In this document: positions 1 through 43,399 of the stretch, piece after piece | Numbering within the stretch: the stretch's first letter is position 1 | Layout of the letters: each line of letters opens with the position of its first letter | Assembly: GCA_010093995.1 (NCBI GenBank) | Contig: ML992516.1 | Coordinates: 433,413 to 476,811 of the forward strand | Source of the DNA: Elsinoe ampelina | Lineage: Eukaryota | Reading direction: 5' to 3' | DNA: 43,399 nt | The notes under the pieces: generated by a model | Seen by the model: only the letters and a program-made list of their open reading frames with translations | Databases searched by the model: none | Told to the model about the DNA's origin: nothing | Translations under genes and position numbers: made by a program

Positions 1-610
1 CTGGTCCGCGATGCCTGTGCTATTGATATCAGCGAGAAGACTCTTGCACAGTATGCTAGCGAGTTCGAAGTTAAGACCAAGGAGAACAAGGCACGAGAGG
101 ACGAGTTGGAGTCCCTGCGCACCACGAACACTGCCCTCTCATCCAAGCTCCGCTCTCTCGAGGCTCGCGTTCAGCAGCAAGACAACGATCACGTCGGTAT
201 CGCTTCCGAGCTCATCAAGACGAAAGTCGAGAATCAGTCACTGGCCGACCAGAACGAGTCGCTCAAGATGCAAGTCGACGAACTCCGCAAGGTGGTCGAG
301 GCACAGCCTGGTGAGGTAGAGGAGAGGTTGAAGGAAGAGATGCAGCGGATCATGACTCGCAACATGGAGGTGCAGAATCAGAACAGAGGACTGGAAGATC
401 AGATGGCCGAGATGGAGCAGGAGCTTGTGGGGACCAAGATGAAGTTTGCAGAGGTAACCATCCCTCGTCAAGACACTGGAAGCATTCACTGACATTCCAC
501 AGCTCAACGCAGACTACGAACACGTCAAACAAAAGCTAGCCACCATCCAGCAGATGCTCGGAGGTGCAGCCAGCGCAGCAGCCATCAGCCCGACAGGAAG
601 TGGGAGGTAG
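1..610 (+). CDS. GYP5: 3' end of Gyp5/Gyl1-like Rab GTPase-activating (TBC) protein, C-terminal coiled coil; partial. Exons <1-453, 503-610
   Basis: Frame 1 open from base 1: LVRDACAIDISEKTLAQYASEFEVK...HVGIASELIKTKVEN...EEMQRIMTRNMEVQNQNRGLEDQMAEMEQELVGTKMKFAE; 49-nt intron 454-502 (GTAACC..CTGAC..CAG); last exon LNADYEHVKQKL..GSGR*. Resembles the C-terminus of filamentous-fungal Gyp5 as I recall it; the TBC domain itself lies outside the window. Confidence 0.75.
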
Positions 611-1055
611 TACACCCCGTCAACCACAGGGTCACCACCAGGAAGATGACACAGGAGATACGAATCATGATCGAATTGGATGAAGCACAGTAGTGGATAT
701 GGATACAGCACTTTTGCGTCATTAGCGACTCTGGGGGATAATTGGATGCAAGAACAGATGGGCATACAGTCTGAGGACTGCACTGGCGTTTACTGGACGG
801 TTATGGAATACCGCTGCCTTGGATGAGGCCATGTAGGTAGCGATTGAAATTGCATTACTTCTCCATTCCACAAGTGTAGCTTGACGTTGCAATATGCGTT
901 GCTGACCGAGGTTGGTGCTTGCTTCCAGATCAGGCGTTGCTGCCTTCCACTTCTCGCACTCATCCGCCATAGTCGAACGTGTCGTCCACGGGCGCTCGCT
1001 TAACTTGTCAATCCAAACAAGTATCCACACACCAGATTCGAGACGCCTTTTGGTG

Positions 1056-1860
1056 GAGGATACGGGACTTGCGGCCTGGACATACCAAGCTTGCTGTCTG
1101 GACATGCGACACGTGCCGTCTGGAGATGCGATATCCGCCGTTCGGACAGGAGCTACTTGATCATGGGAAATACTAAACTTGTGGGCTCAAGGTACGAAAG
1201 TTGCTGGGGGAAGATACAATACTTGCTGGTAGCGGATGCCATACTTGTTGGCCCAAGATACGACGCTTTCGGTTCAGAGATGGTATACTTGTGGGCTGCA
1301 GATGATACACTTGAGGGCTGGAGATGAGCTACTTGTGGACCGGAGATACGACACTGCCAGAAGATACACAACTTGCTATTGGAGATACACAACCTGCTGC
1401 CGGGAGATACACAACTTAACCCCAGGAGATATACAACTTGATGCCAGCAGGTATATAACTTGCTGCCAGAAGATACATGACTTGCTGCCAGGAAATACAC
1501 AACTTGCTATTTGAGATACACAAATTCCTGTTGGAAATACACAACTTGCTGCTACGAGATGTACAATTTGCTGCTACGAGATGTACAACTTGCTGCTACG
1601 AGATACACAACTTGTTGCCAGGAGGTACACAACTTGCTGCTACGAGATACACAAGTCATTGCTTGGGGATACTCGACCGTCTGGCGACAGGTACGGAACT
1701 GGTGGGTCAGATGTACCGAACATGCTGCTCTGGAATAGGGTATCTACTCGCTGGAGTTACAGTACTTGCTGGTCGCACTTACGTTACTTGCGGATTTGCA
1801 CTACCACGACTTGTCATCCACGTTCACGGCATAGGTGAGCCGCGTTGACAGGACTTGTCA
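1056..1860. repeat. Degenerate 21-22 bp tandem repeat (minisatellite), about 35 units, consensus ~GAGATACACAACTTGCTGCYAS
   Basis: Directly visible; best-conserved units 1361-1660 (e.g. gagatgtacaacttgctgctac, gagatacacaacttgttgccag); outer units keep the GATAC/ACTTG register but diverge, so boundaries are approximate. Confidence 0.9.
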
Positions 1861-2040
1861 TCCGTTTTAGCAGCACTTGTCGTCCGACTTTGATCGCACA
1901 GAAGATGGAAGATGAGTCGATGTCGACTTGAGCTACTCCATCACCAGACAGGGATGGCTTGCACAATACCACCAGAAGCTTCGCCACATACAGAACAGCA
2001 TGGTTGTAAAGAGGTCGCTGAATTGCTCATCAGGAAATAT

Positions 2041-4247
2041 CTAAAACCTCAAGTCCCACCCGATACCAGGACCCAACCTTGGCAACTCCTCGGCGACGCT
2101 CTGTACGTCCTTGTCACCGCGACCAGACAAGCAAATGACAATATCCTTGCCCTCACCCATCTGCTTCGCCAGCTCTACAGCTCCGAAGACTGCATGACTG
2201 GTCTCCAGCGCCGGAATGATGCCTTCAAGCTCACTCAACCACCTGAACCCCTTGAACGCCTCTGCATCCGTGGCAGCCACGAACTTGGCCCGGTCCTTGT
2301 CCTTCCAGGACGCCAGCTCGGGACCGACACCAGGATAATCCAGCCCAGCAGAGACGGAGTGGGTATCGCTGATCTGTCCATGCTCATCCTGCAAGACATA
2401 TGTCCTCACACCATGTAGCACACCCTTCGTTCCACCGGAGAGGGTAGCCGAATGGCGAGCAGTATCCAGCCCGTCACCACCTGCCTCCACACCGAGAAGC
2501 TTGACACTTGGGTCGTCAGCGAAGGGGAAGAACATGCCCGTCGCGTTCGAGCCACCGCCTACGCATGCCACTACCGCATCGGGAAGCTTGCCCTTGAGCG
2601 CCTGCATCTGCTCCTTCGTCTCCTGCCCAATCACAGACTGGAAAGTCCGGACAATGGTCGGGAAAGGATGCGGCCCGATCGCGCTACCAATGATGTAATG
2701 CGTTGATGACAAGTTTGTAACCCAGCTGCGCATGGCTTCGTTGACGGCGTCGCGGAGGGTACGGGAGCCGGCCTCGACTGCAACGACCTTCGCACCGAGG
2801 AGCTTGATGCGGAAGACGTTGAGTGCTTGACGGCGGACGTCTTCGGCTCCCATGTAAATGGTGCAAGGCATACCGAACTTGGCGCATACGGTAGCAGTGG
2901 CCACACCGTGCTGACCAGCACCAGTTTCGGCGATAATCTCAGTCTTCCCGAGGCGGCGGGCGAGGAGGATCTGGCCGAGGGCGTTGTTGATCTTGTGGGA
3001 ACCGGTGTGGTTGAGGTCTTCACGCTTGAGCCAGATGTTGGCGCCGCCTGCGAACTTGGTCAGACGCTCGGCCATGTGCAGGTGGCCTGGTCGTCCCATC
3101 CAGGAGTAGTGGCTGCGAAACTCTTCCCAGAATTTGGGGTCTGATTTGGCGGCGTTGAAACCTTCTTCCAGCTCTCGGAGGCAATCCATGAGAGATTCTG
3201 GGACATACTGTCCGCCGAACTCGCCGAATCGCATGGGGAGCTTTGATGGATCCTCGGCTGTTGAGAGGGCGTCTAGCTGGTCGGCCAGTCCTGCTCCATT
3301 TGGTACGTCCTCGTCCTTTACTACACCGTTGACATGTACCCCATTGGGTTCAGCAGCTTCTGACATGGTCTCGACAATTCCTACTTCTCTTGTTGTGCCA
3401 TTGGTGTGGTCTCTGGCGGTAATCATCGCGCAGTACTCCTCGACAGCCTTTGGTCGCTCGCCAGGGGAAGCCTTCTCCAATGTCGAGACGATCTGTGATC
3501 CAATAACAACACCATCCGCAATCTTGCCGACGCTGACAAAGTGGTCCCGCGTTGACACGCCGAAACCTACCGCTGCTGGGATATTGCCCGAGTATTTCTT
3601 CACCCGCTCGACCAATTCTGGGAGAGCAGCGTTCATCGTTCCCGAGGCACCAGTGACACCCATTCTCGACACAACGTAAATGAAGGAGTCGGCAATCTTG
3701 CAAAGAAGCTTCATCCGCGACTCTGATGTTGAGGGAGCAATGAGAGGGATGTATGAGAGGCCGGTGTTTGTGCAGTGATTCCGGAATCGTACAGCTTCCT
3801 CGGGCGGCAGATCGACCATGATGAAACCATTCACGCCCGACTCTTTTGCGTCTTTCAACATCCTCTCCTCACCATACGACAGCAACGGGTTGTAGTATCC
3901 CATGAGAAGGACTGGAGCCTTTAATCCCTTGCTCCTCGCTTCCTTGACCATCCGCAAGCAGCCAGTGACGTTGACACCATTCTTCAGGGCGACCGTGTTG
4001 GCTTTCTGGATCGTCGGTCCGTCTGCGATTGGGTCTGTGAAAGGCATACCGAGCTCAATCAGGTCGGCTCCTCCCTTCTCCATACCGAGGAGAATGTCGG
4101 GAGTCTCCTCCGCGGTCGGGTAGCCGGCTGTGACATAGGTGATGAGTGCAGACTGGAAGTGTCAGACAGAGAAATGTTTGACTATCGACCTGGACTCACG
4201 CGCTTCTCACGCTTGCACTGGGCAAAGGTCTTCTTGATCCCCTCCAT
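2041..4247 (-). CDS. TRP5: Tryptophan synthase, fused alpha-beta, ~719 aa. Exons 4247-4200, 4152-2041
   Basis: Alpha motifs [18 protein letters not shown] and VGFGVS; beta PLP motif [42 protein letters not shown]. First exon [16 protein letters not shown] joined by a 47-nt intron 4153-4199 (GTGAGT..CTGAC..CAG). Confidence 0.97.
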
Positions 4248-5012
4248 GATGGATGGTGGGGCAGACTACTGACCAAGACGGAAGAGGCGGAGAAAAGGCT
4301 CAATTGGTTCTGAGTACAAATCGATGTATGCCTGAGGTTCAAAATCGCTGGAGCGCTCCGTCAAGATATGTTGTTAGGATGGGTGACTGGTGTATGACTG
4401 TCCTTTGTCCGGAAATTTTGCAGCACCAGGGCATGAACCTAACCTGCAGTTCCTGGCTCGGACCCTTTATCGGAACCGCCACGTCCCCACATTTCTTGAC
4501 CAGATCTCTTGGCATTTTTTCGACTTTGCTTCATCATTTTTGGGTTTTGGTCCTTCATTGCAGCGACATCATCGAACGAACACAGAGATGAGCCATTCAG
4601 CGTTTCGCGAAGAAGACGACAAGATTTGAATTCTACATCTGCTCCACACGGCGGTGACGCTGGTGATGCCACGCAGCGGAGGGTCAGTTTACTTGAATAC
4701 CAGACCCTAGATCAGCTTGAGCAGCCTCAAAGACCTAGGGTGGCTCTCCGTGGTCAACAAGTCGGGACGCGAGAAGCCCCTCAACAACAGGATGTATTCA
4801 TCGCACGTAGGAGCATTTTACCAGGCGGCATGTCATCGATTGCTGGGCCAAATGATTGACCGAGATCGATGTGGGGAAGTTCTGGTTCGACCAAGTGCCG
4901 AGGAACGTCCCTGACAGAGCCGGTATCGGGCCTAGAATGTTTTACTTGGAGATGGACCACCACACCTTTGTTTTCTCTCCTACTGACCTGGTGAGGATGA
5001 TATAGGGTCATC

Positions 5013-6377
5013 ATGCCGTATCTCAACTCCCAACCTCGAATCCTCATCGCCGGTGCTGGCATTGGTGGACTGAGTGCTGCTCTGGCGTTACATGGCCAAG
5101 GATTCACGGACATCCATTTGTTCGAGGCCGCCGCACAACTGACGACACTCGGAGTGGGTATCAATGTCCAGCCATCCGCCGTACTTATCCTGCGGAACCT
5201 GGGACTGTTGAACGCACTCGAAAGCACCGGCATCCAGACTGAAGAGCTCAACTTCTATAACCTCCAAGGCGACAGTATCTTAAGTGAGCCAAGAGGTGTC
5301 AAAGCTGGATATGCTGTCCCTCAATTCAGTATCCACCGCGGCGAGCTTCAGATGCTTCTACTCGATGCCGTGAGAGAGCGGATAGGAGCAGACCGCATCC
5401 ACCTCAACCACGCCCTCTCCCACTTCGAGCAAGACACCAAGTCCATCACGGCCCACTTCACCCGCCGCAGCGATCCATCCATACCAGCCGACATCCCTTC
5501 CACCTCCGGCTCCCTCCTCATCGCGGCCGACGGGATTAACAGCACCGCCCGCCGCATTCTCTACCCCAACGAAGGTCCGCCCTCCTTCTCTGGCCGCATG
5601 CTCTGGCGCGGCTGCATCGAGCAATCCCCCTACCTCACCGGAGCAAGCATGGTCTGGGCCGGGCATGAGAACCAGAAATTCATCGCCTATCCCATCTCCG
5701 AACGCTCACGAAAGAACGGCAAGTCCCTCATCAACTGGATCGCCGAGCTGCGTATCCGAGACAAGGACGATCCCGACCTCACGCCTCCCAAAGCCGACTG
5801 GACCAAGAGCGTACCAAAGGAGAAATTCGCCGGCCCGTTCGAGAGCTGGCAATGTGGTGGTCTGAGCATGGCTCAACTCATTCGAGACACAGAGAAGGTC
5901 TACGAGTTCCCCATGTCCGACCGTGACCCGGTGGAGCGGTGGAGCTTCGGGCGCTTAACCCTTTTGGGTGATTCAGCCCACGCCATGTACCCCATCGGAT
6001 CCAATGGCGCGTCACAAGCCGTGCTAGACGCAGAGGCATTGGCGAGTTGTGTCTCCGAGAGTGTGGACGACATCCCCGCGGCGCTGGAGAAGTACCAGAC
6101 CCTCCGGCTTCCTCCGACCGCCAAGATTGTCATGGCGAACCGAGCCAATGGACCGGATCAGGTGCTGCAGCTTGCGTTTGAGAGGGCGCCGAAGGGGTTC
6201 GAGAATGTGTATGATGTGATTCCGAAGGAGGAGTTGGAGGGCATCGGGGCGCAGTACAAGGCGATTGCGGGGTTTGATATGGAGAATGTGAATGCCAAGG
6301 CGGAGAAGACGGAGGGTGTGGCGAAGGAGAAGGGACTGACTAGTCCGAAGGCGTGGGTGGCGAACGGAGTGTCTTAG
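5013..6377 (+). CDS. FAD-dependent aromatic monooxygenase (group A), PhzS/salicylate-hydroxylase-like, 454 aa, intronless
   Basis: GAGIGG Rossmann motif, AADGINS (DG motif), LLGDSAHAMYPIGSNGASQA (GD motif); LGVGINVQP, SEPRG, QFSIHRGELQM, AYPIS segments recall Pseudomonas PhzS-type enzymes. Confidence 0.92.
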   Translation: MPYLNSQPRILIAGAGIGGLSAALALHGQGFTDIHLFEAAAQLTTLGVGINVQPSAVLILRNLGLLNALESTGIQTEELNFYNLQGDSILSEPRGVKAGYAVPQFSIHRGELQMLLLDAVRERIGADRIHLNHALSHFEQDTKSITAHFTRRSDPSIPADIPSTSGSLLIAADGINSTARRILYPNEGPPSFSGRMLWRGCIEQSPYLTGASMVWAGHENQKFIAYPISERSRKNGKSLINWIAELRIRDKDDPDLTPPKADWTKSVPKEKFAGPFESWQCGGLSMAQLIRDTEKVYEFPMSDRDPVERWSFGRLTLLGDSAHAMYPIGSNGASQAVLDAEALASCVSESVDDIPAALEKYQTLRLPPTAKIVMANRANGPDQVLQLAFERAPKGFENVYDVIPKEELEGIGAQYKAIAGFDMENVNAKAEKTEGVAKEKGLTSPKAWVANGVS

Positions 6378-6417
6378 ATGAGGAAGAGATGGTGGGTAAG
6401 GAGTATTTACGAGGGGA

Positions 6418-6487
6418 TGGTAAGCAAAAGGTGGTGAGCAAAAGGTGGTGAGCAAAAGGTGGTGCGCAAAAGGCGGTGAGCAAGAGG
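6418..6487. repeat. 14-bp tandem repeat (GGTGGTGAGCAAAA) x ~5
   Basis: ggtaagcaaaa-ggtggtgagcaaaa-ggtggtgagcaaaa-ggtggtgcgcaaaa-ggcggtgagcaaga between convergent gene ends. Confidence 0.85.
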
Positions 6488-6714
6488 GGAATTGTATATA
6501 GCAAAAGTTGGATTTGGTTGCGGCGTCGACTTCTGGAAAGGAGCCTGCCAGCGTGAGCGGATCTCACAGTATTTATACTCAACGGCCGTCATCGTTCAAC
6601 CATCCTTTTCGGAATACCGCTGGAGCTCTCCGGGGTCACTCGCCAGGACCAGCGCTTTGAGCGGTGTCGACAGGACCTCCTCGCCGAGACTGGTCTGTGG
6701 CGCTTGTCAGGAGT

Positions 6715-7872
6715 TCACTTGGCTCCAACCTGTCCATCCTGTTCCTCCTCTGCCGCCGCATCACCAGAAGCATTGCAGTCCCCGGCCAAGGCGGCCATCA
6801 GCATGGCGTTCAGGTCAGAGTCCTCCTCTCCTTCTTTACCTCCATTTCCAACAACACTTGGCTGACCCGCATCATTCGCCTTCTCTTTCTCTTCCTCATT
6901 TCCAATTCCTCCTCCCTCTTGCTCTTCCTTCCCTTTCCCCTCCTTCTTCAATCTCCCCAGCTCCTCAGCCCTCCCCTCAGCCACCTCCCTCCAAGCCCCA
7001 ATGATGCAGCCCAGCAAGAGATTATCCTCCTTCACCTTCTCCAGCTCCCTCTCCAGACGCGCCTTCTCCTCAGCCTCCTGGTCTCTGAACTCAGCCATGA
7101 CGTCGAAAGCACCGCTCCCGAAATCACTTGCCTCGACCAAGGCCTGGTGGCCTCCATGCTCTACCTCGCGCTCGATGGTCTGCTCGATCACCTCGGTCTG
7201 AAGCAGATTGAGAACTTCGGTGATGTTCGCGGCCAGTCCGTCGAGAGTCTGATATGATTCGTCGATAGTGTGGCCACCAATGTAGAGTTCGTAGAGCTTG
7301 GCGCGGAGCTGGTGAAGACTTGTGTGGGCTGTCGGTCTACCATCGGGACGGCATTGATAGGCGGTATCATCGGCCCAATTCTCGGTACTGAAAGGGACAG
7401 GGTCGCCAGCGTGGAGTTGATAGCGGAAAGAATGCGGCGGGAGGTGGGTCGGGACGAAAGCAGGTGCGGGCAGTGGATAGTCGAAGGTGTCGATTGAGGG
7501 AGCTTGCTTTCTGCTGCTGTTGGGAGAGATAGTCGAAGAAGTTTTGTAGGGACCGCTGGACTCCTTCAACTTGTCGAGTGTGAGGACAGGGGATGTTCTG
7601 GAGGTAGCTGTGTTGGAGGAGACGCCAGATGATATCGCGGCGGCACGGGTGAGTCGAGGAGATGATTCGGGGGGTGTCCTCTTGGAGGTGGCGGATGCCA
7701 TCATGGCCTCGTAGGTGAAGACTGGGCCTCTTGCAGTCCTGCTGTCGACGGCTGTGGTCGAGTTCGTGGTTGTGGTCGGGGGTGTAGTTGTCGTAGCGTC
7801 TGAAGTGGTTGCATCGTCCTGCGATGACGAAGGCTCACGGCTCGCTGAGGAGCCGCTGGGTATAGGTATCAT
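6715..7872 (-). CDS. Hypothetical protein, 385 aa; Ser/Thr/Pro-rich N-terminus, coiled-coil/acidic C-terminus
   Basis: Long uninterrupted ORF with good start context (CACACCACCATG); no recognisable domain. Confidence 0.6.
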   Translation of the reverse strand: MIPIPSGSSASREPSSSQDDATTSDATTTTPPTTTTNSTTAVDSRTARGPVFTYEAMMASATSKRTPPESSPRLTRAAAISSGVSSNTATSRTSPVLTLDKLKESSGPYKTSSTISPNSSRKQAPSIDTFDYPLPAPAFVPTHLPPHSFRYQLHAGDPVPFSTENWADDTAYQCRPDGRPTAHTSLHQLRAKLYELYIGGHTIDESYQTLDGLAANITEVLNLLQTEVIEQTIEREVEHGGHQALVEASDFGSGAFDVMAEFRDQEAEEKARLERELEKVKEDNLLLGCIIGAWREVAEGRAEELGRLKKEGKGKEEQEGGGIGNEEEKEKANDAGQPSVVGNGGKEGEEDSDLNAMLMAALAGDCNASGDAAAEEEQDGQVGAK

Positions 7873-8084
7873 GGTGGTGTGAGTGGCTGTGTGGATGCTG
7901 GAGTACCTGGCGAAAGCTGGCGATTATATCGAAGCGCTCGTTTGCTGAGTTCATGGAGCCTTGCTGGCAAACATTCTGGTATGGTGGTCCTTTCAACATT
8001 GGTCTTTGCACACGACGAGTTTGCCGGTCGCTGATTTGCGTAGATGTAGCATGCCATCGGCAGTCAACTGGCACAAGCTTTGCC

Positions 8085-9572
8085 TCAACCTGGAGCCCAG
8101 AGGATAATGAACAAGAAGCTGAAAGGCAGCAGCGCATCCCAATCTATGTAATGCAGCTTGCTTCTGACTTCAGCTTCGATTGTCTGGCATTTCTGGAGCG
8201 CTATCGTGTTGTTTATTAATTCATACCAGCGGATGGCAAAGAACAACGGTGCTCGGACGGTAGCAGCCTGACTGACAGCAGCCCCGGCCATTTCACGGAG
8301 GTGAGGAATGGCGCGTACCAGTAAACTGGCATAGTAGTTGCCGGCGGTAATATCAGAGGTTCCGATGGATGAGGCGCCAGTACAATCACCTTCGAGGCTG
8401 GCGAGTGCATGCTGCAAGGCTAATTGGAAGCACCAGTAGCAGCTCAAGACTGCACCGTCCAGGACGTCGGAAAAGCGGAGTTCATCCTCGGGATGCGCCG
8501 TGTCAGGTCTGGACACTGTCGCTGCTTCATACATTTGGTAGTCCTCTCGCCAGCTATCAAATCGACGGATCAACGCCGCGATGTGTGATTTGGTGTCTGA
8601 GATGGCTCCAAAAGATGCCGAAGCCCGGACATGGTCGCTCTTGACTGCAAGGTCTGGAATACTCACGGCTAGCTCCATCAGAGAATCCACACTGCCCGGT
8701 GATGCAATTCCTGGTCTTTTCCAAAAGCTACGACCGCGTGGCATCTTTGTCCGCGATACAAGCGAGTGGAAGACACTGATATGACGGTAATGTTCGAAGA
8801 GACGAGCATAGAATGGTGCTGATAACTGAGATGCAGAAGCCACTGCGATCATGCCGGAGATGTAGGCGTTCAGGGACTCTGCATCGGTATGATGGGCACG
8901 CCAGATCTCGCAAAGAATCAGGTCGATGGCGGCGGTGAAGACTGCATGGACGTTGTATCTCTCTCGTGAGATCTCGCGCCGTAGAGCAGTGGTCGTCATG
9001 ACCTGGTGCCTTCGACCCTCAAGTAGCAGGGCAGAATCATTGAAGATGCTACCAAGATTGAGCCAGCCCACAGTGTCGTTGGCTACCTGGTGGGAAGGAG
9101 AGTCGATTGTGGTCCATAGTTGCAGGGTAGAAAGTGGTTTCGACGATGTGAGGTATTCTGTTGGTAGGAAGTTGACAAGCCACACTGCAGTGAACCCTGT
9201 CCGGTCAATGGAGGTATGGCTGGGTGATTGTGGGAGTAATGGCCTGATGTCCAGCTCCCATCGTCGTTGATCTGGCAGACTTGTGGACGCTTCGAGAACG
9301 GTTCCTTTGACGGCGATCTGGCTCTGCTCGAGCGTTGAGCGTGGCTTTGATATACATGCCACTTGCTGTTCGATCGGGGCTTTCATGGCGCTATTAGGAC
9401 GGTTGCTGCATGCCGTTTCTCTGCCGCGATGGCGTCCTCGGTGCACTTTCATGACATGAGATCGGAGTGCCGCTCTGCTTGCGGGGTTGATTCCATCTTT
9501 CCCATCCTTGTTTCCATTCTTGACGTGGATCCATAGTAGAGAAGTCTCCGCCGTCTTGGTCGATGCCGGCAT
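8085..9572 (-). CDS. Fungal transcription-factor-like protein (C6-TF C-terminal-domain type) without zinc cluster, 495 aa
   Basis: Intronless ORF; N-terminal basic RAALRSHVMKVHRGRHR motif and helical hydrophobic C-terminal region typical of this fungal family; family call from recollection only. Confidence 0.6.
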   Translation of the reverse strand: MPASTKTAETSLLWIHVKNGNKDGKDGINPASRAALRSHVMKVHRGRHRGRETACSNRPNSAMKAPIEQQVACISKPRSTLEQSQIAVKGTVLEASTSLPDQRRWELDIRPLLPQSPSHTSIDRTGFTAVWLVNFLPTEYLTSSKPLSTLQLWTTIDSPSHQVANDTVGWLNLGSIFNDSALLLEGRRHQVMTTTALRREISRERYNVHAVFTAAIDLILCEIWRAHHTDAESLNAYISGMIAVASASQLSAPFYARLFEHYRHISVFHSLVSRTKMPRGRSFWKRPGIASPGSVDSLMELAVSIPDLAVKSDHVRASASFGAISDTKSHIAALIRRFDSWREDYQMYEAATVSRPDTAHPEDELRFSDVLDGAVLSCYWCFQLALQHALASLEGDCTGASSIGTSDITAGNYYASLLVRAIPHLREMAGAAVSQAATVRAPLFFAIRWYELINNTIALQKCQTIEAEVRSKLHYIDWDALLPFSFLFIILWAPG

Positions 9573-9921
9573 TTCGGTGATAGCTTCATGGAATGTGTTG
9601 CAGATGATTGAGATGCTGGAGAAAGATATTCGAGGCGAGGTGAGCGGCCGAGCAAAGAGAGGATCAGGCCAGCCACAATATCAAACCATTTTCCCATACA
9701 AGCTAGCGGATGATCAGGGGCCTTTTGGAGTGGGTGTCGGTTTTTCCCCCACCAAGAATAAATCGCAGTTCTTCTCTGTGTCTTTTCTCTCTCGAAGGTA
9801 TCTTTGCATGAAACAGCATCCAGTCGATATGACGAGTAGTTGATCTCGGCTGCTTCGTCGTCACTTGAGATTGATATATCGTATTGACCAGAAGCCGTAA
9901 GCATGCCTGGGTCCGGTAACA

Positions 9922-10734
9922 CTATTCTGGTCCGTCTTTATACGATCTGCTGGGGTAACCCCTGTGGCAATGCTGGCACGTTGCCTCTTGTCGTCTTGGT
10001 TGAGCTTCTTGAAGCAGGTAAACATCGGAGATTTTGAAATAGAACAGCAACGCTTCTGGGCCCAAGTCGTGGTCCAGAGAAAGCGCCCACAGGATCTCGG
10101 CAGCGAGATGTCCCCAAGTCACTCCGCCTTCTCTTTTCACCTTGATATCGCACTCAAGCGTCTCGCAACACGAGGCGATGAGGATCCTCACCTCGTTCGG
10201 TGGGGGCTGACTGACAAACATCTTGGTCCAGCTTGGTCTTGGACCATTGAAGCCATTCTCGAGGAATAGCTCATCCGGTCCAAAGCCTATTGTTCGTTCA
10301 GTGAGACCTTCCATCGGGGTCATATTGAAGAAGTAGAAGATCCCGCAATCTCTATCGGGGAGTGATCCTAACAGGGGATGTACTTCAAATCCTGGAACAG
10401 CGCCGGCTGTCTCGATATTTTGTGGAATACGGAGCCTTGCTGCTGGACAAGGATAGCAAGCTCCCGGTGTCCGCTCGTCATCTTCTTCGACCATGATGGT
10501 AGCCTTTGTGTAGTCGGCCCTCAAGAAAAGCTTGCGTTGGATCTGGGGCTGTGCAGTCACGCTTTGCCAGAACGTGTCGACCCGCGAGCATCGCAGAATA
10601 TCTCGCATGGGTAGTGAGAGTATGATGTTGTGTAGGATGAGTGGGTTTTTGAGTGCTTTGTGTCGAGGTGAACGAGGTGGGTTGGATGCAGAAACTGGCG
10701 TCTGGTTTGTCATCACGTCGACGAGTTGCGACAT
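9922..10734 (-). CDS. F-box domain protein, ~270 aa
   Basis: ALKNPLILHNIILSLPMRDILRCSRVDTFWQSVTAQPQIQRKLFL fits the fungal F-box pattern; downstream SWTKMFVSQPP and EGGVTWGHL are common in this family. First ATG at 10734 (the ORF-track start at 10890 is a GTG). Confidence 0.8.
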   Translation of the reverse strand: MSQLVDVMTNQTPVSASNPPRSPRHKALKNPLILHNIILSLPMRDILRCSRVDTFWQSVTAQPQIQRKLFLRADYTKATIMVEEDDERTPGACYPCPAARLRIPQNIETAGAVPGFEVHPLLGSLPDRDCGIFYFFNMTPMEGLTERTIGFGPDELFLENGFNGPRPSWTKMFVSQPPPNEVRILIASCCETLECDIKVKREGGVTWGHLAAEILWALSLDHDLGPEALLFYFKISDVYLLQEAQPRRQEATCQHCHRGYPSRSYKDGPE

Positions 10735-10892
10735 CCTTGCAAGACTGAACCCGATCAAAGTGGGAAACAAATGATGCGATATGGAAGAGTTTCCTCTGAC
10801 AAACTCTGCAAGGTTCGCAAGGGAGATTCCTTTTTGTCTCCAATTGGTTTTGATATCTGCTTTTCCGACTCCTACAAACAGGGCAGGCACGA

Positions 10893-11405
10893 CTACTCAA
10901 TAGTGTCCATCCATCCCATCTTGTCCAACTCGACCCTCATCTTCGCATGCTGACGCTCCGTCTCCTCCCTCTCCGCCCTTGCCGTATCCCTTTCTGCCCT
11001 GAATGCATCCCCTTCTCCCCTCAGTGCCGTCATCTGCAGAGCATAGCGCGCAGCAAGGTCTGTCATGTTCTCCATCTCTTTGCCGAGCCTTGCATTCGCA
11101 CCCCAAAGTAGATTGTTCTCGGCAGCATTCTTCGCGGCAATGGCCCGGAATTCGCTATCTTCTCTTTCCATCGCTGCTAGTTCGTCGACGTGGTTGTCAA
11201 GTTCGGCTTTGAGGCGGCGTGCGCGGCGGAGTGCAACAGTGAGTCTGGTTGGGTTGCTGTTCTGGCGGATGTTGTTGTTCTGCTGAGTCTCGTTGTCGGA
11301 GGCTGTGGAGGATGATGTGGTGGCGCCTGAGGATGAAACATTGCTGGAAGAGGCAACGTTAGAAGGTGAGGTGGGTGAAAGTATGATCGCGCGTTCGGAT
11401 GGCAT
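10893..11405 (-). CDS. Small hypothetical coiled-coil protein, 170 aa
   Basis: ATG in good context (CTATCATG); Ser-rich N-terminus, E/R/A-rich heptad C-terminus. Confidence 0.55.
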   Translation of the reverse strand: MPSERAIILSPTSPSNVASSSNVSSSGATTSSSTASDNETQQNNNIRQNSNPTRLTVALRRARRLKAELDNHVDELAAMEREDSEFRAIAAKNAAENNLLWGANARLGKEMENMTDLAARYALQMTALRGEGDAFRAERDTARAEREETERQHAKMRVELDKMGWMDTIE

Positions 11406-11662
11406 GATAGCAGTCGATGTGAGCTGGGTGGATGGATGTTCTGGAGCTGAGATGCACAGGCTAGTTGAAGGAGGATGTTAAGTACTCCCAGACTGCAAGT
11501 ATAATCTTCTATCGCCATGTCTGCTTGCTGCTGGACAATCTTTGCTTCTATCACGGTCGTCAATTGCCTGAATTTGTCTTTCTTTGCCCAAGCAAACGCT
11601 TGCTGCTATGCGAGACCATCGCAACTACGCCCACTCACCACCGTTACCCATCTCCTTCCCTC

Positions 11663-12157
11663 TCAGATGTCTATGTCGAAATCCTCCATGTCATACTCCC
11701 TTTTCACCCTCACTTCTTCCTTCAAACCCTCCCTCTCCTTCTCCAGCCCCTCCTTGTCCCTCTTCAGACTTCTCACTTCCTCCTTCAGCCCCCTCATCTC
11801 CCTCTTCAATCTTTCCACCTCCCACTCCAGCTCCTGAATCTGTTCGTCCTTCCTTGCATCGACTTCTCTCATCTCCATGATCTGTGGATGAATGTGACTG
11901 ATGTTGTTCTTGAGACCTAGCACTGCTTTGTCCAGGACCTGCTTCGCGAAATCCACGTCCAGCGTCGCGTGAAGGAGTTCGACGGCGTGCCATTCTGCTG
12001 GTTTGTCCTCTATCGCCGATTCGTGGGTGGTGCCGTTGGTAGTCTCGTCAGTATGATAGTATGAGGGAACATAGTCGCGACGTGTCATGTTGAAGAAGCC
12101 TTCGTGAATCTCATGCTGGGTGGCGAAGTCGCCATTCTGTAGCTGGTCGTCCGACAT
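11663..12157 (-). CDS. Small hypothetical coiled-coil protein, 164 aa
   Basis: CACATCATG start; clear heptads IQELEWEVERLKREMRGLKEEVRSLKRDKEGLEKEREGLKEEV. Confidence 0.6.
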   Translation of the reverse strand: MSDDQLQNGDFATQHEIHEGFFNMTRRDYVPSYYHTDETTNGTTHESAIEDKPAEWHAVELLHATLDVDFAKQVLDKAVLGLKNNISHIHPQIMEMREVDARKDEQIQELEWEVERLKREMRGLKEEVRSLKRDKEGLEKEREGLKEEVRVKREYDMEDFDIDI

Positions 12158-12324
12158 GATGTGATGCTTCCGGTTGTATCGTATGTGTCAAGAATACAAT
12201 GGATGTCTGCAGAAGGTTTCACAGACAATATGGAAGTCAGAAGGATGTTTAGAATCTAATTACGGCACGTGAAGATTCCACTCGATCCGCTAGGCACGTG
12301 ATCCGCCACCCAAACCACCCTCTC

Positions 12325-12732
12325 TCACTCCACGAAATGGACCGATCTCTTCATCTCATCCACTTCCTTCCTCAGCTCTTCGACTTCGAGCTTCAAATTC
12401 CGATTCTCCACCCCCAACACTGCGTTAGCTGCCCCCTTGTCCCCGACCGCCTGCCAGGCCTTCTTCAGCTGCCCTTCCAACTCCTCTTTGTCATTGACGA
12501 GCTTTCTGATATTGCCAGTGTCCATGCGGAGGTCGGAGATGGCTTTCCAGACTTTGGAATCGGCGGCGTCGCGTTCCTTCAGGGCTAATTCTACGGTGTC
12601 GACGGTGCTGATGACCTTGGTGACTAGCTCTGTTGGGTTTCGTGCATGGACTGTGGTAGAGCCGGTTGGTGTTCCGAGCACAGGGACGCGGCGACTAGGT
12701 AGTCTGCGCTGGGGAGCGGGGCTATCAGACAT
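12325..12732 (-). CDS. Small hypothetical coiled-coil protein, 135 aa
   Basis: ORF with C-terminal heptads LGVENRNLKLEVEELRKEVDEMKR. Confidence 0.55.
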   Translation of the reverse strand: MSDSPAPQRRLPSRRVPVLGTPTGSTTVHARNPTELVTKVISTVDTVELALKERDAADSKVWKAISDLRMDTGNIRKLVNDKEELEGQLKKAWQAVGDKGAANAVLGVENRNLKLEVEELRKEVDEMKRSVHFVE

Positions 12733-13093
12733 CAGTGGTGGCGGTGTGATAGTTGGTGATTCTTTTGCTGTGGTGATGGTCAGATGTCGAGAGTGAGCAT
12801 GAAGAAGATGGACATTTATGAGCTCTCCTCTGCCCAGTGCTTGATTGCTGCGTCGACTACACCTATTCGTGTCTCTGTCGGGCTGCCTAGGCGATCAATC
12901 ATGTTTGTGTTGTCTCACTTTACCATGAAAGTGGACGCTTGCTGTCTCACCCTGTTAGTAGACTCCAAACAGGTCCATAGCCGCGGGATGTGAAATGATA
13001 TCATTTGTCATGTTCCAGCCATGATGATCCGCGCGCCGAATGATTGTTCCAGCACTGTCTCTTCGAGAAACACAGAGGTCATCGTTGAAGCCT

Positions 13094-13582
13094 CTACTGC
13101 TTGACCCTAACCACCAATGCTCCATGCTCTACGGTGAGGTGCTCTGTCGTGACCTCTTCCGCCGCTACCTCTCCGATTGCATCTCCCCCTACCAGTTCCA
13201 CACCATCCGAGTCATCCCGTCCTGACATTTGATGCTGACTTTCCACCTCCCTGTCCCTCTCCTCAACATCCTTCCTCAGCTCCATTATCTCCCTCTCCCG
13301 CTTCGCAAGTAGCTCCTCAACATCCTCCACCTCTCTCTCCAGCATCTTCACCAATATCTCGCTCTCTGCTAGCCTCTCCATCGCTCTCCTCAGTCTTCTC
13401 GCATGTCTTCTCTTCTGCCGGAGTCGTGTCTTGCGTATGGCGGACAGGTGAGCTCTGATGCTGGCCGAGCGATGGATGACCATGTCCTGGATGTGGGAGA
13501 GGTATTCGAGGTCCTTGTGGATGCAGGCGATGTGGTCTTCTTCCGTGTGGCGGGGATCGGCAGGCACTCTTGCGACTTCCAT
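13094..13582 (-). CDS. Small hypothetical basic/coiled-coil protein, ~162 aa
   Basis: Best-context ATG at 13582 (CAAAACATGG); basic stretch RKTRLRQKRRHARRLRR followed by heptads LEREVEDVEELLAKREREIMELRKDVEER. Confidence 0.55.
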   Translation of the reverse strand: MEVARVPADPRHTEEDHIACIHKDLEYLSHIQDMVIHRSASIRAHLSAIRKTRLRQKRRHARRLRRAMERLAESEILVKMLEREVEDVEELLAKREREIMELRKDVEERDREVESQHQMSGRDDSDGVELVGGDAIGEVAAEEVTTEHLTVEHGALVVRVKQ

Positions 13583-14231
13583 GTTTTGGGCTGTTTTTGT
13601 ATGGGTGGAGGTTTTGGTGTAGCCGTGGTATGCAAGGCAAGAAGTATATCTTTGATCTGTAGACATCATGGTCCAGAACACTGTATTTGATCCTGCTGTC
13701 GCTTTCACGTCGGCTACTGGCGTGGCCTCTGATTGCTGTTGCTCATGTTCCCCCCGAGCATGCCTGTACTCGTGATGAAACGATTGTCCTTGTAGCAGTG
13801 TGCTGCTCTTCTACCGGCAATCTTGATGAGAGACTTTCCTCCCCCTCGCTTCGGATTGACGGCTGCATCTCCATGTCGATATGATGGGCTGTCATGTCGC
13901 CAAGCGGGATGCGGACTGCTCAGACATGGCTGTGACGTGTAAGCCTGAGGTAGGGGAAGTCAGTGCTCGGAAGAGTCGGCCGCTGGGACCACTCACTTTT
14001 CGTGGTAGAACCGTGGAACTGTTGAGGGTATATCGGGTGATCTTTGCAATATGCCATGAGGTGTGTCAGGAACCTGTGTGGTACAGTGAATAGGCAGAGA
14101 TTCTTGTGACGGAGCTGCCATGTGCCGCCATCTCAAGGCACATGTCTGCTTCCCAGCACCTGGACGAGCCACATTCGGATCCTTTCGGAGATCGTGAGGT
14201 CGTGAAATTGTTCTATTGATGGCCCGTACTG

Positions 14232-16679
14232 TCACAAGCCACCAAAAATTGTCCCATTAATCTCCAGCCCCGTCTCCTCCACCTCACCATCATACCTTCT
14301 CAGATCCGGCTCCACCTCCTCCCCCTGCACCTCAAAGCCTCCCCGATACCTCGCACCAAAGTACTCTACAGTTGCAACACCCTTACCCACATTTTTCTCC
14401 TCCTTCCCATACCTCCCACCATGCTGCTTCTGCACCCAACCTGCGCCATTTCCTCCCCTCAACCCCATCCTGACTCCCTGACTCGTGATCCTACTGGCAT
14501 CCTTGTCCCCAAAATTATGCGGAACAAACATGACGCTACTTGCCGAAGTGTGCATGAGTGTATTTGGGATATCGCCGGAGTGAGGTATATGATGTGCTCC
14601 GAGGTTAAAGTACACCACCAGATCTCCATCGCCATCACTGAGCTTCTCTCCGTTGACCATCTCCGAAAAGTCAACGAGTGGATCTTTTGGGGAGAACCAA
14701 TTGAGTGGTTCGGCACCACTTCGCTCTTCGTCTTTGCGCTTGAGGATCCAGATGTCTTTCTCTGCCCACTTCGCACTGCGGCCGAGGACGGTGCTGTTCT
14801 CGACTGTGAGGTGGGGAGGGGTGCCCATACCCGTGCCCGGTGTGATGCGGTAGGATCGCTTCTCGCCCCATTTGTTGAGTTGGTCGGATTCGATGAGGTA
14901 CATTTCGCCCGAGTTGGCGGGCCATGTGAGGCCGGTCTCATGTGTCACGGCTTCGAAGTGGAGGAGCATGGTGTTGCGGATTGGGATCTCTGGTTGCTCC
15001 CATTCGTAGCTCCGGTGGGCTGGCAGGATCTGCAGGCGGGAGAAAGTGTTATTCTGTCCGGCGATGTCGGCGTCGGCACGGAAGAGGATAACGTGGTCGT
15101 GCATTGAGGACGAAGCAGCATCATGGATGCGGTAGCCGTATCTGTCCGCCTCAGTGCCAGGCGGGTGATGTGGGTGGGAAGAGTTGGAGTAGAACGCTGC
15201 AAAGATGAAGCCAGATGCTCGTACTTTGACTTCAAGAGTCCCGTCTAGGTAGAATACATAGTCGAAGGTATAGTCGTAGTTGCCGACAGTCGCAACGTAG
15301 CGAAGGGTGAGGAAGGTGTTGCGGCTGACTGTGACTTGAAACTGTGAGGTATGTCGCTGGAGTAGGGCGGAGTCAGTATACTCAAATAAACAAATTGAAT
15401 TCTTGTTTGTCCAAGTGCGTCGAGTAAGATGATAGGTAGTGGAGATGTAGTCGGCGTAGGCAGGACAGTCGTAGCCCGGCACCAGCTCAAAGGCAAACTT
15501 GCCCATACCGAAGACTGCATCGAGGAACTCTTGTCCGCCTTGAATCGGGTCATCACCGGCGTAGTGAGCCATAGCTTCATTCATTGAGAGTTCGTAGAGA
15601 ACCGGACTACCACGGAAGCGTATGTCGTACAGCGCCGGGCCGGTTGAAAGAAAAGAGGTAAAGTAGAATGTCCAGCCCATGTAGGAAACGTATTGTGCCC
15701 TCCGATCAAGCTTGTATCTCGGGCCGAATGGCTGGATCATGACTGGTGGAGGATCAGCTCGCTCTTCGTTCTCGGTGAGATCTTCAGTCTTTGTCCAGTC
15801 ACCGTCATAATTTGGGAGCGCTTTCTGGAAACCGGGCTCTTTCATGGCGGCTCGAAGATCGTCGCCAGTGTCATAGTAGAGTCCATTGTAGTACCATTGC
15901 AAGACCTGAAAACCATGTTCCAGGCTGGGATTGGCTTCAATCTTGATGAATAGACCTTGTGGTAGTATTGACCAGGCTGAGCTATGGGAACCAGTCCGCA
16001 TTGATCCGCACCAGAGATAGGCCTTACCTTCTTCAATGAATGTCATACGAGCATTGATTCGCAGCGTGTTCGGATTGTTACTGCCGTCATCCACTGGCGT
16101 GCCGTCTAGTAGTTCTTCGGTTATGTCGGAGATATTCTTAGCAATTGCCATGGCGTATCCTTGTAGGTCATCGAAACTAGAGATGGCACTTCTGATACCA
16201 TGACGACCGTGCTTAAATGGCCAGGTTAGTGGTAGTACTTGTGTTTCTGACGACACTGGGAGCGGTCCGATTGTATAGTAATTCAAGAGAGTTGAGCCAT
16301 TGATAGACTGGCTGATCATTGCCTTGGCCCATCTGGTAGGATCTTTGGAATCATCCTGCCAGAAAGCTGTTACATCAGTCTTGTTGGGCCGGATTGCTTC
16401 GAGCCATTGGATCGTAGACTTCTTCCGATCCAGCCCAGGCACATCCCATATCGACGGGTGAGACTCGAGAAAGGTGTAGATAGAGTCTGCCTCGTGCGGG
16501 GACAGTTCGTGCCAGACATTCTGCTTGGGTGCTTTGAAGGCAGTCTTGTTCGTCTTTGCTGATACTAGAGCTGGTAGCGTTGAATCTTTATACGACCATG
16601 GCTGGGAGATGAAGAGCAAATAGACTAAAGCTATCACAGACCCAGTGGTGAAAAATACCAGAGGCTTATATCGGGCCAT
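14232..16679 (-). CDS. Copper amine oxidase (TPQ-dependent), N-terminal membrane anchor, 815 aa, intronless
   Basis: TVGNYDY topaquinone consensus, Cu ligands SMHDH and HHIPHSGD, catalytic-base region EFLD; hydrophobic N-terminus. Confidence 0.93.
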   Translation of the reverse strand: MARYKPLVFFTTGSVIALVYLLFISQPWSYKDSTLPALVSAKTNKTAFKAPKQNVWHELSPHEADSIYTFLESHPSIWDVPGLDRKKSTIQWLEAIRPNKTDVTAFWQDDSKDPTRWAKAMISQSINGSTLLNYYTIGPLPVSSETQVLPLTWPFKHGRHGIRSAISSFDDLQGYAMAIAKNISDITEELLDGTPVDDGSNNPNTLRINARMTFIEEGKAYLWCGSMRTGSHSSAWSILPQGLFIKIEANPSLEHGFQVLQWYYNGLYYDTGDDLRAAMKEPGFQKALPNYDGDWTKTEDLTENEERADPPPVMIQPFGPRYKLDRRAQYVSYMGWTFYFTSFLSTGPALYDIRFRGSPVLYELSMNEAMAHYAGDDPIQGGQEFLDAVFGMGKFAFELVPGYDCPAYADYISTTYHLTRRTWTNKNSICLFEYTDSALLQRHTSQFQVTVSRNTFLTLRYVATVGNYDYTFDYVFYLDGTLEVKVRASGFIFAAFYSNSSHPHHPPGTEADRYGYRIHDAASSSMHDHVILFRADADIAGQNNTFSRLQILPAHRSYEWEQPEIPIRNTMLLHFEAVTHETGLTWPANSGEMYLIESDQLNKWGEKRSYRITPGTGMGTPPHLTVENSTVLGRSAKWAEKDIWILKRKDEERSGAEPLNWFSPKDPLVDFSEMVNGEKLSDGDGDLVVYFNLGAHHIPHSGDIPNTLMHTSASSVMFVPHNFGDKDASRITSQGVRMGLRGGNGAGWVQKQHGGRYGKEEKNVGKGVATVEYFGARYRGGFEVQGEEVEPDLRRYDGEVEETGLEINGTIFGGL

Positions 16680-17134
16680 TCTAGTGATGAGGGCCGGAAG
16701 ATGGCGAATCGGTGGGATAGGGGAACAACAATGTGATACAGAATGATGGACCTACATGTCAAAGATAAGCGAGTGTCAGGCAGCCAGATATGGAATCATG
16801 ATGTGTGTATATTGTGCTAGTGGTAGTTGAAGGATCGAGGTACCGAGCGGGGTTTGCTTGAGACGTGATGATTGGTCAAAAGCTCCACCACAATCAAGCA
16901 CTCGATCTTGACATGCACAGGATGAATGTTTGTATACAACGTCTACTGTGGTAGGGCTTCACTCTATCTATACCAGGGTTGTACATGAGGAAACTTTTCG
17001 CTAATGATCCGAGGCGGTCAAAACAGACCAATGACAAGCATGGTTCCACTGCCTTGGATGGGGATGCTCTTCATGATATTTGCAGCCTTCTGAAGACTGC
17101 TCTTCTCTGTCGACAAGGCTGAAAACGAGCTGAC

Positions 17135-19131
17135 CTAAAGCTTCGCCTTTGTCTCAATGGTTGGGAGCATGAGATCGCGGATGTCGCCGGCTGCTTCGTT
17201 GAGGAAATGGCTCATTCGTTCCACACCGAGGTGTTTGCTGACGATATTGAATTGGATCGAGTTTTCGTTGATCATGTAGGCGATTCTAGGACATGTCAGT
17301 CGAAGCTTGATCCACAGCGGTGGAGTGAGCTTACCCCCAGCCCTCATCCACGACTTGGGACCATCCATAGCCATTAAAGTACTCGGAAGACAGTTGACTG
17401 CTGGAGATGAACCATGTGCTGCTGTAGGAGAAGGCGGGGTCTTGGAAAATGGCAGGTACTTCTTCACCGGACTTGATCAACTTCTTAAGACCAAAGAGGT
17501 GCCTGTCTACACCCTTGCCGTCTGATGCGGCGGAGATGTACGCGACGTGAGCGTTGAGAGCTTTTCTGAAAGCATCCTGGCAAGTCTCGGCAGTAGCGTC
17601 TGGGTTGGCCATGGCATCGCAAAATGCGACACTCTCTTCCGACACGGAGCGGCAAGTTTCTGTACGGCCTTGTTGGAAACGACGAGTGGCTGCAGATTCG
17701 TAGGTTGGTCTGTTCTTGCCGTAGAATTTGTGGTAGGCGAGCTGGATGACAAGCTGGACGTATGCATCTGGAGAGTACTTGAACTTCTTGATCAATCCTT
17801 TACCGTAGCCTTGGTATGCTTGAACGCGGAGCTCGTGTTCGCCAATAACGCGGGTGAAGTGTGCTTGTGCTCGTCCAATGTCCTCGGTGTTTTCTGGAGT
17901 GAGCTTCCAACGGATCGGTGTTGGGTCTGGCAGGTTGCTGCGGACCGTCGGGTTGTTGAAGTCGAGCTTCTCATTGAAGATCCATTCATTGATGGTGTCA
18001 TTAAGACGGTGGGTAGGGGTGCCGTCCATCATGCTGTGCTCGCCCATGAATCCAGAAGTACCGTTGTCGTTGACAATGAATTGAAGAGGCTTGTCAAACC
18101 ATCTGTTCTGGCCATCACCGTGCCAGTATTGGTGGGCGCGCTCTTCGAGAGTGATTGGGGCAGCGTCATCCAGGCAGACTACGAATGAGGAAGACTCGAT
18201 AGTCTCGAGGGCGGTCTTGTTGGCTGGGTCGGAGGCAATCAGAGCATCGCGCATCTCGGTCCAGGTATCGCGGTTCTCAGTAGTCATGATACCAACACCC
18301 GGAGCCTTTTCTGCAAGCTTGTAGACACGCTCGAATTGTTGTTCTAGCTCTTTCGTGGTCAACTGCTGACCGTTGATCTCGTGCTGGACCTTGAAGAATT
18401 GGTTCTTTCGGACGACAATGATGTGCTTGTTCTCTGCAGGAGAGTACTTCTTGGGGTAGTCGGCAGGTTTGGCAGGGATTCTGCAGCAGTTGAACATCCA
18501 TTGGTAGCTCTCCATTGAGATTGGGAGCTTCTTCATGTATTCCGGTTCAAGCTCGCCCGAGTCAACCTGCTTCTTGAATTCGAGGACACCGGTGGTGATG
18601 GCAGCGGCGCGCTTGACTGGGTTTCGTCGTTTCCGGTCATCTCTATGGCTGTAGAAGTAGCTGACATATGGGACAACGGGATCGCGGTAGGAGAGGTAGG
18701 CTGCATCATTCCACCATTCATAGATCCAGTTCCTGTGCTTCGGGTCCTCCCTTCGCGCGACAAGACGTTTCTGAAGCTCCTCGCCGAATGCGCCAGGTGC
18801 AATAAAATCGGAAACTGCTTTCGAAGTGTGCTCAAATTCTTTCTGGTTGATGAGAGGACGGACGGACTTGAGGTATCGTTTGGCGGTCTCTTCGAGGGTA
18901 GGGACAGGGAGGCGGGGCAGGGAATCTTCGAAACGCAGCATCTTGCCTTTGCTGGAGTCCTCCTTGTAGCCCTCGGGCAGGGTGGATTGTTTTCGGGACG
19001 CCATTGCTATGATCTGGCGACGTCAGCGGGGTTCAGAAATGATCGAGTGGGGATTGGTATACTCTTGAGGATGTAATAGGAGATGCCAGACGTTGACGGA
19101 GAAGGGGAGGAGAGAGGGTGTGTCTGAACAT
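17135..19131 (-). CDS. CAT2: Carnitine O-acetyltransferase, mitochondrial/peroxisomal, ~632 aa. Exons 19131-19063, 19013-17335, 17285-17135
   Basis: SLPRLPVPTLEET, NRWFDKPLQ, catalytic GEHSMMDG, YESAATRRFQQGRTET, GVDRHLFGL; intron 17286-17334 (GTAAGC..CTGAC..TAG) gives C-terminal -AKL PTS1; upstream exon gives a presequence; second ATG at 19004. Confidence 0.95.
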
Positions 19132-19144
19132 CACCTAGAAAGCG

Positions 19145-19294
19145 CCGAGGTGGAATATGTAGGATGAATTGATTGCTCAATTGGTACGTAGCCTGGCGAC
19201 GGGAGTTATTTTTCTGCAGGGTGAGGGTAGAGTAGTGTAGCTCGGTTTCGGTAACGGAGACTTGCTCGTGCCAGAGTTTTGGGCTGAGCCGAGG
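19145..19294. promoter_or_regulatory. Two CCGAGG/CCTCGG cores (candidate FarA/FarB-type fatty-acid response elements) upstream of CAT2
   Basis: CCGAGG at 19145-19150 and 19289-19294; CCTCGG is the established Aspergillus FarA/FarB core site in fatty-acid utilisation genes. Confidence 0.5.
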
Positions 19295-20739
19295 CATTAC
19301 AATATCACACGTATCACACGCCGACATTTCGGTCTTTTCGGGTCAATGGGGATCTTGCAGCAGTCTTCTGTAGGTGATCCTGTATCCTCATGCTCTTCTA
19401 TTGCACTTTTCAAAGGCATATACACGAGCAGTGATGCAATCAAGCAGCTGATGATGGCCTAGCTGGAGATCCCCCACTATAGCAAGGTCTTTTCCCATTC
19501 GTCCGAGACAAGGTTTTACAGTGAGTGAGGACAGGAGCATGTGACGGGCAGACTGGATACCAGCAGTCATCACTCAATTCATTGGCCTTTCTAGTCTAGC
19601 CATTGCTGCCATTGCAATCACGCCGCGGGCCTTGGAGATGGACGAGTATATGCACCACTCAACATGCATAAGCTCGGCTATGTCACGGATAGTCGGATCA
19701 TGACCCGGCAGAGAGTAAGGCTACCAACAGAACCATGATCTGCCATGATCTACACATGGTATCAGGTATTGAAACAGCTGGAAGGACCATCTCTCGTGCG
19801 AATGATTGACTACTACTACCATGTGGCCAATGTCGACGGCATGTATACAGCGCGAACCACGTGACCGGCAGCAACACCGAGAACTGGTCAGCTTCATGGT
19901 TATTATAAATTTCCCCCGGAGCCATACCCCACAATTCTCATCGGTAAAGGTAGGGCAAACCAAGAGATGAGAAGACAGGCAAGAACAGGCAAAATCTCCG
20001 TCCTGACGCCACGCCACGACATGCACCAGCGATGCACGACATGACAGGCAAGAAGAGGCTCGCGTGCAGGAATGCGGCTTGACGACAGGCCGTCATCAAG
20101 CTCATTGGAAATCGAAAGTAGCCTCAAATTTTAATTCTTGAAGCCGTTCCGTGCCTCGTCAGCTGGCTAAGATGGTAAGCCGCACACAAGAAGATTGGAT
20201 CTCTCGCCTGATGCGCCGGACGTCTTGGAAGGCTGTTTTGGCACTTGGCTGGAATGATACTTGTGACTATTCAGCGTCTCACAACGCGTGATGGATGGAT
20301 TGTTCGGAAAACACTATCACCACAAAGATGCGCCCTGCTGTACACAAATGGCATACAACAGCCACATGCACATGCACATGCACGCACAAGGCCAATTTCC
20401 CCCAAGAGATCGTCATGATCCTTCGGTGATGCTAGTACGCAAATAAAACCGGATCTTCGAGCCGCATCTCTGCTCTCAAGGCTCTTAGCGCCACAGGCCC
20501 ACAGCCTCGCGCCGGCTTTAGTACCATCATTCTCTTAGCATCTGAAACTGAATGATACTGTGGTGGATCCTACTTGACCTGGAATGCTGTCACTTTGCAT
20601 CTCTGAATCTTTTCTCTCTACACTACACTCATGATACCTAAATAGACCAGCAGTATTATTGTCCTTTTCAGATTCGGTCGTTACTCGACAGCATTTTACG
20701 ATTCAGCCACACACGTTTTCTTCCCGGCAGACGCCCCTC

Positions 20740-22656
20740 ATGGCCATGTCAATAATTACAGGACTTTTGTCTCTTGCATCTTTGGTTACAGCACAACAGA
20801 CGACACAACAGGGCAACTCAATCAACCTCCGACCTCAAGCATTACCTTCTGGTAGATTCTCAGATTTCATCGACCCATCATTTGCAGGATTCGGGATAGA
20901 GCCTTCAAACCTCTTTTCATTCACTGGATATGATAAACCAAATCAATTATCATTCAACCTCATCGACACACTCACAAACTACACTGGCGCACCGCCACAT
21001 ATCCGATTGGGTGGCAACACACAGGATTACATGATCTATGATGAAGGACAGAATCAATACACATGGATCAACAATCCGAATGCGACTGGACAGGGTGCTC
21101 TTGCCACCGACCACATGCTTATTGGGCCAAAGTTCTTTGAAGTCGTCAACAGATTTCCATACGGCACTCCAGTGACCTGGGGTCTTAACTTGGCCTACAA
21201 TGATCCAGACTATAGGGATCGTCTCACTGTCATGGCCCAGCAAGTGGTTGATAACCTGCCCAACGTCAAGCTGGTGTCATTCGAGATTGGTAACGAACCT
21301 GACCTCTATCTCGGCAATGGATTCAGGACCGGTGAATGGGGTGGTCGTGTATATGCTCAGCAGTGGCTAGCTCGTGCTCAGACAGTCTATGATCGCGTGC
21401 TTAAACCTCTCAACATCACACCCAACTTCTTCGAGCCCGGTGCTACTGCCAGCACGATCGGTACATCTTTCCAGATTTCCGACATGATCGAGCTTGGGAT
21501 TACTGCGACGGCCAACAACACTGATAGCACCTCGACCTTCATCTCGTCTTGGAACCAGCACGACTACTATTACTTTGTCGGAGTCACTAGGAGCCCGCTG
21601 ACCCTAGAAGAGTTCATGACGCTACAAACCACCAACGTGCAGTTTCGCGCCTGGGAGGAGCAGATTGACCAGGCAAACGACACGCCCTACCCCTATGCTC
21701 TCCGCGAGATGTGCTCTGTTGGTCCGATCGGCATGGAGGGTATCACCAACACCTTCGGTGGTGCTCTCTGGACCCTCAACTTCTTCATGTACGCAGCGAC
21801 CCTCAACATTACCTCCGTGCAAATGCACATGACCGACAACTCCAACGCATCAGCCTGGCAACCACTAGAAATGTACGGCCGCCAACCCTTCGTCCGTCCC
21901 TCCTACTCTGCCTACGCCGCATTCGCCCAAATCATCGGACCCAGCTGCAAGACCCAAATCGCCCCGCTCGACCTCGGTCCTCAACCCTCATCCTACCAAG
22001 GCAAAATCAAGACCTACTCCATCTACGAAGCCTCCCAACTCACCACCATCGTCATCATCAACGCCCAAATGGCCAACGTCTCCCAGCAAACCAAAGCTTC
22101 ACTGACCGTGACCCTAACCCTCCCCACCAACTTCGCCGGCCAAGACCTCCACCTCTCCTACCTCACCGCGCCAGGAGCAGACGCGACAGCCGACACAGTC
22201 TGGAACGGCATTTCCTACGAACGCTCGGGCGACGGCACGCCCGAGACAATCGACCAGACCGACCGCACAGTGCGCATCGGTCAAGACGGCACCGCCACGC
22301 TGCAAGTGCGGGACTCCGAGGCGTTGGCGGCCAGGATCGGTTCCCGTGTCGGCGGCGGCGGCGGAGGAGAGCCGGATCGGACGGCGTGCGCTGCTATTGC
22401 TGCGAGGAGCCAGGCCATTGGTCCCACGCCCGTGACGAGCGGTGTGGATGGGGAAGGCGGTGATGGGGGTTCGGGCTCGGGCTCGGGCTCGGGCTCGGGG
22501 ACAGGGACAGGTACAAGCGGTGGCGATGGAGATGGGACACAGAGTCGTACGGGTGGCAGCGCGACGGGGACACCCACTGGCGCTGCGGGGCGGGGGGCGG
22601 TGACCTGGTCGAGCTTCGTGGCTGTTGTGGCAGGAGTGGGTATGGTATTGTTGTGA
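20740..22656 (+). CDS. Glycoside hydrolase family 79 (beta-glucuronidase-like), secreted, probably GPI-anchored, ~638 aa
   Basis: Signal peptide MAMSIITGLLSLASLVTA; IRLGGNTQD, FEIGNEPDLY (acid/base), LREM (nucleophile region), TFGGALWTLNF; Gly/Ser/Thr linker and hydrophobic tail. Confidence 0.88.
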   Translation: MAMSIITGLLSLASLVTAQQTTQQGNSINLRPQALPSGRFSDFIDPSFAGFGIEPSNLFSFTGYDKPNQLSFNLIDTLTNYTGAPPHIRLGGNTQDYMIYDEGQNQYTWINNPNATGQGALATDHMLIGPKFFEVVNRFPYGTPVTWGLNLAYNDPDYRDRLTVMAQQVVDNLPNVKLVSFEIGNEPDLYLGNGFRTGEWGGRVYAQQWLARAQTVYDRVLKPLNITPNFFEPGATASTIGTSFQISDMIELGITATANNTDSTSTFISSWNQHDYYYFVGVTRSPLTLEEFMTLQTTNVQFRAWEEQIDQANDTPYPYALREMCSVGPIGMEGITNTFGGALWTLNFFMYAATLNITSVQMHMTDNSNASAWQPLEMYGRQPFVRPSYSAYAAFAQIIGPSCKTQIAPLDLGPQPSSYQGKIKTYSIYEASQLTTIVIINAQMANVSQQTKASLTVTLTLPTNFAGQDLHLSYLTAPGADATADTVWNGISYERSGDGTPETIDQTDRTVRIGQDGTATLQVRDSEALAARIGSRVGGGGGGEPDRTACAAIAARSQAIGPTPVTSGVDGEGGDGGSGSGSGSGSGTGTGTSGGDGDGTQSRTGGSATGTPTGAAGRGAVTWSSFVAVVAGVGMVLL

Positions 22657-22874
22657 CTCGATCGGCGGCTTCGATGGGGAAGAGCTGGTCGGGGGAGGAG
22701 CTGGAGCCAGAGGGAATGCGGAGAGGGGGGAGTAATGTCTACAGCACAGAAGGATCAGGGTTTCTTTCTGGAACATATACGAGGAATAGATACAGAGAAA
22801 CGAAACCCAGAATGTACATACCCACCTTTAATTTTCCCTTTCCACCCTCCCTCGCCTTCCTTCCCAGGGTGTGT

Positions 22875-23861
22875 CTACGCTTTGATAGCATCCAACACAG
22901 CGGTATACGCCGCTTTCGGAGCGAATGCATCGTCGAACAGCAAAGGCGTCGAGCTGGCCCGCCAACTATCCGTGTCCCTCACACCCCAGCTCGTGATCCC
23001 CACGCAGTTCTCCACCGCCAAACAACCCTGCACGACCCGTGCATAGTCCTCCGGCGCAGCCTGTCGTATATCCAGCTCAGTGACTGCACACTCGGGCACC
23101 ACGGCACAGATGGCTTTGAGAGCTCCAGAACTACCTGTCGAACTGGGGAACTTACTACCAGCCTCGAGATGTGACTGGCTACCTATACCATCGATAGGCA
23201 CGCCCGCTTCCCGCCAGGCTTTGACGCGGTTGATCAGCCCCGTCGTCTTGCCGTACGTGGCAGAGTCGAGATTATACTCATTGATCCAGAGCTTGGCGTC
23301 CGGGTCGGCTTTTTTGGCAGCCGCAAAGGCGAGGGGGATGTACTCTTCTCCGATCACGGTGAGGAAGACGCTGGACCGGAGGGTGCCGTCTTCGTTGAAA
23401 GCTTCGTTAACCACGTCCCAATCTGCGATTTTGCCTTTCCACCGGGTCATGACGGTTGTGATATGGTTCTCCATTACGCTGATTAAGTCGTCGCGATCGG
23501 TGATGGCGGACACCCAGGCTGGTAGTTGGGAGTGCCAGACCAGCGTGTGACCGCGGATGCGCTTTTGGTTGGTCTCCGCCCAATCGACGAGGTAATCGGC
23601 GCCTGTCCATCGGAAGGTGTTGCGGGAGGGCTCGAGGGAGTCCCATTTCATGCTGTTTTCTGGGGTGACTTGACCGAACTCTTTCGCCGTGAGGGCTGGG
23701 CCGGCATTGCTGGTAGTGAGGCGGTTCTGGTCGGCGCAGGTGCCCCAGTAGAGCTTGCCGCGGGATTTGAAGGACGAGTCGAGGGTGGTATTGGCTTGAC
23801 GGGGGAGGAGGAAGGGAGAGGCCAGGGCGAGAGATGGCAAGAGGAGGGTGGGAAGCAGCAT
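22875..23861 (-). CDS. Endo-1,4-beta-xylanase, GH10, secreted, 328 aa, intronless
   Basis: Signal peptide; [28 protein letters not shown] (acid/base), [15 protein letters not shown] (nucleophile). Confidence 0.95.
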
Positions 23862-24515
23862 GGCGGGTGGTAGGTATCGTCTGTTGGTTTGGACGGGGAG
23901 TGATATGGAGGTCAGGGAAGAAAGAGAGGATGACAGACCTTTATCTTTGTTGGATGGAAGAACCCATATTGTTTGCCAACTCGAATCATGCTCCGGGAAC
24001 CAGATGTGACAGGTGCTAAGCGATGCCTGCAGGTGGAGAGATGAAACAGGTTGGTATATCTCTGCTGGGCGGTATCATGCTAGTATCTTGTTCAGCATCA
24101 CAGCCGGCATTTCTGTGCGATCAGCATCAGTGGACTCTCCTACCTTTCCCTCCCACTTATCATCGCTGCGCTTATTGATGGAGATCTTGACTTTTCGTGA
24201 TGCTGATAATCCAAGAAGAAGTTTTGTGACAGTCTTCGTTTCACATTGATGGACCCACACGACCCTCGACGTCTCGGCGGCCAAAATGGCATTCCGTCCA
24301 GCCAAACCCTTTGCCATGCACGCCGGGTCGCACCTTGCATGAGCCTAGACTATTTCAAGAACAAGGGCATACTGCTTCCGATGCAAGAACAGGTAGATGG
24401 ACGTCTATTCACCTGGCATCCAGACTGCATACAGCAAAGATGTGCACATCACATGATCTGATATATGCTCAAGGTATAGAACCATACACAAATCTACCGC
24501 CTCTGCCCATCCAAT

Positions 24516-25783
24516 CTAAGGGTTCTCCTTGACAAACTTGACACCCTTGGCAATGTTGCCCTTGAGATCCTTCAAGCAAACATCCAAAAGTCCCTGCTCG
24601 TACTCGGTGACCTTGCCGACTGGGTGAATTTTCTCCACACCATCTGGGCCGAGCTCGACGTTGCTGGCAAAGTACTCGACACCCTGGTCCTTGTAGAGCG
24701 GGCTCTCGACAAAGGTAGGCTCAATGACACCCTTCTGTCCCTGGCTGGCCTTGAGGAGAGACTCGGCGAAACGAGCACCGGCCATGGCCATGGAGAGGGT
24801 AGCTGATCCAGCACCGTCCTTGGCCTTGACGACCTCGTCACCACCGAATTGGACACGGTTGATGTAGGTGTCGCGCTCGGAGCCTTCGAGGTTGTGACCT
24901 GCCTGGCTGAGGACAGGGACGATGGTGGCGCCAGAGTGACCTCCGACGACGAGGATGTTCTCGTTGGCTGGGTCGTTACCCTTGAGTTCGGAGATGAAGC
25001 GGGAGGCACGGACAACGTCGAGGGTGGTGACACCGAAGAGACGCTTGGGGTCGTAGACACCCTTGGACTTGAAGACCTCGGCGGTGATCGGGACGGTCGA
25101 GTTGACCTATGATTGTTAGACAGTCTCGGAGAACTAAGGGAGAATACATACCGGGTTGGAGATGATCAAGACCTTTGCCTTTGGTGCGTGATCTGCAACA
25201 GCCTTGGCCAAGTCGCGGACGATGGAGGCGTTGGTGTTGAAGAGATCTAGCTTATCTCAGTGTGTGTCTTGAAATTTTCGTCTCTTGTCAATACCATCAC
25301 GGGTCATGCCAGGCTTGCGAGGAACACCGGCGGGAATGAGAACAATCTCGGCTCCCTCCAAGCATGCCTTGATACCAGCAGAGTCGGGAGCGTAGCCCTT
25401 GACCTGTCCCGTGTCAGATTGTATCCTTTTGCCAATTCCCATCTTCTCTTACAGTGCTCTTGGTGTTGATGTGTGATACATCAGCGGCGACACCTATTGT
25501 CTTGATATCAGCCCATGTCGTACGAGATCGAATGGCGTCATACCAGGGCCACCCTTGATATCGTAGAGGGCGAGGTCGGTGACACGGGGGTTGAGCTTGA
25601 GGAGGAGCGACAGAGGTTGCCCAATGCCACCGGCGGCACCGAGAACAGCGACCTTGGAGTCCTGTATACCAAGTCAGACATGTTCGGCTCGGCGGGTAGC
25701 TTTGGTTGAGAGCTTACGAGTCTGGCGGTGGTGGAGAAGGCGCGACGGCCGAAAAGGCTGGATGCTGAGCGAGCGGCGAACAT
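24516..25783 (-). CDS. MDH1: Mitochondrial malate dehydrogenase, 339 aa. Exons 25783-25718, 25661-25544, 25493-25453, 25403-25295, 25246-25152, 25106-24516
   Basis: Presequence [88 protein letters not shown]; five GT-AG introns of 45-56 nt give 1020 coding nt. Confidence 0.96.
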
Positions 25784-25886
25784 TGTGGATATTATGAAGA
25801 GGATGAAAGGTGAATTGAGAGATGTGGAGATGGAGATCTATCGGTTGTATGCTGGTCGTGTTGCTGGCGGGAAACTTTTTGCATCC

Positions 25887-25919
25887 CCGAGGACGGAGCT
25901 TGGGCCACGTTATCCGAGG
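25887..25919. promoter_or_regulatory. Two CCGAGG cores upstream of MDH1
   Basis: CCGAGG at 25887-25892 and 25914-25919, ~105-135 bp before the ATG. Confidence 0.35.
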
Positions 25920-27026
25920 TTCACCGATGAATGGTATACTGCTCTTAAGTTTTCTACGGCGTCACTCGTCATTTTCATCGAGAAGACTTTCGACGACTGG
26001 TATACGACACCAATTCTATACTATTACCACAAGTCGAAACAAAATACCAGTCACGTGACCATCTGCGACCTCTCAATCAAGCTCTGCCTAATCTGAAACC
26101 TTCCACGCTCGACACCATCTTCGACAGAGGTACCCGAGAATGACTGAGATGAGACAAGTTCGACCATCTTTGACAACATCGAACGATGCCAGGGGTATGA
26201 AACAATGATCTTCAATGCTTGGAAAGGAGATGTTGTACCTGAACCTGTTCATTCTCGGCATGATATGGGGGCACTACCAGCCGAGATACGAGAGACACGA
26301 GACAGACTTTACAGAAATGGTAAACTGGTAGGTAGGAAGCCATATTCATCTCTTATTACTGCTTCATGAATCTATTGCTAAATAGCAATGCGTCTTCTTC
26401 TGTATAAAAAGCGACAGGGTATATCCCAAAAAGAAAAACCACACCGACCACTGCGTCTATCTCAACGAGTGCCATAAAACTCCATCCAACCAGTGGGGGT
26501 ATCAGACTCCAGAACGAACAAGAACAATGCGACAGCCTTCTACCATGTCTGGTCTGTTGATCCGTGTTCTACCCGAGAACATGCTGCGATCCTCGAAAGA
26601 AAAAAAAACGCCGATCCATCTCCTTCACCACTTGATTGCAAGAACCGAAAGACGCCTTGCGAGAAGATGAACCGAGGAAGCTGTACAATAAGAGAAGCGC
26701 CGTGGCTGACAGAAAAAAAAAAGAAAGAAGAGCGATGATGATGCCAGTCTCCAGCTGATCAGAAACAAAGGTCCGACTTGCGCAATCATGTTGCAGATGA
26801 CCCAAGATCATCCATCCCAAGCAGGATCAGATGCGACTCGTTGCGAGATAAAAAGAGACGGAATGGGCGAAGAGGGTGTCCCGATCTAGTTAGTCTCAAT
26901 CCAGATCCCACCGGCCAAGCCACACCGGGACTTTCCGAAAAATGGTCAGAAGGACGGTCGGGTCGCAGATCACCCGACTACAAGCCTCAACCTTTGTCGC
27001 GTCGCGTGAGATCCACTATTGCGCGC

Positions 27027-29227
27027 TCATGATTGACCACGGGAGTTGTAATCAGGCATGCCGTAGTTGTACCCCAACGATTGGCTGATGGACGGGATGC
27101 GCTCATGTCGACCACCCATCGGGAGACTGTTGCCGCCTTCCAAGAATGAAGTAAAGTCAAATGATGGTCGTCCGCTGCCAGTCTCGCCTGACATGTAGTT
27201 GGATGTCGGCTGATGCCAGGAAACTGCTTGTGACATTGTGACGGGTGGTCCTCCTGACACTGCCATCATGGTTTGGGATGGTAGAGTGGTGGGTGGCATT
27301 GATTGAGTAGGGTAGTGCATGGGTCCAGGAACTGATGCTGGTTGAGGAGATCTTGATGCGCTGGCATGTCCTCCGATCGATGGCATGGACGATGGAAGAG
27401 CTCCAGCGGGAGATGCAAACGTAGCAGACTGTAAATCGATGATCAGTATTGTGTACAATGTGGGTGTAATCAGGTATAGATAACTCACGTATTTCCCAAT
27501 AATCTTCTTCAATGCATGACTGAGGATTCTCCACGGGAATACCTTGACATCCTTTTCGATATTGCGCGGCTTGGGGCTGGGGAATCCCATGATGATCTTG
27601 AAGAACTCTTCACACTCGGCTCGGGTTTTGCTGACTGTCATTGGTCGGAACCCTTCCAGGTTACGCCGAATCCGGTTCTTTTCCTCAACGGTGAAACGGA
27701 CAGCCACGAGTGACTCTAGCAGCTGGATCGTGTCGACACTGGTGATGTAACATGCCTGCTTCTCCTTCCACCAGATGCAGTTGACATAGATGTTGCCAGG
27801 AGCGCGCGCGTGATCTTCGGGTGTGACCGGTTCAAAGGTAGCATTGATGGTACTGCCTGCCTGGTTGCGTCGGAAGCGGACAAGACGACGATGGGCGGAG
27901 ATTTCATCTTGGGTCCAGCCTTCAGCCATGGAGTTGAGGTCACCGTCGAGTTTGAGGATTGCCTTGTTGGTGTTGGTATACATACTACCTGGGTAGAAGG
28001 TGCTTGCTGGCATGCCTGGGCTGCTATCTTGGAGGGTGGATGTGCGGACAAGAGTGGGAGCGGTGACACCGGATGTGGATGGTAGGTGTCCGGCCATGCT
28101 TGTTGCAACACCTGGACGTTCTTGAATGTAACCGGTGAAGCCGTGGTACTCTGGAGGCTGAACGGACAGGTGAGATGCGGCAGAGACTGGAGATGCGCCG
28201 TAGCGAGGAACATTCTGTTGAGGAGACTGAAAGTTCTGAGGACGAGTCGGAGTATGAGCGTAAGCGTAGTTGACCGGCTGAGGAGGGTTTGAGTATGGTT
28301 AGAGTGTATTGGTCGACATGGGAGAAGATGTGACATTGTCAAACTCTCCAGCACGAAGGTTTGTGTTCATACGCTTTCCGGGGGATTGCTCGGTATGTTC
28401 AGGCGACAGTTTACGCTTTCGCGACAAGCTTGGTGTTGGAGAACCCATGAAGCTGGTCGCATCGGTATAGTTGTAAGTACCGAATGCGACAGCCATGCCT
28501 GGGTTTGTACCGTCGTTGGTATCGAGGGAGAGAGAGACGTTGGTATTGGAAGATCCGGTAGAGTCAAAAGCAGGTACGTCGACTGAAATAGCGTAGTTTC
28601 CTGGTTGATTTGGTCCAGTCAACTTTGAGAGCATACCAGAACAGCGGCGGCTTCCGAAGAGGACTGTAGGTAAAGAGTTGGAAGTCTCCAAGTCTTGTGT
28701 AGCATTGAGATAGACAAAAAGCTTGCGACCTGCAGGACCTTGAGCTGGTGTAAAGTTGGTAACTTCTGTGCGAGGTGCGAAATTCTGGAATGTATTTTGC
28801 TGGTTGTATGCGTCATGCGCTTCGTACTGTTCACCAGACAGGAGAGGCAAGTCTGAATTTGGTAGACCAGATGGTACCTGCGCATGAGTATTCATGTATT
28901 GCCCGTCAAAAGTAGGTTGACCATATCCGGGATAGTTTGATGTCTGATTGGGTCTCGTGGTGGCGTTGTAGTCTAATCGGTCGATTGTCAGGTCATGAGA
29001 CCCTGAAGTGGTCTGCTGAGTAAACTCACCATATATCTCCTGCTTTTGATAGCCCGACATTGAGACCAGACTTTCGTAACCTCCTGTTGGTGATCCTGAT
29101 TGACTATTGGCGGATACAATGGCTTCTGGTGGAATACCGGTCTCGTCGTCTACAATGAGTGGTCCTCTGCTATCAGTCTGGACCTGGTCAGTCTCGGGAG
29201 GACAAGGGTTCAGAGTACAATTACCAT
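27027..29227 (-). CDS. medA: Medusa developmental regulator (MedA/Acr1/Ren1 family) with an in-frame TAA at 28299-28301. Exons 29227-29225, 29177-29030, 28972-27489, 27428-27027
   Basis: Conserved domain KAILKLDGDLNSM..RRLVRF..CIWWKEKQACYITSVDTIQLLESL..RFTVEEKNRIRRNLEGFRPMTVSK..PKPRNIEKDVKVFPW..ALKKIIGKY; introns 27429-27488, 28973-29029, 29178-29224. ORFs 28299-29060 and 27027-28097 are in the same frame, separated by one stop. Start could alternatively be 29060. Confidence 0.88.
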
Positions 29228-31581
29228 GTGGTTGGAAATACTGAGAGGCTGGTAGAGACAGCTCTCTCAGATTTGGGTCTTGAAAGGTTTTTGTAAGGAC
29301 TACCAGCGTCCAGATGATCTATTGGCAATGTTCCAGATTCGAAACCGATATAGTATGACCGTCTACCAGGACAGGAAGAACCCAGAAGGCTGGATATGAC
29401 GATGAAAGACAGGAGTTCGCAGCGGAATATGCGGGTGGATTGACAGGGATGTTGACCAATAGGGTAGAAAGATGCGGCGTTTGTAGTTGCACACCTGGAA
29501 AGAATGGCTGGAACAGTATTGAAAGAATGATCAAGGATGATGTCTATATTTGTCAGTATGGTATGACTTTGGACAGAATATACTGACCAAAGAACTCCTA
29601 CACCTCACATGCAAATCGTATATACAGAACTGTAAGACAAGAAGGGATCTTTGATCAGTCTTGTAGTCCAAAAGGTATCTACCAGTTGAAGTGTCAAGGT
29701 GAATTGACAGGTCGGATAGTGAGACAAGGCGGGTGGATGTCCTGCAGGTATCCGCGTGGTATAGGCTTTCTTGGATTGCTTGCGTGGGGGGGGTGTTGTC
29801 GTCTTTTGAGTCAAGAGGTTATGGATTGTTTCGGATCCAATTATGGTATATCGTTGGGTGTTATCCAAGTAGTCCAGGTAATCCAGTGATCCACAAGAGT
29901 GACAGACCAAAATTCGACAGTGGTTCTTTCCCCAAGAGTGTAAGTTCCGGATAGTAGGGAAGAAGCAAAAGGATTAATCCACAAAATGGGAGGTGACATG
30001 TACAAAAGAATGATCGATTACCAGTACATCGGTTCTGGCGTCAGAGGCTACACTCTGGTAGATAAAAACGGTCGAGCCATTGGAAAAGACGAAATCCCTC
30101 CCCCGTCTTGAAAGTATGGAAAGGCAAAGCATACGGTAGCGCCAGCCGGAATCGGGTGCCAAACGTTGGAGATGGAAAGAACGGGCTCGTGATGGGGGAC
30201 ATGGGAAGTCTACAAGTCGTACAGCCGTTGTAGAGGTCGGTGCGTAGCGTGTGAAGCGGGCAAACGCTATTTCGGGACCGGTCATGGCGCTTTTGGTCTT
30301 GACGAGGGTAAGAGGGGGGTGATGCCGTGATCTTCTGGATGATCCTCATGGGAGGATTTTGTGGTTGATCATTTAGCATGTCGATCCTTTGGATACAAAG
30401 CCATCTGGGCCGATATCTCTCTTGACAGCCAGTACGTCGCAGACTGGATAGAAAAGACGGTTCTTCGTTTGAACAAAACCGGTGTCCGTCTGCCGGACAT
30501 ACCGTGCAAGGACAAGCGACTGCCGTGTGTGGTCAACACCCAAGTGACGCCTCTTTTTGCCCATAGTGTGAGCCAATGCGGTTACCACGCGAGGCGGCGT
30601 AAACCTGGCCCACTGGAGGACCCAAAGAGGCGACTTGGTAGAGTTTAGTACGCAGATCATGCCATGTCAGATCCAGTGTGGTGGGATGCTGCATGTACAG
30701 AGGGTTCCTGCGTTGTGATCTACTTGAAGCATGGGCCATTTGGAGAGCCTGGAGAGATTCTGCGACAGTAGCTCTTCGTTTTATGAATACTGATCGGCGG
30801 GATGCATAGAGGGCTTGCATGATCAGGCATTGGTCAGGCAGAGGAGAAGCAAAAAAAAAAGGACAAACCCTCAATTCTCGGGTCAGCTCTTCTCCTCGGT
30901 TGACCTTCGGGGCTTTTTTTTGTCATGTCGGTCTTCAAATCCCAATCTGGAACCTCTCTTTCCCTTTTTGGAATTTGGGCATTGACCATTTGAGAGCTTT
31001 TGATTTCTGATTGGTCACTTTTCCTCCTTTTTCCCTCTCACTATTGACTTTACCTTGTGCACCTCATCACCACCTTCAGGGATCCTACTCAGGGCAGGTC
31101 CGGCAGGAACATGTCAACCAAGGTCATGTGGTTATAGCCACCAATCTGTTGTGGTCAAAGAGTTCAATATGAAATTTCCCCCTATTCCTGCCCGCCGCAT
31201 CCTCCCGTTATGTATCCTCAGTTTGCATATCATTGTTCAGAACATCTTCATTTCTGTATACTTTTGCTATTCCCATACTTTCACTCGCATTCGCTTTTTG
31301 TTACGCTCCTATCGTTTCGTGCCTTTAGCGCCGGCTAACGGTATGCGATGAAAAAGACTCAACCTCTGACGAACACCGTTGCAATCGATTATTTGCCGTT
31401 GACCAACGACTATTCAACGGTGTAGGAAAGGCTATTGACCGCAGCATCGTCATACTCGGTCCTCCAATACCCAGCCAATTCGTCTGTTCTTCCCGCCGCG
31501 TTGACGATTTCTGTCAAGTATCCGTTGACCCACTTTTTGGTGGCCTCTTCCACGTGTTTCCTGCGTAGTCGTTTTTTTCCC

Positions 31582-33008
31582 TCAATGCATTTCATCGTCG
31601 TCGATCTGTTCGACCTCTGTCTGTGCTTCATCTTCTTTCTCTTCGTCCGTCTGTTGGGTGTTGAGTTGTCCTTGCCTAGACTTGACAGCGATAGGATCTC
31701 CAGCAAGGCAAAGGCGTTTCCAATTACGGAATAGAGCATCAGGCTGTGAATAGTCAGTGTGTGATCTACGACCGTGATACGTAAGACTTACAGTGTAAAG
31801 CATGCCTCCCATCTCTTCAACCTTTTCTGCCACGCGTCCCCACAACTCGTCAGCCATCTGTTTGTCGACCTCAATCTTGGCTTGGAAGAGGACGATTGCA
31901 TCTTCGTCATTGATGGTGACAAAGTTGGTCTTCATCCTGTTGTAGCGGTTGGGTAAGGTGGACTTGCAGTCGGTGTGTAGTCCAGAGATCTCGCCGTACC
32001 TGGCAGTGATGGTGTCCCAGTCTTCTCCGGCCTGCACATGGTCAGTTACGTGAAAGTCGGTCAAGGAGAGCGTGCCTACATCTCTCATGTCGATGAGTGC
32101 CTTATCCGCTTCGTTACATTCTGCGTATGATTTTGGGATCGGCTGCTTGGCTATGGGAGGCTTGCTTGGTGCCTGTCCAGGTCAGTGATCTTATCAACAG
32201 CAATCTCAGACATGGTTACCTTGCGCTTCCTGGCAGTACCGCGAATCGTCGTCCTTGATTTGTAGACTACCATTTGCATATTTTGATCGCCATCCTCGTC
32301 CTTGTACTCCTCACCGTCATCGCCAGCATCACAGGCACTCTCTTCGGAGCTCTCGACAAGCACCGCCTTGCCTCTCTTCTTGGTCGGCGCCGGCGTTGTC
32401 TTTACTGCGCTGCGTCTCTTGCCACTGATGGCTTTGATGAAAGCAGCCTCATCGTCAGACTCTTCGGCGACCTGAGCCTTCTTCGCGGTAGCAGCAGGGG
32501 TCTTCTTAGCAGTTGTGACTGCGCCTGATGGAGTCGCAGTAGTCTTGGCTGCCGGAGTTGAGACCTTGCCTGGCGCTGTGGCTGGCATTGACTTCAATGA
32601 CCTCACCTTGGCTGCTGCAGTGGACGACTTGGATGCCAGACTTCTCACCGCGGCTGTTGAAGTCTTTCCCTTTGATGTTGGAGTGGGCGCTTTGGTTGCG
32701 GCATCATTGGTCTTGGTCGCTGGAGTCGCGGTCTGTCTTTTGATTGAGGCTGTAGTCTTCTGGGTTGTCTGTGAGTTCCTGACCTTCTTCGGAGCAGTGG
32801 CTGGTTCTTCGTTCTCGTCTGGTTCTTCCTCGGCGACCTTCTTGCGCTTGCCTTTGTTTGAGGCAGAAGGGGTCTTCTGTGCCATCGTTGTCTTTGATGT
32901 ACCAGTCTTTGGTACTGATGGAGTGGTCTTGTTGTTGCTGCTTGCAGCCTCTGTCGTCTTCTTTCTCGGAGCGATCGGTGTGTCGTCCGAGTCGCTGGTA
33001 GAAGCCAT
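31582..33008 (-). CDS. Hypothetical nuclear protein, ~427 aa; Lys/Thr/Ala-rich N-terminus and Myb/SANT-like C-terminal helices. Exons 33008-32220, 32172-32080, 32031-31792, 31743-31582
   Basis: Three 47-48 nt introns with CTGAC branch sites keep frame; IPKSYAECNEADKALIDMRDAGEDWDTI..KSTLPNRYNRMK..LWGRVAEKVEEMGG..LFRNWKRL. Confidence 0.75.
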
Positions 33009-33809
33009 GTCTATGTCAGGTCTTGTTGGCCCGACTACTTTCGTGAGGAGGAGGTTGGTGAAAGGTGGAAAGTAGAAGTGTGAGTGCCTGATGACACAAG
33101 ATCGAGACGCGAAGAGACGTGTTGAACTGACGTAAGTAAACAGCATGTGATACTTCAAGTGAAGAAGATCGCCGTGAGCATGTGATCTCGGGTTTGCTGC
33201 TTCTCCTTCACATGTCAGAATCGCTCACGAGCCAGAAACATCAGGTATGCATCTTGATGGCTTCCTTCGGATTGTCGTACCCTCATTGAAGAGACCATGG
33301 CGGGCCATCAGCAGTCAAGGATACCAACCAATCAAAAAGCTCGGCGTTAAATACGTAGAACTATAATTCCTCTGATTAATGTAGTCGACTGAAGATCCAA
33401 GAAGACTTCCATACAGCCCGTTGCGGTGATCTTTCGCCACGGTGGAAGAAAATAGCACAAATCTCACCTGGCCTTGTACGAAGTCGGATCTTCACATTCT
33501 GGCGATTTACATGTGCTTGAATATTTCCCACGTGCTTCGTCATGCTTTCACAATAATGCCATGACAATAATAAGCCTGTTGAGTCGACAATGGCTGGACT
33601 TCTATTGTAGACAATCTCAATTGAGCCTCACAAGCTCTACAGTCGTTTTGAGTTCAACCGAGCCACCCCGGGCTTGGCGTGTTGTACTCCGCGTCGACCT
33701 CTCGTTATCAAATTTGGCTAGCTAGAAGTCCATAGAGAATACTGATAAATTAAAGCTGAAAAAAGGTGTAATAGTCGCTATACTGCTCTAATTAGGTTGT
33801 TACTATTAT

Positions 33810-34810
33810 AGTTAATCATCAGATAGCTAAATTAAAACTAGTAGACATATAGTTCTTACTTGCTAAAGAGTATACTAATTATACTATTTATGCTACTACT
33901 AAGGTAGCTAGAGCTATAATCCGCTAAATTCGACTATCCCTTAAGTTCTTTAGTACTTCTTATTCTTCTATTAAAGCTTATATACTACACCCTTATACTT
34001 TTACCTCTTTCTTAGAAGATATAAGTCCTTTATAGCTAAGCTCTTTCTATACTAACCTATCTAAGGAGGTAATAGCCTACCTAAATAACATCTCTACTAC
34101 TTATCTTAATAAAGTTTAAGCCTTCTTAAGGGAGATATATAATTACTAAGTGTACTTAAGTATAATCTAGTATATAATCTAGCGCTAGTAGTAGTCTTAA
34201 AAGGTAGCTAAGAAGGTAGTAGCTAAAAGAGATATAATACTTAGAGCAAATTAGACTCGAAGGTATATACTTTAGCTAGTTAATAGAATTATTTACATTA
34301 ATAAGTTAGCTTATAATAAGTATATAGTATAGAGGAGATATAGGTAGGCGCCTATTAGTAAGAAGTATATAGATATCTAGCTAAAGTAGTGTAGTAAGAG
34401 GTAAAGCGTGTTACTAGCTATTACTATTAATAGCTATCTCCCTAGTACCTTAATCTACTATAGATTAATCACTAGTAAGATCTTTATTAGCTAGCTAATA
34501 GATGTAATAATACTAGAGCTTCTAGCTAGTATAATCTTTGTTATAGATAATGCTTTAATCTACTAAAGTAATAAGGTAAAGGAGCTAGTATAAGAGTATA
34601 GAAGTTACCTTAAATACCTACTACTCTATTCGCTAGATTTTAATTCTATCGAGTAATTCTTCTTAGTGCTAAAGGCGTAGGTAAAGTAATACTATAATCT
34701 AGTCGCTAGGTACAAGAAATACGCTAATTTCTTAAAGCTAGCTATCTACTTATATAGTAGACTACACGCTAAGATGTACTTTAAGAGCTATAGATATAGT
34801 ATAAGGTTAT
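33810..34810 (+). mobile_element. RIP-degraded Tc1/mariner-IS630-like DDE transposase relic
   Basis: De-RIP reading: YIDESACNE (~34294), VMDNASIH (~34540), YLPPYSPDFNPIEQFFSVLKAW (~34615-34680), HTH-region PTAYLDEVQ..STIWR..WSRKV (~34090-34210). TIRs not identified. Confidence 0.8.
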
Positions 34811-35076
34811 AGGGGATCTATTTAGTACGTAAGAAATTACTTATATTAAATAAGTTTAATACTAAGACCTAGTAAAAACTCTTTACTACTACTATAACTA
34901 CTCTATACTATATATATACTACTCCGAGTTAGATAAACTAAGTCTAGTTTAGTAGCCGAACTAGATTAATATCTATCTTAGCCGCTGAGCTAGTTAAATT
35001 GTCTATTATACTACGTAAATTAGTATCTATATCGGCTACTATAAACTAGGTAAAAGTGCCTATTTTAACTGCTAAG

Positions 35077-35539
35077 TATTACGAACTGTCTAAACATAGC
35101 TTACGCTAGTAGTCTAAGCTAAGCTAAGAACGAGATAGTTCTACTTCTATAGTAGTATAGTACTAAGGTAAGAGTTAGAGAAGGTATATCTTATAGATAA
35201 TAAAGTACAATTAGATAGTATTATAAAGGCTAGCCTTAGTAATACTAGTGTTCGCTATCTAGACAAGGTTAACTATAGTACTTATATAAGATAAGGACTA
35301 CTCCTATATATATATATTCTTTACTATATACTTTATATACTCTATATACTCCGTAGCAAGAGTTAGAGGTAATATAGAGTATATGCCCGCTAGTAACCTA
35401 CGTGCTCTATAGTCTCTAGAGTAGAGCTACTAGAGAAGATAGAGAACTAAGTAAACATCGGGCTAGGTTATATAATAACCTTAGTAGTTTAATTAGTCCT
35501 AATATCTTTATACTTTAGCTATCCTACTAGTTTATAATA
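35077..35539 (-). repeat. 3' LTR (copy A), 463 bp
   Basis: tattacgaact...agtttataata, a RIPped form of TGTTACGAACT...AGTTCGTAACA; colinear with copies B and C. Confidence 0.93.
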
Positions 35540-35613
35540 TTACTCTTCTCCCTTAATCGAGTTATTCTAACGAGTAAGTATTCTTTCTTATCCTTATACG
35601 CTATATACTAAAT

Positions 35614-35953
35614 ATACCTCCTAGTTGTCGAAGGTATAGTAAATCTAGTATATCTATATAAAAGAATCTCTCGGAGTTTATTAAACTATTTAGAACTAAT
35701 ATGCTATAAGCTTACTCTTATTATAAGTCGAAAGAGCTAAACTATAAAGTCTATATTCGGTTAGGTATTTATAGCTAGTATGTTATAAGTAACTACTCGA
35801 GTTATAATATTTAGGTAATAAAATTAGAATAGTAGTATCTCTAGTCTAAGTATATTTATTTATAAAAGGAATTAGTTATAGCTAAGGCTACTAGAAGGGA
35901 AGCTAAAGAAGCTTATAAAAAGGTAAAAGAGGCTTATTAAAGAGCTATAGGTA
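35614..35953 (+). pseudogene. RIPped antisense accessory ORF of the Gypsy element (putative Zn2Cys6-like motif + coiled coil), copy 1, truncated by gap
   Basis: Same frame and offset (75 nt from the LTR) as 43060-43399; only TAA/TAG stops; see findings. Confidence 0.6.
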
Positions 35954-36923
35954 NNNNNNNNNNNNNNNNNNNNNNNNNNNNNNNNNNNNNNNNNNNNNNN
36001 NNNNNNNNNNNNNNNNNNNNNNNNNNNNNNNNNNNNNNNNNNNNNNNNNNNNNNNNNNNNNNNNNNNNNNNNNNNNNNNNNNNNNNNNNNNNNNNNNNNN
36101 NNNNNNNNNNNNNNNNNNNNNNNNNNNNNNNNNNNNNNNNNNNNNNNNNNNNNNNNNNNNNNNNNNNNNNNNNNNNNNNNNNNNNNNNNNNNNNNNNNNN
36201 NNNNNNNNNNNNNNNNNNNNNNNNNNNNNNNNNNNNNNNNNNNNNNNNNNNNNNNNNNNNNNNNNNNNNNNNNNNNNNNNNNNNNNNNNNNNNNNNNNNN
36301 NNNNNNNNNNNNNNNNNNNNNNNNNNNNNNNNNNNNNNNNNNNNNNNNNNNNNNNNNNNNNNNNNNNNNNNNNNNNNNNNNNNNNNNNNNNNNNNNNNNN
36401 NNNNNNNNNNNNNNNNNNNNNNNNNNNNNNNNNNNNNNNNNNNNNNNNNNNNNNNNNNNNNNNNNNNNNNNNNNNNNNNNNNNNNNNNNNNNNNNNNNNN
36501 NNNNNNNNNNNNNNNNNNNNNNNNNNNNNNNNNNNNNNNNNNNNNNNNNNNNNNNNNNNNNNNNNNNNNNNNNNNNNNNNNNNNNNNNNNNNNNNNNNNN
36601 NNNNNNNNNNNNNNNNNNNNNNNNNNNNNNNNNNNNNNNNNNNNNNNNNNNNNNNNNNNNNNNNNNNNNNNNNNNNNNNNNNNNNNNNNNNNNNNNNNNN
36701 NNNNNNNNNNNNNNNNNNNNNNNNNNNNNNNNNNNNNNNNNNNNNNNNNNNNNNNNNNNNNNNNNNNNNNNNNNNNNNNNNNNNNNNNNNNNNNNNNNNN
36801 NNNNNNNNNNNNNNNNNNNNNNNNNNNNNNNNNNNNNNNNNNNNNNNNNNNNNNNNNNNNNNNNNNNNNNNNNNNNNNNNNNNNNNNNNNNNNNNNNNNN
36901 NNNNNNNNNNNNNNNNNNNNNNN
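35954..36923. other. Assembly gap (970 N)
   Basis: Run of N. Confidence 1.
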
Positions 36924-39455
36924 AACTCCTAGTAGATCTATAAATAATTACTAGAATTGTAACGTAAATAGCTTATCTCTATCGGTTATTAGGTCTCGTA
37001 GTACTCTATATTATAAAATAATTATTCGGAGGAAGATAAAGGCTATATCCTTAGTAGTTACTATTGTCTTATATAGTACAAAGTAGTAATACTTCGTAAA
37101 TCTATCTACTAGAACTAGAATGCTATTATACTTTACACCTATAAGAGGTTCTTCTAATAGTAGTAAAGGTTCTATAAAGTCTATTGTAACTAATTACTAT
37201 AGTTTATCTAGTAGTAGCAAGAGTTATAATAGACTATATAGCTTATGTCGTAAGTGCTTAGACTTATAGTATATATTACATATAGTAATATATGTCTTAA
37301 TATCGTTTTAGAGTTCTTTCTATAGGTAGTTTTATATAATAAGTTTAATAGTCTTATTAATCCTACTATGCTCTACTATTAGGTTATTATAGTATATTTA
37401 AATAACTTCTTTCTTCTATTCTTACGTAAGCTTCTAGGTAAGGCTATATAACTACTCTACCTTTAGGTACTTATAGACTAGAGTACTATCTTACTACTTT
37501 AGTATAGAGGCCTCTATTATTATTATATTCTTTAAGTAATTTAGTCGTTAGCTAAGAGCGTCTACTCTACTATTCTCTAATCCCTTAATATAGTAGATCT
37601 AAAAGTTGTAGCTTATAAGTGTTTCTAACTATCGAACCTATTATCTATTAAGAACCTTAGTTATTGTCTAATATAATAGGTTCTTATAGTCGGTGTAGAC
37701 TTATATAGGTAAGATTATTCCTTCTAGGTATACTCTCTATTTGCGGAATGCCTCTATAATTATAAGTAACTCCTTATTATATATATTATAGTTAAGTTTA
37801 AGTCTAGTTATTTTTTGTAAGTAGTATATAATTAAGTAGCGTTATTCTTTTACGTCCTTCTATACTAGATACACTTCTATTATAAAGTCTAAGGCATTCG
37901 TTTCTAGTAGTACTTATTAGTCTAGGTCGAAGAGTACTAGGATAGGTGCTATTATAAGTCTAAGCTTTAGCTCCTTAAAGGCCTATCTATATTTCTTATT
38001 AAAGACAAATCTAGTTTCTTTCTTTATAAGGTTAGATATTAGCGCTACTACCTTAGAGAATTCTTTAACAAACTTGTAGTAGTAGTTAAAGAACTCTAGT
38101 AGCGCTTAAACCTTCTTAACTATAGTAGGTTCTAGCTAGTCGTTTACTAACTTAATCTTTTTTAGGTCGGGTTTAATACTATTAGTAGATATAACATAGT
38201 CTAGAAATTGTATCTTATGTTTATAAAACTTATACTTAAAGAGCTTTACTAGTAGGTCTTTTTCTTTTAGTTTCTATAGCACTTTATAAATATATCCTAC
38301 ATGTTTATTATATATCTTTAAGAAGATAATAATATTGTCTAAATATACTAAGATAAAGTCGTCGAGGTATTCTTATAGAGTATTATTAATTAACTCTTAG
38401 AAGGTTATAGAAGCGTTAGTTAACCTAAAGAGTATAACGAGGTACTTATATAGACTCTATTACGTTCTAAAAGCCGTCTTCTACTCCTTACTCTCCTTTA
38501 TTTATACTTAATAATAGGCGTCTCTAATGTCGATTATAGTAAACTATTTAGCTCTAAGTAGTCGGTCTTAAAGTTTGTTAATCCTTAGTAGAGAATAGTA
38601 ATTCTTTCTAGTAAGTACATTAAGTTTCTAGTAATTAATATATATTTATAATATTCTATCCTTTTTAGGTATAAAAAGCACTCCGTATGTAATAGGTAAT
38701 TTTAATAGTTATATAAATCCTTTAAGTAAGTACTTATCGATATAGTTCTTAAGAACGTCCTTCTCTTATTTTAATAGTAGTATAAGACCTTAATAGTGTA
38801 TTAGGGATTTACTCTCTTTAAAGAGTATTTCGTAATTCTATAGTTTATATTAGAGTAAGGCTATAATGCCTTTTCTTTCTTTAAATAAGTCCTTAAAGTC
38901 TTTATATTTCAGCGGAAGTACTTAATCGCTTATACTAGTAATAGCTCTAACTATTAGTCGTACCTATACTATCCTTATAGTTAGTATCTATAGAGCTAAT
39001 TATACTCTCTATGTCTTATAATTATACTTAGAGAATTTAAGTGTTTCTTTAATCTAGTTTATGTCTAGATTATGTTATTAAAGCTAGTCTATACTAAGTA
39101 CTATATTGTACTATATGTCTACTATATCGATTAATTATTTTTCTATATATGTTTTAATTTTAATTATAACGTTCTATAGTTCCTAAGTAACTTTCCTATT
39201 CTTCTCTATAGAGGTTCTATTCGCTATAGTAAGTAAGTAAGGTAACTCCTTCTAATATTAATAAGGTTTAAGCTAATTAGCAATTGTTATAGAGATATAG
39301 CTACGGTTAGCTCCTAAATCTATTATTGCTCTTACCTTACTCCCTTATATTTCGACTTCTAGTATAAAGTAGTTTAATATATAGATCTTTATTATATTAA
39401 GGCTTTAGCTAGTGTTATTATCTTACCTTATCGAGCAATAACTAGCTAGTTTTTT
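36924..39455 (-). pseudogene. Gypsy pol relic (protease, RT, RNase H, integrase; 3' end in gap)
   Basis: De-RIP motifs: IDSGANRSYIS (~39295-39330), KTAFRT (~38470), YLVMPFGLTNAP (~38410-38445), EYLDDF..YLDDIIIF (~38325-38372), ETDASDF (~37890), DKELLAI (~37765), YTDHKNL (~37690), integrase HHCC region (~37260-37380), MDFIEPLP (~37165-37185). Confidence 0.9.
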
Positions 39456-41434
39456 GTTATTATAGCTCCTTAGATAAGTAGCTAATTCCTTTCTATATAT
39501 ATCTACTATTAGTACTATATCTATTAGGCAAGTTATGTTTTGTTACTGTTTAATATAGTAAGGTAAACTTCTAGCGCCTAAGTCCCTTAGTAACTATAAA
39601 GTCTAATAATTCTCTACTAGTTATACTAAGTAGTGTTATATACCTATATTAGTATAACTATTCTTTCCGGGTGTAGCTAGGTATTAGCATTAAAGATAAA
39701 AACAAGTTATGTAAATTTGTCTTATTATATCCTATTTTAGTAGTAGGTGTATATTATTATATAATTCCTCTATATCTCTATAAGGTATACTTTAAGTCGT
39801 CTACCTAGTAGTAGTACGTTATTATTATTATTGTTATTAGATAAGTCCTTATCTATGTTATTATATTATAGTTATTTAGTATATTCTTCGTTATATTTCT
39901 CTTTGTCGCTACTACCCCTAGTATAGTTATAGTTAGTAAGGCTATACTAAGTATATTCTCTTACTTAGCTATAGGGGATAGTACTATCTATTTCAATTAC
40001 CGAGAAGTCTATAGTGTATTTAAGACTAATAGCGTCTTCTCTAAGTACGTCGTATAAGTAGATAGTATAGTACTATTTACAATTTAGATTTGTATATTTC
40101 TAGAGTAATATATAATATACCTTTCCTTGTAGTTCGCTATAAAGGCTAAAGGTAAGGCTACTATATTATTATATAGCACTTACGTTCTAATACTTCGTCT
40201 CGATAATCGTATATTAGTAATTGTTACTAACTACCTTCTAAGGTTAGTTACTATTACTACTAATTATAGAAAGCTCTTCTAGGTTAAGTTTCTAGTCTAG
40301 CTATTTTATTAGTTACCTACGCTTAGATAGCTTATATAGGAACTAACTAGATTCTTACTTGTCTAATAAGTAAATATAATAAGAGTTATTATAATATACT
40401 ATCTATAATAGCGTCGCGTATTAGCTTTATTATTTACTATTAGTTATAGAGATATTAAGCGTAATATCCGGAGAGGATTCTACTATCTCTCGAGCTATCG
40501 TAGACTTCTTTTATATTTCCTTACCTACGCTAAAGGTCGTTAGGTCTTCTATAGTAGTATTAGCCTTTTTCTCTACTAGCCTAGTAACTATTATATGTAA
40601 TTTATTAGCTAGCGCCTCTTATCGGTAGTCTCTAGCTCGATATCTAGGTCTTTTACACTTAAAATATAAGTTATCTTATCTATACTTCTCTCTCTCTTTT
40701 CTACTAAGGAACTTTCCTCTATAGCTATAACTTTGTATCTATAAGGAGTAGCCTTTACGTATAGTATTAAGTTCTATAGGGTCTCTATAGTTTTAAGAGG
40801 AACACGTATATCTAGTATTTACCTTATATTCTCTATAACGTTCTATATATCGTTTATAAAGTTTATTATTAATAGCAATTATAGTGTCTACTAGTTCCTA
40901 AAGGCTATCGAGTAGCTCGGGTATTATTTAGTCTTTAACTAAGTCGCTTAGTCCTTAATAGAATACTAAGTATTTAGTACTATCGTCCTAGTCTAGATAT
41001 ATTACAAGTTATTAGAACTAGGAATAGTACTAAGCTATAGACCTACGTTGTTATAGTTGTCAAATCTTTATTATAGTAATGCGTTTCTTATTAGATACGT
41101 TAAAGACTTACTTAATCTTTGCCTAGAAGATACTAAAGCTCTTAAAGATAGCCTTTATATCTAGGCCTAGTTATCTATCTAGGTAGCTACTTATATAAGG
41201 CTTAAACTACTCGAAGGTAGCGCCTTTAAGGTATATTCTAGTATAGAGGACCTTTACTACGTCGTTAGTATACTTGTCTCTCTCTAGAGCAAAGAAGGCT
41301 TTAAGTTAAACAAGAAAGCGCCTTAAGTAGGCGTAGTCCCTATAGAAGAGTTCTACTTCTAACTTAGGCTTACTCTATCCTTCTATACTAAAAGACCTTC
41401 TATATTTGCTCGAGGTTAAACTAGTAGTAGATAT
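39446..41434 (-). pseudogene. Gypsy gag relic, ~660 codons
   Basis: One frame from a probable start (ATA from ATG, 41434) through ELFxGDxAxLRRFLVQLKAFF (~41290-41360) and CCHC knuckle CFKCxRPGHRARDC (~40625-40670) to AAC TAG at 39451-39446. Confidence 0.8.
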
Positions 41435-41550
41435 GTCGTTAATAGTAAGCTTTCCTAGCTTACTAGCGATTAAAGATACTAATAGTAACTTAGAGTAAGA
41501 GTTACTTATTAACCTTGTAGCGTGCTATACTATAGTAAGGGTAGTTAAAA

Positions 41551-42013
41551 TGTTACGAACTGTCTAAATATAGCCTACGCTAGTAGTCTAAGCTAAGCTA
41601 AGAACGAGGTAGTTCTACTTCTATAGTAGTATAGCACTAAGGTAAGAGTTAGAGAAGGTATATCTTATAGATAATAAAGTATAATTAGATAGTATTATAA
41701 AGGCTAGCCTTAGTAATACTAGTGTTCGCTATCTAGACAAGGTTAACTATAGTACTTATATAAGGTAAGAACTACTCCTATATATATATATTCTTTACTA
41801 TATACTCTATATACTCTATATACTCTATAGCAAGAGTTAGGAGTAATATAAAGTATACACCTACTAGTAACCTATGTACTCTATAGTCCCTAGGGTAGAG
41901 CCGCTAGAGAAGATAGAGAACCGGGTAAATATTAGGCTAGGTTACGTAATAACCTTAGTAGTTTAATTAGTCCTAACGTCTCTACGCTTTAGCTGTCCTA
42001 CTAGTTCGTAACA
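41551..42013 (-). repeat. 5' LTR (copy B), 463 bp
   Basis: Intact TG...CA ends with 11-bp inverted termini TGTTACGAACT / AGTTCGTAACA. Confidence 0.95.
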
Positions 42014-42522
42014 CTAAGATAGTAAGGTATCTAACTTACTTAATTCGATCTAGCTCGTATAACTATCTTAGAGTAATACTAGCGCTTAAAAGAGCTAATT
42101 TAGCTTTAAATCTAGTATAGAAGGCCTTTATTAAAGGCCTAGGTATCTCTCTACCTATCTAAGTATATACCTCTTATACTATCGAGGTTGTAATTCTTCT
42201 TCTTTAGCTTAAATTTAACCTAATCTAGTACCTAAATATCCCTTTTAAAGCTTCTCTTTCTCTTTATCTACTTAAAGAATTTAGTTAAAACTTTATAAGA
42301 GTTAGCCTTAGAGGTAATAGGTAAGGATCTTAAGTTATTTATAGGCCCTAAGCACTACTATAGCTAGTAAGAAGCAATCGAGTTTATAATATTAATATAG
42401 TTAATAGGTGTTAAAGGGAGTATAAAAGGCACTAAAGATACTAAAGACATTAGTGTTAGTAGTGTTAGTAGAGCACTTTTAATACTCCTCGAGGCCTTTA
42501 AGTAATTAAGGCTTAATATAAG

Positions 42523-43399
42523 TGTTACGAACCGTCTAAACATAGCTTACGCTAGTAGTCTAAGCTAAGCTAGAAACGAGGTAGTTCTACTTCTATAGTA
42601 GTATAGTACTAAGGTAAGAGTTAAAGAAGGTATGTCTTATAGATAATAAAGTACAATTAGATAGTATTATAAAGGCTAGCCTTAGCAATACTAGTGTTCG
42701 CTATCTAGACAAGGTTAACTATAGTACTTATATAAGGTAAGGACTATTTCTATATATATATGTTCTCTATTACGTTCTCTATATACTCTATATACTCTAT
42801 AGCGAGAGTTAGAGGCAATATAGAGTACACGTCTACTAGTAACCTACGTACTCTATAGTTTTAGAGGTAGAGCTACTAGAGAAGATAGAGAACTAAGTAA
42901 ATGTTACGCTAAGTTACGTAATAATCTCGGTAGCTTAATTAGTCCTAACGTCTCTATATTCTAGCTATCCTACTAGTTTGTAACATTACTCTCCTCCTTT
43001 AATCGAGTTATTCTAACGAGTAAGTATTCTTCCTTATCCTTACGCGCTATATACTAAATATGTCTCCTAGTTATTAAAGGTATAGCAAATCTAGTATATC
43101 CGTACGAAAGAATCTCTCGGAGTTTATTAAACTATTTAGAACTAATATACTATAGGCTTATTCTCGTTGCAAATTAAAGGGGCTAGACTATAAGGTCTAT
43201 GTTCGGTCGGGTATCTATAGCTAGTATATCGTAAGTAACTACTTAGGTTATAATATTTAAGTAACAAAATTAGAATAGTAGCGTCTTTAGTCTAAGCATA
43301 TTTGTTTATAAAAGGAATTAGTTATAGCTAAGGCTACTAGAAGGGAAGCTAAAGAAGCTTATAAAAAGGTAAAAGAGGCTTATTAAAGAGCTATAGGTA
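42523..43399 (-). mobile_element. Second copy of the same Gypsy family: 3' LTR (copy C, 42523-42985), PPT and adjacent internal region; partial
   Basis: TGTTACGAACC...TTTGTAACA, 463 bp; PPT AAAGGAGGAGAG at 42989-43000; 42986-43399 colinear with 35540-35953. Confidence 0.93.
43060..43399 (+). pseudogene. RIPped antisense accessory ORF, copy 2 (ATG retained)
   Basis: ATG at 43060; ..AYSRCKLKGLDYKVYVRSGIYS*YIVSNYLGY.. then AKATRREAKEAYKKVKEAY*RAIG. Confidence 0.6.

Follow-up and report, generated by a model that had tools for sequence, protein, structure and literature searches.

The closest described counterparts of the gene studied here are the MedA/Medusa regulators of Aspergillus nidulans and Aspergillus fumigatus. 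The role of MedA in conidiation and development is established in A. fumigatus, where the domain spanning residues 346 to 557 is needed, and also suffices, for function (PMC3503810). A second point of comparison is provided by PUK1 and other premature-stop-correction genes of Fusarium graminearum, which, like the gene described below, have an in-frame stop within a conserved developmental open reading frame (ORF). The F. graminearum sites, which are specific to the sexual stage and conserved among relatives, are UAG codons that editing turns into UGG (PMC11156358). In the literature on medA in Elsinoe, with matches judged mostly by title, nothing on this gene was found, and nothing relevant to natural medA nonsense alleles affecting conidiation appeared among the matches listed. 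Elsinoe ampelina, the source of the DNA analyzed here, is a grapevine-scab-type pathogen belonging to the Myriangiales.

The window is a stretch of 43,399 nucleotides of E. ampelina DNA (assembly GCA_010093995.1, contig ML992516.1, positions 433,413 to 476,811 of the forward strand), and all coordinates refer to its first letter as position 1. Its minus strand contains a medA gene with an in-frame stop codon upstream of the conserved domain, and the main features are as follows.

27027 to 29227, minus strand: medA/DUF7082 gene, from the annotated ATG (29227..29225) to the TGA (27029..27027), supported by the collinear alignment of relatives, PF23305, and X3 coverage.
27498 to 27965, minus strand: DUF7082 domain (Pfam PF23305), residues 366 to 521 of the read-through translation P0001, downstream of the TAA.
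28299 to 28301, minus strand: premature TAA stop codon, seen by direct reading, in DNA contig X1, in spliced RNA contig X3, and as the end of the public 274-aa protein P0122.

The read-through translation P0001 comprises 677 residues, with the TAA read as X at residue 254, and the Pfam match to DUF7082 (PF23305) is strong (E value of 5.8e-70, 234.5 bits versus a gathering cut-off of 27). Of 7998 candidates scored in a search of a protein collection, 2292 matched at E ≤ 0.001, and the best 120 of these were listed. Among the matches listed, the best by BLASTP are Elsinoe australis (80% identity, with 100% of the query covered), Sphaceloma murrayae (78%), and Myriangium duriaei (55%), and one listed protein (P0063) carries the source name “transcriptional regulator medusa”; in one shared alignment, the identities are 98% for Elsinoe batatas, 86% for E. 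australis, and 84% for S. murrayae. Single full-length proteins of relatives span both halves, before and after the TAA, in collinear alignment, and the split frame is therefore no chance pattern of ORFs. The E. ampelina gene shares full-length collinear homology and the strong DUF7082 match with the MedA/Medusa regulators, and the counterpart of the A. fumigatus functional fragment (residues 346 to 557) is present and conserved in it; unlike in those regulators, the frame is cut upstream of the domain, and the product in the annotation is an N-terminal fragment of 274 aa. The intact orthologue of E. batatas (KAG8629705.1, P0123, 658 aa) is 98% identical over the aligned length, shares the in-frame introns, and carries identical residues on both sides of the site (NTL-S-PYSNPPQPV), but it has a serine where E. 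ampelina has the TAA.

Direct reading of the letters places the TAA at 28301..28299 of the minus strand in the context ACACTC TAA CCATAC. It is the sole stop that separates two open stretches of the same frame, 29318..28299 (339 codons) and 28298..27027 (423 codons), and it is codon 254 if numbering begins with the ATG at 29060, and codon 275 of 678 if it begins with the publicly annotated start. A preliminary description, made from the letters of the window, had reported a single in-frame TAA in the middle of medA, at about codon 275 of ~678 and upstream of the conserved domain, between the residues ...SSPMSTNTL and PYSNPPQPVNY...; translation confirms these flanks, the codon number agrees with the annotated N terminus, and the DUF7082 domain (27965..27498) indeed follows the stop.

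Four public runs (X1, X3, X4, and X13) were compared over 26900 to 29400 as assembled contigs. From the DNA run X1, possibly the one used for the assembly, comes a single 8845-nt contig with a word depth of 233 and no other letters over 26900 to 29400, and X3 gives a 4066-nt contig on the gene strand with a depth of 103 and, likewise, no other letters; the TAA is present in both. X3 carries the same species label as X1 but comes from another sample and study, and it may represent the same isolate. It skips 27429 to 27488 (60 nt) and 28973 to 29029 (57 nt), both with GT..AG ends on the gene strand, and because of these splice joints alone we take it as spliced RNA, its record bearing no RNA label. 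The TAA is thus genuinely present in DNA and RNA, medA is transcribed, and in neither contig does an uninterrupted frame join the N-terminal region to DUF7082. Contigs drop rare variants, so that minor spliced, edited, or alternative-start forms would be missed, and the growth stage of X3 is unspecified. The introns and intron-like stretches of the gene are listed below.

28973 to 29029, minus strand: true intron, 57 nt (GTGAGT..TTAG), in frame and stop-free, skipped in X3 with CT..AC ends on the plus strand.
27429 to 27488, minus strand: true intron, 60 nt (GTGAGT..ACAG), in frame and stop-free, skipped in X3.
28278 to 28334, minus strand: rejected candidate intron, 57 nt (GTCACA..CTCTAAC..CAG), which is coding sequence; no X3 joint, and 11 relatives align across it.
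29178 to 29224, minus strand: annotated 5' intron, 47 nt (GTAATT..CAG), directly after the ATG at 29227..29225; needed by the P0122 model and unspliced in X3.

In the alignments, the 19 residues that the 57-nt true intron would encode (GEFTQQ..DRL) are absent from relatives, and those of the 60-nt intron (VSYLYL..DLQ) are absent from 9 of the 10 full-length relatives aligned, being kept only in the E. batatas model P0123. This model carries the 60-nt intron as 20 extra coding residues, whereas the E. ampelina RNA contig shows it spliced; the coding status of the intron in E. batatas looks like an annotation artefact.

For the column of the stop codon, we aligned 10 relatives chosen from the 120 best-listed matches together with E. 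batatas, giving 11 sequences. Serine occupies the column in 6 of them, including all of the 5 closest (E. batatas, E. australis, S. murrayae, M. duriaei, and Dothideomycetidae sp. 11243); aspartate is found in 3, glutamate and asparagine in 1 each, and glutamine or a gap in none. We infer that the ancestral residue at the TAA site was serine, and the exact ancestral codon is likewise deduced from protein alignments only. A serine codon can become TAA in one step only via a second-position transversion. Taken with the DNA and RNA contigs, these data indicate that the TAA is very probably a genuine and recent serine-to-stop nonsense allele of medA, not of the RIP type, which removes the C-terminal DUF7082 region.

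In the mechanism that we propose, an ancestral serine codon would have been converted to TAA by a single transversion; medA is still transcribed and its two real introns are removed, with the main mRNA retaining the TAA, unspliced and unedited. Translation would then end after ~274 residues, and the product would be devoid of the entire conserved C-terminal DUF7082 region. Because the counterpart domain is needed in A. fumigatus and lies after the TAA in E. ampelina, the truncation should abolish function, and, by analogy, MedA activity is expected to be lost or strongly reduced in the sequenced isolate. A shortened protein, lost function, and a possible effect on sporulation are all predictions of this reading. 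Cultures of Elsinoe often sporulate poorly, and rare sporulation, though compatible with a medA defect, does not count as evidence of it. For E. ampelina itself, sporulation on artificial media is reported to be rare (PMC8295512). Should the sequenced isolate prove to be a medA mutant, the way it sporulates and infects may be atypical of E. ampelina. In other respects, the allele is an ordinary nonsense mutation of a known regulator.

The half of the gene downstream of the TAA is well preserved. In the comparison with E. batatas, with the intron-coded residues left out, 4 of 234 residues differ upstream of the TAA and 6 of 403 downstream. When these changes are polarized with E. australis and S. 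murrayae, 2 upstream and 2 downstream (plus 1 ambiguous) fall on the E. ampelina lineage, none of them in DUF7082, and neither frameshifts nor further stops occur downstream of the TAA. Because 403 downstream codons show no decay, the TAA appears to be very young relative to the split from the nearest sequenced relatives. An alternative explanation for the preserved frame is that it is still under selection, for example, if the C-terminal domain is made in another way. Run X4 represents a close relative (organism B), in which 33 of 729 and 51 of 611 letters differ in two contigs that flank and cover the site. Forty of its 98 differences, those outside 28101 to 28776, were listed, and of the 31 that lie downstream of the TAA, 25 are at third codon positions, 2 are at second positions, and 4 are in the intron. 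At codon 346 (28023 to 28025, minus strand), two positions differ in X4, which would give asparagine where E. ampelina and the E. batatas protein have serine; organism B is therefore a close relative that is not identical to the E. batatas reference protein.

Several other explanations of the TAA were weighed. A sequencing or assembly error, one of the options raised in the preliminary description, can practically be dismissed, since the separately built DNA contig (X1, depth of 233) and RNA contig (X3, depth of 103) both carry the stop. The same description had drawn attention to a 57-nt GT..AG stretch at 28334..28278 with a CTAAC box and the nonconsensus donor GTCACA, and this stretch does exist as described. 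Its ends, the box, and a length equal to that of the true first intron would all suit an in-frame intron containing the TAA, spliced either constitutively or in a regulated manner (a poison or nascent intron). However, X3 is continuous over 27489 to 28972 with no other letters, its only joints being the two true introns, and thus shows no junction over 28278 to 28334; the donor GTCACA departs from those of the other introns of medA (GTGAGT, GTGAGT, and GTAATT); and the 19-aa gap that was anticipated in orthologs is found in none of the 11 relatives, in which the stretch is conserved as protein (NVTSSPMS.N.L.PYS) with an invariant P247. With no junction in X3 and no gap in the relatives, the candidate intron is rejected for the main RNA form, and we regard this explanation as highly improbable. 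The case calls for caution in reading raw sequence, as true introns that are stop-free and in frame (57 and 60 nt) make such a 57-nt GT..AG look-alike tempting yet wrong. An equally improbable origin is leakage of RIP from the neighboring repeat block, changing CAA (Gln) to TAA. A strongly RIP-like block does begin ~5 kb away, at 33.4 kb, and TpA is the RIP product dinucleotide, but the glutamine anticipated at this codon in orthologs is present in 0 of the 11 relatives, and the closest ones carry serine. RIP produces C>T and G>A transitions, and because the change from serine to TAA needs a transversion, a RIP-type route from CAA to TAA is unsupported. In addition, the RIP indices are normal both in the gene region at 26900 to 29400 (TpA/ApT of 0.64 and (CpA+TpG)/(ApC+GpT) of 1.17) and at 29401 to 33400 (0.62 and 1.22, respectively), and the other changes on the E. 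ampelina lineage are not in excess. The first option of the preliminary description, a CAA>TAA nonsense allele created by RIP, is therefore upheld in one part, a true nonsense allele of a conidiation regulator seen in DNA and RNA, and fails in the other, the RIP origin (Gln in 0/11, Ser in 6/11, and normal indices).

Beyond the origin of the stop, ways in which it might be bypassed have to be considered. Stage-specific A-to-I editing of the mRNA could mend the TAA during sexual development, and fungal editing favors an A that follows U and often occurs at stop codons (PMC11156358). The same report nevertheless makes this route hard to apply here: known premature-stop correction converts UAG to UGG, a single edit of UAA would yield UGA, which is still a stop, and editing has been reported from Sordariomycetes and a single Pezizomycete only, with none detected in A. 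nidulans or Botrytis cinerea (PMC11156358). In contrast to the F. graminearum sites, the E. ampelina codon is UAA, not UAG; relatives carry a sense codon, serine in all five of the closest, and hence there is no conserved editing site; and X3 is unchanged at the TAA, with no A>G in this one contig of unspecified stage, in which minor variants would be hidden. Editing, which had been offered among the earlier options, is thus extremely improbable, two edits being needed for UAA. The remaining explanation is that MedA function is kept through a C-terminal product containing the whole DUF7082 domain, made either from a downstream start (by an internal transcript or by reinitiation) or by low readthrough of UAA-C; the relevant start is the following.

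28095 to 28097, minus strand: first in-frame ATG after the TAA (Met322), 12 codons upstream of APTLVRTST.

This rescue seems unlikely, though less so than the routes above. In its favor, the 403 downstream codons are fully preserved and a C directly follows the TAA, a context said to favor leakiness. A very young mutation would account just as well for the intact frame, however, and an out-of-frame ATG at 28213, which opens a 165-codon ORF, comes before Met322; a conserved readthrough motif is impossible since relatives carry a sense codon, and an internal start is not visible in the data, which consist of contigs. Reinitiation after an ORF of ~274 codons is normally very inefficient, and UAA is the tightest stop codon, both of which count against rescue. 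On the other side, APTLVRTST corresponds to the beginning of the A. fumigatus MedA 346-557 fragment, for which primer MedA1036-F encodes NPTLIRTST, and this fragment alone complemented a medA mutant (PMC3503810). If the C-terminal product is made, the allele would have mild effects and might be maintained in the species, or even have reached fixation. On balance, we favor the nonsense allele with loss of the DUF7082 region.

The public annotation already splits the gene at the TAA. The protein KAF2219585.1 (P0122, “hypothetical protein BDZ85DRAFT_43823 [Elsinoe ampelina]”, 274 aa) shows 100% identity, and its final residues, ...SSPMSTNTL, directly precede the stop, so that the truncated model is visible there; it was the sole match among 41 candidates in a search among short proteins, and the full-length E. 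batatas protein P0123 falls in its 90% cluster. A second short model (P0124, 148 aa, MAEGW...GKYV), the sole match among 103 candidates in a second such search, covers part of DUF7082; neither search revealed fragments from other isolates. This model (27486 to 27929, minus strand) holds only the core of the domain, starting at Met378, and its last V is the first codon of the 60-nt intron; no stop is located there in the E. ampelina frame, and P0124 seems to reflect an odd splitting of the locus by the gene caller. As the annotation displays a 274-aa “hypothetical protein”, the medA orthologue of this grapevine pathogen is hidden in its public genome, and counts of conidiation genes across Elsinoe genomes will miss medA.

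The spread of the allele within the species was approached through run X13, which bears the same species label but belongs to a different study. Its one contig, of 183 nt (28293 to 28475) at a depth of 3.1, has a single T>G on the plus strand somewhere within it, and a serine codon would show exactly T>G at 28300 on this strand. That the X13 change falls in the stop codon is a tentative possibility, which we rate at somewhat below an even chance; at this depth, it may point to an intact allele in the species and may equally be a synonymous SNP or a low-depth error. The table of differences for the runs holds 98 rows, the same number as the places at which X4 differs, which hints that the X13 T>G coincides with an X4 T>G place and would then be an ancestral letter. 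A metagenome scan with a 27-letter pattern around the TAA codon gave 0 matches. It is rather unlikely, but worth stating, that the TAA is common or fixed in E. ampelina and that the species has no full-length MedA, or only an N-terminally shortened MedA starting at Met322. Such a shortened protein would mirror, in nature, the A. fumigatus finding that a C-terminal fragment alone was sufficient, and fixation with no full-length MedA would fit the rare sporulation on artificial media (PMC8295512).

The 5' end of the gene shows features of its own. The 47-nt 5' intron on which the annotated start depends is not removed in RNA, the X3 piece from 29030 to 29400 being continuous. When this intron is left unspliced, the ATG at 29227..29225 opens only a 5-codon upstream ORF, and no ATG lies in frame between the conserved N-terminal extension (TDSRGPLIVDDETGIPPEAIV...) and the preceding stop at 29321-29319; for the N terminus of medA, a retained intron, a less common spliced form, and a non-AUG start are all possible. 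Upstream of 29400, X3 continues for 1412 nt, and it extends 270 nt past 26900 (~26630 to 30812), which suggests either a very long 5' leader of medA or a contig merged with a neighboring transcript. At the far end of the window, the block from 33401 to 43399 has a TpA/ApT of 1.8 to 2.1 and a (CpA+TpG)/(ApC+GpT) of 0.17 to 0.32; it is strongly RIP-like and AT-rich (GC of 0.27 to 0.32), with a sharp boundary, and the genes at 29401 to 33400 are free of leakage. A run of 970 N at 35954 to 36923 within this block, either a scaffold gap or a masked stretch, accounts for a GC value of 0.023 in the composition.

Follow-up and report, generated by a model that had tools for sequence, protein, structure and literature searches.

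The antisense gene brtn, reportedly described by Zhao et al. (2011, Virology 417:248), is the closest precedent for the locus reported here, likened to it by description and not by sequence. It is an additional gene of the Boty-like Ty3/gypsy elements of Botrytis cinerea and Sclerotinia (PMC8365987, PMC7264820, PMC4227169, PMC5987419). In the accessible portions of these papers, brtn resembles the accessory ORF of our locus as an extra antisense gene between pol and the 3' LTR of a fungal chromodomain Ty3/gypsy element, and the same portions mention no Cys cluster for it. Plant Ty3/gypsy elements also carry antisense ORFs between pol and the 3' LTR; those of Grande1, RIRE2, Retand and PvRetro13 share the place and orientation of the fungal ORF and are conserved within families, but they belong to another kingdom and to other element lineages, are likened here by description, and come with no mention of a zinc-cluster domain in the accessible part of the review that lists them (PMC7264820). 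That part of the review gives no function for antisense extra ORFs, although decades have passed since they became known in plant elements and Boty (PMC7264820). The first-pass annotation of this DNA, made from the letters alone, stated that such an ORF had no characterised function, which is fair; an antisense gene at the same position had, however, already been published as brtn of Boty. In the literature searched, which covers subscription journals thinly, we found nothing relevant on antisense ORFs of zinc-cluster or Zn2Cys6 type carried by LTR retrotransposons. Antisense ORFs between pol and the 3' LTR were thus known already, and to these the present family adds a recognisable six-Cys/coil module.

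The window (the whole stretch of DNA that was analysed, 43,399 nucleotides) holds two copies of such an ORF. Comparison with homologues leaves very little doubt that positions 35614 to 35953 represent the 5' half of a RIP-inactivated accessory gene, which in one lineage of fungal Ty3/gypsy chromoviruses is found in antisense orientation after the chromodomain end of pol and before the 3' LTR. The element and its neighbour are laid out as follows.

35072-35076, no strand: target-site duplication CTAAG, left, of element 1; an identical pentamer lies at 42014-42018, immediately outside both LTRs
35077-35539, minus strand: 3' LTR of element 1, 463 nt (three-way alignment and repeat families)
35540-35556, minus strand: polypurine tract of the minus-strand element, abutting the 3' LTR and pyrimidine-rich on the plus strand (direct reading)
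35614-35953, plus strand: antisense accessory ORF, copy 1, 5' 113 codons, RIP-degraded, with 9 stops and ATG changed to ATA (family profile and codon table)
35713-35805, plus strand: copy 1, region of the six-Cys cluster (the matching family columns hold Cys in 43-47 of 47 sequences)
35954-36923, no strand: run of 970 N, covering what remains of the accessory ORF (at least about 80 codons) as well as the pol 3' end, judged from the family length of 160-230 aa and from pol homology, which reaches 36924
36924-41550, minus strand: gag-pol of element 1, RIP-degraded (Pfam on the minus frame, X at stops)
about 37257-37421, minus strand: integrase zinc domain (Integrase_H2C2) of element 1 (Pfam)
about 37608-38000, minus strand: RNase H (RT_RNaseH) of element 1 (Pfam)
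about 38196-38585, minus strand: RT (RVT_1) of element 1 (Pfam)
about 39210-39359, minus strand: protease (Asp_protease_2) of element 1 (Pfam)
41551-42013, minus strand: 5' LTR of element 1 (three-way alignment and repeat families)
42014-42018, no strand: target-site duplication CTAAG, right, of element 1, matching the left pentamer
42523-42985, minus strand: 3' LTR belonging to another member of the element family, one that continues past the window end (alignment and repeats)
43060-43399, plus strand: antisense accessory ORF, copy 2, ATG kept, 9 stops; it ends with the window (family profile)

The carrier is a minus-strand Ty3/gypsy element. The pol of a relative aligned to the window gag-pol with 32% identity over 680 aa (tblastn, E 3e-85). 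With regard to chromovirus features, the protease, RT, RNase H and integrase zinc domains are seen in the window; the end of the integrase core and the position of any chromodomain lie under the N run. The ORF frame was found where the first-pass annotation had placed it, between pol and the 3' LTR and opposite gag-pol: it starts on the plus strand at 35614, and the pol domains are on the minus frame. Its distance from the LTR, previously given as 75 nt, is 74 nt, as the LTR ends at 35539. The termini of this 3' LTR are TATTAC and ATAATA, against TGTTAC and GTAACA in the other copies; LTRs of metagenome relatives also end in GTAACA, and in at least 22 relatives a pyrimidine run follows the same LTR end. 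Among the reads of run X5, one piece aligned, on the LTR only. None of the reads of a presumed RNA run (X20, same species label) aligned to the stretch.

Both copies of the accessory ORF bear the marks of RIP. Copy 2 is collinear with copy 1 at an offset of 7446, and 44 of 400 positions differ between them, every one of the 44 by a transition; transitions also account for 114 of the 115 variant places in a genomic read run (X1). The RIP indices are 2.0 for TpA/ApT and 0.17 for (CpA+TpG)/(ApC+GpT), compared with 0.56 and 1.28 in the GC-rich part. Transition-only differences, TpA excess and loss of CpA/TpG identify this DNA as a product of RIP, the origin that had been proposed for the damage. 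It had also been observed that TAA and TAG are the only stops of the frame. This is a property of the whole 8.7-kb RIP block (2 TGA against 924 TAA plus TAG) and not of the ORF frame. The start codon is ATA at 35614 in copy 1 and ATG at 43060 in copy 2. In other genomic copies, sampled through the reads, G at 35616 (that is, ATG at 35614-6) makes up 87% of depth, CGA stands at 35863-5 in 82%, and CGT at 35836-8 in 86-93%. At the five Cys codons that are still Tyr, no G appeared among the best 40 of 119 variants, a result that we regard as neutral. Both window copies are dead pseudogenes; RIP has killed the gene in each, and therefore nothing is made here.

Could the Cys-like spacing be an accident, with no gene behind it, in RIP-mutated, non-coding DNA that separates pol from the LTR and is rich in Tyr codons? 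Several features of the window fit such a reading. When Tyr is accepted in place of Cys, the 17,350 codons of the RIP block contain the Zn2Cys6 spacing 7 times (5 independent places), so the spacing by itself is at chance level in this Tyr-rich DNA. Stops in the merged copies are no fewer in the ORF frame than in two other frames (9, 9 and 7). Furthermore, a word-based homology search with the window ORF returned no match, and a Pfam scan of the same ORF with X at stops found no domain. Homologues, however, raise the antisense ORF above chance. A HMMER search of 1.84 billion representatives recovered six proteins (E 1.3e-7 to 7.5e-4, query residues 7-111), five of them 175-208 aa long and the sixth an 81-aa fragment. 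A profile search then extended these to 47 family members, and a second search, with 28 matches, added only 3 and no new named organism, for a family of about 50 proteins of 160-230 aa in all. Run against the window, the family profile matched the ORF frame and no other, with 41.1 bits for copy 1 (4.6e-14, profile positions 7-112 of 194) and 60.8 bits for copy 2 (4.1e-20). Intact orthologous ORFs occupy the same place in related elements in 22 cases, and the window's Tyr codons and stops fit the family column by column, Tyr becoming Cys or His and stops becoming Arg or Trp. Given the HMMER homologues, the frame-specific profile match and the column-by-column fit, we rejected the chance pattern, which we consider extremely improbable.

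The six Tyr codons that had been proposed to derive from Cys did resolve to Cys in relatives. In copy 1 they start at 35713, 35722, 35743, 35770, 35779 and 35803, all now encoding Tyr, and the matching family columns are Cys in 47/47, 46/47, 44/47, 46/47, 43/47 and 43/47 sequences, in that order. The single Cys said to be directly preserved is indeed in the window, at the second position of copy 2 (TGC at 43168). The spacing of the family, C-x2-C-x6-C-x8-C-x2-C-x6-8-C, fits the C-x2-C-x6-C-x5-12-C-x2-C-x6-8-C consensus. The reconstruction had been declared open to refutation if consensus codons turned out to be residues other than Cys; this happened only outside the proposed six, where Tyr 35752 aligns with a family His (46/48) and Tyr 35836 with a family Arg (47/49). 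Similarly, the stops at 35659 and 35812 align with Arg (37/39 and 38/47) and the stop at 35830 with Trp (31/49).

Intact members share five parts in a fixed order: a basic N-terminus; a conserved helix, SSTxRRxxLxxFIxxFG; the six-Cys cluster, with an invariant V-H-x-x-S-G between the third and fourth Cys; a single helix of about 95 residues; and an acidic tail that ends in a conserved aromatic motif, LSPxTWSAxxGxPDxFW. No protein named brtn or attributed to Botrytis or Sclerotinia was present among the 47 and 28 family matches, most of which are nameless. A viral contig collection gave 3 pattern matches, none of which was confirmed.

Genomic context was assessed in 32 metagenome loci that carry the ORF. 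In 28 of these it faces the chromodomain end of pol tail to tail, on the opposite strand, as the check proposed at first pass, an antisense position between integrase and 3' LTR in relatives, had anticipated; in two of the remaining 4 loci gag is next to the ORF, pol being deleted, and two are too short to tell. Neighbouring ORFs in relatives read PR-RT-RH-IN-SH3-Chromo, with gag-CCHC beyond, and a chromodomain was present in 9/9 relatives examined. The ORF starts 44-113 nt from the conserved GTAACA LTR end and polypurine tract, and its 3' end overlaps that of pol by -9 to +185 nt. Another concern raised in advance was that the region might be the reverse complement of an integrase or chromodomain frame; no other frame matches, and the pol of relatives ends beyond the 3' end of the ORF. 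An intact ORF with an MP start is present at 22 of the 32 loci.

We next consider selection on these ORFs. The dN/dS ratios of the closest pairs are 0.10 (L012/L015), 0.15 (L006/L014) and 0.13 (L009/L012); such a comparison had been proposed as a check. Of 153 pairs, 16 have dS below 2, with a median ratio of 0.36. Pairs of ORFs have a median identity of 0.46, compared with 0.51 over the C-terminal 270 residues of pol, and the two identities track each other (r 0.47, reached in 5 of 2000 permutations). These comparisons indicate that the accessory protein is under purifying selection. Because the Cys cluster and tail motifs are also kept across members that are 33-46% identical, the protein, and not the RNA alone, is selected. 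For the region after the LTR, RNAalifold predicted no pairs from an alignment, owing to loops of unequal length; the part next to the polypurine tract is a candidate stem-loop region. The U3 regions of the LTRs contain dense arrays of short repeated motifs of the GAGCA/TGATCA type. By position, strand and conservation, the gene belongs to the class of antisense ORFs between pol and the 3' LTR.

In the AlphaFold2 model of an intact member (pLDDT 85), a short helix begins at each CxxC pair, and residues 82-176 form one helix with pLDDT 98-99. Structural neighbours listed by Foldseek are almost wholly Zn2Cys6 proteins (Pho7, Hap1, Ppr1, Put3, Leu3, Gal4, Lac9, AlcR and Cep3), with a core rmsd of 1.8-2.8 A over 31-36 residues; the best E was 0.25, and there was no match at E 0.001. 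The predicted fold thus points weakly to Zn2Cys6. The proposed scan for Pfam Zn_clus (PF00172) membership came out negative: at the gathering cut-off of 21 bits, 0/49 members pass, the best (P0047) reaching 16.9 bits. Zn_clus is nevertheless the Pfam family that most members touch weakly, 18/49 doing so at E up to 1. A sequence profile search of the PDB returned no Zn2Cys6 protein, only coiled-coil noise. The nearest Pfam model by sequence for one subgroup is DUF3716 (PF12511, cut-off 22 bits), which one of the 49 members passes (P0014, 22.9 bits); another six score 15.3-19.5 bits, and 11/49 match at E up to 1. The alignment spans the whole Cys cluster, positions 3-59 of 59. According to the accessible part of the source, this domain occurs in REP9-1 and REP9-2, accessory genes of an IS3EU-type DNA transposon of Zymoseptoria tritici; like the cluster of our family, this fungal domain (about 59 residues) is rich in Cys and found in accessory genes of transposons, but its carrier there is a DNA transposon and not an LTR element (PMC8232023).

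In the homodimer model, the score was 0.48 against 0.00 for the best control, runs agreed in 100% of contacts, and partner pLDDT was 86; the mark applied to such scores is reached by 21/30 solved one-chain pairs and 0/23 solved single chains. The helix after the cluster is accordingly modelled as a dimerisation helix, in antiparallel arrangement (contacts of 88 with 151, 95 with 137-144, and 113 with 120), which would put the two Cys clusters at opposite ends. The geometry of Gal4-type dimers is unlike this. Gal4, Ppr1, Put3, Hap1, Leu3 and Pho7 share with the family the six-Cys spacing, the short CxxC helices, a dimerising helix directly after the cluster and an acidic tail. In contrast to these factors, which are encoded by host genes, the accessory proteins are retrotransposon-encoded, much smaller (about 190 aa), and have an extra conserved N-terminal helix besides the antiparallel dimer model. 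Classical Zn2Cys6 factors are more basic between the second and third Cys than this family is, and they feature a middle homology region, for which no Pfam match was found in the accessory family. The proposal that the element encodes its own small antisense protein, six Cys followed by a coil, is therefore supported by the 28 of 32 loci, purifying selection, AlphaFold, Foldseek and the dimer model.

We hypothesized that the protein regulates the element that encodes it. Its mRNA would start at a putative promoter in or next to the 3' LTR and run into the element; the six Cys would bind two zinc ions per chain in a Zn2Cys6-like manner; chains would dimerise through the long helix, as modelled; and in the nucleus the protein may bind DNA and regulate, in an element-specific manner, the LTR of its own family. 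We hold this mechanism tentatively, at a little under an even chance, and are evenly divided over the whole explanation that joins it to the identity of the accessory gene. Small fungal activators have the order basic N-terminus, cluster, dimerising helix and acidic tail, and acidic aromatic tails are more typical of activators. Because of its acidic, aromatic tail, an activator is more likely than a repressor. A bolder version, which we find somewhat unlikely, is that a fungal chromovirus lineage encodes its own minimal Zn2Cys6-type transcription factor, a counterpart of the retroviral trans-activator that binds the GAGCA/TGATCA-type U3 arrays and switches the element on; its antiparallel coil could bridge distant sites or two LTRs, and the DUF3716 of DNA-transposon accessory genes would fall in the same regulator class.

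Alternatively, the protein may be real and yet no DNA-binding regulator, its zinc module being structural and its coiled coil and aromatic tail serving as an adaptor for Gag, integrase/chromodomain or a host factor, with possible roles in nuclear entry, particle assembly, integration-site choice or silencing evasion. Neither sequence nor fold matches DNA-binding Zn2Cys6 domains significantly, the antiparallel model separates the clusters by ~95 helical residues and so seems ill-suited to a short palindromic site, and the conserved C-terminal aromatic motif resembles a peptide-docking motif. The weak likeness to DUF3716, which according to the accessible text also occurs in accessory genes of a Zymoseptoria tritici DNA transposon, would suit an adaptor as well (PMC8232023). 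Yet the top structural neighbours are almost all DNA-binding Zn2Cys6 domains, the order of parts is that of small fungal activators, and the dense U3 motif arrays need a binder; we consider an adaptor unlikely. The gene could also act as a brake, either through an element-encoded repressor for copy-number control or through an antisense transcript that down-regulates gag-pol RNA, with the protein secondary. Such a transcript would match the 3' end of the genomic RNA with full complementarity. Overlap of the ORF with the end of pol reaches 185 nt, and other LTR elements have self-limiting factors, such as p22 of Ty1. A brake is harder to reconcile with a protein sequence under strong constraint (purifying selection, dN/dS 0.10-0.15), with a Cys cluster and tail motifs that such divergent members have kept, and with a tail more typical of activators, and we regard it as improbable.

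Returning to an element-specific regulator as the preferred reading, the family has a recognisable module (six Cys, dimerising helix, acidic tail) conserved across elements whose pol is about 40-50% identical, and this makes the function of an antisense ORF addressable through zinc content, LTR DNA binding, LTR reporters and transposition of marked elements. Should it prove to regulate its own LTR, the protein would count as a transcription factor encoded by a fungal retrotransposon, and would offer a handle on how such elements escape host silencing or time it. The outcome for the window itself is modest: both copies are RIP-killed pseudogenes. There is also a lesson for annotation in a family that has no Pfam domain: nearly all members are nameless or hypothetical, one is mislabelled as an efflux-pump subunit, and the UniRef name of P0047 is 'Zn(2)-C6 fungal-type domain-containing protein'.

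The AT-rich block that runs from ~33,750 to the window end (GC 27-33%) bears the signature of repeat-induced point mutation (RIP): TpA/ApT is 2.0 versus 0.56 in the GC-rich part, and (CpA+TpG)/(ApC+GpT) is 0.17 versus 1.28. The change is abrupt, with a gene-like region of ~52% GC (1-33,500) giving way to the RIP-type block at ~33,500-33,750. The block contains the following features.

35077-35539, LTR of 463 nt, 3' LTR of the minus-strand element 1
35614-35953, plus strand, copy 1 of the accessory ORF
35954-36923, N run of 970 nt, covering the end of pol
41551-42013, LTR of 463 nt, other LTR of element 1
42523-42985, LTR of 463 nt, start of a second element that continues past the window end
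43060-43399, plus strand, copy 2 of the accessory ORF

The two LTRs of element 1 are flanked by the pentamer CTAAG and therefore delimit a single insertion of 6,937 nt. Its coding strand is minus, and the minus frames, with stops read as X, contain Asp_protease_2, RVT_1, RT_RNaseH/RT_RNaseH_2 and Integrase_H2C2 (Pfam). A pyrimidine run at 35540, directly adjoining the LTR, is the complement of a polypurine tract, which together with the coding strand identifies 35077-35539 as the 3' LTR, as the first-pass annotation had placed it. The first 414 internal bases of the second element (42986-43399) are collinear with 35540-35953 at an offset of 7446. The N run starts exactly where the last base of the window has its homologue, so both ORF copies break off at the same codon, and neither shows how the ORF continues or where pol ends. 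Between element 1 and the next element, which is of the same family and orientation, lie ~500 nt (42014-42522) that are similarly AT-rich and gave no alignment to the internal sequence of the element.

The accessory ORF begins at 35614, with 74 nt between it and the LTR; the first codon of copy 1 is ATA, and copy 2 retains ATG. Over 113 codons, either copy is interrupted by 9 TAA/TAG stops, and the copies differ at 44 of 400 positions, all 44 by transitions. We aligned contigs from two sequencing runs of one sample with the same organism label to the window at a likeness of at least 80% (3,174 and 1,819 aligned pieces); in one run (X1), 114 of 115 variant places were transitions. The best-supported 40 of 119 variant places gave the codon states of other genomic copies: G at 35616 in 87% of depth restores ATG, CG at 35863-4 in 82% makes the present stop a former CGA, and CG at 35836-7 in 86-93% makes the present Tyr a former CGT.

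The absence of stops other than TAA/TAG, to which the first-pass annotation had pointed, is real but is a property of the whole block (2 TGA versus 924 TAA+TAG) and weak by itself. The binuclear-cluster spacing, with Tyr allowed for Cys, occurs at 5 independent places in the block's 17,350 codons, and it too is a weak argument as a pattern, its weight being carried by homologues. With the copies merged, the ORF frame has 9 stops, as many as the next frame (9) and more than one minus frame (7). On pattern and stop counts alone, we judged a chance reading to be the probable one; the homologues later overturned it.

A word-based search found no homologues of the window ORF. HMMER, run with copy 2 carrying X at its stops against 1.84 billion representatives, returned 7 proteins at E ≤0.001. 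Six (E 1.3e-7 to 7.5e-4) span nearly the full query, from residue 7 to 111; five are 175-208 aa long and one is an 81-aa fragment. The seventh, of 3,873 aa, matches by its coiled-coil part only. A profile of four intact homologues found 47 proteins and a wider profile 3 more. An alignment of 49 family sequences shows a basic N-terminus, the conserved helix SSTxRRxxLxxFIxxFG, and then M-P/V-x-x followed by C-x2-C-x6-C-K/R-V-H-V/I-R/K-S-G-x-C-x2-C-x6-8-C. After this cluster come D/N-V/I-R/K-V/I-T/S-x-x-E-W/F-x-R-L, a long heptad-like stretch, AEEAIAVEE and a tail with LSPxTWSAxxGxPDxFW. One member (P0043) is named by its source 'multidrug efflux pump subunit AcrA (membrane-fusion protein)', an assignment that is probably wrong and prompted by the long coiled coil.

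When both window copies were added to this alignment, the proposed former Cys codons at 35713, 35722, 35743, 35770, 35779 and 35803 fell in columns that are Cys in 47/47, 46/47, 44/47, 46/47, 43/47 and 43/47 members, the few Tyr coming from other RIP-like degraded members. Window Tyr codons at 35752 and 35836 align to His (46/48) and Arg (47/49) columns, and window stops at 35659, 35812 and 35830 to Arg (37/39), Arg (38/47) and Trp (31/49) columns; all of these changes, those at the six Cys codons included, are C-to-T or G-to-A. A profile HMM built from the alignment without the window sequences, run on the whole window translated in six frames, matched copy 1 (41.1 bits, 4.6e-14) and copy 2 (60.8 bits, 4.1e-20), both over positions 7-112 of 194 and ended by the N run or the window end, and matched no other frame. 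The column fit and the frame-specific matches thus confirm the proposed frame and the reconstruction of all six cysteines, and together with the homologues they refute the reading that there is no gene. Judged by sequence, copies 1 and 2 are pseudogenes of this family, and the gene is dead in the window.

We found that the family occupies a fixed place in its elements. Scanning JGI metagenome contigs with the most conserved peptide of the family yielded 32 confirmed loci (L001-L032), counting two contigs too short to place pol (L002, L030). The C-terminal part of pol lies on the opposite strand right after the ORF at 28 of the 32 (tblastn with the pol of a relative), while L021 and L022, identical in sequence, have gag there instead. 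By Pfam, nine neighbouring long ORFs encode protease, RVT_1, RNase H, Integrase_H2C2, rve, SH3_Tf2-1 and a terminal Chromo domain, and three upstream ORFs encode Retrotrans_gag and zf-CCHC. The accessory ORF and pol are convergent, their 3' ends ranging from 9 nt apart to a 185-nt overlap. In all well-preserved loci the ORF is preceded by the LTR terminus GTAACA, as in the window LTRs, and then the complement of a polypurine tract; the LTR end lies 44-113 nt from the ORF start in relatives versus 74 nt in the window. The window pol matches that of L019 (32% identity over 680 residues, E 3e-85), and the window element is therefore of the same chromovirus lineage.

As had been proposed, the element family encodes an antisense protein gene, which is borne out in the relatives by intact ORFs and low dN/dS. 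The ORF is intact, with 173-213 codons starting MP, at 22 of 32 loci; several of the 10 broken loci are low in GC with Cys-to-Tyr changes as in the window (L003, L004, L024, L032). dN/dS (Nei-Gojobori) is 0.10 for L012/L015 (dS 0.46), 0.15 for L006/L014 and 0.13 for L009/L012, with a median of 0.36 over the 16 of 153 pairs with dS <2. Because the ORF lies mostly outside the pol overlap, selection acts on its own product. Median pairwise identity is 0.46 for the ORF versus 0.51 for the last 270 pol residues, and the two correlate (r 0.47, equalled in 5 of 2000 permutations), a pattern that fits a long shared descent better than repeated capture. The family is a conserved antisense gene of a fungal chromovirus lineage, with a Zn2Cys6-like cluster and a helix modelled as dimerising.

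Pfam gave nothing above threshold across the 49 members, save for one. More members touch Zn_clus (PF00172) than any other family (18/49 at E ≤1); the best score is 16.9 bits against a cut-off of 21, which none passes. DUF3716 (PF12511) aligns across the whole cluster in 11/49; one member passes (22.9 versus 22 bits) and six others score 15-19.5 bits. A profile search of PDB sequences gave coiled-coil noise only. P0047 (Lithohypha guttulata) carries the UniRef label 'Zn(2)-C6 fungal-type domain-containing protein', and in the ESM Atlas the family falls among unnamed Ascomycota clusters of 62-122 members. AlphaFold2, run on the 49-sequence alignment (mean pLDDT 85), predicted a helix at 23-37, short helices at 46-51 and 65-70, each beginning at a CxxC pair, and one long helix at 82-176 (pLDDT 98-99). 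Foldseek against the PDB gave no match at E ≤0.001 (best 0.25); Zn2Cys6 proteins (Pho7, Hap1, Ppr1, Put3, Leu3, Gal4, Lac9, AlcR, Cep3) made up the majority of the better-ranked matches to the full model and all among the matches listed for the domain-only model (pLDDT 70), the compact core superposing at 1.8-2.8 Å over 31-36 residues. Since spacing and predicted local fold agree, we call the domain Zn2Cys6-like, a label short of formal family membership.

A homodimer model of residues 20-180, zinc included, scored 0.48 versus 0.00 for the best of three controls, a mark reached by 21/30 proteins solved as one-chain pairs and by 0/23 single chains. Contacts were 100% alike between runs (partner pLDDT 86). 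The predicted pairing is antiparallel (88 with 151, 95 with 137-144, 113 with 120), unlike Gal4-type factors, which form parallel dimers. The dimerisation-like coil suggested to follow the cluster is upheld in the models.

Within the element, only the 3' LTR and the 44-113 nt separating it from the start codon precede the ORF, so the accessory mRNA would have its start in one of these. Its protein would bind zinc, dimerise and bind DNA, its basic N-terminus may serve nuclear entry, and its acidic, aromatic tail may act in activation or docking. As a target, the family's own LTR would be the most economical choice. The U3 parts of the LTRs of 18 relatives (L005-L029) are densely set with short motifs: within the final 230 nt, GAGCA/TGCTC occurs 5-12 times at 9 of 18 loci (shuffled maximum 2-4), TGATCA 3-6 times at 6 and a CACGTG box at 12. 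We tentatively favor an element-specific DNA-binding regulator of the LTR; that the protein is instead a non-DNA adaptor seems rather unlikely, and that the gene acts as a brake more unlikely still. Motif type varies by element subgroup, and RIP-worn look-alikes can be seen by eye in the window U3 (~35400-35460).

Antisense ORFs between pol and the 3' LTR are known already, and the accessory family, itself almost wholly unannotated, is a variant of that kind. As described in papers citing Zhao et al. 2011 (PMC8365987, PMC7264820, PMC4227169, PMC5987419), brtn of Boty (Botrytis cinerea) is an antisense gene at the same position, and we liken it to the accessory ORF by position and orientation. 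The plant elements Grande1, RIRE2, Retand and PvRetro13 are also described with an antisense ORF there, and a review gives their function as unknown (PMC7264820). Our literature search, covering few of the subscription journals, found no report of an LTR retrotransposon whose antisense ORF encodes a zinc-cluster or Zn2Cys6 protein. An IS3EU-type DNA transposon of Zymoseptoria tritici is reported to carry DUF3716 in two accessory genes (PMC8232023), a hint that Cys-cluster proteins borne by transposons may form a wider class.

Several metagenome contigs (L013, L014, L015, L019) close with an exact repeat, 127-174 nt long, of their own start (periods 6057-6906 nt), and others have the accessory ORF central with pol on either side; these look like collapsed-LTR assemblies of circularly permuted units and are no evidence for circular DNA. 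L022:9563-11970 (the same in L021) is a pol-less derivative of ~2.4 kb. Between its two LTRs, 95% alike at a spacing of 2084, lie an intact accessory ORF of 175 codons and, on the opposite strand, a truncated gag. Its protein (P0007) is recorded on 5 contigs, so a non-autonomous form keeping the accessory gene may have multiplied.

A stem-loop lies between polypurine tract and ORF start, 15-21 nt past the LTR end (L014:179-201, L012:4627-4644), with a stem of 5-9 bp and a pyrimidine-rich loop (TCCT, TCC, CCC or CCT). Its offset is constant in 22 of 25 loci (among L001-L031) and the stems come in ~14 different sequences, so that it is the pairing and not the sequence that is conserved. The element RNA carries it immediately 5' of the polypurine tract, and the accessory mRNA would carry it in the 5' leader; in the RIP-mutated window (35540-35590) only a 6-bp stem remnant can be drawn.
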